Shown here: positions 1-64,000 of the stretch, piece after piece
How positions within the stretch are numbered: position 1 is the first letter of the stretch
Layout of the letters: each line of letters begins with the position of its first letter
Source: Caecitellus pseudoparvulus
Taxonomy: Eukaryota; Protista; Bigyra: Bicosoecida
NCBI GenBank assembly: GCA_965644315.1
Contig: CBFFRQ010000044.1
Span: 333,817-397,816 of the forward strand
DNA: 64,000 nucleotides
Direction: 5' to 3'
Notes under the pieces: generated by a model
What the model saw: the letters and a program-made list of their open reading frames with translations, nothing else
What the model was told of the DNA's origin: nothing
The model's database searches: none
Made by a program: the position numbers and the translations under genes

Positions 1-1060
1 CCTCCAGTCGCACTCTCGCCACCCAACGCGTGCTGGCGGGTCGGAGCGCTTGGGAGCTTGGAACTGACAGAGCAGGTCTGCTGCTAAAGGCGACGTTGAA
101 AGGCATAAGGAGCCCACCCTGGGAGGCTTGGCTCTGCCACGCAACGGCGCAGGCAGCGGCTCAGCAGCATCGCAAGTGCACTGCACAACGTGTCAAGCCA
201 TCGGCGCAGGCCTTTCAGCTTCCACCTTCCACACGTGCATCTCTGCTCGCGACGAGCAAGGGTGGGCCATGATGACATGATAGGTGTTTTGAGAGGCCCC
301 GGGTACACCTTATAGGCCCTCTGGCCGGCAGTGGCGACGTTCGCGTGGCGTTGGGCATCCAGCGGTATGCACAGGTTTCGCTCGGCGCAAGAGGTGCCTG
401 TTGAAACCCCTGTCTCTGCGCTGCAGGCGCCTCTGCAGCAAGGAAGGGGATGGATAGTTGATGGAGCACAAACCAAACCTGTGAATGCGTTCCAATCGCG
501 TAAGTATCCTGCGCGGAGGCCCTGCAGGGCCTTGGCAGCGAGCAAGGTGGCATGCTCGGCCGGTTGGCGAGCGTTCAGGGGGCAGTCATGGCCCACTCTC
601 CGCGTGTGAGAATAAAACCCACGCAGGCCTCAAGCACAGGCAAATTTCTTGCAGCATATGCAGACAACCTTGTCTATTGCGCCCCGTTTCAACTTCCCTG
701 GCCAGGGAGTGGCCACCGCTGCTGTGCGGCGCGTTTCAGCCGCCACCCCCCAGCGCGCTGGCCAGGCTGCCGTGCGCTTGTGATGGTACGTGCTGCCACA
801 AAAAGCTGGCTGGCACCAAGGCGAACAGCTGCTGTTGAGCCTGGCGCAACGTACCAAACGCTGGGGCCAGTGAGGAGTCGCTGCTCGGAGCACGATGAGC
901 GTGCACTGGCAGCAGCGGCTCCAGGCTGGCGCGATGAGTGGCAGCGAGGCAGTGTGGCGGTAATTCTTCCGGCCCTCGCACAACCCCAAGGCGTCGCTCG
1001 CAATTCTTCCTTTCATGGCCTCCTTTTCCTGCCCCCGTTTTCGCAGCGTTCTTCCCAGGC

Positions 1061-3041
1061 ATGCATTCCCACGAGCACTCTTCATCGTGGCACCCGACAA
1101 GCACACCTGCTGCGCCAGCACCCAAGAGCGCACACTTGCCAGGGACGCAGTCTTGTTTGGCACAGCCTAGCGACAAGCTAGCCATTTCCAGCCATTGCCC
1201 GGCTCATGCTATTGAGTCAGGTTTCTGGCATCACTTCGGCAAGCGACTCGAAACGTCACCGACTGCCGCGCACCACTTTCATCAAGTGGGAGGCTGCAAG
1301 CGGCCCAGGATGCCCCGGCCTCCGCACCATCCTGGCACATGGGACTTGCATGCTTGCTCTGGATGGTATGGTGTGCTCCCAGATGACTCCATCGGTGCCG
1401 GAGGAGTGGCAGCGCTTGAGTGCGCGCCGGCTGGGACTGCCTCCACCGCAGCCCGCCACTCTTCCTCACTGCAAGCACACAGCGCCAGTGCACACACCTC
1501 CCGCCTTCAGCAGTCGAGTACGCCGAGTCTTGGACCCACGTTCCGCGAAAGCTGGTCACATTTCCTCTGCGATGCCCAGGCTGGGGGCGGGGTGCACTCT
1601 CGACTGGCTCACGTCGCCGCCTCACTGCAGCCAGCTCCAGCTCAGCAGCGAGCCCGCACGACGGCACAAGAACCCGCCCCCCTCCCTGCTCCGACCCTGG
1701 GTGCGCCTTGTGTTGGGCCTGCCTTCCTGGGCTGTGCCCCAGACGTGGTTGTTCCTGGCATGCCTCCCGGCAAGCGTCTGCCAAGCAGCTCTCCTGACCC
1801 CCCCCCCAGTTGGAGGCGTCCCGCCCCCCGCCCAACGCCGACGGCCACACCACAGCACATTTATCAGCTGGAACATGTACATCTGGGGCCTCCTTCTCGC
1901 CCTGCTCCCTGCCCTGCGCCAGCCAGCCACAGCGGCGAGGAAGGCAGCAGCACGGAATTCGGTCAGGACACAGGCGTCGTCGAGGTCTCCTTTCCATCGC
2001 GTGGCGAGGTAGTGCACCCAGGCAACACACATGCACGGACACTTTCTGCCGTGAACACGGCGTGTATGGTCTCACAGCACGGGACTGCGGCGCGTGGGGT
2101 CGGTGGGGAGCCGCCTTCACAGAGCAGTTTCCGCGACCCTCGACCAGAAGTCTCTGCTGGACATGGCGCACCCTGCCCCAGCCAGGCGGGAACCAGTAGC
2201 GACTGTGTGGCCCCAGCTTGGATACCGCAGCCAATGGAGGCCCTTGCTGCTCCTTTTTTGGCCCGCACGGCCACGGCTGCAGCCTCGGGGGGCAAAGGAG
2301 GTTTGAGCTCGCGTGCGACTGGCCGGGCGACGAATGCGTCGTCGAGCCGGCGAGCCGACAGCCGCTCCGCCCAGCTCACCAGGCACATCGAGGCGAGGCT
2401 GGGTATCGGGCCACACAAGCCCTCAGCGCACGACGTGCTCGGGCGAGAGGCTGCCGCACTGCAGGGTGGGGACGCGGCCTTGCGAGCAGAGGAAGCACGG
2501 CAACGCAGCCTCTTGCCACTTCAAGTGAGTGACCCTGGCACTTTGGCTGCAGCCAGCTCGTTGCACCGCGCCCTACACTGCGCCTGCCACTATCTGCCCC
2601 CATCCCACCCCCCCCCTTCCCTCCCTCCTCCACGCACAGTTTCGTTCGAAGCGAGTCTTGGCGTTTCAGCCTCGTGAGAACCGGTGGGTGTCCACCTTCA
2701 CGGAGCTGCAGAGTCGACGGCAGATGCGGCTGTACGCCTCCTCTGCCCTGCTGTGCGCCCTGCGCCGGGACTTTGTGCGCCTCGCCGATGGCATCCGGCC
2801 CCGCAAGGGCGAGTCTGAGACCAGCACGACGTGGGTGGTTCTGGCCAACCCACACATGACGTCGTTCTTCGTGCAGCGAGTGGGCACGGGCACCATCCAG
2901 GGCAAAGGCACTCTGCAGTACCGCAATCTGAGGTGGGTGGGACCACACCCAGATGAAATGGAGGCCGCTTCACGCCGCATGGGCGCACTGGTTGACATGG
3001 ACAACTGGCGCGACATGCTGCGAGCTGCTGGGTGGCTATAG
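1061..3041 (+). CDS. Uncharacterised protein, paralog 1 of a tandem family (low-complexity N-terminus + conserved C-terminal domain); start uncertain
   Basis: Long ORF (938-2524) spliced via GTGAGT..CACAG intron 2525-2639 to exon 2640-3041 gives LPLQ|FRSKRVLAFQPRENRWVSTFTELQSRRQMRLYASSALLCALRRDFVRLADGIRPR...WVGPHPDEMEAASRRMG...NWRDML, which aligns with paralogs 2 and 3. ATG 1061 is only one candidate start. Confidence 0.7.
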
Positions 3042-4344
3042 GTTGCAGCAGCGGGCACAGAGCTCACGCCCGTGGGGGGTTGCCTGCCTGCTGCTGTGCC
3101 GCAGGGGCTGTGGTGCGTGCCCTTGGGCACCCCAGCACTGCCCTTCCCAGCGGTGCAGGCTTGATGTGAAGTACCATGCTGGGTCGCCCCAGCAAACCCC
3201 ACCGAAGTCATTGGTAGGGACTTGCAACCGTGCAAAGCGAGCAGTGGCACTGCCTGCTGCGCTTAAGGGTGTCGGAGGCTCCCCAGGGCAGGCTCGTCGA
3301 GCAGGGGCTTCGTGCACCTGCTCTCCGAAGCCTGCCAAGCGTTGCTCGCCGTCGCTGCAGTCGTCGCCCTGTGACCCCGCCGAAGCGCGGTGCCCTGCGC
3401 CACGCCGCCTGCGGCGCAAAGTCAGCGTGGGTGGAACGCAGCTCCATTTGATCATGCCGACCTGCACCTCTTTGCCACACCCTTTGCTCTGGGAGCCATG
3501 CGCAGCGTCTGTGTCCACCACAGGCACGCCTCTTCCCGAGCTTCTTGCGCGGCAGTGCGCCAGCTGCATGGAAGGCTGAAGCTCGCTGAAACATGCTGGG
3601 GCCGCGCGGAGCACGAATGGAGGGAGGCAGGTCTTGCCCTCCCCCCTATAAATACACTCAAGCCTCTACCCTCTTCGTCCCTCGGCCTAAAGCAAGCTAG
3701 CAGCGGTGCAGCTGGCACCGTGCGGGTGTTCAGCTCCACGCCTCCGCACTTCTGCGCCTGCTGCCACACGGTGCGACGAGCTTTGCGGCGGGGCAGGAGC
3801 CGTGTGCGGGACAGTGGATCAGCCTAAAGCACCTGTGACTCCCTGCTGGCTCCAGCCCTCGCTGCAGCACTGGCAGTGGCGTGGGACGGCGCGGGCGGCC
3901 GAATCAGGCAACGTGAGCATGTGCTGGACTGTGGCGCTTGGCAGCTGACACGCCGCGCGCAAACGTCGCGACGCCAGGGGCAGGGCGTGCGGGAGCAAGG
4001 CAAGCCCGAATCCTGGCCGACACGGGTGGGCCACTTGCTCTCACCCTTCATCGAGCGGAGTTCGTGAGGTTGGCTTGGCAGGGGCGGTGTGGGGGGGGGG
4101 CGCGGCGCGCAGTCACGCAGCTGCCTGCCAACACTCTTCTGGCGCGCCGTCTCAAATCCAAAGCCACCTCTACCCCGCTCAAGAAACCACAAGAATCCAC
4201 TTTCCTTCTCATCACTTATCGCCCTGTGCACTCTTTGTTGCGTGTCCGTGCCACCTGCCGGTGTCACGACCACATCCGTTCCGTGTGCGGAAAGCTTCGT
4301 TGGGAAGCAAGGCCTCTCACCAGCTGCCAAGCCCCACTCACGCC

Positions 4345-5883
4345 ATGGCCCAGCGCCACACTGCCACCCTCAACCAAACAACCGACACGCACAGCATGCT
4401 CGGTGGGGTCAAACGAGCCCGCCCTGAGCTCCCCGATCACGCTGCCTGGCTGCCTGGTGCTCGCGGTGGCAAGCGAGCTCGCTCAGCCGCCGCTGGCGAT
4501 GCGCTCACAGCCAACTGGCGATGCGCTGCCCCCACCCAAACCATGCCCTGGCCGCCGGCACCGCCTGTGCAAGTTCGAGCAGCTTCACACAGTGTGCCTG
4601 TTGGGCATTTCATGCCGCAGGCTCGGCGCACGGAGGGGGGGGGCAGCGTTCCGCCCTGTAAATGGAGCCCTGCACCGCTGGCCACGAAGTTCGCCGGCGA
4701 GGCACTCCTGCCGCCCCACACCTTCACCTACTGGGCGGTGCAACCAGGCCCAGCACAAGCAGGTGTCCCCAAGAACATGCCCGCATTCCCGTTGCCGCAG
4801 TGTGTGGGCGGCCTCCCCGCCCCCGGCGCTGCGTCTGGCGTGTCAGGCTGGCGGGGGGTCATGCACCCCCCTGCACCGGATTCTCAGCCAGGGACAACCA
4901 GCCACATGGCAGGGGGCGACCCCGCTGGCCTGGGCGCCCACCCAAGCAGCTCGCCTCGCCTGGGCACGCCCCTGGGCTCCTGTGGCCCCCCTGCACCCTC
5001 CTCGCAGCCCGTCGCTTGGCAGGGCGCTTGGCCACCGCGTGCCCTCGCAGGGCCTGCGTTGCACACGCAGGGCATATCCGACGCAGAGCTGCTGCGCCGC
5101 GCAGCTGCCGGTGCTGCCTTGCGAGGCATGCTCGGCAGCAGTTCTGGCAGGCCGGCCATGCTGCTGTTGCCGCGCAGTGTGCGTGGTTCGCGGCTGCATC
5201 GGTCGCAGAAGCCGGCTTCGTCGCGCTCGGCACCGGGCGTGCGGGCGCAGTTTCTGCAGCTTCGACAGGCGGTGGAAGCGCAGCGCCTGGAGCTGCCGTG
5301 CCAGTTCCAGGGCTCCCGAGTGCTGAGCTTCCAGCCCACTGAGCGCAGGTGGTTGACTGTGTTCACGGAGTTCAAGACACGCCGCCAGGTGCGCCTGTAC
5401 GGGCCGTCGGCGCTTGCGACGTGCTTGCGGCGGGACTGGGCGCGCCTGAGCAGTGGAACACGCCCACGTCTGGGAGGGGCCTCCCGTCGATGCACTTGGA
5501 TCACCATGATTTTCCCAGAGATGTTCGAGGAGTTCTGTCGCATCGAGCAGGAGAACGGGGGGGGCAGCAACCCTCGCGAGCCCACGTGCCCTGCGCAAGA
5601 ATGTGCAAGCAGCACAAACCACACGCTGTGCACGCGCAGCGGCCTGGCCCTGAACCGCCCTTCCACACCCACGTCTGTGAGCCGACCTTCCCTTCGCACG
5701 GGGCACGTGGTGTGGGTGGGCCCCACTCCTGACGAGCTGGACGCAGCGGCTGAGCGTCTGGGCATGCCCCTGCGCCTGGGCAACTGGCGCAGCGTGCTGG
5801 CAGAGGCCAGGCGCAGCCCCAAAGGCACTCTCTCGGCTTGCACACCCTCTGATGCCAGCTCCTGTGACAGTACGCACTTCTGA
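4345..5883 (+). CDS. Uncharacterised protein, paralog 2 of the tandem family (apparently intronless)
   Basis: ATG in gccATGG context at 4345; Pro/Ala/Gly-rich N-terminus, then LPCQFQGSRVLSFQPTERRWLTVFTEFKTRRQVRLYGPSALATCLRRDWARLSSGTRPR...WVGPTPDELDAAAERLG...NWRSVL; TGA 5881-5883. Confidence 0.75.
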   Translation: MAQRHTATLNQTTDTHSMLGGVKRARPELPDHAAWLPGARGGKRARSAAAGDALTANWRCAAPTQTMPWPPAPPVQVRAASHSVPVGHFMPQARRTEGGGSVPPCKWSPAPLATKFAGEALLPPHTFTYWAVQPGPAQAGVPKNMPAFPLPQCVGGLPAPGAASGVSGWRGVMHPPAPDSQPGTTSHMAGGDPAGLGAHPSSSPRLGTPLGSCGPPAPSSQPVAWQGAWPPRALAGPALHTQGISDAELLRRAAAGAALRGMLGSSSGRPAMLLLPRSVRGSRLHRSQKPASSRSAPGVRAQFLQLRQAVEAQRLELPCQFQGSRVLSFQPTERRWLTVFTEFKTRRQVRLYGPSALATCLRRDWARLSSGTRPRLGGASRRCTWITMIFPEMFEEFCRIEQENGGGSNPREPTCPAQECASSTNHTLCTRSGLALNRPSTPTSVSRPSLRTGHVVWVGPTPDELDAAAERLGMPLRLGNWRSVLAEARRSPKGTLSACTPSDASSCDSTHF

Positions 5884-8381
5884 AGCGTGCATTGCGCAGG
5901 TGCGGGGCGCACGTTGCGCCGCTGGCAGGCTGTCCGCGAGCGGGGCACCCCCCCCCCCCCCTGACCATACTCGCCGCAAGCTCAATGCAGCTAACCCTTC
6001 CCCAGCCACCACAACAGCTCGGCATGGTAGCTTGCCGCAGTTCCTTCACCGCTCTCTGCGCAGAGGCGCGCCCCTCGTTGAGACTGCTGCATCTCAAGGA
6101 GAAGGCGAGAGAAGGCCGGCCCGACGCAAGACTGACACCCCTGCGCAGTGCACACACAGCACCACATTAAAAGGAAACAAGGCCATTGGGTTTCACCCGA
6201 TCCATTGCAAAGCCCACGAACTCCCTGCCGCTATGCTGAGTGTGCCAGCCTGTCCAAGCCCCGGTAGCAAGCGGAAGAGGCAGAGAGAGACGGCAGCGGC
6301 ATAAGGTCCTTCGAGCATCAGCTGGCGGTCACCCCCCCCCCACCCCCCATGCCACGTCGCGGCGCAGCAGCTGCAAGTTCCAAGCCTGACGAGCAAGGCT
6401 CAGCTCTCCATGGGCACTCCCTGTGCCCTCCTGGGCGGCTGTGGTAAACAGCGTGCAGGTCATGGGCGTGGCGAGGAGGAATGGGTGCTGGTGTGATGGG
6501 GCAGAGAAGTGGGGGAAGGGGAGGTGGGTGCGGTTTGTACACTGGCACAGCAGCGGAGTACGTACAGGCGTGAACAGGGAAGAGCTTCGCTGAAATGACA
6601 CGTGGAAGGGGCTATTGGAGCAACCACCTGATGCCTGGCACGCTGGCGCACCCGTGCGCGTCTGCGCCTTGATGGCTTTCCCTCTCCACCTTGCGCTGCC
6701 AGTGCGAAGTGGACTGCCGCCGTTCCAAACGTTACAGGCAGTCACTGTAACGTCTCCTCGTCAGAAACAGACCAATTCGCGCCGTGCCGGGCTTTGGGGC
6801 CGGTCCACACGCCAAATGTGCTGATATTCAAAGCATGGCTTGTCTGGGTGCGCTGGGCGGGGCTGAGCACGCCGTACAAGGCCGCGGTGAGCCGGCGTTG
6901 TGTCGGGCAGATGGAGTGCGCCAGCCACGTCGTGCGGTTTGGCCTGCTGAGCGCCCTTCAAGAGGAGTACTCAGTTCAGTGGCGGAAGGTGCCCATGTTC
7001 GTGTCGCTGAGACCAGGCAATTGTATCACGGCGCATGGGATGGCGAAAGGACACGCCGCGGCGTCTGAGATGTCGACGGGATTGCCGAAACGCTAAACGC
7101 GAAACGCGCCGCAGGTGAAGTGAACGCAGTTCGCGCTCGCTGCTCGATTCCTCGACTTCGCGGCAGCCTCAGCACAACGCCACGTGTTAGCAGAGCTGGC
7201 GACCACACGCGAATGATTCGGTCCCACTACTGTCCTTGGTATAGCGCTCCAAGAAAGGCCTGGGGAGAAGCTGAGCGACGCAGCGGCTCCAGCGGGCACG
7301 TGCCCTCCAGCTGGCTTCGCCCAGAGCGGAGCTCCTCTGAGGTTGAGCTCGGGAAAGCACTGTGTACGGGTGGGAGAAGGCAAGCGCCCTGTTCAGTCCC
7401 CCTCTCGTCGCTTGTTTTGAGCTCAGAGCTGTGCGTACGTCACAGGAAGGTGACACTGCACTGATGCGTTTTTGATGTGGGCGTGTCCATCTACTCGCCG
7501 CACGGCGGAGGCATTCCCGCGCCATGCTCGCGCCCTGTCCCTTCCGACGCTGCTGCCGGACGAAGTTGTGTTGTTCGACGTTGCCATATGTTGGGCAGTG
7601 TGCAGCTTACCTCGCTCCGCCCTCGGCGAGTGCGCCTTGGTCTACTTTCTTCAAGCTGTGACATGGCAACTTCTGCACAGCGCTGAGCAGTGTGGGCACA
7701 TCAGAGAGGTGCCTGCAGCGCGCAAGCCGTGCGTCCGGAGGCGACGCCGCTTCTCAGGCCGACGACCACCCCGGAAAAGCTGCTTCTGGCACTGCTCATG
7801 CGGCACTTTACTTTACACGCGTCTCGCTGTGCTGCGGCGCGCGCAGGCTGGGAAGTTGCTCGGCGGCGGGATGGCAGCCGCTGCCGCCTTCCTTCCGGCC
7901 GCTGTCTCAGTGCCGAGCTGGGAGTCCACAAAACACCGGGCCACCCCGCCGGGGAGTCAGCTGCGCGCATATGCGTAGTCCGGGCACTACCCCGCGCTCC
8001 ACATGCAAAACCACATATTTTCACCTACTTACAAGCAATTCGCCCGCCAGCACCGCCGCCGGTCGCCTCAACGCTCGTCCAGCAGCTCTGTCGAGGCCCA
8101 GCAGGTGAGTTTTCCCACGGTGTGACGGCGCAGGGACAGCGCAGGCCGGCCCTGAGCAAGGACGGCCGCGCTGCTCCCATATCCGCAAACCACACCCATG
8201 CTTCCTGCAGCAGCATTCTCACCTCCCCGTGCCCTTTCACTCTCCCACGCACAGACGCGCATACGCGCAGCGGGTCGTGACAAGCCGGGGTGCACTCAGG
8301 CGCACTCCCAACCAACCCTGCAGCTCCCTGCCCCTTGAGCGGCAGGTCAGGACACAAGCCACAGCCCACACTTCGCCCGAA

Positions 8382-10191
8382 ATGGCAAGCACCGGCGAAG
8401 CCTTGCTTGCGAAAGCGGCGGTGCGTGAGCGCTGGTGCCGCTTCCGCGTGGCGGCACGCCTGACGCGTGCCTCACTGCCACCTCCCCGCCGCTCTTTGCA
8501 CAGGCGTCAGCGCTAGCGCCCACCTGCCCCTGGGCGATTGGCAGCCCTGCGACCGTGTTGTTGCTGCACAGTGCGGAGGATTCCCCCGAAGACGTCGTGC
8601 TGCACGTGCCGGGCGGCGAGCCGGCCCTGCCCAGCAACCAGGCAGGTGCAGGGAAGTGGCCAACCGTGCCATGCCCACGCCAGCCTGATCAGTCCAGGGA
8701 AGACAGCCCCTCGCCCGTTGCCTGGGCACAGCAGACACAGCAACGACTGCAGCAGACCCCTCCGCTGCCCCCTTCCATGCCTGGCTTGCATGGCAGTGGC
8801 AGTCCTGTGTATTCCGGTCCCCAGGCAAACCTGCAGGCTGCGTCAACCTCCGCGCACGGGGCAGAAGGGCTCTGGCAACCCCAAGACGGCACGCCAGAGC
8901 CGCAGGCCCAGTGGGAGTACCCGCAGTGGCAAAATGCCGTGTCCCAACCGTACACTTCGATGCCTTCTGCGCAACTGCAGGCTCCTAGCCCTGGCTTTGC
9001 CGGCGGGTCTTTCACCGTGGCGCCGCCCGCCATTGGCCAAGGGAGGGCACCCGCTCCCATGACAAGCCAGGGGGGGGGGCTGTTTGCAACGGGACCCCTG
9101 CCCCCACATGCCGCTTGGCCGGGGCAGGCACCGCCCCATGCCGCCGCCAAGATGCATGCGCAGGGGCAGGCGTGGGCGTGGCAAGGAAGCTCAGCGGGCT
9201 ATGCCGCGCAAACAGCCCCCGGCGCCGCACCTTACCAGGCACCGCAGCTGACGGCAGGGCAGGGCATGCCTCAACCAAAATGCGTGCAGCCAGGCCAGAC
9301 TCTGGGCAAGGCAGAGGTTGCGCGGCAGCGCAGGTTGGTGCCCAATCAGTTTCGGGTAGGTGCAGGCGGCTAGCCACCCGCAATGCTGCCTCTGCGCGTT
9401 TTCGCCTCAGCACCACTCACGAGCTCCCCCCTCGTCAATTTTACGCAGTCGGACCGTGTCGTGACGTACCAGCCCAAGCTTGACCGATGGGTGCGTGCCC
9501 AGAGCCCCGTGTGGGCCGCAGGCTGGGTCGCCAGCCTCAGGGGCAGCTTTGGCGTGGCGACACACGCGCCGTTACACGACAGCAACTGTCCACCACACTT
9601 TGCACTGCCCTCCCGCTCCTGGCACAGGTCACAACCTTCACCTCCATCATCACCGGGCGCCAAGTGCGCGTGTACGGCACGTCCCTCTTTTCGGCCGCCT
9701 TGAAGCGCGACTTTGTGCGCCTGCGTGACGGCATTCGGCCTCGCACTGGCGCCTCCTCACTTTCCTGCTCCTGGCTTGTGCTGAGCGTGCCAGGCCTCTT
9801 CTCCTCACTCTGCCGCCGCAGGGGCACGGGCGTCGTGGAAGGCAACGGCACCCTGCGGTTCCAAGACTTCGCCTGGCTGGGCCCTGACCCGTGGGTGCTG
9901 GAGGACGCTGCGAGCGCAGCGGGTGTTGCGTTGGACGGGGACAATTGGCAAGCTATCTTGCAGTTGGCAGCCAGGGCGACAGGCTGCCCGGCCAACGCAG
10001 AGCATGCGCCCCCTCTAGCCCAGGACATTGCAGAGGGCCGCCTATACACCCAGCGAGAAGCTGCCTCCGTCACGTATGCCGGCGTGCAGGGTGGCGCGTT
10101 TCCTGGCCGCCCAAGCACCGTCGGTGCCTGCGGCGCCAGGCCACTGCTCCTGCCCAGCCGTGCCGGTGTGGCTTCCATGACACCCATGTAG
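8382..10191 (+). CDS. Uncharacterised protein, paralog 3 of the tandem family; join(8382..8420,8504..9355,9449..9490,9628..10191)
   Basis: Three GT-AG introns restore one frame: MASTGEALLAKAA|ASALAP...(Q/P/A-rich)...VPNQFR|SDRVVTYQPKLDRW|VTTFTSIITGRQVRVYGTSLFSAALKRDFVRLRDGIRPR...WLGPDPWVLEDAASAAG...NWQAIL. Confidence 0.8.
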
Positions 10192-10370
10192 CCGTGGGTG
10201 CTTGGTTTAGGCTTGTGTCTGTGCGTGTGTCAGTGTTTGCTTTCGTCGGCAATGCATCCGGCTGTCAGGTCTGGTCACCCACTCGCTCGTCAGCGCATCT
10301 CTGCATTCATGCAACATGCAACGTGATGGCACCCCCACGCGCGCGCCCGCTGGCAGCTTGCTTGCCCCGC

Positions 10371-12847
10371 TCACGCACTGCCCATCAGCTGCCCTGTCAC
10401 AACCACTCGCCCCTCGCGTAAGTCCGCCTCCATCTGCTGGGCGCGGAAGCTGAGCCGGTTGCCAAAGTACACGTCGGCCAGCCCAGGCACAGCCTGCACC
10501 GCTGCGAGGGCTTCCAAAGCTGCCGGTGTGTCTCCCGCCTGGGCGGCCTGCGCAGCTCGCTCAAAGTGGTAGAATGCGGGGCCCCAAAACGCGTGGCTGC
10601 TGGGTGAAACGCGACCCTCCTGCACCAGCTCTGCCACGGCGCCCAAGCAGCGCACCTGCTGCTCAGGCCGCTGCACCTCCCGCAGCGCAGCCGCTTGCAC
10701 AAGCTGTGCAGCTGCCAGGTCTTCGTCTGCAAAGGCACACTGTGGCGGCTTGGCGCCAATGCCCAGGAACCCTGACGAGGCAGCCTTGTGTGCTGTGTGT
10801 GCAGGAATGTAAAGTGCCGCAACACGCCCCTGGCGGTGTGCCAGCCACCCCGTGGTCCACTGCAGGGCATACTGCACAAGGGGCGTGGAGGTGGGGAACG
10901 TGTTCCACAGGTACGCCAGCTCCAGCGCCGGGGAGAAGAGCAGAAAATCCGCGTGACCAGGAGTGTGCGTGGGTTGGCTGGTGCTGGCGGCGTCAGCCGT
11001 CGCCGCCGCTTCCGAGCCGCCGCTGGCGCCAGGCGCTGCTCCTGGCAGCGGGCTGGCACGTGCGACAGAGTTGGCATCCTCCCCACTCAGCAGAGCGGCG
11101 ATGACCCGTGCAATGTGCCGCACAGGGCCACCAGCGTGGGCGGCAGCGGTACCAGCAGAGGCACCGCCTTCACCGCTGCTCGCACCAGTGGCAGGGCTCA
11201 AGGCCGTCTCCACATCGGGCCACTCGACGCTGGTCGCAGAGGCTGCTGGCAACTTGCTGCGGAGACCTGCGTAGGCTTCCCCAAAGCGCTCCGCGCGGGC
11301 CACTGCCCACGCTTCAAATTGCGGAGTGCGGCCGCCTTTCGTCGTGGCCAGGCCTGGCACTGTGGCGAAGACAGTCGCTGCGAAGTGCACATCCCCCGAC
11401 TGCAGGGCAGCCGCCGCCTGGGCAAAGGCACAGAAGCACTTGGACCAGGAGGACTCTGCTGCCAACTTGCCGAAGAGCACGGTGGCGGTGCGGAAATCCA
11501 CCTGCAGCAGCGCGCACCATGCCAGCTCGTACTCACACAGCGCACGCAGGGAGGTCCACTGGCTCTGCGCAGCGTGAGCACGTCTGTAGGCTGCCGCGGC
11601 CTCGTGCACCGCCCCCGCAGCCCGCAGCCACCGGCCCTGGTACCACTGAAAGACGGCTGATGCAGGGTACAGAGTCAAGCAGCGCTGCAGAATGCCGCCC
11701 GCTTCGACGAGCCCCTTGCCGTCCCCTCGCGTGTGGAACATGGCCATTGAAGTATGGAAGGACATGAGCAGGAAGGAGGCGAAGATGGCGTTCATGCTGC
11801 CGGTGCCCAGCGCCAGGCGCAGGGATGCAAGGCCGTACTCGCGATCGCCACTGAAACCCCACCACTGCGCGACAGCTCGGCGTGAGGGCGGCAGCAGGGC
11901 CAGCAGCAGGTTGAACACGCCAGAGCCAAATGCGATGCCACCAGCCACGACTGGGTGCAGGTTGGGCAGGCGCTTCCGCAGTGCAGCGCCGATGGTGCAA
12001 GGGAACGTGCGTGGTGTTGCGGAGCTTTGGTGCGGTGGTGTTGGCGGTGCTGCACCTTCACTGGGCGGCTGCGGAGGGGGGGCACCCGCTGCTTCAGACG
12101 GCAGGACACCGTACACAGCAGCCACGTCCCCTGTGAAGGGTGGCAGGGCGTCGCCCAACTCAGCCACCAGCGCCGGCGTCAGGCCTGCCGACTTAGCAAG
12201 GCCGTTGAACGAGTTGTACGCTGAGCGCAGCAGCATGGCACCAGACAACGCCTCGCTCCACGTGGGCTCCAAGAACATCAACAAGGCGGACAGCACGCTG
12301 GCCTGGGCTTCCACCTGCTGGTACAGCAGTTTCTCGTTGTCTGCCGCGCCGGCGCCAGCGACTGCCTTGCGCCCGTCAAACTTGGCTGCGCGTTCTCGAA
12401 CCGCCTGGAAAGGGCGACGCGCTGGAGTGCAAACACGGCGGTGTCGCATGCAGTGCAGTTCAGCATGCCCTCGAGTCATTCATGAAGTGGGGGTGTGGAG
12501 TACGCAGCACCTGCCGCTGCCAACCCTTGCTTTGGCAGGCGGACTCACTTTCAGCTTCGCTTTGCCCTCTGCCAGATCGTCAGGCTCCTGTGTGAGAAAA
12601 CCCCGGATGAAGGCGTAGAAGGCGTCCGCGAAGGCGCCCTGGATGCTGTGCATGCGCGTGTGGCGTGGTGGTGAGCTGCGGATTGTGCACGGCTTTGCAC
12701 CTGCCAGCACGGCACACACCTGTGCTCCGCCAACACGCCCAGCTGCGCCCGGGCCTCGTCGAACTTGTTGGCAAACACATTTCCAAATGCGACGGCGGCT
12801 GACTCTGCCGCGTCGTGCATGAAATCGCGGTCTGCAGCGGCTGCCAT
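10371..12847 (-). CDS. TTC39: TTC39/Iml2-family (DUF3808) TPR protein; exons ~12847-12720, 12645-12549, 12404-10371
   Basis: Family-like motifs GIAFGSGVFNLLLALLPP...GFSGDREYGLASL, YPASAVFQWYQGR, LCEYELAWC, SSWSK; two GT-AG introns join an N-terminus with NKFDEARAQL. Confidence 0.85.
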
Positions 12848-12997
12848 GCCGGCTGGTCTGGTGTTGGTGAGGCACACGAGGTGGGGCAGGGAAGTTGGTT
12901 GAGGGGCCAGGCGGAACAGCAGGCTTGGACAGCGACGAAGATGGTGCCGGAATCGTGTCCTTGTTGAATTGCACAGGGTAGTCCCCGCTCACCTCCT

Positions 12998-14236
12998 TCA
13001 CGGTGCCGCAGCGCCCTCCTCAGAGTCACTGCCGCCACCACCAGACACCCCAGACAGCGTGTCTGTATCACTGCTGTCATCAGACGCAGCTGCCTCGGCT
13101 GCCATGCGCTTCCCACGCTCAGCTGCTGCCTGAGCCGCTGCCGCCTTGGCTGTGGCTGTGGCAGCAGCACTGCCGCTCAACGCCAACTCGTCACTGCTCA
13201 CACGGCTGTTGGAGCGGCGGTTGGCACGGGCAGGTCCACGAGCACCCCCCCCCTCACCCCCCTCCTCTTCTTCCTCTCCCTCGTACGTCGTGTCACGCCG
13301 GCGGTGCAAGTACCACGCGTCATCGTCCACGTCATCGCCGGGCCCACGCAACTTCCCAGCACTTGCTGCCACAGGGCCCCCCTCCCCTGCGTCACCCCCC
13401 CTCTCCTCCAGGACCAGGGGCCCTCCCCGAAACGTCACACTGGCACCTCGCGCCTTCGGTTCAGGTGACGCGGGCGGTGACTCGCCCGCTGCACCCTGGG
13501 GGCTGGGCGGCGCCACATCGGGACTGCCGTCTCCATCCCCACCGCGGCCCCCGCCCAGCGTGATGGCAGGGGGATGGGGTGCCTCGGAGGATGCTGCCCG
13601 GCCCGTGGCGGGGGCGGGGTCCCCCAGGCTGCTGCTGGAGAAGCGGTACCCAGCCGCCAGTGCAGGACTGCCGCCGGCAGCTGGGGCAGAGGGGGGGGCC
13701 ACGTGCAGGGCTCTTGCTCCCACGGCGTCCCCCTCACCGGGCTCTGAGACAGGGGGCGCTGCGCTCTCTGCAGCTGCCTGGGCGGCCTGTGCAGCCGGGC
13801 CTGGGTGGGGCGGCGGCAGGGCAGTGGAGGGGGGAGACGCCGAGCCCAGCTGCCCTGTGCTGTCAGCTGACAAGAGGGGGGTGCGCGAGTTCGCCAGGGT
13901 GGAGTGCTGGGGGTCGTGAGGGGGGGTCGCGGCAGCCTCCCCTCGTGCGCCAGGCGCCGGTGGCAGCGGGAACTGAGCCGGCGTGGCTTGAGACCGCAGG
14001 CGGTCCTGGCGCACACGGCAGAAGAAAATAATGCCACATGCAAGGACCATGAGGCCCACAAGTGCGCCTGTCAGGCCGAACGCCACCTTCTCGCCCTCTC
14101 CCAGTGACAGACGCCGCCGCAGTGTCGGCGTGGCAGGTGGTGAGCCAACGCCGTCGCCCGGCTCCAAGGCGGAACCCGCCACGCTCCAGGCAGCGCCTGC
14201 CAGCAGCAGCATGCAAAAGGGCGCACATCTACGCAT
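12998..14236 (-). CDS. Signal peptide + single transmembrane helix protein with low-complexity cytoplasmic tail
   Basis: MRRCAPFCMLLLAGAAWSVAG signal-like start, RRRL, TM VAFGLTGALVGLMVLACGIIFFC followed by basic RVRQDR, then Pro/Ala/Ser-rich and acidic tail. Confidence 0.7.
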   Translation of the reverse strand: MRRCAPFCMLLLAGAAWSVAGSALEPGDGVGSPPATPTLRRRLSLGEGEKVAFGLTGALVGLMVLACGIIFFCRVRQDRLRSQATPAQFPLPPAPGARGEAAATPPHDPQHSTLANSRTPLLSADSTGQLGSASPPSTALPPPHPGPAAQAAQAAAESAAPPVSEPGEGDAVGARALHVAPPSAPAAGGSPALAAGYRFSSSSLGDPAPATGRAASSEAPHPPAITLGGGRGGDGDGSPDVAPPSPQGAAGESPPASPEPKARGASVTFRGGPLVLEERGGDAGEGGPVAASAGKLRGPGDDVDDDAWYLHRRRDTTYEGEEEEEGGEGGGARGPARANRRSNSRVSSDELALSGSAAATATAKAAAAQAAAERGKRMAAEAAASDDSSDTDTLSGVSGGGGSDSEEGAAAP

Positions 14237-14523
14237 TGTGTGTGCAGTGCTGGCCTCAATGTCCAGGCTGGCCAGCGCGAGAGGGCTGTGTCGCGGCCGA
14301 TAGGACGGCCGTCGCCGCGACTGCCACACCACCCGCAGCCTCACCTTGTGGGGGGCTCCCTTTGGCGGGGCAGGGGCTTGCGAAGGGGGCGGACCACGGC
14401 ACGAACTACCAGGCGGAATTTTTGTGCCAGTTTCGAACATTTGCATTCGCGGACGGTAGTTGAATTTGCCCGTGGCGCGCGGCATGTGTGAGGCGAGAGC
14501 ACGAGCAGCGTCAGTCCGCCGCC

Positions 14524-15942
14524 TTATGCGGCCGCGGCAGCGGCTGGGTTGTAACTCCACGCGACCACCTGCCCCTTCTCGTAGCAGGGGAAGAACACGG
14601 TCGCGTAGCCCTCTGCGTCGTACAGCACGCTCTGCCACCCAGCTGTGCCGTGGCATGAGCCGATTTGCGTGAGAGTGTAGTCCCACGGGTCACTGGCGCC
14701 GGCGGACGGGGGTGTCAGGATGTACTGCCCCTCTGCGCCGTCACCAGCCACGGAGATGAGGGGGCGGGGGGAGGAGGAGCCCACCGCTGCGTTGGTGGGG
14801 TGAAACGCAGCAGCACGCCCAGGCGACGCCTGGCCGATGCCTGGCAAGATGGTCTTGAACCCCACGAACAGGTCATGCCGTGTCCAGGCTGCAGGGTCTG
14901 TGAAGGCGCCCGGGCCCGAGGGCACCTCGTACGCGTACACGCCCGACAGAGATGCGTTGTTGACGTGGTTCGTGACGAGCACCTCCGTCTTGCCGTCGCC
15001 GTCCAGGTCCACGTGCTCCAGGGCAAAAGCAGTGCCGATGGATGCATCCACCACGGTCTTCACCACGGTCGCAGGCGTGACGCCCGCCCAGCAAGCCATG
15101 CTGCCGCCTGCCGGCTCTGCTGTCGTGGTGGTGAAGGCGGGGCCGCCGCGAAGGCGCTGTCCCTGCGCAGAGCCAGGCGCGCCGGCCTGGCCAACTGACA
15201 ACACTGCGAAGCCCGGGCCCCCGAAGAAGTCCGCGAAGGTGATTTCTTCACAGCCATCGCCGTCCAAGTCCTCGGTCTGGAAGAACACGCCCGGGGAGTG
15301 TGTTCCGTTCGCGATGACGTGTTCCGTCCAGGGCCCTGAAGTGGTGGGGTTGCTTGCCGGCTGCTCCAGCCACAGCATCTCAGCTGCCTCGGCGCCGATG
15401 AGGGGCTTGGTGGCACGCGCCGTCAGGATGTCCAGGCGCCCGTCCCCATTCATATCGCGCAGCAGCGTGTGGTGGTAGAACCAGCCGCCCAGCCAGTTGC
15501 CCTTGGGCGCTGTCAGCGTCACGGTGCGCTGCAGGCTCCAGTCCGCGTTCAGCTGCAGCAAGCGCACGGCACCCTGTGACTTGCCTGGCACCAGGAAGCC
15601 ATCTCCCAGCAGCAGGGCTGGTTGCGGGCCAATAGCGCCAGGGGGCACGCTGGTGACGGTGTTTGGCCAGGTGAGGTTGGAGGTGATGGTGGTGGCGTGC
15701 ACCGAGGCGGGGAAGGGCGTGGATGTCAAGTTCCGCACAATGGTGAGGGCGCCTTTCTCAAAAGGGTCCCCTGTGAAGGACGTCACCACCATGTGTGGCC
15801 CTGGCTCCGTGCCTGGCAACGAGTGCAATGACGTGAAGGCTGCGTTGGCCACGCTGAAGTTGCCCAAATTCACTGGGACCTGGGACGCGCTGCTTGCCGC
15901 GACAGATGCCGCTAGAAGAAGTACTGACGCAGAGGTTCGCAT
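14524..15942 (-). CDS. Secreted FG-GAP/VCBS-repeat (beta-propeller) protein
   Basis: Signal peptide MRTSASVLLLAASVAASSA; three Ca-binding-type motifs DMNGDGRLDI, DLDGDGCEEI, DLDGDGKTEV. Confidence 0.85.
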   Translation of the reverse strand: MRTSASVLLLAASVAASSASQVPVNLGNFSVANAAFTSLHSLPGTEPGPHMVVTSFTGDPFEKGALTIVRNLTSTPFPASVHATTITSNLTWPNTVTSVPPGAIGPQPALLLGDGFLVPGKSQGAVRLLQLNADWSLQRTVTLTAPKGNWLGGWFYHHTLLRDMNGDGRLDILTARATKPLIGAEAAEMLWLEQPASNPTTSGPWTEHVIANGTHSPGVFFQTEDLDGDGCEEITFADFFGGPGFAVLSVGQAGAPGSAQGQRLRGGPAFTTTTAEPAGGSMACWAGVTPATVVKTVVDASIGTAFALEHVDLDGDGKTEVLVTNHVNNASLSGVYAYEVPSGPGAFTDPAAWTRHDLFVGFKTILPGIGQASPGRAAAFHPTNAAVGSSSPRPLISVAGDGAEGQYILTPPSAGASDPWDYTLTQIGSCHGTAGWQSVLYDAEGYATVFFPCYEKGQVVAWSYNPAAAAAA

Positions 15943-16218
15943 GGTGCAGGGTGCTGTGACGGCTGGGGGGGAGTGTGGAGCCGGCAGCGGGTGCGTGCGG
16001 AAATTGAATGCACTCCTCGCTGGCACAGTGTGACGTGGTGCTTTGGCACAGCGCGGACAGGGGGCCGGGCGCTGTCTAGTGCTGGGTGTGTGCTGGAAGA
16101 TGTGACGTCAGGCATGGCTGTAGCCATGTGCCGCACGTCTCCATGTTGGTGTAGTTTTGAGTGTGCGGGTGTGCTGCCTTGCTTGCTCCTGGTCGTAGCT
16201 GAAGATTCCGCAGTGCAT

Positions 16219-18297
16219 TCACGCAGCAAGCACACCAGCCGGCACACCGAGCCAGACATGCGCCAGCCCTTTTCCTCGCATCAAATCCGCCAGCTCCCGA
16301 TTGTCCACAGCAGTGCGCGGCGCTTGCAGCGTCCCGCCTGCCTTGGCACAGGCAGCCGCCCACTGCGACGGCACGTTGTGCTCTGCCTGCGCCCTTCTCC
16401 CCGCCGAGCTTGCCGTGGAGGGCGCAGGGACGAGGAACCAGCCCATGTTCCCTGGCGCTGCGCTGGCCCCTGCACAGGCGAGTGGGATGCCGTGCTCCGA
16501 GCAGGGCAGCGTCACCCAGCGCCCGATGGCGGCGGCCGCATCCCACACTGCACCGTGAGACAGGGGGGGCAGAGGCACCGTGGCGGCCATGGCAGGGCAG
16601 GCAGACGTATTACGCGGCTCAAAGGGCGCCCAGGACCACACCGCCGCCGCCGCCAGGTCAGGGCTGACAAGGTCCGCCTTGGCCACAGACACGCCACACG
16701 CGGCAGCAGTGGCCAGGTTGGGCGGGCCAAGCAGCCCGTAGTCAGCGGGGCCCTTGTAAAAGGGCGGCAGGTTCATGCTCTCACCGTCCAGCAGGCGCCA
16801 GGAGCCAGGGAACGGCCCACCCGAGCCTGACCCGCACGCCGGGTACGCCTGCAGGTGCGGCAAGGTGTTGGCGGTCCACCCAGGCCAGGTGGGGTCCAGG
16901 AACACGGATCCCGTGGCAAGTGTTCCTCCTGATCGCGCCATGACCTGGGGTCGCACTGCAGACCCGTTGAAGCTGCGCACTCCCCGCATGGCAGCGGGGG
17001 ATGGCCAGGAGCCGTTGAACAGCTGCGTCTGCATGGCAGGTGTCAGCAGGCGGGGTCCCAGGGCAGCCTGCAACGCATCATGCACGGCCTGCTCCCGCCC
17101 CAGCAGCTGGTGCTCTGAGAAGTCGTTGAGACTCAAGAGGAGCGTCGCGTTGGGGTGCTGGTCCACCCACTGCCCCACCTGGGTCAACGCAGCCGTTAGT
17201 GGCGCGTCATGGGGAGTGCAGCCGATGTCCCAAGCTGAGAAGGTGGTGTTCCAGTGCAAGGCGCGCTCGATGGCTGCGATGATGTCTTGCAGGCCTGGGA
17301 TGTCGCCTGCGCCGCCGGCGTGGCAGACGCGCACCTCGCCGAAGACGAACCAGGGATCGAACATGACCCCCCGCACACCCATGTTCAGCTGGTCGGGCAC
17401 TGCGAAGGACTGCTGGTTCCACACCCACTGCGCCGAGCCGTTGGTGGCTGCGGCGATGGCGTCGTGCAGGGCACGGAAGAAGGCCACCTCCCCCGCCCAC
17501 ACGTCTGGCGCTGCGTTGAAGGAGTTGTGACTCGTCAGCCACTGCACCCACGGCAGCGGCAGGGAGTCTTGCAGTAGGCGCTGCGAGCTCAGCGCACGGC
17601 TGGCCCAGGCCCTGTAAGGCGTGCTTGAGACGTTCACCGTGCCTGCCTCGCACAGCCCCCATGCGTCCAGAGTGCAGGGCGTTTCGGCACCGGTTGCCAG
17701 GAGCCAGGGCAACAAGCCAGCGCCAATGTCCAGTTCGTCGCCGGCAGAGGGGGCTTGACTGCCCCTCGCACGTCTGAAAGCTGCTTTTCGCATGTGCATG
17801 GAAGTGGAATAGCTTCTCGTCGCCTCTTGTGCTGCCAGTTGCTCAGCGTGTGTGGGCCGCACCGCTTGCACTGCAGTGCCGTGATTCTGGTGCAGTGCAG
17901 CACAGGGCGCCGACGTTGCCCGCCGCACCATGCAGTGCAGAGTGGTTTCTGAGGGAAAGGCGATGTCGGCAGGCGTTGAAACGTGCCATGCCCGCACAGC
18001 CACACCACCCTGCACGCTCCTGACTGCCCCCGACAGCCTGCACACCGCCTTGCGTTGCGCAGCGCCCAGTCGCCCTGGCACCTCACGGCACTCCCGCGAT
18101 AGAGGGCGTTGTAGCCAGACGTGCTGCTCTGGCGGGCGCCCAGCATTGTGAGCTGCCAGGACAGACATCCACAATGGCCAGCTGCGCACGGCCTCGGCCA
18201 GGGCCTGGGCGTGGTCATCTTGCTCGCCCGTTGCCAAGGCCAGCCACGCTGCGAAGCCGAGCAGCAACGCCACTGCCCTGTGACCCGCCATTGCCAT
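16219..18297 (-). CDS. Secreted PLC-like phosphodiesterase (PI-PLC X-domain-like) with Cys/Trp-rich C-terminal domain
   Basis: Signal-like MAMAGHRAVALLLGFAAWLALA; catalytic-type motifs WLTSHNSFN, NQQSFAVPDQLNMGVRGVMFD, VCH; C-terminal WSWAPFEP...GRW..C...AC. Confidence 0.8.
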   Translation of the reverse strand: MAMAGHRAVALLLGFAAWLALATGEQDDHAQALAEAVRSWPLWMSVLAAHNAGRPPEQHVWLQRPLSRECREVPGRLGAAQRKAVCRLSGAVRSVQGGVAVRAWHVSTPADIAFPSETTLHCMVRRATSAPCAALHQNHGTAVQAVRPTHAEQLAAQEATRSYSTSMHMRKAAFRRARGSQAPSAGDELDIGAGLLPWLLATGAETPCTLDAWGLCEAGTVNVSSTPYRAWASRALSSQRLLQDSLPLPWVQWLTSHNSFNAAPDVWAGEVAFFRALHDAIAAATNGSAQWVWNQQSFAVPDQLNMGVRGVMFDPWFVFGEVRVCHAGGAGDIPGLQDIIAAIERALHWNTTFSAWDIGCTPHDAPLTAALTQVGQWVDQHPNATLLLSLNDFSEHQLLGREQAVHDALQAALGPRLLTPAMQTQLFNGSWPSPAAMRGVRSFNGSAVRPQVMARSGGTLATGSVFLDPTWPGWTANTLPHLQAYPACGSGSGGPFPGSWRLLDGESMNLPPFYKGPADYGLLGPPNLATAAACGVSVAKADLVSPDLAAAAVWSWAPFEPRNTSACPAMAATVPLPPLSHGAVWDAAAAIGRWVTLPCSEHGIPLACAGASAAPGNMGWFLVPAPSTASSAGRRAQAEHNVPSQWAAACAKAGGTLQAPRTAVDNRELADLMRGKGLAHVWLGVPAGVLAA

Positions 18298-18577
18298 GGT
18301 GGCAGGGTGTATACGAACAGTGCGGGGCAGAAAGGGGCGGCCAGAGACGTCCCAGAAGCTCGCGCGTGTCGGACAGGCGTCCTGAAATTGCGATGCCACC
18401 ACAAGGTGCCTGACACTAGGCAGCGCTGCCAGCTTCGTCTGGCAGTTCGGACGGCCCGGGAACGCACAACCGGTCACCAGGCACTTTCACAAAGACGACA
18501 GCAACCGTAACAGGACCACACGAACGGTCCGGAGCGAGTTTCCAAGTTTGCTGAGACAGCCCACCCCCTCTCCCACC

Positions 18578-20075
18578 ATGGGCGCAGTGGCTTCCCGGGC
18601 AGCGCCAGGTGCCGCTTGCGCTGCAAAAGCTGTCTTGCCGGCCATGGCTGGCGCAGCTGCCATGACGTGGCTGCCTGCTGTGCAGTGTGCTCCCAGCATG
18701 GATGCAGTACGTGGTGCCGTGGCGCTAGCAGTGCTTGCACTTGCACAGAGCGCGCGTGGGTGCCTGCACAGGCGTTGGCTGATGTGGATGCGGATTTAGA
18801 AGAGGACGGCGAGGGCTGGGAGGGAGGCATTGAAATCCTGGACTACGCCGAAATGGCGGCGGAGAAGACCATCTCAGTGAACCACACGGAAGGTCTCACT
18901 GCCATCGTCAGCGTGCCCTTCACTCGGCTGGAGGACTTGGACGCTGTGGCCACGACACGGCCCAACTTCCTCCTGCAGCACCTGTGAGTGCGGAATACGA
19001 GGGGGACTGCGGACGCAAAGTCTGCACACGTGCGCCCTTCCCACTGCACAGGATGATGCTGGGGGGCCCCAATGGCAGCCAACTGCAGTCCACCATCATC
19101 AACCAGCTGGATGAGAAGCATGTGCGTCGTGTGGCGCCGAGCCGCTGCCACCCTCGCCTGCCTGCACTGGCTTCTGCGCACCCGCCCAGGCCATCACCCT
19201 CACGGCCATTTCACACGGGCCCGGCACGCTCATGTTCCTGCCCAACATCTCCTACCCCATCCTGGACGGCGTCACTGCCAAGTACCAGTGCTTCGTGCGT
19301 GTCCCAGCAGCAGCCTGCACAGCGTGAGCGACAGCTCGCACACTGCGCCCTGCCCCTCCTCCCCCTCAGTTCGCGAACACAAGCGGAACACCGGGCATCG
19401 ACGCAGGGCAGTTGTCCCTCAGCACCAAGGGCTCGGACTACGCTCTGGAGGCCACTGCCACGCGGGGTGATCGCATGGGGGGTGATGCGTTCAAGGTGAC
19501 GTACTTCCAATCCGTCGCACGTGCGCTGGCCCTGGGCGGAACACTGAACATGCAGGTGGCGAAAGGCTCCTGGGCGGCGCCAGAGGCCGTGTCTTGGGGC
19601 CTGAACGGGGCCTGGCAGAGCGCTGACATGTCCCACGCAGTGCTGGGAGAGTACGATTCCGCACAGAACGAAGTCATGGCCGCGTGAGTGCGCTCGCCGG
19701 GAGCACCCCAAACCGGCACGGTCAAACACCACAATGACGTCTTTCATGCGCAGGTACCACCGGCAAGTCACCGAGAAGCTGCGCATGAGCGCCAAGTGGA
19801 CGCGTTCTGAGGCGCAGGGTGACGTCGTTTCATTCGCGGCAACGCAGCCTCTGCGCATCGAGCGCATGCTGGGCAACGCGCCCTACACCACCGTCACGGG
19901 GCAGGTGGACGTGCACGGCCTGGCTGCGTCCCTTTCCGCCAAACCTCACGCCATTATCAAGGCCAGTGTGGATCACATGACGCTGCAGGGCATGGGGGCG
20001 TTTGCGCTCAGCGCAACCTTCGACGCACACCGCAAGGAGTACTCATTCGGAACACAGTTCCGCCTCAGTGCTTGA
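18578..20075 (+). CDS. TOM40: Tom40-like mitochondrial outer-membrane beta-barrel (eukaryotic porin family), multi-exon
   Basis: Exons with amphipathic beta strands (VTYFQSVARALALGG, YHRQVTEKLRMSA) and C-terminal FALSATFDAHRKEYSFGTQFRL resembling the Tom40 last-strand beta-signal; several GT-AG introns (e.g. 18707-18771). Confidence 0.75.
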
Positions 20076-20191
20076 AGAACACGCGGTGCATTGGGTGGGT
20101 GGCGTGCTGCGCCGGGCGGGGCAGGCCGCTGTGCAGCCGGCAGCGAGTCACACTCACCGCGCTGCGGTGCATCGACAGCCGCAGTGCAGCG

Positions 20192-20658
20192 TCAGGGCCA
20201 CAGCAGGGCCAGCCAGCCGAAGATCATGCAGTAGCCACCGTAGGGAGCCAGCTTGCCCACCGCCCTGTCCCCTGCCAGGGCGACGGCGTAGCACGAGCCA
20301 GAGAACAATGCAACGCCGACAGACATGAGGCCGATGCCGATGGCACGGCTTTGCACTGGCCAGTTGGGGGATGACGCCAGTGCCACGGCATGCAACAGCT
20401 GATACAGCACTGCAGTCTTCCAGATCTCAATGAATTCCTGTCGCGCGGGAGCGAGGGGGAGGGCGGTGCAGAGCGGCGTGGTGAGGTCGGACACAAAATC
20501 CGCACCTGCGGCGTGCCGCCCACCAGGTCCTCCCGTTTGGCAAGGATCTTGGGCAAGGCATGGGAACCAAAGGCACCCAGGAGGATGCCCGACGCGCCCA
20601 GCACGCCTGCAATTTGCAGCCCACTGGGGGCGGACTTCAGCAGTCCAGACCACGACAT
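20192..20658 (-). CDS. TMEM256: TMEM256/DUF423 (YgdD-like) small membrane protein, one intron
   Basis: GASGILLGAFGSHAL...WKTAVLYQLLH...GVALFSGSCY...LAPYGG...GW motifs typical of DUF423. Confidence 0.9.
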
Positions 20659-20961
20659 TGCACAGTGACGCAGCAGCGGAGGACGGCAGGGAGGTGCAAA
20701 GGGGCCAGTCACTGGGGACCCTGCAAGCATGAAAAGGGCGTGTTGGCGTGGTGAAGAGTGCACTGGGTTTTGTTCCAGCCATGGGGTGGCGCGCAGTGCA
20801 GGTGTGCAGACGTGGCAGTGTTTCGCCGTGTCAATTACCGCAGCAGGCACTCGCCGCCGACACAATTCACTGCAGCAGCGCTCGCCTTCCACCTGCCCGC
20901 GCCCTCCTGTGCACGTCTACACTGACCTGCTTTGGCTGCCGCCTTCCGCCCTCCCTTCGTC

Positions 20962-22304
20962 ATGCTGGCTGCTGTTGCTCGGGCCCACGGCGCCACCGCA
21001 AGAGTGGCTGCCAGCTGCCTTCGTTCTGTGTCCACGGCGCCGTCACTGGCAGGCGGCAAGGGTAGCTCTGGGGGCAGCGGGCTGCCCCAAGCTGGATCGT
21101 ACCCTGGTGAAATGGGTGCCGCCTTTTCCAACAGCAACCCTCGCGTGCTCGTGACAGGTGCGTGCCTGGCGCGAGCGTAAGCTCCAGGTGCACTGCACTT
21201 GGCTGCAACCCTGACACGGCAGCGTGCTGAGCCGTCGACCTGGGTGCAGGGGGCTGGCATGGCACCCGCCCCTGCACATGCAGGAGTCACTTCAACCTCA
21301 GCCGGTCGCCTCTGCTGTGCACCACGCTCGTCCTGACGCCGTGCACAGGTGCTTCTGGGCAGGTGGGTATGGAGCTGGTGCCGTACCTGCGTGAGCGGCT
21401 GGGGACAGAAAACGTCATCTCCAGCGACATCAAGGCCATTCGCGACGTGGGCAGCGCCGGCACGCGTGCCTCTGAGGGCCCCTTCGTGTACTGTGACGTG
21501 ACCAGTGCTGACATGGTGTCACGGGTGGTGCTTGAGAATCAGGTGGACATCGTCGTGCACCTTGCGTCACTGCTGAGCGCCATTGGAGAGCAGAACCCGC
21601 AACTGGCGGTGAAGGTGAACACACGCGGAACAGAGAACGTCCTGGAAGCCGCCCACCACAACAACCTCACGGTGTTCATCCCCAGCACCATTGGCGCGTT
21701 CGGCCCCAGCACGCCTCGTGATGCAACGCCAGACCTGACTGTGCAGCGGCCCACCACCGTGTACGGTATCAGCAAGGTGTACGCAGAGCTGATGGGGGAG
21801 TACTACCACCGCCGGTATGGCGTGGATTTCCGTTCTCTGCGGTACCCGGGCATCATCTCCAGCAAGACGCTGCCAGGTGGCGGCACGACTGACTACGCCG
21901 TGGAGATCTTCTACGCAGCGTTGCAGAAGGGTCGGTACACGTGTTTCCTGCGGGAAGACACTGCCCTGCCCATGATGTACATGCCAGACTGCATTGAAGG
22001 CACTGCTTCCTTCCTGCTGGCCCGGCAGGAGCTGCTGAAGCAGCGCACGTACAACATGACTGCGCTCAGCTTCACGCCTGCGGAAATGGCAGAGTCCATC
22101 CGCAAGTTCATCCCAGGCTTCACCATCGACTATGCGCCGGACTTCAGGCAGTCCATCGCCGACACTTGGCCGCGCAGCCTGGACGACCACCGTGCCCGCG
22201 AAGATTGGGGGTGGCAGCACAAGTTTGACCTGGATCGCATGACGGAAGACATGCTCACTGCGCTGGAAGCCAAGTTGAAGAGCAGTGCCGCAGGAGCCGA
22301 GTGA
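20962..22304 (+). CDS. TDH: L-threonine 3-dehydrogenase, mitochondrial (extended SDR); join(20962..21157,21349..22304)
   Basis: Arg/Ala/Ser-rich presequence-like N-terminus; spliced VLVTG|ASGQVG NAD motif; [42 protein letters not shown]. Confidence 0.93.
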
Positions 22305-22402
22305 GGGGCTCACCAACCGGGAATGCATTAGATTTCATACACTAGACAGCCCACTCACCGTCCACCCCACGACGGGTGTGCTTATACCCCCCGCCCCTCG
22401 GC

Positions 22403-23495
22403 TCACGCCGAAGCTGCCTTGCGCCGCGGTTTTTTGTGACTGCCGCTGCGCTGCCCGCCAAACACCGCAGCGAGCACGTCGGGTGCAACGTCGCCCCCTC
22501 GCCGCCCTGCATCGCCACGTTCAAAGCCATCCTCTGCTACGCTTGTGAAACCCATGACAGCACGCCCCTCGGCGTCCAGGGGCGTCAGCTGGTTGAACGA
22601 GCGTTTCACGCCGCCCATGCTGTCGCCGGCGGCAGCAGCAGATTCCCCGGCACCTTGCCGCTGCAAACGCTTGGAAATCTCAGTGCGAGTCTTGTAATCC
22701 TCCGTCTCGGCGCGCACATTGGCCACACTCTGTCGAACCTTGGATGCTCGCATGCGCTTCTCATAAGCTGGGGAGGAGCGCGCGTGTGAGTGGCGGTGCC
22801 GCGGTGGCAGCGTTTGAGGGCCACCCGCCGTCGCCTCCACTCACCTAGCTTCTCCTTCAAGTGCGCCCACTTGAAGCCAGACAAGTACTTCATCGTCCAC
22901 AGCTCACCCCCATACAGGCCTTTGCCCTTGGGGTCTGTGCGGGCACGGGTTGGAGTGCAAGCACGTTGCCATGCGCAGCAGTGTCAGGCGCTGGCCCGCG
23001 CACGCACCGACTGGTGTGGTGTTCAGCTGACTCGCCACGAGCTTGGCAGTTTGCTTGTCAGCGTACTCCACCCACCCCTCGATCCAGTTCTCCCGGCGGC
23101 TGCCGCCCTTGCGCACTCGTGCCGCTCGCACCGCCGATTCTGTGCTCCGGCGCGCATGGCCACACGTGCGGTGCAGAACATGCGGCAGGAGACGCCGGCC
23201 TGGCAGCGCGCACGACGCACCCTCCGGCACGATGTAGATGCGGGTCACTTCCCCATACCGAGCCAGTAGCTGCCGCACTGTCACTGGCTTCATGAAGCGG
23301 GGGATGCGTGAGAGATAGATCTGTGACGGAGAGCAGGCTGCATGCGGAAATTGGTCCCTCCACGCGTGCCCTGTTGCCACGCACAATGCCCCGCTTCTTC
23401 TGTTCCTCCACGAAATCCCGCGCATGTTTGTCACTGATGACCTTCCTGCCTTGCACCTGGGGTGCCCCCAAGGCAGCGGGTGCTGGGGCTGACAT
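22403..23495 (-). CDS. ESF2: Pre-rRNA-processing protein ESF2 / ABT1 (RRM), multi-exon
   Basis: Exon pieces KKRGI|IYLSRIPRFMKP...RIYIVPE|...EGWVEYADKQTAKLVASQLNTTPVG|...LWTMKYLSGFKWAHLKEKL|AYEKR match ESF2/ABT1 signatures. Confidence 0.9.
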
Positions 23496-23917
23496 GGTGC
23501 CGGAGCACTCGCGTGCAGTGTGCAAACGTGTGTGCGTGCGGTGGAGCAGGCTGCCTGGCGCCTGAGCGGGGTGCTGGGCCACAGTGCACGAATGCTAGAT
23601 GTTGCTTGGTGTGAAGACTGATTTGTGGTGCGTGAATGACTGGGACGCTCACTGCTGTGGCGTGGGCGCTGGCCAGTGCGCGAGGAGCCCCGTGCATGCA
23701 GTGCGCCGATTTGGCTCAGAGCACTGCCGCGGAGTGGGCAAAATCCACCCTCCCAGAGGTTGCCAGTGTGTGCACACTATTGGATGGTGTGTACTTGGCC
23801 TGCTGCCCCGTGCGGCTTCCCGCCCGTGGCAGCCCCTGCAGCGAGCAGCGGCAGTGGCGTTTCGTCGTGTGCGAAACCCCCTCCAACACCCACGGCCTAC
23901 GACGCAGCACTGGCGCC

Positions 23918-26900
23918 ATGGCGGCTGCAGCTGCCCGGGTACCTGCGGAAGAGTCAGGCCAGCCCCACGCACCAGCTGAGGCGCCTCGCAGTGACTCCAA
24001 GTCGCGCGACCTGTGGCAGCGCCAGGCCCGTCCCATGGTGTATGAGCGAGGTGCGGGGCTTGTGGGCCTGTCCAACCTCGGCAACACCTGCTTCCTGAAC
24101 AGCGTCCTGCAGGCGCTGGGCGCCATCCCGGCCTGGCAGCGGTACTTCTGCGAAGTGACCTTCAACAGCCTTCCAGCGCTGCAGCCTGGCCGCAGTCACA
24201 TGGCATCCGCCCTCACCACCCTGCTGCTGCAGCAGTGGGGCGGCAACAGCCACGTGGCTGCCATCCAACCACGGGGCGTGCTGCGACACCTGGCCAAGTC
24301 CAACCCTCTCTTCGGCGGGTTTCAACAGCAGGACGCACACGAGGCGCTGCGTTTCCTGCTCAACATAACGCACGACCTGCTGGCCGTGCAAGTTCCGCAG
24401 CCGTACCTGGCGCTGGTGACCAGCCCCCCCGTGCGTTTCGGGGACCCTGCACAGGAGGGAGGGGGCAGCACCCCCCCTGCACACCCCTACATGGACCGTT
24501 CCTGGCTGCGGGAAGGGCCGTACGTGCCCCCCCCCCACACCGAGGCATCAGTGGTGTCGGATTTGTTTGAGGGCATTCTGGCGAGTCGAGTCACCTGCGC
24601 TGCATGCCAGCGCGAGTCAGTCACGTTCGAAACCTGCTTTGATCTGTCCCTGCCCATCGCCACCTCCAGGCACCGCAAAACGCAGCAGGGGGCTGCGCCA
24701 GCACAGGCTGCTTCAGTGGCGGGGCCCGCATCTGTGTGTGCTGTGCGTGGGGGGGGTGCAGGGGGGGTGCTGGCAGCGCGGGGCGTGTCAGCACACCCCC
24801 CCCATCACCCAGGCGGGCCTGCCCCCCCCCCTTCCTCCTCTGCATCCAAGCAGGCGGACTCAGGGCGGAGTGTGGGGGTGGAGTCACTGCAGGTGACTCC
24901 CATGTCTCCTTCCGCAGCCACAGCTGCTGGCAGCAGCACGTCGCGGGGAGAGTGGGGGGAGGGGGCAGTGCAGAACACACACTCGGAACACGTGAGTCTC
25001 TGTGTCTCCCTTGCCGATCTGCCTACGTCCCCCCAAGCCCTGCCCAGCGGCGTCACTGCCGAGGGAGCTCTGCCAGCGGTTCGCGTGGAAGTGCGAAACG
25101 CTCGAGCCGCACCTGTGCACCTGCACGCCCCGCCTGGTGCGTTGCGCCGTGCTGAGCCTATTTCCACCGCCCAGCTCATGGGCGCCTTTGGCAGTGGGGG
25201 GTCTCCTGCAGCTCCAGCACGCGCTGCTTCAACTGCAACTGAAAGTGCAACTTCAGCGGCAGAGCCGTCGCCCACCCCATCCGGCAGGGTGGCGCCCGTG
25301 ATAGGGGCGAGTGACCAGCCAGGCGGCTTGACGGGGGAGCTCAGTGACGGCAGTGACTCAGGGGACGAAGAAGTGCCGCTCACGTGTTGGGAGCGGATGT
25401 TTTGCGGAGGTGGCGGCGGCGGCAGTGGCGGTTGTTGGGGCGGCTGGGGCACCCCTGTCAGTGTCATGGACTGCTTGCACCACTACTTTGAAGCAGAGAC
25501 ACTGTCGGGATCCAACGCATACGCGTGCGGGCATTGCGCGCGCAAGACTCCTGCGTTACGGCGTGGAGCAGTCGCGTCCCCGCCCCAAGTGCTGGTGCTG
25601 CATTTGAAGCGTTTCAGCCACTCTGGCACGTGGGGGCAGAAGCTTTCGACGCGGGTGACGTTTCCACTGACAGGCCTGGACATGACGCCCTTCATTTGGC
25701 CTGATGCGGTGCACGCGGCATCTGCTGCGTTGGGCGAGGCGCAAGCAAGTGCGCCACCTGCGGAGGCAGGCACCGGGCCGACACTGCCGCCCAACCCGGC
25801 GCCATTCGCGAGCCCCCATCCATGCGTGCCGCGTGCGACGGAGTCACCCTTCAGTGACTCGATCGCACACCGACTGGTGGGCCAGGCACACGTGTCTGCG
25901 GCGGTGGGCGCTGCGCACAGTACAGCGCTGGCTGGTGAGCGGTTGGGGGGTGCCGCCCCCCCCACCACGCTACCCACGCCCCCCCCCCACACGCACAGAG
26001 CCGTGTACAATCTTGCGTCCGTTGTGCGACACATCGGGGGGTATGGCGGCGGGCACTACATCGCATTCGGTCGCAACGACCAGGACGGCGGGGAGGCGCT
26101 GCTGACGACGCCGCCGCCCGGCACGCCCCCCCATGCCCCTGCCGGCACGTGGTACCGGTACGACGACAGCTCAGTGTCACGTGTGTCAGCAGACACGGTG
26201 GCGGGAACGGAGGCGTACATCCTCGTGTACGTGTTGACTCGGCCAGCCGCCGACTTCGTGCCAGCTGCCGCTGCTGCGTTGCAGCCCGCCCGTGGTGCGG
26301 CGAGCTTGCCGCGACCCCTGGCTTCCATCCCCGATGTAAGATCGTTGATTTCTGCGCCCCTCGTTTTAGCCGGCGCCGCCACCCCCCCAGGCTCCGTGGC
26401 TGTGTCCGTTCCGCTGCCGTTTGCGCGGCACTACCGAGTGGTGGCGGGGGGGGCGGCCGGTGTGTCAGAGGCCCCCCCTGGGTGGGTGCACGTGTCACGG
26501 TGGTGGTGGTTGAAGTTGCAGTGCACCGCCCACCCTGGTCCTGTCACCAGTGCTGACATCGCGACGGACCATGGTTGTTTGAAGCCGGAGGTGGTGGCTG
26601 CGTGGGGGGATCAAATTCCGCACGGCGTCGTGCGCCTGCCCCTGGCCGTGTACGAGTGGCTGGTGCGGCACTACGGTGCCGCGGGGCCGCCGCTGTGGAG
26701 TTTGGCGCCGTGTGCGGAGAGTTTGCGCGAGGCTCGTGCCCTGGCCGAGCGCCGAGCGGCGGAACAGGAGCGGGTCGCAGCTGCCGACACGCGCAGCGTC
26801 GGCGCCGACGGCGGGGTGGGGGAGGGTGCGGAGGACCCAGCTTGGTACATTATCAGTGCCGCGTGGCTGCGGCAGTGGCGGCGTTTCATCGGGAACAAGG

Positions 26901-27259
26901 GGCCCTACGACGGCAGTGGGAGGGGGGCTCTGCCGCCGGGCCCGGTGGACAACACGGCGCTGCTGCGACCTGACGGCAGCCCTGCGCCGAACCTGCGACC
27001 ACACACGCACTTCCGGGGTCTGAACAGCAAGGTGTGGGGCATGTTCATTGCCATGTACGGGGGTGGGCCCACCATCCGCCGCGCGACCATTGACATGTAC
27101 GACGCCACGCCGCTGCCGCCGCCCCCGCGCGACATTCTGGCCCTGGCACCTCGAGACATCTCGCACATGGGTTTTCCACGTGGCACTAGCTGGTTCATCC
27201 CACCCCCCCCTGAGCGGCGGGCGAAGGGGGGGGCAGGCAGCCGCAGGCCCCGCCCGTGA
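23918..27259 (+). CDS. Ubiquitin carboxyl-terminal hydrolase (peptidase C19) with C-terminal DUSP domains, USP20/33-like
   Basis: Cys box GLSNLGNTCFLNSVLQAL, QQDAHE, VLVLHLKRF, His box VVRHIGGYGGGHYIAF, WYRYDDSSV; DUSP-like WYIISAAWLRQWRRF...PPGPVDN...YGGGP. Confidence 0.92.
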   Translation: MAAAAARVPAEESGQPHAPAEAPRSDSKSRDLWQRQARPMVYERGAGLVGLSNLGNTCFLNSVLQALGAIPAWQRYFCEVTFNSLPALQPGRSHMASALTTLLLQQWGGNSHVAAIQPRGVLRHLAKSNPLFGGFQQQDAHEALRFLLNITHDLLAVQVPQPYLALVTSPPVRFGDPAQEGGGSTPPAHPYMDRSWLREGPYVPPPHTEASVVSDLFEGILASRVTCAACQRESVTFETCFDLSLPIATSRHRKTQQGAAPAQAASVAGPASVCAVRGGGAGGVLAARGVSAHPPHHPGGPAPPPSSSASKQADSGRSVGVESLQVTPMSPSAATAAGSSTSRGEWGEGAVQNTHSEHVSLCVSLADLPTSPQALPSGVTAEGALPAVRVEVRNARAAPVHLHAPPGALRRAEPISTAQLMGAFGSGGSPAAPARAASTATESATSAAEPSPTPSGRVAPVIGASDQPGGLTGELSDGSDSGDEEVPLTCWERMFCGGGGGGSGGCWGGWGTPVSVMDCLHHYFEAETLSGSNAYACGHCARKTPALRRGAVASPPQVLVLHLKRFSHSGTWGQKLSTRVTFPLTGLDMTPFIWPDAVHAASAALGEAQASAPPAEAGTGPTLPPNPAPFASPHPCVPRATESPFSDSIAHRLVGQAHVSAAVGAAHSTALAGERLGGAAPPTTLPTPPPHTHRAVYNLASVVRHIGGYGGGHYIAFGRNDQDGGEALLTTPPPGTPPHAPAGTWYRYDDSSVSRVSADTVAGTEAYILVYVLTRPAADFVPAAAAALQPARGAASLPRPLASIPDVRSLISAPLVLAGAATPPGSVAVSVPLPFARHYRVVAGGAAGVSEAPPGWVHVSRWWWLKLQCTAHPGPVTSADIATDHGCLKPEVVAAWGDQIPHGVVRLPLAVYEWLVRHYGAAGPPLWSLAPCAESLREARALAERRAAEQERVAAADTRSVGADGGVGEGAEDPAWYIISAAWLRQWRRFIGNKGPYDGSGRGALPPGPVDNTALLRPDGSPAPNLRPHTHFRGLNSKVWGMFIAMYGGGPTIRRATIDMYDATPLPPPPRDILALAPRDISHMGFPRGTSWFIPPPPERRAKGGAGSRRPRP

Positions 27260-27275
27260 GGCGAGCAGGGGACGT

Positions 27276-28421
27276 TCACGATGAGTCACCGTGCGCAAGT
27301 GCTGCGTTGCTGAGGACGTCGGATACAGCTGCAGTGTGACTCGCTGCCAGGCAGCTGGCGAGGGCGCGAGTCACTGCCCGTGCCGTGACGTTCGACCACG
27401 TGGGGTCGCCTGACGCGACCAGCTCGGCGTGCAGCGACCCCGCATCCAGCGCGGCGGGGAACTGCAGCGCTTTCGCCAGTGCTGCGTTGCACATGGGGGG
27501 CGCAGCCGGAACACGGCTGCCGCCCCTCGCGCCAATGGCATCTCGGAACACCTCCATCGCCGCCGCACCCTTGGCTTCAGCGGAGGCTGGCTTCGGCAAC
27601 ACATCCGTGAGACTGCGTGTTCCAGGTGTGGGGGGGGTCAGGGGCAGTGGCAGGGGGCCCCTTGCCGGGCCAGGGCTCGGGTCACTGGCCATGCGGCCAG
27701 AAGTCAACGCCTCCAACGCAGCACGGCGCAGCGCGGCCCCCCAAGCACCCTCCAGCACCTCCAGCGCAGGCGCGTCGGCTGCGGCGACGACTTTTTTTGG
27801 GAAATGGGACAGCAGTGGTGGCGGCGTGCCCTGTCGCCGAGGCTGCAGCAGCCGCGCAGCGGCGGTCAGTTGCACGGCGCCGCTGAGCCCGGCCACCAAC
27901 GCATCAGCGCGGTCCCCTGCCAGGGCGGCGCTGCGGGAGCCCTCCGCGCCCCATGGTGCGTTGGGAAACGCAGCACGGGCGAATGCAATGGCCTTGTCTT
28001 TGCCGCTGGCCCCTGCAGCACCCCCCCCTCCCGAAATACCCAACCGTCCGCGAAGTACCGACGGCACGTCAGTGTGTGTGTAGCAAGCTCGCTGCCACAG
28101 GGCGTGTTGCAGAGCGCCTTGCACCTGGTTCAGCACGAACAAGCCCTGGGTGTGGAAGCGCCCCGCCTGAAAACCCTTCAAGCACTCCTCCACCACCGCG
28201 ACGTGGTGTTGGCCGGGAGGCACCAGCGCGTGAGCAACGCAGGTCACTCGAGCCACCAGCTCGTGGGTGCAGCCGCCAGGCGGCAGGGTGCAGACAGTGG
28301 AGCCCAGGAGTGTCATAGAGGGCCAGGCGATGGCAGAGATGCCCACCGCTCGAGTGCTGACGTCGAAGCCCAGCACGGTGAGGGGCCGCAGCGACTGCAT
28401 TGCGGAAATTGAGGCCTGCAT
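27276..28421 (-). CDS. RuvC-like Holliday-junction resolvase domain protein with C-terminal extension
   Basis: RNase H-fold acidic motifs in RuvC order: VLGFDVSTRAVG (D), VAVVEE (E), KDKAIAFA, GDRADALVAG (DxxD); intronless. Confidence 0.8.
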   Translation of the reverse strand: MQASISAMQSLRPLTVLGFDVSTRAVGISAIAWPSMTLLGSTVCTLPPGGCTHELVARVTCVAHALVPPGQHHVAVVEECLKGFQAGRFHTQGLFVLNQVQGALQHALWQRACYTHTDVPSVLRGRLGISGGGGAAGASGKDKAIAFARAAFPNAPWGAEGSRSAALAGDRADALVAGLSGAVQLTAAARLLQPRRQGTPPPLLSHFPKKVVAAADAPALEVLEGAWGAALRRAALEALTSGRMASDPSPGPARGPLPLPLTPPTPGTRSLTDVLPKPASAEAKGAAAMEVFRDAIGARGGSRVPAAPPMCNAALAKALQFPAALDAGSLHAELVASGDPTWSNVTARAVTRALASCLAASHTAAVSDVLSNAALAHGDSS

Positions 28422-28560
28422 TGCCGCGGTTCTCCGAGGCGTGTTGGCGGCGTGGGGGCAAAGTGACGCGTGCAGTGCACGGTACAGGAAGTTCTTTGAA
28501 AGTACACGTGAGTGGGGCGATTTGGGAGTTTCTGGATTGTGCTGGCGGGGGGTGGCTGCT

Positions 28561-29814
28561 TCAGTACAAGGCTTCCTTGCGCGTCTGGCCAGCGGCTGGC
28601 TGTCGACACGCCGCTCTCCAGCGCAGCAGCGGCAGGCGAAAATCCACCCAAGCACAGGCCCGCTGAAAGAGAGGGTTGGCTTCACAAGGCTGTGGCACTG
28701 CCGCCACACAAGCTGCTCGGTGCAGCTGCAGCATCGCTCGAAGACACGCTGCCGCCACGGCAGCTTGGCTCGGCGAGGCACTGCTGCAATCGACCAAACA
28801 CTGCCGCAAGGCACATTCGCTCACATGCCACCCATGCAGCATATGGGTGGCCATAGCATGCACTTTGGTAGGTGTGCTGCTGCACAACAAGGTCTGCAGG
28901 GGCGTCTGGCCGCTCGGCAGTGCTGGCGTGAGCGGCGTGCAGTGCAGCTGAAACGTGGCAGACAACCACTGCACCCAGCCGACGTGGCAGCGCTGCACCG
29001 CGCAGTGCAGGAGCTGAGAGCGCCATGAAGAGTCGCTCAACACACTTTGCGGGCGCAGCTGCACCAGGGCAGCACCAAAGTCTGGCTCAGCGTGCCCCAC
29101 CGCCACATGAAGCGACTTGCCTGCTGCGTTGCTGCAGTGCACTTGGCACCCCGCCGCACACAGCGCTTTCAGACACGCAACACTGCCCCCCGCCGCTGCA
29201 AAGGCCAGGAGGCCCCACTGCTCCGGGCTCGTCCAATCCACTGGGCTACCTGCTTCCAACAACGCAGTGAGGCAGTCTGCCGCCCCAGCCGCAGCAGCGA
29301 TGGCGAGAGGGCAGGTGCCGTGGAAGTGGTCAGGGGAAGTCACTGCCCCTGCCGCCAGACACGCGCGCACAGCGGCGGCATGTCCACCCCCTGCAGCGTC
29401 GCACAGGGGCGTGCACCGCTCGGGCCCCGCTGCTGCGTTGACGTCTGCACCGCGGGTCAAGAGGTCACTTGCCAGAGTGGCGTTGCCACGCAAGCAAGCG
29501 TAGTGCAGTGCGGAGCGCTGGCCGCACGCACAGGCGTTGACAGAGGCACCAGCCTGCAGCAACACCTCGACCACGTCCCACGCCCCCACCCGGCTGGCTT
29601 CCACGAGGCGCGGTGAGGCGCTGTCCCCGCCAGCTCGAGCGTCAGGGCTTGCTCCTTGCGCCAGCAGGCTTGACACTGTGGCAGCAGCACCAGGCTGCAG
29701 CAAGGCTTGCCCCCGCATGGTCCGCAACGCCTTCGATGCCCGTGCAGCTGTTGCCTTGGGGGAAGGTGCGGGTGGGCGCAGGGGCGGCCGGGGACCACGA
29801 GGAGGCGGCGGCAT
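28561..29814 (-). CDS. Ankyrin repeat protein
   Basis: Repeats such as SALHYACLRGNATLASDLLTRGADVN, TPLCDAAGGGHAAAVRACLAAGA, CPLAIAAAAGAADCLTALLEAG. Confidence 0.88.
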   Translation of the reverse strand: MPPPPRGPRPPLRPPAPSPKATAARASKALRTMRGQALLQPGAAATVSSLLAQGASPDARAGGDSASPRLVEASRVGAWDVVEVLLQAGASVNACACGQRSALHYACLRGNATLASDLLTRGADVNAAAGPERCTPLCDAAGGGHAAAVRACLAAGAVTSPDHFHGTCPLAIAAAAGAADCLTALLEAGSPVDWTSPEQWGLLAFAAAGGSVACLKALCAAGCQVHCSNAAGKSLHVAVGHAEPDFGAALVQLRPQSVLSDSSWRSQLLHCAVQRCHVGWVQWLSATFQLHCTPLTPALPSGQTPLQTLLCSSTPTKVHAMATHMLHGWHVSECALRQCLVDCSSASPSQAAVAAACLRAMLQLHRAACVAAVPQPCEANPLFQRACAWVDFRLPLLRWRAACRQPAAGQTRKEALY

Positions 29815-30092
29815 GGTTTGCGGAAATTGGGCCAGCACTCTCGGCACAAGAGCTACCCCCCTTCGCAGTAAAGAGGCCGCAACTGTCAGGCACAGAGCCT
29901 CTTGCAGGGAATTGTAGTCAAGGCGCGTGTGCCACACGCTTGGGCGTGCTGCCTCGTCTGGTCATTGTGTATGAGGCTTGCATTTGTGAGGCGAGGGTGC
30001 CTCCCAGTCACAAGCCGTGCTTCCGTTGAGGGCGGTGGATGAGGGAGGGATGTGCCTGCCCAGCACCCCCTCCCCCTGCCAAGCCACCTGGC

Positions 30093-32408
30093 CTACAAGT
30101 GTGCGATGACGGCTGCTGCAGAGGGGGCCTTGGCGGGGCTCAGCTCCTCTGCGTCTGCCCCAGCACGCAGCAGGGCCATGACACCGCCCAGTGCAGCCGA
30201 GTCAAGCGGGTCAGCCCGTGCTGCCGACAGGGCCAGCTGCAACGCCACACACTGCAGGGGCGTCCACCCGAAGTGCGCAGGCACAGTGACATCCAGTTCC
30301 AACGCATCAGCGAGCTGCACCACCTGCACGCCGTCCAGTCCGTGCAACGCAGCAAACGTCAGCAGGGTGTGCCCCGCCAGCTCAGCGATGGGCGACTTGA
30401 GGTCGTGCGTTGCCAGCACAGAGCGCAGCAATGCCACGTCCCCGCCTTGCAGCAGCATGGCCACAGCGACGGCCTCCGGTGACCCAGTGACTCGCATGGG
30501 CGCCTGCAGAGTCAACCCGGCGGCGGCGGCGGTGGGGTGGCCCCGAGCGGCGGCAGCCCACAGGCGCAAATGCCGGGCAATTGCCAGCACCGTGTCCGCC
30601 GCCACGCCCCTCCCCTCCTTGCTCGGCGGCTGCGGCGCACCCGGCTGGGGCGAGCTGAAGTCTAGTGTTCGGGGCGCGGCAGTGGGGGATAGGTGGCCTT
30701 GGGACCTGGGCAGTGTGGCGGGGGCGGCCACATCTGCGGCGGGGGCCGTCAAACCAGAGGGTGGGGGGGAGGCGGGCTGCTGCGTTTCGTCATGCGCCAT
30801 GCCTGGCGGCAGCGGCTGAGCAGGGGGGGGCTGGCCGCTGCCTGGTCGGGGGGGGGACGCCAACACAGACTGCAGACTGTGCAGCAGCGTAGGGGGGGGC
30901 GCGTCCTCGCCAAGGGCCCCTGCACCCCCCAGAGCACCCCCCCCCGCGGCGCTGCCCAGACTACCTCCTGCCAACCCCCCCGCCCACACACTGTGCCCCC
31001 CCGGCAACCCAGTGGCCATGCCCAGCCCGAACAGTCCCGAAGAAACGCCCAAGTCATCCAGGCCCAGCCCACGCAGTGCAATTGGCGCCGGGGAGGGGGA
31101 TGAGTCACTTGCCGCGGCGGGCAGGGACTCATCGGGGATGGTCGGCGGGGCAGACGGGGAGGTGGGCGGAGAGTCACTGGTGGGTGCCAGGGGAGTCACT
31201 AGACCCCCCAGATCTGTCGGGGAGGCGGCAGGTTCCTTGGCGGACCCTGCTGCGCTGTGTTTCAACCGCAGTGGCCGGGGCGGTGATGCGCTGCCGCCGG
31301 AGGGGGGTGCCCGTGAGTCACTTCGCTTGCCCTTCGCCAGTGACCCACGCACAGCACCGAGAAAGGAGATGGGGGAGGAGGAGGAGCCTCGCTCAGCGGA
31401 AAATGCAGGCGGGTTGGGGGTCACTCCCGCTGAGTCACCTGGCACTGTGGGCCCATCGGTGGACCCAGGGCTCACCCCCTCCGCCTGCAGACTTCCCCCT
31501 TTCCCAGCGCTGCCCAGGGCCATTCGCTGCCCAGCCGATGGGTGTGGCAGGCGAGGGGAGCTGCCTGGTTCGCCCATGTTGCTGCTGCGGTATTTGGCCA
31601 GGCGCTCCACCTCCTTGCGCAGGTACGAGTTTACCTCCCGGATGGGTTCCTGAAACGTGCTGGAGTTGCGCTCTGTGCACGGCAGGGGCAATGCGGCAGT
31701 TGTGTGTGGGTGGCTCGCGTGTCTGCCCAGCAGGGGCGCCGCTGCCCTCTCACCCTGCAGCAGCCACAACAGGCCCAACACCTGGTGGGGAGTGCACCGT
31801 CGCTCCAGCACTGCAATGACGTCCGGGCGCAGCTTCATGGCGCGTTCAAGGCGCCTGGCCTCGGCTTCGGGGGCGGGGGGGTCTCTGCACCACCATTCGG
31901 GCTGCACAAGGGAGGGGGGAGGCGGTGCCTGCGCCGTGCCAGGGCTGCCGTCACACCATCAGCGGGGCAGGCGCACTGCAAGGCTGGTTGCGGCAGCTGT
32001 GGGGCACACACCTCCTCGGTCATGCGGCGGAAGATGAGACGGGAAATGTAGCTGCTGCAGTTCTTCACTGGGTTTCCCTGGCAAGCGGAGGGGGGGGCAA
32101 GGGCGGGTGTCTTGCTGTGGGCGTCGGGTTCAAACGCCATGTTCCGCAGGTTGCACGGCAGCGGCAACAGCGGCGCCGACAGCCAACGCAGAGTCAAGAG
32201 CACTCACCCTGCGCATGCGGTTTACCAATACCTCCAGCATTTGATACTGCAGCGTGGGTGGGCAGATGCCTAGGAGGAAGGAGGCGTCCTTGTCCAGCGG
32301 CACCTGACTGCGCATGCGGCGAAGCTCCGCCTTGCCGGGCTGGGGGCCGCGCAGAGACTCCAAAATGGCATCACTGTTGACAGTCTTGAGTGTGACTGGA
32401 CTGGCCAT
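30093..32408 (-). CDS. Protein with two N-terminal helical repeats (hnRNP-Q acidic-domain/NURR-like), long Pro/Ser-rich linker and C-terminal ankyrin-like repeats; exons 32408-32208, 32077-32012, 31901-30093 (probably one more in-frame intron)
   Basis: GT-AG splicing joins MASPVTLK...VNRMRR|GNPVKNCSSYISRLIFRRMTEE|PEWWCRD...; C-terminal GHTLLTFAALHG...FGWTPLQ...ALLRAGAD. Confidence 0.7.
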
Positions 32409-32680
32409 GGTTTCGTGTCTTTCTTCGAGCCTGGTGCGTCCTCGGCGTCAGGCAGGCGGCAGAAACCTTTCGTTCACACCACGCCGGTTGCGGGGCGGCA
32501 AGTGGACAAGCAGGGCCCAAGCAGCAATCAGCTGCGTGACTCGCTGCCGATAAGGGAGGGGGGTGCAGCTCATGTGGCCAGGGGGGCAGACTGTGTTGAT
32601 TGCTGAATTTTGGCACACGGATGCCCCGGGGTGTTTGGTGGCCACTTCGGGCTCTGGCCTCAGCAACACATGCCGCTGGG

Positions 32681-35600
32681 CTACTCATCCCCCTCAAGCC
32701 AGCCAGCCAGCACCTCTTGCACATCATCCTTCGTCAGAGGCGCAGCGGTGACCAGAAGTGGAGCAGAGCGCCATTCGCGCTCTGTGCCTGCCTTGAGTGG
32801 CTCTGGCACTCGGGGGCGTTTCGACGCTGGCCCATCCCCTTGCAGCAACGCTGCTACGTGCTGCATCAGCTCAGGTGTGCCACTGTCCCACACACGGGAG
32901 GGGTGTGGGAACCCCCCCCATCCGCGCATGTACCGATTCCACTTGCCCAGTCGACTGGTTGGTCGCCACAGACGGCGCAGGTACGGGTCTGTGAAAAGAG
33001 CTCCATGCACAACTGATGTGGCAGCCGGTGAACCTGCAAGCTTAAAACTCCCGACCGACACGCCTGGGACCGCCGGTGGCTCCTCTATGGCACTACTTGC
33101 ATCATATTCGCCGCCCTGCAGTTGCCCATCCTGGGCTTCTGCCGCCTCACCAGCAGCTGCAAGCGACCCCGGTGCATCGTGCAATCCCTGAAGCAAAGAC
33201 GCTCGCCGGTGGGCCTCTCTTGCTACCTGCCCCTGCACACTCAAGCCCACAGCTGCCTCAAGGGCGTGTGTGTACACAATGGGGAGGCGCTTGCCGGCAC
33301 CAGTCAAAGTCCACGGAGGGGTGCGCGCTGCCAAGTCGGAACCGCTCCCCTCCGCCCAAAGTGCGAACCGACTTGGGGCGTCGGTGGCCTGCACCACCCA
33401 TGCAAATGCTTGAGATGGTGGTGATCCAGGCACCAAACAGGTACAGAACAGGGCTAGTGTGTCGGCTTGTCGCACGATGCGGTCTGGCGTGAGTTGTGCC
33501 GCCAGGTCAGCGCCCAGCTCAACGCGAGCTCGAGCAACTAGTGCTGCCAACGTTAGCGGCACGGTGGCGGCACAGCGCACCCATGCCGCCGCAGTTGGAT
33601 TCATGGGAGCAGCCGCGCCGGCCACCGCATACTTTTGCACGTCTTGTGTTCTTGGGACAGCAGCCCGGGTGTCGCTTTGTGAAGTGGCGACGAGCGACTC
33701 GCTGGCCAGACCAGCAGTTGTAACGCTCAATGAGGCGCCCGCCATACCCCACTGAAGTCGTGCCAGGCCAAGGGATGGGCGCACGACATCTGTTTGAGAC
33801 CCACTCAGCAGTTGGCCCACGTCTCCTGCGCGAACAGTACCGCGCGCGCCATGCAATGCTGCTCCGCCGACAAAGCGAGCGAGCGTGCTGCGAGAAGCCA
33901 GCACTGACCAAGCCCAGCCCTGCGATGGGTGGCTGTCCATCACGGCCCGCATGTTAAGGGCCACGCATGGCCCATCACTGCTGGGCTGCCCCACAATGCG
34001 CAGCGGAGGGGGGGTGGCATGACTTGGGGGAGCAGCCTCCTCACCACTGCTGGACGTATCCGAGAAGTACTCCTCCAGCATCCCACTTCCTGGCGCCCCC
34101 GGCACGACGAGCCTGGCCAATTCCCCAGCCACACGCAGCAAGCCGCTCTCTGGTTCCTCCGAGACTTCTGGCACAGCGTCTGCACCTAGCAAGGAGCGCA
34201 AAGTGTCGCTCAGGCCCGGGACACTGACTCCAGCAAGAGTCAGCAAGGCAGGCGCAACAGCACGCGCACTCTCACACCAGGCTCGCAAGATAGCTGCAGT
34301 GACTTGCACTTGTACAGCTGGCGACAAGCCCACGCGGCAGGCTGCAGCCACAGAGTGCCAGTCGACACTGCCGATCACCGCATCGATGTGATGTTGCATC
34401 CACGCTGCGTCCGCGCCAGCTACCTCCTTTTCGCGGCTTTCGACAATATCGCACAGCTCCTCCAATGCCTGCACTTGCGTTGCAGTGGCATGGTGTGCGG
34501 CGCTCACCACGGCATCCACCCTGCGCTGCAAGCGCTCGGGCAGGCTGCACTCCTTCTGCCACGCAGCCGAGATGCTGGGGGGCATGCCGTCGGTGCACGC
34601 GACCTGCTGCAGGAGCGGACCTGGCTCCCGCATGCCTCGTGTCGCTGGTAGGGAGCTCGCAGTGCTGTGTGCATCAGGCCACAGCGCATCAGGGCCGCCA
34701 GAGGCCGCCTCATCCTCCTCCACTGCCCCCGTCATCGCCACCTCACCCCCGCCGGAACCCAGCCCAGCGTCAGACTCCTTGTCGTAGCTTGACGCCCCTC
34801 CCAGTGCAGACGATGCCTCGGCCAATCCTGCGCTTCTGTTCCCTGCGCTCCTCGCATCTGGCGCTGGGGATCTGTCCATAGCAGCAATAGCAGCATCAAA
34901 CGCGTCGTTGGGCTGGCAGGCTCCGGGCGTCGTGGGTTCTTCAACAAAAGACAACGTGGAGGTGTTCAAATCGCACGACATGGCAGCATTTGCCACCCGT
35001 GATACAGCTGCGGCTGTCTGCAGCGGGTCGTCTGCCACCGGGGCTGCGACTAGCACCGAGTCCGCGCACCGGACTGCTGCCAAGCCGTCTGCAGATGAGT
35101 GGCGGACCACATTGCCTGCCTGCTGCACTGCGCAACGCAGGGCAGCTAGTGCCTGGAACGCTGGACGGAGAGCTCGCCGGACCGTGCGGGGAAGAGCAGA
35201 TGCAGCTGCGCTATTATGGGGTGAGGAGTGCAGCCTGTGACAGATGGGGGCTGACAGCTTTGACGCCCTTGCCAGCCAGCCGTTGCTTGCCGATGCCTGC
35301 ACTGGGGGCGGTGCTGGTGGCTGGAGGCGGGGGCCACCTTTGGGGCGTGTGGACATTGGCAGGCACACTGCTGCGCGAGCAGCCCACTCAAAGGCAGCAG
35401 CCACGGCGCATGTGGCTTGCGCTGGAGCATGGCTCAGAACATCGTGCAAGGCAGACCGCAGCGGAGCCGGCAGTACGTCCCAGGGCATCGCTGTCGATGA
35501 GGCACTACCTTGATGCAAGCGATTCGCTTCTTTGGCTGCTAAGACAGCCAAAGCGGTCGCGGCAGATGTGAAGACGGGGCTTTGCGAGGACAAGCCAGGC

Positions 35601-37897
35601 CACGCACCTGACCCAGCAAGTGCCAACAGGTACGGGGCACACGGGTCCTCAGCAGCTTGCCGCTTGCCTGCCGAGTCACTGACCCACTCTGCTAGACATG
35701 ACAGCCCTGCACTGTTGCCCAGGCGCGTGAACCTGCGGTGGTCGGAGGCTGCGACCACCTCGCGCTGCCACGTCGCCACTTGAGAGAGTACAGTGCCGGT
35801 AGAAGCACCGCCCCCACCCACTTGCACGTGCACATCTACGATATCAGAGGTTGGTGCTGAAAGCTTGCTGCTGCGTCGTTTACGCGGGGAGCAAGCCGCG
35901 ATGACTGACGCAAAGCGCCTCACGCTGCGCTCCCACAGAGAAGTGTCGTTCAGCACGCCGAACGCCTGGCGAAGCACTGCGCCACAGTCGTCGCCCCCCC
36001 CACGCGCCACACGACGGAAATGCGCAGCGTGCTGCAACAGAGAGGCTGAGGTGACTGGTGGTGTGTGCGTGACGCTCCGGTGAGGCCTGCTCAAGTCGAC
36101 GCCCTCGGAGCTCTCGGGGGAGGAGTGGGCTTGGGCTCCTCCCTCGTGAATGAGCTGGGGCTGCAGGGAGGTGGATGCTGTCAGGCGCAGCACCGTGCCC
36201 TGCCGTGTGACAGCTACAATGCTCACACTTGCCTGTCCACCCACATCGCTGTCCAGGCTGTCGGCCTGCCACGCACGAAGAGGGTTGAACTGTGCGGTGC
36301 AGGCCTCCCTGGGGGGCAAGGCTTGCAGTCGCGCAATGTAATCATCGATGTATACCTTGCAAGTGCCTCCTGCCTGCGTCCCAATGCGAGATGGGCCAGA
36401 AGCCTGCAGGCGCAGCTGGGGCGGTGTGCTGCGGCCGGCAAGCATGCCGCTGCTCATGGCTTCCAGTCGGGTCCCAGGCCCGCTGGTACCGGTGTTGTAG
36501 GTGTGCAGGAGGGCAAAGACATCCGTGTCACTGTGTCCTGCGGCAGTTCCTGGCGTTGATGGGGGGGCTGGCAACGGAGCCCTGGGCTCCGGAGGTGGCA
36601 CGTGCACCGCAGGCACGGCCCAGGCCTCTCCAGATTGAAAGCTGACGTTGAGCTGGTCAGCGCTGCCTTGGGAAAGAGCAGACTCCTCACGTGGGTCTTC
36701 AGGCTGCTGACTTGTCGTTATGCTGAGAAATGTGATGGTGGCGCCATGGTGCACAAGGAACACCCCGCCAACCAGCCACCGCCCGGGTGAGTCAAACGTT
36801 GGCTCGGCCAAGCAAACAGCGCTTGGCAGCTGAACTGCCTCTGCCAGTACGCCACAGCCATCGGTGTGCACAGCGCTGTTGGGGGCGTCTGCGTGCTGGG
36901 CGGGCAGATCCAGGGCGGCGAGGCAGACAGCGAGGGGTGGCCCGCTTTCTCTGGCATGCAGCTGCAGCAAAGTGACCGTACCTGCTGCCACAGCCACGAG
37001 GCATGGCTGGGCACAGCCTACAACCACAGCCTTCGCAACGCACTGTAGGGCATCTTGCCCAAGTGGTGCTAGTGGGTTGGGGGATTGCAGTGCGCGATTG
37101 GGGGCTTGACTTTGCGCGTGTGGAAGCTGCCAAACCCAGACAGGCTGCAGACCTGCCCTGGCCCAGAACACTCCTTTGCGCCCCCACCAGAGTCCAGGAA
37201 AGCCGGGACAGGGGTGGGTAGGAGGTATGTCACAGCAGAGGCCCTCTGCCGAGAATGAGAGGCTGCGCTGCATGAGCGGCAGCAGTGGGTGGGAAACGAC
37301 ATCCTGGTCGTCAGGGTTGGGGGGTTCGCTCGGCCAAACAGTCGTGGCTAGACTGGCCCAGGAACCACCAGCACAGGTGAGACAACAAGCTGAAGCCCTG
37401 CCTCGCACCCAGAGTTGGTCGTTGGTCTCCCATGCACACTCTGTAAAGTCACCACGTTCTGAGTGCTCCAGGGAGATGCATGGTGTAGGGTGTCCAGTGA
37501 GGGTGTAGATTCTCACCTGGCTGCTGGTGAACACTGCCACAGTGCCAGCGCCCGGCGCACTTGAGAGGTGCTGAATGTGCTCGCTTTCCTCTTGTGTAAC
37601 AACAGCGCGCATCCCTGATTGGGCGAGGACAGCCACGGCCCAAGTTGTGGGTGTGGCCTGCACAGCGACCCAGCTGGGTTCCGAACTCGCACCCTGCACA
37701 CCAGGCGAAGAAAACTGCGAGGCAGCGGGGGATGCTGTCACAGGAAGAGAAGATTTGAGGTGTTTCTTGACTTCTCCTAACTCGTGAGCAGTGATCCAAG
37801 GGAGCGGGGAGGGCACTCCTGCGCGGCGTGCGGATGCGAAACTCTGAAACGCTGCCACAAGGGCAGACCCAGCTCTCAGCCGTCTCACCTTGGCCAT
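32681..37897 (-). CDS. Large uncharacterised protein (1738 aa)
   Basis: 5.2-kb uninterrupted ATG-initiated ORF filling the space between identified genes; no motif I recognise. Confidence 0.65.
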   Translation of the reverse strand: MAKVRRLRAGSALVAAFQSFASARRAGVPSPLPWITAHELGEVKKHLKSSLPVTASPAASQFSSPGVQGASSEPSWVAVQATPTTWAVAVLAQSGMRAVVTQEESEHIQHLSSAPGAGTVAVFTSSQVRIYTLTGHPTPCISLEHSERGDFTECAWETNDQLWVRGRASACCLTCAGGSWASLATTVWPSEPPNPDDQDVVSHPLLPLMQRSLSFSAEGLCCDIPPTHPCPGFPGLWWGRKGVFWARAGLQPVWVWQLPHAQSQAPNRALQSPNPLAPLGQDALQCVAKAVVVGCAQPCLVAVAAGTVTLLQLHARESGPPLAVCLAALDLPAQHADAPNSAVHTDGCGVLAEAVQLPSAVCLAEPTFDSPGRWLVGGVFLVHHGATITFLSITTSQQPEDPREESALSQGSADQLNVSFQSGEAWAVPAVHVPPPEPRAPLPAPPSTPGTAAGHSDTDVFALLHTYNTGTSGPGTRLEAMSSGMLAGRSTPPQLRLQASGPSRIGTQAGGTCKVYIDDYIARLQALPPREACTAQFNPLRAWQADSLDSDVGGQASVSIVAVTRQGTVLRLTASTSLQPQLIHEGGAQAHSSPESSEGVDLSRPHRSVTHTPPVTSASLLQHAAHFRRVARGGGDDCGAVLRQAFGVLNDTSLWERSVRRFASVIAACSPRKRRSSKLSAPTSDIVDVHVQVGGGGASTGTVLSQVATWQREVVAASDHRRFTRLGNSAGLSCLAEWVSDSAGKRQAAEDPCAPYLLALAGSGAWPGLSSQSPVFTSAATALAVLAAKEANRLHQGSASSTAMPWDVLPAPLRSALHDVLSHAPAQATCAVAAAFEWAARAAVCLPMSTRPKGGPRLQPPAPPPVQASASNGWLARASKLSAPICHRLHSSPHNSAAASALPRTVRRALRPAFQALAALRCAVQQAGNVVRHSSADGLAAVRCADSVLVAAPVADDPLQTAAAVSRVANAAMSCDLNTSTLSFVEEPTTPGACQPNDAFDAAIAAMDRSPAPDARSAGNRSAGLAEASSALGGASSYDKESDAGLGSGGGEVAMTGAVEEDEAASGGPDALWPDAHSTASSLPATRGMREPGPLLQQVACTDGMPPSISAAWQKECSLPERLQRRVDAVVSAAHHATATQVQALEELCDIVESREKEVAGADAAWMQHHIDAVIGSVDWHSVAAACRVGLSPAVQVQVTAAILRAWCESARAVAPALLTLAGVSVPGLSDTLRSLLGADAVPEVSEEPESGLLRVAGELARLVVPGAPGSGMLEEYFSDTSSSGEEAAPPSHATPPPLRIVGQPSSDGPCVALNMRAVMDSHPSQGWAWSVLASRSTLARFVGGAALHGARGTVRAGDVGQLLSGSQTDVVRPSLGLARLQWGMAGASLSVTTAGLASESLVATSQSDTRAAVPRTQDVQKYAVAGAAAPMNPTAAAWVRCAATVPLTLAALVARARVELGADLAAQLTPDRIVRQADTLALFCTCLVPGSPPSQAFAWVVQATDAPSRFALWAEGSGSDLAARTPPWTLTGAGKRLPIVYTHALEAAVGLSVQGQVAREAHRRASLLQGLHDAPGSLAAAGEAAEAQDGQLQGGEYDASSAIEEPPAVPGVSVGSFKLAGSPAATSVVHGALFTDPYLRRLWRPTSRLGKWNRYMRGWGGFPHPSRVWDSGTPELMQHVAALLQGDGPASKRPRVPEPLKAGTEREWRSAPLLVTAAPLTKDDVQEVLAGWLEGDE

Positions 37898-38199
37898 CGT
37901 ACACCACCAGCGGAGAGGGGAAGAAATTCATCCTTTCAACTCCTATGTGTGCCCTGCCCTTCTCGCCCGCTCGTCGTTTCTGGGCGTCTGGGAGCGCTGG
38001 GCGTGAAGCATATGAGACTGGTTCGGGCAAGCTTTGGCGTGAAGGATACGCCCAGCACACTGCCTTGCAGCAACGCTCAGCAGCGAGAACGGCACGCACG
38101 GCCCAGTCTCCTGTTGACCGTTGCATTGTGTTCCCTGTCTGAAAGCATCGCCCCCCCCCCTGACAGCATCACGACGCAGCCCCCGAACGCGACAGCGAG

Positions 38200-41100
38200 T
38201 CACAGCCTGGCCATCATGGGCAGCTCAGCCGACACCGTGAGGGAGAAGGGGTCTGACCTCAAGGGAACAGGGGCGGCCTTGCGGAACTGGGCGATGGTGC
38301 TGGCCAGCGCGCTCAGCGCCTTGCGGGAGGCGTATCGCGGCGCCAGCGCGACGCAGGGCACACTCTTCTCCCGGAACCGCCGCTGGCCAGGGGCCACTGT
38401 GCCCTGCCCCACGCTCGCCGACACCTCGCTGGGCTTGGCTTGGGCAGTGACGAGCACACCCCAGTCCACCAGGGTGGCCATGGCGTTGTTGAGGGTTTCC
38501 AGCGCACACGCCTCATAGTAGCTGATGATGCGCTGGTGAAAGAGCGTCTCCGCAAGCCACTGTGTGCGCCCCGCCAAATCGGCACGGGGTGCGAAGCAGG
38601 TGAGGGGGATGCCGCCCACACTGCCGGCAGCGGAGGTGTCTGCCAGCCCAGCGGGCGCCATGGGCAGTGCCGCCAGCGCCAGCACGGTGACCCAGTACGA
38701 GTCCAGGAACGGCCACAGCATGGAGCATGCCAGGGAAAACGCAGGGCCTCGCGCCACACACACCTTGGCTGCAGGGTGCAGCCCCGCCGCCTCAGCACGG
38801 CCCTGCACAGCCTGGGGCAAGCTGCTCGGAACCGATGGAGCACCTGCAGCTTCAGAAGGCGCTGCACCAGGGGTGGCAGCAGCCCCTCCAGAGCCCATGA
38901 GCGCAGACCAGGCTGCAGAGACGGCGGTGGTGGAGGTTTTCGCCGTGTCCGGGGTGGGACGGGGCCCGTCACTCTCCGCACACGCGAGCTGGAATGTGCC
39001 CTGCTCCAGTGCGTCAAGCAGACCCCCCACTGCGTCACTCACTGTGCATGGTGCCGCTGTGTCTGCGACAGCTTGCACCGTGGCCTGCCGCTGTCGAAGC
39101 GGCGCCAAGCAGGAGAACGGGTGCGTGTCGGCAACTGACACCATGGACCGCTCACGCACCAGTTCCCGACGCAGGAGGGCGTCCAAAAACAACACGGAAG
39201 GCAGAACAGCCGACCAGGCAACGCAGTGCTGCCCTGCATCGGAGTCAGAGTCCAGGCCGTCTGCTGCAGCCTGCAACTGGCGGCCCTCTGCCACCGCTGT
39301 GGCTGCGAACATGGCAATGGCCCAAATGCCCTCCAGCGACCACCACTGCAGCAGCTTGTTCCGGTAATAGCCCAGGGCGATCCAGCGACCGTAGTCCTCC
39401 CGCCGCGACACGTTGGGCGCAAACACTTGCCGGCCCTCGGCATCAGTCACGAGAGGTGACAGCAGGTCCAGCGCGACCTTCGGCAGTTGGCGTCGCTGCT
39501 GTCCTTCAGTGCACGCGACTCGCCCACCCCGGGCGACCACCTGCCGACGCAGCCACTCCACCTGCTTGACAAGACTGGCCATGCCGATGCCCTGGCGGTA
39601 CTGCAGGCACAGTGTTGCGACGAGGTGTGTTGGCATGGCGGCCGTGCTGCCGTGAATGGCGCCCACCAGGCGGTTCGCGACAGCACGCATCAGCGGTGCA
39701 CGGGCAGCTGACTCGCGGTACGCCACGTTGCAGTCTGTCGGCCCTGGCGCAGGTTCTCCAACACAGGTGATGCGTGGCATGTCCAGGTCACGTGCTAGCT
39801 GGGGCAGGAGGGAGTGGGCCGAGATGGGCGCGCCGAACGTCAGCGCGATGCGGCCGAAGGACTGGGACAGCACTTGGGCAGATTTGAGCAGGTTCCCGAG
39901 GGTTTCCTTGGGCTTGCGCTGACCCAGGAGCTCAGACGAATACAGAAGCGTCTCCAGCGGGCGCTCGTAGTCAAGGGAAATGGGCACGATCCAAGCCTTG
40001 GACAGGCGGCCGTCAAGCAGCGGTTCTAGGGCCATATCCAGCATTCCATACCGCGGCAGCAGCATCTTGCCACTGCGGCTGCGGGTGCCCTCGATGAAGA
40101 ACTCCACCACTTGGTTGTGCACTAGGAGAGTCTGCATGTATGCGCGGAGGATGGCGGAGTACAGGGCGTCGTCGCGAAAGGAGCGGCGGATGAAGAACGC
40201 GCCGGAGCGCCTCAGCATTTCCGACACACTTGCCAGGCCGAGAAAATCCTCCCCTGCTGCGATAAATGGCAGGGGCAGGTTGTACGCGAAGAAGACGTAG
40301 CTGAGCAGGAGGAAGTCCATGTACGACCTGTGGGAGGGCAGGAGCAGGAGGGGCCCGCCACCTTGAGCCGACTGCACCGCCAACTTGCGCACCGCTTCGA
40401 GGCCCGCCTCATCAACTGTGATGCCCTGGTAGATCGTGCGCATGACCTTACGCAGGCCCCATCCAAGTAAACGGGGCGTGCTGGGGTCCGGTGTCGCGGC
40501 AATGTGGGCGAGGATGCGCTTCGCCTCCGCCAGCGCGTCTGATGAGAGCACAACAGACTCGGGACCACCTGCAGCCGCATTTGCTACGCCCTTGCTCAAG
40601 TCTTGCAGTGCCGCCTGCACCCGAGGAGACGCCAAGACAGCTGCCCGCAGTGCATCTGCGTCCGGCAGGAATGCTCGCGGAACATGCTTGGCTTCGTGAG
40701 CCTGCCCTTCCCGCCACCCCGTCGCGCCGAGCAGCCGCCCTAGCACACCCGAGTGCGTGTAGCCGGGGCGCCGAGACGATGTGTACGCCCACACAAGGTC
40801 CGGGATGAGGCTGGGGAAGGAGATGGCGTGGTGGTCGGGGTCCCACTGCAAGAGGCGTCCGGACGTCAACGCCAGCTCCGTGTGCGCAACTGCCTCCTGG
40901 CCCAGCTCCACCATATCCTCTCGCATCACGAACGTGCTGAGGCCATGGCCGAAGTGGGAAAAGTAACGGTTCCAGTCGATTTCAGCGGCATCAAAGGTCC
41001 ACATGCTCACTTCCTCAGGCGCAAGTGCCGCCCGCAGTTGGTGCGCAGAGGGGGACAGAAAGAAGAACTCGTGCATGGTGAAATGCTCGAACAACTGCAC

Positions 41101-42444
41101 CGCCTGCTGGGCGCGCCAGTTCACCTCTGCCAGCTGGGAGGCAGTTTTCTTTGCTGCAGCACCGCCGAAGGTGTTGGCGTACAGCGCTGCAGCACTGGCG
41201 GGCAGTGTGTGGTACAGGAACCACAGCACATCCCGCATCTGGCGACTGGGCGTAACGAGGAGGGCGCTGGGGAGAAACTTAGCAGAGAGGGGGTTGGCGT
41301 CAAAGTACTCCACGATCTTGGATCGTGCCACGCGCCATTTCACGGGGTTGGAGCTGTCGGACGTGCCACAGTGCACGATGGGCACAGGCGCTGAGGGGTG
41401 CGACGGGCCCAAGCGAGCAGCACCGCGCCCACCGCTGGGCAAGGGAGGCCTCGCGTACGCAGCCGCTGCCACCAGCATCTCGTTCACGCAATGGTCCAGC
41501 GGCACCAAATCGGCCGTGTTCTGAGGGCTGCCCTGCACTACCTTCACAACGCCAAGAGCGTGCGCGACCACCAACGCGCCCATGGCTGACACGACATCCA
41601 CCCACCCTGGCGTGGGCTCCCGCCAGGCCGCAACCACGATACTGGGCCGACAAATGATCAGGGGAAAGTCTGGTCCTGCCTCTTGCACAATTAGATGCTC
41701 CGCCATCGCCTTGGTGGCGGTGTACGTGTTCGGGAAGGTGCTCAACACCTCCACCTGCTTCTGCGTGATCTCCATGTCTGTCCAGGTCTGGCTGGCATCC
41801 AGCATGGCCCGCGGCTCCACTTCCAAGGGGGGCAGCTCCTCGGGAATGCGCTGCCCGATGCGGTGGGAGTTCACGTAGCACGTGGACACGTGCAGGTGCG
41901 CCGCCAACAAGGGCAGCGCCTTGGACACCTGCAACGCCTGCAGCGCACCGCCCATGTTCAGGGCAATGGCGCGGTCCAGGCGGTCGTCGAACGAGATGCT
42001 GGCGGCGCAGTGCAGCGTCACAGACACCTCCTCCGCCATGGCAGCCAAGTCGGCCTGGGACACCCCTAGCCGAGGCTCCAGCACATCCCCCGCCACTGCC
42101 ACCAGCTTGCTGCGCACCCAGTCCAAGGTTCCCGGGCCCCGCTCTCGCACGAGCGGCTCCCAAATGCGGGACTTGAAGATGTCATCCTCCAGCCTCGCCG
42201 CTGGGCTGCTGCCCTTCTTGGGGCGAATGAGCAGGAAGATGCGCCGAATGCCAGGGCACCCGCGCAGCAGCTTCTCCACGACAGCCTTGCCCACAAAGCC
42301 TGTGCCGCCTGTCACAAACACCGACCGCCCCTCATAGAATCGAGGTACTGATAGCCACCCAGTAGACTGCCCCGCGTGTGCGTGCAGCACGCCAGGCGCA
42401 GGCATGCTGCCGTGGCCAGTGGCTGAAGCGGAAATTGACTCCAT
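38200..42444 (-). CDS. Bifunctional fatty acyl-CoA reductase / DHAP(glycerol-3-P) acyltransferase (FARAT), peroxisomal; start uncertain (42444 or 42405)
   Basis: FAR motifs TGGTGFVG, HVSTCYV, PNTYTATKAMAE, RPSIV; acyltransferase blocks HRSYMDF, FFIRR, FFIEGTRSRSGK; C-terminal -ARL PTS1-type signal. Confidence 0.93.
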   Translation of the reverse strand: MESISASATGHGSMPAPGVLHAHAGQSTGWLSVPRFYEGRSVFVTGGTGFVGKAVVEKLLRGCPGIRRIFLLIRPKKGSSPAARLEDDIFKSRIWEPLVRERGPGTLDWVRSKLVAVAGDVLEPRLGVSQADLAAMAEEVSVTLHCAASISFDDRLDRAIALNMGGALQALQVSKALPLLAAHLHVSTCYVNSHRIGQRIPEELPPLEVEPRAMLDASQTWTDMEITQKQVEVLSTFPNTYTATKAMAEHLIVQEAGPDFPLIICRPSIVVAAWREPTPGWVDVVSAMGALVVAHALGVVKVVQGSPQNTADLVPLDHCVNEMLVAAAAYARPPLPSGGRGAARLGPSHPSAPVPIVHCGTSDSSNPVKWRVARSKIVEYFDANPLSAKFLPSALLVTPSRQMRDVLWFLYHTLPASAAALYANTFGGAAAKKTASQLAEVNWRAQQAVQLFEHFTMHEFFFLSPSAHQLRAALAPEEVSMWTFDAAEIDWNRYFSHFGHGLSTFVMREDMVELGQEAVAHTELALTSGRLLQWDPDHHAISFPSLIPDLVWAYTSSRRPGYTHSGVLGRLLGATGWREGQAHEAKHVPRAFLPDADALRAAVLASPRVQAALQDLSKGVANAAAGGPESVVLSSDALAEAKRILAHIAATPDPSTPRLLGWGLRKVMRTIYQGITVDEAGLEAVRKLAVQSAQGGGPLLLLPSHRSYMDFLLLSYVFFAYNLPLPFIAAGEDFLGLASVSEMLRRSGAFFIRRSFRDDALYSAILRAYMQTLLVHNQVVEFFIEGTRSRSGKMLLPRYGMLDMALEPLLDGRLSKAWIVPISLDYERPLETLLYSSELLGQRKPKETLGNLLKSAQVLSQSFGRIALTFGAPISAHSLLPQLARDLDMPRITCVGEPAPGPTDCNVAYRESAARAPLMRAVANRLVGAIHGSTAAMPTHLVATLCLQYRQGIGMASLVKQVEWLRRQVVARGGRVACTEGQQRRQLPKVALDLLSPLVTDAEGRQVFAPNVSRREDYGRWIALGYYRNKLLQWWSLEGIWAIAMFAATAVAEGRQLQAAADGLDSDSDAGQHCVAWSAVLPSVLFLDALLRRELVRERSMVSVADTHPFSCLAPLRQRQATVQAVADTAAPCTVSDAVGGLLDALEQGTFQLACAESDGPRPTPDTAKTSTTAVSAAWSALMGSGGAAATPGAAPSEAAGAPSVPSSLPQAVQGRAEAAGLHPAAKVCVARGPAFSLACSMLWPFLDSYWVTVLALAALPMAPAGLADTSAAGSVGGIPLTCFAPRADLAGRTQWLAETLFHQRIISYYEACALETLNNAMATLVDWGVLVTAQAKPSEVSASVGQGTVAPGQRRFREKSVPCVALAPRYASRKALSALASTIAQFRKAAPVPLRSDPFSLTVSAELPMMARL

Positions 42445-43835
42445 TCTCTGGCTCTGCACAGTTCTGGTCGGAGCGCTCGACAAGGCAAGCTGAACTTGAG
42501 ATAAAGTCTCGTATTGCACTTTCCGACGGTAAAGCCGCGTAGGTTCAGTCGGATGGAGCGCTTCAGCGGCTGCAAGCGCCGTCCTGCGTGTTGGGTGGTG
42601 CACCGATGGGAGCACCAGCAGCACACCTCGGCGCCCAGCTCTGGCAGCACCGGGCCGCGCCAGGAGCTTCAACAGGCCGCAGTGAGCCACTGGAGTAGCA
42701 GTGAAGGGAAAATGTATGTCCGCACTGTCAGACTGGGCTGCTTTTTCCATCTCGGCAGACATGAGCGCGGACAGGTTCAGCGATGTTCGGGAGACTGTGG
42801 CGTACGCACGCAAACAGGAGACACCCTGGTGCCACAGCCAAAGTCTGTACGTGCACAATACGTGAGCCGTAGCAGGCATGGCGGGCAGCGGGGCCCGCTA
42901 TCACAGCAATGTCACGTAAGTAGACTCCGCGCAATTCGCTTGAAGGCAGCTTGGCGTGCTTCCTCTGTGACTATCTTTCATGGAGGAGGGTTTGATGAGT
43001 TGCATATTGCCAAGGGTCCACTGTACAGGTCTCCAGCAGTGTGTGAAGCGCTGGCTCGCTGCCGGCGGGTGATGGGGCCACGGTCAGTGCGGCATGCCAA
43101 GGTGGGGGAACAAGAAGGACTCACAGCCAGGGAGCCAGAGTACCATCGATCTAAAGCGGCGATGTATTTGTCCCTGCGCTTCAGCGAGTCAGATAGACGT
43201 GTTCTTTGGGTCGTCTCTGCCGCGAGTCAGCGCTGGAGAGCGGATGCCCACGTGTCGCAAGCAGACTGGCTTCGGGAAGCATCCATGCTGGAGTGCCAAC
43301 CACAAGCAAACCAGTGCGGAAACGTGTGTACAAATGCACTGGCCTCTTTCACAGAAGTGCTGCCTGGGGGAGCAGCCTGCACCTCATGATGGCACGGGTG
43401 TGTAGGCCAACGAAGCCAGCGGGTCACGCTCTGCGGAAGGCTGCCCGACGGGCTTTCAAGTGGAGCACAAGGGCAAGCAAGAGGAACAGAAGCACCAGTC
43501 TCGTCGTGTAACTCATCTACAAGGCAAGCGAAGTAGTCCCAAGTGTCGTTGCCTTTGCGCTCCTTGCCAGTGTCAGCTGAAAGAGAAAGTGCTTCGGTGT
43601 CGGACCAGACACCTGCACCGCGGCACTCCCGACGATCCGCAAATTCCAACCAAACCACTCTTTCCTCGCAACGGGCCCTGAACTTCTAGATCTTTTCTCA
43701 GTTCCCAAACTGCGCCCGGTGAACCGCGGGGCTGCTCCTGGTCGTTCACTTCCCATCAGCGCGTGTCAGCTTCGACGAGGCTGGGCTGGTGTAACCTCTT
43801 GCCTTCCAGCGCGCCTGCGCCTCGCACCTTCCAAC

Positions 43836-46800
43836 ATGGGCATCTGCCGCGCGCTCTTCGTACTATGTGCCTCTCTGGCGAGCGTGCACGCCACCCATTG
43901 GCGGTGAGTTTGGCGTGCAGCGCATGCAGTCTGATGCACCCTGAACGACGCCAGCGAGGCCTGCTCGTGCCGCGCTCTGCGGGGCACCTGCGTGGCAGAT
44001 CACCTTGCAGCATCATGCACTGTTCATGTTTAAGCGTGTGGTTGTGCTTTCTGCTGCTACTTGTCCCTGCGAGGCAGGGCTGCGTGGCATGGAGTTTCCT
44101 GCGCCCTGCCTGACGAAGCCCGTCCCTCACCACCCCTTACACCACGATCCCCGCGGCACAGGTTCGGAAAGCTGTCATGGCGACACATCGGCGCCGACAC
44201 AAACGACTTTCTCGTGGAGTTCACCTCCGTCATTGCTTGGTGAGTGTGTGGTGGCGCGGGTAGAGTGTGGGCGTTTCTCCCGCAGCGCACTTTGCATCGC
44301 CACTCCGTCTCAGGCGCCGAACGTTTTTCACTCCCAACCCCAACGTTGGAGATCTATTCGATCATGGTGTACGTCGTGTTCCTGGCCCGCGGGCGTGCGC
44401 TCCAACCCCAAGCGACGTGGTGCACGTGGTGAACAGAATCGACGGGCAACGCAGGTGAAACGCAACCGCTGCGCGCTGAATCTTTTCGCAGGGCTCTTTC
44501 TCAATGGGCGATGGAGTTGGCTCGAACAACTTGCATGACTACACTGTCACAGTGGCAAACAATGTCGATGATTACATCATCGGCACCAAGACGTGGACAT
44601 ACACGTTTCCCAACGCGACCAACAATGGAGCGCCTTTCTACGTGAATTACGCTGCCTGCTGTCGCCTGTCCACGCTGAAAAACGGCAAAGGTGGGTGAGA
44701 CGTGAGCAGTCTGACTCGCATCTGCCTGGCTGACCCTGCTCCCTAATTCTGTGCAGATGGGTCATGGAACTTGTGGGCCAATGTGGACCTGGACACGCGT
44801 GGCAAGTCCTTCATCAACTCTTGCCCTGAGTCTACTCAGGTGCCCATCCAACTCGTTAGCAACGCGCGCGTCGTGACGTGGTTCCTCCCTGTCATTGACC
44901 AGAACAACGACCCGGTGACCTTCCGACTTGCCACGACTGCTGAGAACGGCAACATCCCCCAGTACACTGGTGTGCAAGTGAACAATGAGACGGGCCTCAT
45001 CACGTTCGACGCAACGACAAGTTCTGCAGGGGACCTCCACCCTGTCGTCATTGTCATCAGTGATGGCAGCTGCCAGTCTGTGATCGACTTCCTCGTGAAG
45101 GTTGTGGAGCCTGATAAGTACTGCATCGGTTGCAGTAGTGGCCACAACTGCCGCCAGTGTGGGCAAGACGTGGATTGCCTCGTGGGAGGCGCATCAGGGT
45201 GTGACACACCAGGCGCCCTTTGCCTGGAAAATGCCGCCCCCAACATCACCTCGGCCTTTGAGGGGTCCCCAGTGGCAAACTGCGTCTTCTCCAACCAGCC
45301 CCTGACTTTCGATGTCACTGCCGTGGACGGCATCGATGTCTGCGACAACATTGAGCTCATCTCATCAGACCTGCCCACTGGCGCGACCCTCACCCACAGC
45401 AACGCGCCAACGGCCAACCCGCTCACCATGACCTTCGATTGGACGCCGACAGGCGGACAGGTTGGCAGTTACTCCATGACGTTCTTCGCTCGGGACAACG
45501 CCAACGCGCTCTCCCGCAACATCGTCGTGGACCTCTTTGTGCCTGGCCCGACTTCCGTTCTGGCCCCGCCCATTTCGTCTGTATCCCCCTTGTCCTTCTG
45601 GAGTGATGCCACTGGTACGGATCTGGACGTGACCATTCTTGGGTCAGACTTTGAACAGTCATCAGACTTGAATTGCGCGATGCTGCTCGAAGGCGAGCCT
45701 GAAGCGAGCAAGGTGTTTGACCGGGCAGACTACATCACCTCCTCCGAGATCCGGTGCCGCATGGCCGAATACGATGACTTGGACCTGGACAGCAGCAGCC
45801 CGTTTGTGCCCTTTGCCAACTTCTCAGTCTCCAACGCGGCATCCTGCGGCGTCTTCACGTACTATGAAGACGACTTGGTCGTGTACTACCCACGAGACGT
45901 CTTCTCCAGCGTGCAGGTCATCTCGGAGAGCACAGCTGTCACCTTCAGACCTGACACGCTTACGTACTCAGTCACGCTGACTCGCCGGACAGACCCTGCC
46001 TTGGATGTGGGCGTCAGGGACGTGGCCTTTGTGGACGCTACGCTTGCTGCTGGCGCGTACACCGTGGAAAGCGTCGCTGTGAACGGTAACACGGGGGCTG
46101 GAGCTACAGCTCGTGCCACTGCTGTCGGCTCAGGTGTTCCTGGAGCCGTGTTCACGCTTGAGACGGTGCCAACACAGGTGACCACAATTGAAGTTGTACT
46201 GCAAGTGACTGGTTCAGCTGATGGCCAGGGGCAGAACATTCCGCTACCTGTGCTTTCTGCTACACACGGCTACGACATCCGAGAGCCGATGGGCGCCACG
46301 GACCCGGGCTTCGTAAACCCGCTTGCCATCCCAGCAGTGGTTGACTCCGCGTCGGCGCCCACGATGTGGGCTCAAGTAAACGACGCGAACATGCAGCCGC
46401 TGTCTGTCGTGGGGGACGCTTCAGGTGCCTCTCCCTCTGTTCTCACCCCCGCTGAGGTGATCACAGTGACTCTGCAGGTGGAGCTGCCCTTCACGGGACG
46501 CTTGCACGGCGCCCAGCTTGACGTCCAGCTGTCCTCCACCTCCCATGCAGTTAGCCCGCAAGATGTTATGCAGCTGCACTCCCTTGTGAGCTTGTCGGAG
46601 CCAACTGGGGATGTCACTGCAACAAAACCACCACACTTCTCTGGCGTGAGCCTGTCCGCCGCAAATGTGGCTGGCGCAACCACCGCAACGACTACTTCCC
46701 TCTCTGTCGACCTTGGCGTGCTGGAGAATGCTGCAGATGCTCAAAGGACGATCGACATTGTCTTCGAGTGTGTTGTGCCGACCACGGCGCCTTCCAGCTC

Positions 46801-49800
46801 AGATGTCAGCCTCAACGCGCAGCTGTCGTTTCAGCGCCCGTCCACTGGCGACCTCGCGCCTGATACACCCCCTCTCGGGCCCTTCCAGCTGGTGACATCA
46901 GCGAGTGCTGCCTTCACCATCGGAACTCCCGATGTCACCATGGTTCTTGTGGGCACCCCGTCGGGCCCGATAGATGCAGGCGACCACTGGACGCAACAGT
47001 TCACCCTGAACGCTGCAGGCGGCCCAGGCAGAGCCAACGCTTACGCCTTGCTGCTGCAAGATGCGAACCTTGCAAGCGACAACTACCGTGTACATTCCGT
47101 TTCTGTGAATGGAACGGCAGTTTTCACTGCGAACACTGCGGGGGATCCGCAGGACGGCCTCGCCAGTGTTGGGCGTGGACCAGGAGGCGGCGGCAACCAG
47201 CAGCTTTTAGCAAACGTTGCTATGCTTCAAGCTGGAACAGCTACTATTATTGAGGTTGAGTTTCTCGCTTACATTTCTATCGAGGCAAGTTCCCACGTCG
47301 AAGCAGAGTACTCAATCTCGTACGATTCTCACCCAGGACCGTCTGTGGCTGGTCAGCCCGCAGCAACTTACGCATCGACACCCCAAACGACAACAATCTT
47401 GACAGCGACCCCAACCGCATCTGCGACAGAAGGGGGCCTGGACGCTGTGACGGCGGCGTCCAGTGGCAGTGCCGTGCCGCGGCAGGTGTTCCCTGGCAGC
47501 GCCGTGGACGTGTCGGTGAGTGTGGGCGTGCCTGAGGGCACCGTGAGCGGCGCGTCAGTGACTGTGGACTTGTCGGGGTGGACCAGCGGCACGTCGCCGG
47601 TGGTGATTGCTGGCGTGTCGGGTGTGTCTGGCAGTGCAGGTGTGGTGAGTGACGTGTCAGGGGGGCTGGGCGGTGTGGCGGCGGGCGCCGTCGTGTCTGG
47701 CGATGGCACGAGTGTGACTGTGCCGCTGGGCACGCTTGTGAACAACGACACTGACAACAGCGTGGGTGAGACTGTGGACCTGACGGTGTCGCTGTCGGTG
47801 CGTGACGTGGCGGGGCTGGTGCCAGGTGACGTCGTGACGGCTGTGGCGACGCTGAGCAGTGTGGGTCTGCTGAGCGCTGGCAGCACGAGTGGGGGGTCGG
47901 CCGTGTCGTCGGCTGGGTACGGGCTGGTGGTGGGTGCGCCTGACCTGGAGCTGAGCGCGGGGCCTGTGTGGGTGCCAGTGGACGGGACGTCTGTGGACGC
48001 CGGGGATGTGATCAGTGTGAGCTGGAGCGTGGGGCACACGGGTGCCAGCAGTGCGCCGGGCTTCAACATCAGTGCAGACCTGTCGGGTGTGCTGGGCAGC
48101 GGTCTGCTGCCGGTGGTGGATGTGCTGGTGGGCGGGTCCAGCCTGGGTGCGGGTGTGGTGTCGACGCTGAACGCGGACGGCGTGGCGGTGCTGGTGTCTG
48201 AGCTGCCGGTGGGCAGCACGGCGGACCTGTCCGTGGTGCTGGGCGTGCCGTTGAGCATGGAGGGCGGCGCAGCGCTGCCGGCCCTGCAGCTGTCTGTGCC
48301 GTACACGACGACGTCACGCAGCGACGCGGGTGCGGGGTCTGACGTGCTGGTGAGCGGGTCCATCAGCCTGCCTGCGGGGTCGCCGTCTGTGTCGGTGTCT
48401 GAGGGCGGCCTGGACGCTGTGACGGCGGCGTCCAGTGGCAGTGCCGTGCCGCGGCAGGTGTTCCCTGGCAGCGCCGTGGACGTGTCGGTGAGTGTGGGCG
48501 TGCCTGAGGGCACCGTGAGCGGCGCGTCAGTGACTGTGGACTTGTCGGGGTGGACCAGCGGCACGTCGCCGGTGGTGATTGCCGGCGTGTCGGGTGTGTC
48601 TGGCAGTGGTGGTGTGGTGAGTGACGTGTCAGGGGGGCTGGGCGGTGTGGCGGCGGGCGCCGTCGTGTCTGGCGATGGCACGAGTGTGACTGTGCCGCTG
48701 GGCACGCTCGTGAACAACGACACTGACAACAGCGTGGGTGAGACTGTGGACCTGACGGTGTCGCTGTCGGTGCGTGACGTGGCGGGGCTGGTGCCAGGTG
48801 ACGTCGTGACGGCTGTGGCGACGCTGAGCAGTGTGGGTCTGCTGAGCGCTGGCAGCACGAGTGGGGGGTCGGCCGTGTCGTCGGCTGGGTACGGGCTGGT
48901 GGTGGGTGCGCCTGACCTGGAGCTGAGCGCGGGGCCTGTGTGGGTGCCAGTGGACGGGACGTCTGTGGACGCCGGGGATGTGATCAGTGTGAGCTGGAGC
49001 GTGGGGCACACGGGTGCCAGCAGTGCGCCGGGCTTCAACATCAGTGCAGACCTGTCGGGTGTGCTGGGCAGCGGTCTGTTGCCGGTGGTGGATGTGCTGG
49101 TGGGCGGGTCCAGCCTGGGTGCGGGCGTGGTGTCTGCGTTGAACGCGGACGGCGTGGCGGTGCTGGTGTCTGAGCTGCCGGTGGGCAGCACGGCGGACCT
49201 GTCCGTGGTGCTGGGCGTGCCGTTGAGCATGGAGGGCGGCGCAGCGCTGCCGGCCCTGCAGCTGTCCGTGCCGTACACGACGACGTCACGCAGCGACGCG
49301 GGTGCGGGGTCTGACGTGCTGGTGAGCGGGTCCATCAGCCTGCCTGCGGGGTCGCCGTCTGTGTCGGTGTCTGAGGGCGGCCTGGACGCTGTGACGGCGG
49401 CGTCCAGTGGCAGTGCCGTGCCGCGGCAGGTGTTCCCTGGCAGCGCCGTGGACGTGTCGGTGAGTGTGGGCGTGCCTGAGGGCACCGTGAGCGGCGCGTC
49501 AGTGACTGTGGACTTGTCGGGGTGGACCAGCGGCACGTCGCCGGTGGTGATTGCCGGCGTGTCGGGTGTGTCTGGCAGTGGCGGTGTGGCCAGCGACGTG
49601 TCGGGGGGCCTGGGCGGTGTGGCGGCGGGCGCCGTCGTGTCTGGCGATGGCACGAGTGTGACTGTGCCGCTGGGCACGCTTGTGAACAACGACACTGACA
49701 ACAGCGTGGGTGAGACTGTGGACCTGACGGTGTCGCTGTCGGTGCGTGACGTGGCGGGGCTGGTGCCAGGTGACGTCGTGACGGCTGTGGCGACGCTGAG

Positions 49801-52800
49801 CAGTGTGGGTCTGCTGAGCGCTGGCAGCACGAGTGGGGGGTCGGCCGTGTCGTCGGCTGGGTACGGGCTGGTGGTGGGTGCGCCTGACCTGGAGCTGAGC
49901 GCGGGGCCTGTGTGGGTGCCAGTGGACGGGACGTCTGTGGACGCCGGGGATGTGATCAGTGTGAGCTGGAGCGTGGGGCACACGGGTGCCAGCAGTGCGC
50001 CGGGCTTCAACATCAGTGCAGACCTGTCGGGTGTGCTGGGCAGCGGTCTGTTGCCGGTGGTGGATGTGCTGGTGGGCGGGTCCAGCCTGGGTGCGGGTGT
50101 GGTGTCGACGCTGAACGCGGACGGCGTGGCGGTGCTGGTGTCTGAGCTGCCGTTGGGCAGCACGGCGGACCTGTCCGTGGTGCTGGGCGTGCCGTTGAGC
50201 ATGGAGGGCGGCGCAGCGCTGCCGGCCCTGCAGCTGTCTGTGCCGTACACGACGACGTCACGCAGCGACGCGGGTGCGGGGTCTGACGTGCTGGTGAGCG
50301 GGTCCATCAGCCTGCCTGCGGGGTCGCCGTCTGTGTCGGTGTCTGAGGGCGGCCTGGACGCTGTGACGGCGGCGTCCAGTGGCAGTGCCGTGCCGCGGCA
50401 GGTGTTCCCTGGCAGCGCCGTGGACGTGTCGGTGAGTGTGGGCGTGCCTGAGGGCACCGTGAGCGGCGCGTCAGTGACTGTGGACTTGTCGGGGTGGACC
50501 AGCGGCACGTCGCCGGTGGTGATTGCTGGCGTGTCGGGTGTGTCTGGCAGTGGCGGTGTGGTCAGTGACGTGTCGGGGGGGCTGGGCGGTGTGGCGGCGG
50601 GCGCCGTCGTGTCTGGCGATGGCACGAGTGTGACTGTACCGCTGGGCACGCTTGTGAACAACGACACTGACAACAGCGTGGGGGAGACTGTGAACCTGAC
50701 GGTGTCGCTGTCGGTGCGTGACGTGGCGGGGCTGGTGCCAGGTGACGTCGTGACGGCTGTGGCGACGCTGAGCAGTGTGGGTCTGCTGAGCGCTGGCAGC
50801 ACGAGTGGGGGGTCGGCCGTGTCGTCGGCTGGGTACGGGCTGGTGGTGGGTGCGCCTGACCTGGAGCTGAGCGCGGGGCCTGTGTGGGTGCCAGTGGACG
50901 GGACGTCTGTGGACGCCGGGGATGTGATCAGTGTGAGCTGGAGCGTGGGGCACACGGGTGCCAGCAGTGCGCCGGGCTTCAACATCAGTGCAGACCTGTC
51001 GGGTGTGCTGGGCAGCGGTCTGTTGCCGGTGGTGGATGTGCTGGTGGGCGGGTCCAGCCTGGGTGCGGGTGTGGTGTCGACGCTGAACGCGGACGGCGTG
51101 GCGGTGCTGGTGTCTGAGCTGCCGGTGGGCAGCACGGCGGACCTGTCCGTGGTGCTGGGCGTGCCGTTGAGCATGGAGGGCGGCGCAGCGCTGCCGGCCC
51201 TGCAGCTGTCTGTGCCGTACACGACGACGTCACGCAGCGACGCGGGTGCGGGGTCTGACGTGCTGGTGAGCGGGTCCATCAGCCTGCCTGCGGGGTCGCC
51301 GTCTGTGTCGGTGTCTGAGGGCGGCCTGGACGCTGTGACGGCGGCGTCCAGTGGCAGTGCCGTGCCGCGGCAGGTGTTCCCTGGCAGCGCCGTGGACGTG
51401 TCGGTGAGTGTGGGCGTGCCTGAGGGCACCGTGAGCGGCGCGTCAGTGACTGTGGACTTGTCGGGGTGGACCAGCGGCACGTCGCCGGTGGTGATTGCCG
51501 GCGTGTCGGGTGTGTCTGGCAGTGGCGGTGTGGCCAGCGACGTGTCGGGGGGCCTGGGCGGTGTGGCGGCGGGCGCCGTCGTGTCTGGCGATGGCACGAG
51601 TGTGACTGTGCCGCTGGGCACGCTCGTGAACAACGACACTGACAACAGCGTGGGTGAGACTGTGGACCTGACGGTGTCGCTGACGGTGCGTGACGTGGCG
51701 GGGCTGGTGCCAGGTGACGTCGTGACGGCTGTGGCGACGCTGAGCAGTGTGGGTCTGCTGAGCGCTGGCAGCACGAGTGGGGGGTCGGCCGTGTCGTCGG
51801 CTGGGTACGGGCTGGTGGTGGGTGCGCCTGACCTGGAGCTGAGCGCGGGGCCTGTGTGGGTGCCAGTGGACGGGACGTCTGTGGACGCCGGGGATGTGAT
51901 CAGTGTGAGCTGGAGCGTGGGGCACACGGGTGCCAGCAGTGCGCCGGGCTTCAACATCAGTGCAGACCTGTCGGGTGTGCTGGGCAGCGGTCTGTTGCCG
52001 GTGGTGGATGTGCTGGTGGGCGGGTCCAGCCTGGGTGCGGGTGTGGTGTCGACGCTGAACGCGGACGGCGTGGCGGTGCTGGTGTCTGAGCTGCCGTTGG
52101 GCAGCACGGCGGACCTGTCCGTGGTGCTGGGCGTGCCGTTGAGCATGGAGGGCGGCGCAGCGCTGCCGGCCCTGCAGCTGTCCGTGCCGTACACGACGAC
52201 GTCACGCAGCGACGCCGGTGCGGGGTCTGATGTGCTGGTGAGCGGGTCCATCAGCCTGCCTGCGGGGTCGCCGTCTGTGTCGGTGTCTGAGGGCGGCCTG
52301 GACGCTGTGACGGCGGCGTCCAGTGGCAGTGCCGTGCCGCGGCAGGTGTTCCCTGGCAGCGCCGTGGACGTGTCGGTGAGTGTGGGCGTGCCTGAGGGCA
52401 CCGTGAGCGGCGCGTCAGTGACTGTGGACTTGTCGGGGTGGACCAGCGGCACGTCGCCGGTGGTGATTGCTGGCGTGTCGGGTGTGTCTGGCAGTGCAGG
52501 TGTGGTGAGTGACGTGTCAGGGGGGCTGGGCGGTGTGGCGGCGGGCGCCGTCGTGTCTGGCGATGGCACGAGTGTGACTGTGCCGCTGGGCACGCTTGTG
52601 AACAACGACACTGACAACAGCGTGGGTGAGACTGTGGACCTGACGGTGTCGCTGTCGGTGCGTGACGTGGCGGGGCTGGTGCCAGGTGACGTCGTGACGG
52701 CTGTGGCGACGCTGAGCAGTGTGGGTCTGCTGAGCGCTGGCAGCACGAGTGGGGGGTCGGCCGTGTCGTCGGCTGGGTACGGGCTGGTGGTGGGTGCGCC

Positions 52801-55800
52801 TGACCTGGAGCTGAGCGCGGGGCCTGTGTGGGTGCCAGTGGACGGGACGTCTGTGGACGCCGGGGATGTGATCAGTGTGAGCTGGAGCGTGGGGCACACG
52901 GGTGCCAGCAGTGCGCCGGGCTTCAACATCAGTGCAGACCTGTCGGGTGTGCTGGGCAGCGGTCTGTTGCCGGTGGTGGATGTGCTGGTGGGCGGGTCCA
53001 GCCTGGGTGCGGGTGTGGTGTCTGCGTTGAACGCGGACGGCGTGGCGGTGCTGGTGTCTGAGCTGCCGGTGGGCAGCACGGCGGACCTGTCCGTGGTGCT
53101 GGGCGTGCCGTTGAGCATGGAGGGCGGCGCAGCGCTGCCGGCCCTGCAGCTGTCTGTGCCGTACACGACGACGTCACGCAGCGACGCCGGTGCGGGGTCT
53201 GATGTGCTGGTGAGCGGGTCCATCAGCCTGCCTGCGGGGTCGCCGTCTGTGTCGGTGTCTGAGGGCGGCCTGGACGCTGTGACGGCGGCGTCCAGTGGCA
53301 GTGCCGTGCCGCGGCAGGTGTTCCCTGGCAGCGCCGTGGACGTGTCGGTGAGTGTGGGCGTGCCTGAGGGCACCGTGAGCGGCGCGTCAGTGACTGTGGA
53401 CTTGTCGGGGTGGACCAGCGGCACGTCGCCGGTGGTGATTGCTGGCGTGTCGGGTGTGTCTGGCAGTGGTGGTGTGGTGAGTGACGTGTCAGGGGGGCTG
53501 GGCGGTGTGGCGGCGGGCGCCGTCGTGTCTGGCGATGGCACGAGTGTGACTGTGCCGCTGGGCACACTTGTGAACAACGACACTGACAACAGCGTGGGTG
53601 AGACTGTGGACCTGACGGTGTCGCTGTCGGTGCGTGACGTGGCGGGGCTGGTGCCAGGTGACGTCGTGACGGCTGTGGCGACGCTGAGCAGTGTGGGTCT
53701 GCTGAGCGCTGGCAGCACGAGTGGGGGGTCGGCCGTGTCGTCGGCTGGGTACGGGCTGGTGGTGGGAGCGCCTGACTTGGAGCTGAGCGCGGGGCCTGTG
53801 TGGTCACCCTCACCTGCTTTGCCTGTGGACGCCGGGGATGTGATCAGTGTGAGCTGGAGCGTGGGGCACACGGGTGCCAGCAGTGCGCCGGGCTTCAACA
53901 TCAGTGCAGACCTGTCGGGTGTGCTGGGCAGCGGTCTGTTGCCGGTGGTGGATGTGCTGGTGGGCGGGTCCAGCCTGGGTGCGGGTGTGGTGTCTGCGTT
54001 GAACGCGGACGGCGTGGCGGTGCTGGTGTCTGAGCTGCCGGTGGGCAGTACGTTCGATTGTGAAGTTTTCATGCAAGTTTCCACAGATGCTGAGAGTAGC
54101 AGCTCTTTGCCCGTTGCGGAGCTGACTGTCCATGCTGCTTCAACCTCAAGAGCATCATCAAGCGCTCGTTCTTTCTCTTTGACCTCCGCTGGTGTTCAGT
54201 ATTCAATCGAACCTCCAGAGCTGAATGTGGCTGTACAAAGTGATCCAGTCACAGCTGGTTTCGGCCAAGTTGTAGTTGGGTCAGAGGTGATCGTTACGGT
54301 TGCGCAGGTCATTTCGGAAGGTACCATGTCAAATGCGAACCTGACTGTTTCATGGGCAGATTCTGGGGCCTTTGTTTTTGTGGAAGGCTCTGTATCTATC
54401 ACTACCCCTGCATCTGTCACGACATCTCGCTTTGCCGGGGACTGGAACGCAGTCGCTGCTTCTGCATCTCATGCAGCCGGGGAGACAGGCATCAACTTTG
54501 ATTTGGGTACGCTTATCAATTCTGACGTAAACAACTCGGCAACTGAGCTTCTTGTGCTTACAGCCTCGCTCCGACCCTCCAATGTTTCGGCTGCCCACGT
54601 TGCTGGAGCTGTCTCTGACCTTGTGGTTGAGTCGCGATCCCTTGGCGTTTGCGATGGATGCTTGACAGCTACAGCAAATGTGTCTATGCTTGCGCCTGTT
54701 CTGCACTTCGGCAGCTTCTCCCCAGCCCTGCTTACTGATGTAGTTGCTGGGGAATCGTACAACGTCTCGTTTACCATCGCAAACTCGGGCCCGTACCCGT
54801 CTCATGCGTATGGAGTTGTGCTTTTCGACGAAGGACTCGTGTCTGGTCAGTACGACATCTCGAAAGTGTTCGCGGGGAACGCACTTGTCCTGGATCGTTC
54901 AGCTGAGGTTGACTTTGTTCCCGGAGGCTCAACGGTGCTGAGCATGGGTGGTGCCAACCTTGCGCAAGCATCCAGTTCAAGCGTTTTGCCGCTCATTGCC
55001 CGCTCCTCGAGCACCCAAGTTACCTTGACCCTGCAAGTGAACCCTCTTGCCCGTACAGAGGATGGGCTTGCAATGCGAATTGGAGCGCGGGCAAGCAGCT
55101 ACCCTGAGCTGGCCCTGGCTGAGAACTACACCTACGTTGCAAGCTCGGGTGTCGGTGGTGTGTTCAAGCTTGAAGACATCAACCCTGTGGTCACTTTGGA
55201 CATTTCGGGCAGTGATGCGGCGGCTAGCATCGGCTCTCAAGTGTCCTTCACAGTTCCTTTACAGTTCCCGCTGGGCCGCCTCTCGGCTGCCAACGTGAGC
55301 GTGTTGCTCGGAAATGTGTTCAACTCATCCGATGTGGCGCTGCAGCCAGGAGATGTGCTGGGCGACTTGACTCTCGCTGCTGTCTCTGGCGGTGCAGGCG
55401 TCACTTTCAACAACGGGCAGGTGGCTTCGCTGAACGGTGTGCATGCTGCCCTGGAGGCTGACGCGCAGGCCGGTTCGTTTGTCTTCACTTTCTTCAACAT
55501 CACCAATGACCCGGGCAACGGCGGCAGTGCCAGCGGCGATCCGATCTTGCTCACGTTTACTGGGCTCGTTGAGGACCACCCTGCTCTCGTTGATGGAGTG
55601 CGCATTGAGGGTGGCGTAACCTTTGATGTGCCTTTTGCAAGCTTGAACGCGACGCTGCCCACGCTGACGATCCTTGAGCCTGCCATCGACGAGAACTTGG
55701 TGTTGACGGCCACAGGTAGCACTCTTGACAACTCCTCCTTGGTTGTGCTTGGGCTCGGTGCAGGCGACCACGTTCAGTTTGGCCTTCAAGTGGGGCACCT

Positions 55801-58800
55801 GCCTTCCAGCTCCTGGCAGGCGTTCGGGGTGACACTGAAAGATGCCTGGCTGGGATCATCTCTTCCCGTGGCAGCAACGCCCAGCTCAGTGCCCGCAGCC
55901 TCGCGGATGTTCTACCAAGTCACAGCGGCTGCATGGGCTGGACATGGGGTGAGCACTTCACATGCTGAAGCCGACATCGTTGTCCAAGGCTTGAATCTGC
56001 CCCTGAACAGTTCTTCGACAGCACTTGACTTCAGCATCGTCATCGCGCCTGCCTCTGAAGCGGCAGCCAGTGCATGGCCGGCACAGACCCTGCAGCTGGA
56101 GTACTTCTCGCACCCAAACACTACGCGGGCCAGGCGATACACGGCGATCATTGACCCTGCAGCCTCTGTGCAGGAGTTGCGCATGGCTGCCCCTGTTGCG
56201 CAGGTCAGTGCAGAGGGCTCAGCGCATGCTGGCAACGGAGACGGTGCTCCAACGGTCGCGCCAGGAACGTCTGCTGCTTGGACTTTGAGTCTGCAGCTTC
56301 CTCTTGCAACAATTGAAGGTGCTGAGCTCTCCCTCGACCTTGTCGGGGCAGACAGTCTCTTCGATACGTTGGAGGCGGCTGCGCTCACATTTGTGCCTGC
56401 AGCTGTGCCAAGTGCAGCCCCGCCTTCATCTGTGGCAGGCTTGGCTCCCCCGTCTGTGGACGTGGTCCAAGTCAACTTGCCGACTTCAGCAGCAGCTGGT
56501 GTCGATGGCTTTGTTGGTTCCACAGCAGATGTCGTGAGCTTCGTCACAAGTGGCGGGGTTCCGCCCACAGCCTCTGAGCTCCATTTGAACAGCACTCATG
56601 CTTTACTGAGTCCTGCTGCGTGGCGCATCGGCAACGAGCTGGCAGGGCTGTACTCCCCTGTCCCTGCTGCTGCGCCGGCCACGGGCGGGTCAGGAGCGCC
56701 GGTGACGCTCAATCTCACAATCACAGCCACTCCTACAACCGCAAGTCAAGTCGCTCGTGGCGTGAGCAGCAGTGGGAGTGTGCGATTCTCTGGTTCTAGT
56801 GGCACTTTCCCGGCATTTGAGATGAGCTTGCCTCCGTTGACTGTTGTGGAGCCGACAGTGCAAGCCCCGTCATTCTCACCTTTGGCAGTCGCAGATGTAG
56901 ATGCAGGCGATGAAGTGACTTTCTCCACCACCATCGAGCACTCTCCCGTCAGCGACTCCATTGCCCACACCATTGAGCTGTTCGATAGGAGTTTAGTGCA
57001 TGGAAAGGTGGACTACATCACGCTCTCTGGGGCATCTGTGACCTCGGAAGTCATCCACGCACGAGCCTACGACCTGCGCAGGGTTGTGGTCGGAGGCGAG
57101 GTGCAGTACGACGCAGCTCTTGGGGTAGACCCGTACGGCTTGGCGGCATCCTCAGTCAACTCTGGCCTGTGGGGCATCATTCACAACATGACTCTGGGGC
57201 AGACTGTTCCGGTCTCCATGACTGTGCGGCTTTGGGAAGGTGTTGCAGCGGCGACAGCTGTTCGTCCCCAGTTCAACGTGACTTGGTACTCCAGCCCCGT
57301 GAAATCCGCAGCGCGTGCCTACTGGGTTCCTGCAGCTGCAGATCCAGTGATCGGCGTGCAGGCTCCAGCTGTTGCCGTCCAGCGCAGCACAGATGACTCG
57401 ACTGTGCTGGATGCGGAGGCTGCTGTGGGTGCTCGTTTGACTTGGGACATTGAAGTGGCACTGCCTGAAGGTGTCTCCACTGGCGTGGTCGTTGCCTTCA
57501 ACTTGTCTTCCCTGCTTCCTCCTGGGGTCAGTGCAGCTGCGACCAACGGGCCTCTCTTGGCTGATGTCCAGGTCGTGTCTGTTCAGGCAAGTCCAGGCGG
57601 CATCGGGCTTATCGAAGTGAACGCTACAGGCTGTGCAGGTGTGGCACTTGCAGACCAGGGGGTCATGTCTGGGCCGACTTTCCCTGCTCTTGCGGCAGCT
57701 GCAACAGTATCCGCTGCTGAGCAGTTGGCGGGCCACGAGATCATGGTCCGTATCCCCATGTGCTCTGTGCAGAACAAGGACGACGTCAACTCCATCAGCC
57801 AAGCCATGCAGATTCGCCTGCAAGGCCACGTTGATGGCCGTATTCTGCCCTTGACTACGTCTTTGAATGGCGCCACCATCGCCGGCGCTGTTCGGGTGCT
57901 GAGTGATGCGGTTCCAGAACCGAGTGCTCCAGTCAATGTCAGCGCCGGTGTGATCGCGGGAGCAAACGTCATACCCAGTGCGGCTAATTTGACTTCTGCA
58001 ACTCCAAGCACCAGAGTCGTGGAGCCAAGGCTGGAGATCGTAAGCGTGAACAACACCGAAAGCGCTGGGGTGGCGGGCGACGTCATCGACACAACCATTC
58101 GGGTGACCCACGAAGCCTCCTCGGAAGGCACTGCCTTCCACACCCGTCTCCTCGACACAAACCTGCAGTCCGGGGCCATTTCAGACAGGCTGTACCAGCC
58201 ACTGTCCCTGGTCTCGATGGGCAACGAACTTCTGTCCCCTGTTGCGGCGCTGGCATCAGCGTCGGCTTTCTCCACTGGGAATGGCGAGCTGCTCCCTGTA
58301 GGCATGTCGCTGTCCACGAGCGGCGCCCCTGAACTCACCACGACTGACGGACAAGGCGACCTCGTGTACACGTGGAAGCTACTGGAAGGTGTTGTGCCGC
58401 AGCTGACTGTGGCTCCTGAGCTGTCTGTGCGCTTCAGCACACACAAGGACCCCGCCAACATCTATGCCCGAGAGCTTGGCCCTGTGGGACTGACCCCAGC
58501 ACAGGACGCTGCCACGCATGTGCAGCAGGGCACTGTGCTGAAGGTGCTCACGGTAGGAATTGCAGTGGACCCACAGGACGCTGGTGCGAGTTCGGGGGCG
58601 GTGATCGTGGGTTCTCCTGCTTCCGTGCCTGTCGTGCATGGTCAAGGTTTGCAGTCCACAGTGACCCTCAGTGTGCCGCTTGGCACGTTGCCTAACGTGA
58701 CGGCAGCTATCCCGCTGCACCCTACTCCGGGGGCAGTTGGCAACCCCTCTCTTTCGTCGGCATCCGCGACAGTCGTTGACCCCGTTTCAGGCAGCGTGAC

Positions 58801-61800
58801 AGACGTAACTTCGCTCGTGCAGCTGCGAGACTGCCCTCCTGGTGTGCTTGAGAATGATGCCGCTTTTGGCACGCTGGCTGATCTGTCGCCTCACGCCGTG
58901 TCCATGTTGGGCAGCACTGCTGGCATTAGCCTGTGCACGCTCGTCCAAATTCCGCCACAAGATGTCACTGGCCGCTCCATAGGACCGCTGGCAGGGCACT
59001 CAAGCCTGAACTTGACATTCGTCGTGGACGCGACGGTGAGCGGCTCTGGGCCCGGGGCCCTACCTCCCCTGGCTGCAGTGGGCGCAAGTGCCGTCACCAC
59101 TGCCTTTACAGAAGCGGCAGCGGGTAGCATTGCACCTTCAGGGTCCTCCATTGTCTTTGTGCCTGACTCATCAACGGCCGCGTCTTCGCTGCCTCTGGTG
59201 GTCGCGCAGCCTTCAGCGGGACAGCCGGTGCTGACCAGTGACTCGAGTTTCTCAGGGGATGCTGGCGATGAGGTGACGTTCTCCCTGCTCGTCACGCATG
59301 ACCCAGCTGCATCCACTGCAGCAACGGCTTTCTCTATGATGCTGCAAGACTCAAGCCTAGCCTCCGGCGCATACGAGCTGGTGGCAGCAAGCGTGGACGG
59401 TGTGGATACTCTCGGGGCCACCAAGGCAGCAGCATCCGACGCTGTCATGTTTGTAGCATCACTTCCACCAGGTCAGACATCCAACGTCACCTGGACTGTG
59501 CGCATGACGGGAGCTGTGAACGCCAGTGGGACATACGCACCCGACCTGGAGCTGCAGTGGCGATCCCACCCCACTTCCCCCAACGCCAAGCTGTTCTCCA
59601 GTGCTTCGCTCATCGGAGCTGGTGAGTGGACTTCCACGCTGGCAGGGGCGGCCAACCTCTCCCTCGCGGTGCCTGGCGTGTCCTTCACCTCCTTCGAGGC
59701 AACTCCGTCCGGACTGGTTCCGACTGATCCTGGTGCAACTGCAGCCGCCGCTGTCGGGGAGGAGGTTGAGTTCTCACTGTCTGCACTGCTACCCGAAGGT
59801 AACGTGCCAGGTGGGCTGGTCAACATTACAGCCGGCACACCAGGGGCTCTGCTCTTTGAGGAAGGTGTCGCCATCGACGCGACGCCTCGACCTGGACTCC
59901 AGCTGGTCCCTCAGTGCGCCTCGGCTACACCGTACAGCAGCTTCATCGAGGAAGTGGTGCGGGACCCCAGTGGCGCGTGGATCGCCTTCCGCACTTGCCA
60001 CATCGCGAACTTGGATCGAGACAACGACGCGGAAGATTCACTGACGTTCTCCCTCTCAGGGTTCACCACCCCCGCTGCTCTGAATGCGACGGGTGGCAGC
60101 CCGCTGGCCGTTGGCACCTTCACCTCCCGAGGCAACACTGTGGTGCAACCATCTGAACCTGTGACTGTCCTCCCTGTCCTGGCGCTGACCCTGAACTACG
60201 ACATTGAGAGTATTGTGGTTTCGTCCGAGCAGCCATACACTTTCAACCTGACCGCAACAGCAGCTGATGTGTCCCTTGCCGCAGCGGCTCGGGATGTGTC
60301 CTTGGCGGTTGTCACGCTCAGCGCCCAGACCAGGAGCACAAGCCCAGCAACTGCAGACCCTCAGTTCGTACAACAGGCAACCGGTGATGCAGTGTTCCAA
60401 GAACACACTGGTGTGAGCCTGCAGGCCGCAACTGCTTTGCTGGGTGGCAGCAAGCAGGCAGCTGCAGCACTCCGCAACCTTCTCCCCTCCCTCACAACTG
60501 GGGCACGGCGAGCAACCCCAGCGACCTTCAACGTGCTCACTGTGACAGTGCCCGCCATGCACAGTGGCGAGAGCCTTGACAGCATCTTCAACATGCAAGT
60601 GCTGGCCCACACACCGCCCGGGACGCGCATTCCCCACCTGGCTGCTCTGTCCTGGTCGGGCGTCCCTGCGCAAGACGCGTCGTCGTTGGCGGCCCCCACG
60701 TTTCTGCTGCAGTCTGCAGTCGTGACCAAGACAGTCACTTGCGATGCATGGTACTCCTGTGGCGGCAATGGCGTCTGTCTGCCCAGCAACAAGACAGCTG
60801 GCGACGTTTTGCCCGAGCAGGCCATTCCACTGGAGGGCAGCGCAGTCGATGCTGGGCGGGTGTACTCTACCGATGCACAGTGCGTGTGCAAGGCTGGGTG
60901 GACTGGCACATCGTGCTGCTTTTGCGACCCTACTGCAGATGCGGCCGACATTTGCCACGGACACGGGACCTGTGCTGGCTACGGCGCTTCTGTATGGGGA
61001 AGGCCAGCCGGAGGTCAGTGCCAGTGTGACGAGGGCTTTGGGGAGCAGGACCAGGATCCCTTCTGCCGGGGAGTGGCCTGCAGCGATGAGCCTGGGGTGT
61101 GTGAAAACGGGAGGTGCACCATGGATTGCTTGGTTAGCCCTTGGTCCAACTTCACCGCAGATCGCACTGCGTCTGGCTTCCTGGCCGGCAACATGACGCG
61201 CACGCGGGAGATTCTGCTGCCATCCGCTTACGGTGGGCAAGCGTGCCCAAACACGCTCATTGAGAGTGTTCCATGCACTCTGGCAGAGTGCGAGAGCAGG
61301 CCTGCCGCCGCTGCGCCGAGCGAGGCCTGCGATGCTGCCGACACTGGCTTCCGCATCTCGGCGTCCCTGCCCCTGGACACCTCGTCACAGCAGCTGACTG
61401 CGACGCTGAGCATTTTCTTTGTCATGGTCATTGCTGGCGCGGTGTTAATGGCTTGGATGTGGTCTGTGAGCTGGTTTGAGCGCTTCGCCGTGCTTCGGTG
61501 GGTCGTGCCAGCCCTCAGCGCTGTGCGTGACCGGGCGGCGACGATGCTGAAGGTTTACGGCGGAGGCGCCATGCACGAGCACGCACAGTCCATGCTGCAA
61601 CGCACAGAGGGCCCCAGCAAGACAGCGCCAGCACTTGACAGCGACTCGGACAGCGAGGGCGAACAGACATCTGCTGTCGCACCAGCAGGCATGGCAGTGT
61701 CAGCACAACGCGGCGAGGCTGCCCTAGCTACTCCTCCCACAAAACCTGCTGAAGACGGAAACGTGGCCAAGCTCCCTGCCTCGGCCGTGCTGGGGGCAAA

Positions 61801-64000
61801 ACGCACAGCGAGCTATCTGTCGCCCCAACTGTGGGTGAACTGGCGCAACGTCCTGCTGGTCGTGCTGCTGGCCACAGATGGCGTCATGAGCGTGGCGCCG
61901 CTCTTCATGGAGCAAGTGCCATGGCTTCCCTACATCCCGCTCAAGGCAGTGGCACGCCTGTTCTCGCTGTCTGCTGTCAAGTACCTGCCGCTGTACTCCT
62001 TCTTCTACGTTCTCATTGCCTGCGCACTGACTGCGCTTCTGGTCTTGCTGCCCCTGCTTCAGTTCTGGCGAGCTCAAGCAGTGCAGCAGCTGAAACGCAA
62101 GCCAGTGGAAGGCATGGTTGTGGCAGTGCCTGATTCCTCGCGCACTCCGACCAAGCCTTCGCAGATTGTCCCACTGGCATCGCCTTCGCCAGTGCAGCAT
62201 GTTGGGGCAGGACCGCTGTCACCTTGGGCAAAGGCGTCTGGCGTGCGCGGAGCTGAGTCCACCACCGGATCCCCCCCTGGTGGTGATTCTGCTTCAAGTG
62301 ACTTGGGCGCTCTGGTGGACATTCCCAAGTCCCGCGGGCGGCGCACGCTGGCACCTCTGAAAGCAGGCGGCAGGCACGCAACCCACACAAGCCCAGCAAC
62401 TGGGCTGGAAAAGCCTGCACAAGTCACAGCTCTTGTGCCAGCCGGCGGGGAAACAGTGGAGAAGCCACGCGCCCTTTCTGCGCCAGGCAAGGACACAGAG
62501 CCTGAGACAAAGCAACGAAACGTCTCCTTCAACAAGCACGGCGACCCGAAGTTGACCGCACAGCAAGAGCACCACGTGGCGTACCACACGTCCTGGTACA
62601 GTGGTGTGCTGCCCGTCATGCTGTACTGCTTTGCCACCATTCTGCTCGTGCCAACGTATGTGATCCTGTTGCAGCCGTTCACGTGTGGCTTCCCGTTCGG
62701 CGGGTACAGCCGTGACGAAGCCGGCAACTGCCTCCCAGACCCGTGCTGGAGCAACCTGCACATCCTTCTTGCAGTGTTTTCGGCGCTGCTGCTTGCTGCT
62801 CTGGGGCACAGCCTGTTCGTGTGGGCGCCCAAGCGCATGCACGATGATCGCACCCTGGAGCAAGACGTGGACATGCAGGGTGTTCTGGGGTACATTCTGG
62901 CGCGACGTGTGCATGCACTCACCAAGGGCGCGACTGCACCTGGAGAGGCCACCGGCACAGGCGACGATGACACACAGGCAGAGTTCAACCCACGGAAGCT
63001 GGTGCACGAGCGCCTGGTTGCGTCCCTGCGCCGATGGGTGCAAACCTTCGAAGCTCACCCGATGCTGCCCTTCTTCCTGGCACTCGTGGTGGTCAAGTTC
63101 ATCGTGGCATGGGCTGGAATTGTGTTGGGGCGCAGCAACACCCCTGCTGCCCTGGTGCTGGGCGCGCTGGCACTGACCGGACTTGCAGTCTGGAGTTGGC
63201 TGAAGCCTGCCGACACCTTTGTGTTGAAACGCCTGCAGGCGGTCGTACCGCTGGTGTACGGCACGGCCGCGGCCACGGCTTGGCTGCTGCTGCTTTCATG
63301 GGGCACGGCTCCGAAGGTGCCTGTCACCTACGCGACAACTGGTGTGCAGGACTTGCAGGTGAACGCCGAGCAGGCTGATGTGGATGCGAGCAACTTCGCG
63401 CTGTCTGACAACGCGGATGAATACGCGGCCGGTGCGCCAGGAGTGATTGTAGCGGCTGTGCTGTGGCTGCTCATCGCCGTTGGAGCCACTGCAGTGGCAA
63501 TTTTGCAAGACCGCCAACGCTTCGCAGGTGTTCCGCTGTTCAGGAACTGGGAGGAGGGAGTTGGCTCCAGTGTCAAGCGCTCTGGCACGTACAGCGCCCT
63601 GACCAAGGTGTTCCCGCCAGAGCAGACCACGGGGCAGCTGGTTGCCCGTCTGCAAGCCATGATGGGGACCAACCTGGATGACTTGACCGACACCAGCGAC
63701 GACGATGAGGAAGGCGAGCTGTCCAAGGTGCTGGCCGAGTCCCGCCGTGGCAGCTTGCTGGTGGGGCTGGGTGCTCGCCCGGCAGTGGATGCGTTTGATT
63801 TCACTGGTGGTGCGTCAGATGACTCCGCCACTGACACGTCTGACGGCGAAGCAGAAGGAGCAGTGCTACCCATGCCCCCCCCTGGTGGTGACGCAGTTGA
63901 GCGGCTGGTGGGGGAAGCAACTGCCCAGCAGGAGGAGGCAGAGCCCGACCAGGCTGGCGAAGCACCTGCACCGGTGTGGACAGAGGTGTCCTTTGACGAG
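43836..64000 (+). CDS. Giant (>6548 aa, 3' incomplete) Sib-like adhesin/receptor: signal peptide, Sib-like N-domain, Ig/TIG-like and fimbrial-like repeats, EGF-like, TSP1, multi-pass TM; join(43836..43903,44162..44239,44314..44368,44492..44690,44757..>64000)
   Basis: Four GT-AG introns give MGICRALFVLCASLASVHATHWRFGKLSW...AWRRTFF...MGDG...YAACCRLSTLKN. The last exon reads in frame +2 wherever I translated it (start, array, end), and the ORF track lists no + ORF in that frame after 44757, consistent with no stop before the window end. Confidence 0.88.
47429..54048 (+). repeat. Coding tandem repeat: ~6.8 near-identical copies of a 972-bp (324-aa) unit
   Basis: Unit starts at 47429, 48401, 49373, 50345, 51317, 52289, 53261 (GGCCTGGACGCTGTGACGG recurs every 972 nt); shadow ORFs in the track also recur at 972-nt spacing. 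Confidence 0.97.
60740..61291 (+). other. EGF-like Cys-rich modules followed by a thrombospondin type 1 (spondin-like) repeat within the giant protein
   Basis: CGGNGVC...CVCKAGWTGTSC; ICHGHGTC...CQCDEGF; DCLVSPWS...MTRTREILLPSAYGGQACP...ESVPC. Confidence 0.8.
61394..63505 (+). other. Multi-pass transmembrane region (~9-10 hydrophobic helices) of the giant protein
   Basis: Hydrophobic segments LSIFFVMVIAGAVLMAWMW, VLLVVLLAT, FFYVLIACALTALLVLLPLL, VMLYCFATILLVPTYVILLQPFTC, CWSNLHILLAVFSALLLAAL, FFLALVVVKFIVAWAGIVL, ALVLGALALTGLAVWSWL, VVPLVYGTAAATAWLLLLSW, VIVAAVLWLLIAVGATAVAIL. Confidence 0.8.

Follow-up and report, generated by a model that had tools for sequence, protein, structure and literature searches.

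Frame +2 of the window (the whole 64,000-nt stretch of DNA analysed here) is free of stop codons from position 44747 to position 64000, a run of 6418 codons that confirms the stop-free translation predicted from 44757 onwards. The longest open run in the other plus-strand frames between 42 and 64 kb is at most 197 codons. At the local base composition we estimate a stop frequency of ∼0.027 per codon and, as none occurs in 6418 codons, a chance origin of the open frame is excluded. The contig (C44) ends at window base 64000 and the 3′ end of the gene is thus absent from the assembly. Because its reading frame runs off the window, the gene is missing from the list of open reading frames, which, as the original prediction stated, contains only its antisense shadow, a 2238-aa minus-strand ORF (47368..54084) that spans a GC-rich repeat array only. 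We rejected this antisense ORF as a gene, since the diverged homologous units, the confident fold and the signature of purifying selection all lie in the plus frame. With its 5′ exons the gene has 6548 codons in the window, and because a 98% identical paralogue (C54) reaches a stop 82 codons further, the full protein is ∼6,600 aa long, in agreement with a predicted length of more than 6500 aa.

Five exons on the plus strand were identified by reading the sequence, with GT..AG at all borders. Exon 1 (43836..43903) contains the start codon, the signal peptide and the mature THW plus two bases of a split R codon, and is followed by the donor GTGAGT at 43904; a signal peptide and then [TS]H[WY]R are found in all paralogues. 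RNA contigs begin 150–176 nt upstream of exon 1, and the splice of intron 1, which lacks an RNA joint, is supported by the homology of the putative product to Sib 'THFRFG..SW'. Exon 2 (44162..44239, FGKLSW...) has AG/GT borders, encodes part of the SIBA-E_N domain and aligns to the N-terminus of dictyostelid Sib SIBA-E_N. Because an RNA contig (X18) reads through intron 2 unspliced, homology is the sole basis for this putative splice. Exon 3 (44314..44368, RRTFF...) encodes a further part of SIBA-E_N, and its 3′ end is confirmed by an RNA joint 44368>44492 (GT..AG) in run X10. Exon 4 (44492..44690) encodes the core of SIBA-E_N (MGDG ... CCRLSTLKN) and has RNA joints on both sides, both in X10 and the 3′ one (44690>44757) also in X15. 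Over the span of the RNA comparison (43600–47400), the joints of introns 3 and 4 are present in two marine metatranscriptome runs and absent from the DNA run compared alongside. Exon 5 (44757..64000) is a giant terminal exon that stays open to the contig end; RNA contigs cover 44755–47400 within it and contain no further joints. The open frame and the signature of selection suggest that the transcript continues through the 16.6 kb that follow. We conclude that the locus is probably a single genuine gene of five exons that is expressed and encodes a giant surface protein in a marine, GC-rich protist, a degree of confidence that extends to the explanation developed below as a whole.

There are at least five paralogues with the shared design in this genome, and the base of the protein is conserved in at least eight genes. 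Compared with the C54 copy, its closest paralogue, the gene has dN/dS values of 0.10–0.27 over four segments and is therefore under purifying selection, with the strongest constraint in the head (0.10). The paralogue C53 starts with stalk units and is not among the head matches, and no stalk-unit match was found in the regions of C197 and C184 that we examined. A metagenome contig that belongs to a different organism (GC 0.57, no DNA match to this genome) also encodes stalk and base together.

The N-terminal head is of the Sib type. Exon 4 alone matches Pfam SIBA-E_N (PF24907) over the cut-off (30.9 bits, cut-off 28.1, E 3e-7, profile positions 43–105), and a six-frame search with PF24907 likewise exceeds it at 44474–44695 (33.3 bits). 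The motif chain on which the original prediction based its Sib-like assignment (THWR.FGKLSW, AWRRTFF, MGDG, CCRLSTLKN, NSCP, PI, DFLV) is present and aligns column for column with dictyostelid Sib, the alignment being colinear from the first mature residue to a Cys knot. A profile of the head retrieves dictyostelid Sib together with many secreted proteins of Bacteroidota type (with SprB, HYR and Por_Secre_tail domains), as expected from the claim that this kind of head also occurs in bacterial surface proteins. A second, cadherin-like Ig-like domain of the head (44834..45103) is colinear with Sib and scores below the PF24908 cut-off of 27.8 in the window copy (17.5 bits, E 0.005); in the aligned position two paralogues, L008 (39.1 bits) and L006 (36.3 bits), exceed it. 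Behind it lies a Cys-rich knot with eight Cys (45104..45241, ORF residues 126–179), and the Sib proteins have a Cys-rich segment at the matching place. Two further domains complete the head, first a He_PIG/Big_9-like Ig and then an IPT/TIG-like one (45284..45769), both with sub-threshold Pfam scores (He_PIG 23.0, Big_9 22.7 and TIG 18.4 bits). In the best database relative (P0001), Ig_SIBA-E_2nd, He_PIG and TIG follow in matching order, with TIG over the cut-off. Judged from these sequence matches, the head likely consists of SIBA-E_N, the second Ig-like domain, the Cys knot, the He_PIG-like Ig and the IPT/TIG-like domain, of which the second Ig and TIG are below Pfam cut-offs here.

A jackhmmer search with a 324-aa unit resolved the stalk into one half unit and 14 two-domain (A/B) units, where ∼13 domain pairs had been anticipated. 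The half unit (B type) and a first diverged A/B unit lie at 45830..47392 (ORF residues 362–505 and 553–882). These are followed by an array of seven A/B units that are 95–100% identical (47420..54220, residues 892–3158; seven copies at 972-nt spacing in a repeat search), with a GC content of 0.70 and a GC skew of +0.29, and then by six diverged A/B units (54203..60628, residues 3153–5294). For the unit at 54203–55156, AlphaFold predicted two beta-sandwich domains (pLDDT 88.8, pTM 0.82). The model matches the pilins EbpB, LrpA, RrgB and BcpA with Z 12–13 (rmsd 2.7–3.0 over ∼135 residues for domain A; 245–254 residues aligned for two-domain matches), as well as the two-domain AgI/II and PrgB adhesins. 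It also matches DUF11 clusters with TM 0.70–0.75 over 273–288 residues, and DUF11-bearing clusters fill all ten top rows of the ESM Atlas search. At the sequence level, none of 41 units matches Pfam DUF11 (PF01345) at E up to 0.1, with only weak CARDB, Big_12 and N_BRCA1_IG hints, and the stalk unit has no match among PDB chain sequences. The model thus supports a fold shared between the stalk units and prokaryotic fimbrial/DUF11 domain pairs. The fimbrial-like character that had been proposed applies to the fold alone, as Lys–Asn/Asp isopeptide bonds are excluded in the seven array units, which have no Lys. The other units have 0–3 Lys each, there is no conserved Lys column in the unit alignment, and the whole 5549-aa ectodomain has 20 Lys.

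The composition of the stalk bears on a reading in which the protein serves chiefly as a coat or spacer of the glycocalyx or mucin-like kind, which would hold other objects at a distance or form a surface structure, would bind no ligand and would use its membrane domain just as an anchor. Such a coat would account for the repetitive array (Gly, Ser, Val and Ala make up 62–64% of its units), for the 52 N-glycosylation sequons in an ectodomain with almost no Lys, for the size of the gene family, and for the difference in repeat number between the two closest copies (seven here, nine in C54), whose arrays have been homogenised within each gene. We nevertheless consider it unlikely, as the units are folded beta-sandwiches and not disordered mucin, the distal tip carries a specialised and conserved head under the strongest constraint, and the base has charged and Cys residues that stay unchanged even where identity falls to 30–35%, beyond the needs of an anchor.

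The base begins with EGF-like Cys-rich repeats (60734..61126) whose Cys residues are invariant across seven paralogues and which have weak Teneurin-type EGF and EGF_2 matches, all below Pfam cut-offs. They are followed by a putative, degenerate TSP1 domain (61127..61291). TSP1_spondin scores 33.1 bits in this copy, below the cut-off of 41, and exceeds it in the matching columns of C53 (55.1 bits) and C197 (66.4 bits); a profile of the region matches repeats of known structure from thrombospondin-1 and F-spondin (E 8e-6 to 2e-4). Hydropathy peaks of 1.8–2.7 at nine places predict a membrane domain of nine helices and long cytoplasmic loops (61394..63505), with the helices at 61394–61462, 61850–61906, 61991–62059, 62606–62671, 62756–62824, 63062–63130, 63146–63202, 63239–63301 and 63440–63505. 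Among the inter-helix loops, Cys is confined to a predicted outside loop, and the loop flanks have 18 Lys+Arg inside versus 8 outside. By hydropathy, the predicted topology is quite likely one with the N-terminus outside and the C-terminus inside. The acidic cytoplasmic tail (63506..64000, 32 Asp+Glu in 164 residues) is cut by the contig end. EGF/TSP1 modules, a membrane domain of ∼9–10 helices and a cytoplasmic tail had all been foreseen in this order. The motifs QLWxNWRN, CGFPFGG..C..CW..H and LFR of the membrane domain are kept in the paralogues, and the domain has no match in Pfam at E up to 10 or among solved structures.

The main activity could instead lie in the base, as a channel, transporter or transducer that the pull of the tether gates in the manner of polycystin-1 or adhesion GPCRs, with adhesion being secondary. 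The membrane domain is conserved even though the N-terminal parts differ (C53, C197, C184), and it has polar or charged residues within its predicted helices (helix 2 contains a D and helix 6 a K, the latter helix being followed by an RS motif), three invariant Cys in an extracellular loop, and long variable cytoplasmic loops that, with the acidic tail, could dock partners. It has, however, no detectable similarity to channel, GPCR, PKD/REJ, GAIN/GPS or TM9 families, and an Atlas feature search gave weak leads only (0.77 or lower), and we regard a gated base as the principal function as quite improbable.

By analogy with what related domains do elsewhere, the protein is most likely a long-reach adhesin or receptor. 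Removal of the signal peptide would leave a mature N-terminus that opens the Sib-type head, carried on a rod made of the half unit and the 14 tandem two-domain beta-sandwich units of pilin/DUF11-repeat fold. As an Ig-like domain is usually ∼4 nm long, the rod may measure more than 100 nm, and the EGF-like repeats and degenerate TSP1 would link it to the conserved nine-helix domain with its acidic tail. The distal head may bind a surface (substrate, prey or a partner cell), while the rod would set the reach of the tether. Its anchor would be the polytopic base, which might also transmit load or binding into the cell. We found no named family or paper that describes this architecture, which agrees with the claim that it is undescribed. 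A Sib-type tip, a pilus-like rod and an uncatalogued nine-helix base thus appear to make up an adhesion-receptor design for which we found no earlier description.

By its head, the protein is closest to the Sib proteins (SibA-E, 'similar to integrin beta'; Pfam PF24907/PF24908/PF24909/PF24619), and a role as adhesion receptors has been documented for SibA and SibC (PMC9197732). Both have a signal peptide directly before SIBA-E_N ([TS]H[WFY]R.G..SW ... CCR ... N.SP), then the second Ig-like domain (below the PF24908 cut-off in the window copy) and the Cys-rich segment in the same order, and both are surface proteins whose long ectodomain consists of bacterial-type modules. This common N-terminal module would suit an orthologue of the Dictyostelium receptors, in which ligand binding falls to a vWA domain and the recruitment of talin, and thereby actin, to an NPxY tail. 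The giant protein, which is 3.4 times longer, lacks the vWA domain, the membrane-proximal Ig of SibA, the single glycine-rich (GxxxG-type) helix, in whose place it has nine, and the NPxY talin-binding tail. Neither vWA_SIBA-E (PF24909) nor Ig_SibA has a Pfam match in 44747–49801 and 53699–63999, the gap between these being near-identical array units, and six-frame searches of the genome, run without a positive control, gave no match to vWA_SIBA-E or Talin_middle. NPxY/NPxF (NP.[YF]) is absent from the last 1300 residues in 7/7 paralogues checked, including the complete tail of C54. We consider orthology to Sib highly improbable and, as the vWA domain, the single-pass anchor and the NPxY motif are all missing, the giant protein is not a member of the Sib family, which upholds the contrast with Sib drawn in the original prediction.

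The layout of the base resembles that of Dictyostelium SadA, a substrate adhesion receptor for which nine putative membrane helices and three EGF-like repeats have been described (Fey et al. 2002, as cited in PMC9197732 and PMC9453864). By that description, EGF-like repeats on the outside precede nine predicted helices and a cytoplasmic tail in both proteins. The resemblance is one of layout only, and SadA does not have the giant ectodomain. SadA is about 950 aa long; profile searches among proteins of 600–1900 aa returned no named relative, and in the length range that spans its size the only match was a metagenome fragment. With polycystin-1 and the adhesion GPCRs the protein shares a general design in which a multi-pass base carries a long adhesive ectodomain. 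This is an analogy only, as the giant protein has nine helices versus 7 or 11 in adhesion GPCRs and polycystin-1, and no PKD, REJ, GAIN/GPS, PLAT or 7TM signatures are among its Pfam matches. The Bacteroidota-type secreted proteins (SprB repeats, HYR, He_PIG, Por_Secre_tail) have SIBA-E_N and the second Ig ∼100 residues into the chain, ahead of Ig-like domains. Unlike the giant protein they are without membrane helices, EGF and TSP1; their length is 250–2,200 aa, and their last domain is a type IX secretion sorting domain. The stalk shares with DUF11 proteins and pilins (RrgB, BcpA, EbpB, LrpA, SpaD) and with the AgI/II and PrgB stalks the use of a two-domain beta-sandwich as a tandem rod. In contrast to the prokaryotic pilins, whose subunits are linked by sortase, the rod is found here in a eukaryote, as a single polypeptide standing on membrane helices.

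The genome containing the window spans 30.6 Mb in 215 contigs, with ~64% GC and short GT-AG introns. On the plus strand, frame +2 is open from 44747 to the final base of the window (6418 codons), as claimed in the original prediction; the longest open run in the other plus-strand frames between 42 and 64 kb is at most 197 codons. Contig C44 stops at the same base as the window, so the assembly lacks the gene's 3′ end, and because the contig ends inside the open frame, the ORF listing omits the giant gene. The only ORF listed at this locus is the antisense shadow noted before, a frame of 2238 codons (47368–54084, minus strand) that spans the GC-rich repeat array and is a by-product of the array's G-rich, stop-poor codons.

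Exon 1 (43836–43903, plus strand, as are all five exons) contains the ATG, the signal peptide, and THW plus two bases of a split R codon. Exons 2 (44162–44239), 3 (44314–44368), and 4 (44492–44690) were read from the sequence, and exon 5 (44757 onwards) is open to the contig end. We mapped contigs of three marine metatranscriptome runs (X10, X15, and X18) and one DNA run to 43600–47400. An RNA joint at 44368>44492 with GT..AG borders in X10 is exactly intron 3, and a joint at 44690>44757 in X10 and X15 is exactly intron 4; both joints are missing from the DNA run. RNA contigs begin ~150–176 nt 5′ of the ATG and cover most of 44755–47400, where no additional joints were found. The RNA contigs over 43600–47400 include no spliced form of introns 1 and 2, and one X18 contig is unspliced across intron 2. 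The splices of these two introns are predicted from homology only: the predicted reading THWR/FGKLSW...IAW/RRTFF agrees in alignment with uninterrupted Sib sequence, and the exon layout is common to all paralogues. The locus 43600–47400 occurs in marine metagenomes and metatranscriptomes from several studies, X10, X15, and X18 among them, and it varies at many synonymous-looking positions, which suggests a wide marine distribution of closely related strains of the organism.

The first 318 aa of exon 5, comprising the end of the head domain and the following Ig-like domains, have matches at eight genome loci, all of them within open frames of 2483–7246 codons. The copy on contig C54 is 96–98% identical to the window gene in its body, has nine array units versus seven in the window gene, and extends in frame 82 codons beyond the point corresponding to the window end. 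That this copy is simply the same locus is ruled out by its unrelated upstream neighbours and by its 5′ exons, which are only 69–79% identical to those of the window gene. Across window 44157–44800, identity rises from 69–79% in exons 2–4 and their introns to 96–98% in the giant exon. The C54 copy is therefore a paralogue with a homogenised body, a pattern that suggests gene conversion limited to the gene body. Nei-Gojobori comparison of the two genes in four segments gave dN/dS values of 0.10 for the head and first units, 0.18 for the post-array stalk, 0.13 for EGF/TSP1, and 0.27 for the membrane region, indicating that frame +2 is under purifying selection along its length. Within the predicted cytoplasmic loop 3, a 162-nt patch (62362–62523) cannot be aligned to C54, where it has equal length, and its flanks are 94–97% identical. 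A pair of frameshifts was rejected as the cause, since over this shared length the two copies fail to align at all. Here C54 is like the other paralogues, and it is thus the window copy that carries the replaced patch.

The open frame of the C164 paralogue (L021, L022) exits the array after 2483 codons into an apparent shifted, Arg/Gly-rich frame, and the C78 paralogue (L019) begins mid-stalk at the first base of its contig; the two loci may represent parts of a single gene that the assembly split at its repeat array. A 20-kb gene with micro-exons, a near-identical internal array, and a contig break is one that automatic annotation can miss or split.

The head was searched exon by exon, or by way of intron-poor paralogues with a natural fusion of exons 4 and 5. 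Exon 4 alone scores 30.9 bits against SIBA-E_N ("Integrin beta-like protein A-E, N-terminal"), for which the Pfam curated cut-off is 28.1, and a six-frame search with this family placed seven genome loci above cut-off, including window 44474–44695. The fused-exon paralogues pass the cut-offs for both SIBA-E_N and the second Sib Ig domain. A head profile with exon-wise rows (A2), scored against 1.84 billion representative proteins, yielded 2652 matches, 843 of which had E <1e-10. Among the matches are dictyostelid proteins of 1908–1926 aa with the full Sib domain set, named "substrate adhesion molecule" or "type A von Willebrand factor domain-containing protein", together with unnamed proteins of metagenome and sequencing-run assemblies that carry SprB, HYR, He_PIG, and Por_Secre_tail. 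This latter domain set is the hallmark of surface proteins that Bacteroidota export by type IX secretion. The window sequence aligns colinearly with Sib and bacterial sequences from the first mature residue through the Cys-rich segment. The head is followed by a He_PIG/Big_9-like Ig domain and then an IPT/TIG-like domain, both below the Pfam threshold in the window gene; P0001, the best database relative, has the same domain order in the head and the domains that follow.

A second giant class with the same Sib head is represented by contigs C32, C65, and C29 (loci L006, L007, and L008) and by the proteins P0003, P0059, and P0105. In these proteins of 4,400–4,700 aa, the head is followed by Cys-rich and cadherin repeats, numerous IPT/TIG domains, and a multi-pass membrane domain of a different type. 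A member of the cluster bears the database name "Celsr2, partial [Symbiodinium sp. KB8]" and probably comes from contamination of that alga's culture.

Searched iteratively with the 324-aa array unit, the window protein contains 14 full units and a half unit, and the paralogues on C54, C95, C89, C164, C78, and C53 share this stalk organisation. Seven 972-nt units form a tandem array (47420–54220, plus strand) with 95–100% identity, a GC content of 0.70, and a strong G-over-C skew; Tandem Repeats Finder, whose longest detectable period is 500, detected no array. We aligned 41 diverged stalk units from seven members of this set of genes (A3) and used this alignment to fold the unit at 54203–55156. 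The AlphaFold model contains two beta-sandwich domains (pLDDT 88.8, pTM 0.82); a lone array unit folded without an alignment was unusable (pLDDT 37.6). When the unit model was compared with 48,161 PDB representatives by VIA-align, Gram-positive pilins came out on top (EbpB, LrpA, RrgB, EbpC, BcpA, CppA, and SpaD; Z 12–13, rmsd 2.7–3.0, ~135 residues), and the two-domain adhesin stalks of PrgB and antigen I/II aligned over 245–254 residues. Foldseek matches also include integrin alpha leg domains and antigen I/II. All of the best ten ESM Atlas rows (10/10) are prokaryotic clusters with DUF11, several of them named "isopeptide-forming fimbrial protein" or "conserved repeat domain", and the best four have TM 0.67–0.75 over 267–288 of 318 residues. 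At the sequence level, the stalk profile had zero matches to PDB sequences, and Pfam returned nothing significant for the 41 stalk units (DUF11 in 0/41). Bacterial DUF11/fimbrial domains are defined by a Lys-Asn/Asp isopeptide. The array units contain no Lys, so this bond cannot form there, and it is not conserved elsewhere in the ectodomain (20 Lys in 5549 residues). The window stalk, in contrast, is a fimbrial fold without that chemistry, which shows that a eukaryotic stalk can be made from the prokaryotic pilin/DUF11 fold and dispense with its lysine cross-link.

Between stalk and membrane, an alignment of seven paralogues over the EGF/TSP1 region and base (A4) contains three EGF-like stretches with invariant Cys, for which Pfam gave only weak Teneurin-type EGF matches. 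The TSP1 domain that follows scores 33.1 bits in the window copy, below the cut-off, and passes in the same columns of C53 (55.1 bits) and C197 (66.4 bits); a profile of the membrane-proximal part matches solved thrombospondin and F-spondin repeats. Hydropathy predicts nine membrane helices, in a domain spanning ORF residues 5540–6260. With the N-terminus outside, every inter-helix loop Cys falls in one outside loop with the invariant motif CGFPFGG..C..CW..H, positive charges at loop flanks number 18 inside versus 8 outside, and the long variable loops and acidic tail lie on the inner side. The original prediction had described a Sib-like N-terminus with relatives among bacterial surface proteins, fimbrial-like domain pairs, and EGF/TSP1 domains before a multi-pass anchor with a cytoplasmic tail, and this anatomy proved right in all tested respects.

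The base has zero Pfam matches at E values up to 10 and no relative among solved structures. The membrane module had no match among database proteins of 600–1900 aa, and its sole match among those of 3500–11000 aa was P0168, which is 96% identical to the C89 paralogue. A profile search added P0169, a fragment of 530 aa from a metagenome that is 31% identical over helices 4–9; the best ESM Atlas feature match (0.77) is a lead only. The one further database relative is L028, on the JGI metagenome contig Ga0307982_1000314 (GC 0.57, no DNA match to this genome). It encodes three stalk units, an EGF-like/TSP1 region, the nine-helix domain found in the window protein, and a tail rich in Ser and Asp. 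The stalk-plus-base design therefore occurs in at least one other organism. In this genome the base is present in at least eight genes. The genes on C53, C197, and C184 share the EGF/TSP1 region and nine-helix base and have canonical TSP1 domains. C53 starts with stalk units and had no match in the head search (318-aa exon 5 start), and the fetched regions of C197 and C184 had no stalk-unit match. Shared by genes whose N-terminal parts differ in this way, the base is the family's most widely shared module.

The protein is a new architecture that combines some known parts (Sib head, pilin-like fold, TSP1) with one uncatalogued membrane domain. What the data show are this architecture, its expression, and the constraint upon it; the function is an inference, for which a long-reach adhesin or receptor has the best support. 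Domains of such rods usually measure ~4 nm, and we estimate that ~29 of them would hold the conserved bacterial/Sib-type tip >100 nm off the membrane. The conserved polytopic domain would anchor the rod and may do more than anchor: polar residues in the predicted helices, the invariant disulphide-capable loop, and conservation despite different N-terminal parts hint at an active role. As a family-wide conserved domain, the base is a candidate for linking attachment with how the cell behaves in a flagellate that feeds on bacteria. We regard as rather unlikely a more far-reaching proposal, in which the base would found a class of membrane transducer of its own, whether as a signalling module or as a channel gated by the tether, converting pull on a >100-nm bacterial-style rod into a cell response, and the ectodomain of Sib head and DUF11-like rod would have been built in a marine protist from bacterial-origin modules, independently of Amoebozoa.

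In Dictyostelium SadA, EGF-like repeats are followed by nine putative helices (PMC9197732). The likeness is one of layout only, and membrane-module searches in the SadA length range gave no named relative. The literature yielded no description of a Sib-headed polytopic protein. Sib receptors are treated as Amoebozoa-specific in reviews (PMC9453864), and the vWA, single-pass, and NPxY features are what defines a Sib protein and ties it to talin (PMC9197732, PMC12686525). Pfam found neither vWA_SIBA-E nor Ig_SibA in the window protein, genome-wide searches for vWA_SIBA-E and Talin_middle (run with no positive control) had no matches, and NPxY is absent from the cytoplasmic part of every paralogue checked. 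Sib proteins have one helix, whereas the window protein has nine, so the contrast with Sib drawn beforehand (vWA domain, single TM) is upheld. The window protein is not a Sib, and only the N-terminal module is common to both. In this marine protist, which looks unrelated, at least two giant architectures carry that head on another chassis, and bacterial secreted proteins commonly have it too; it therefore appears to be a shared adhesin tip that eukaryotes have reused several times.
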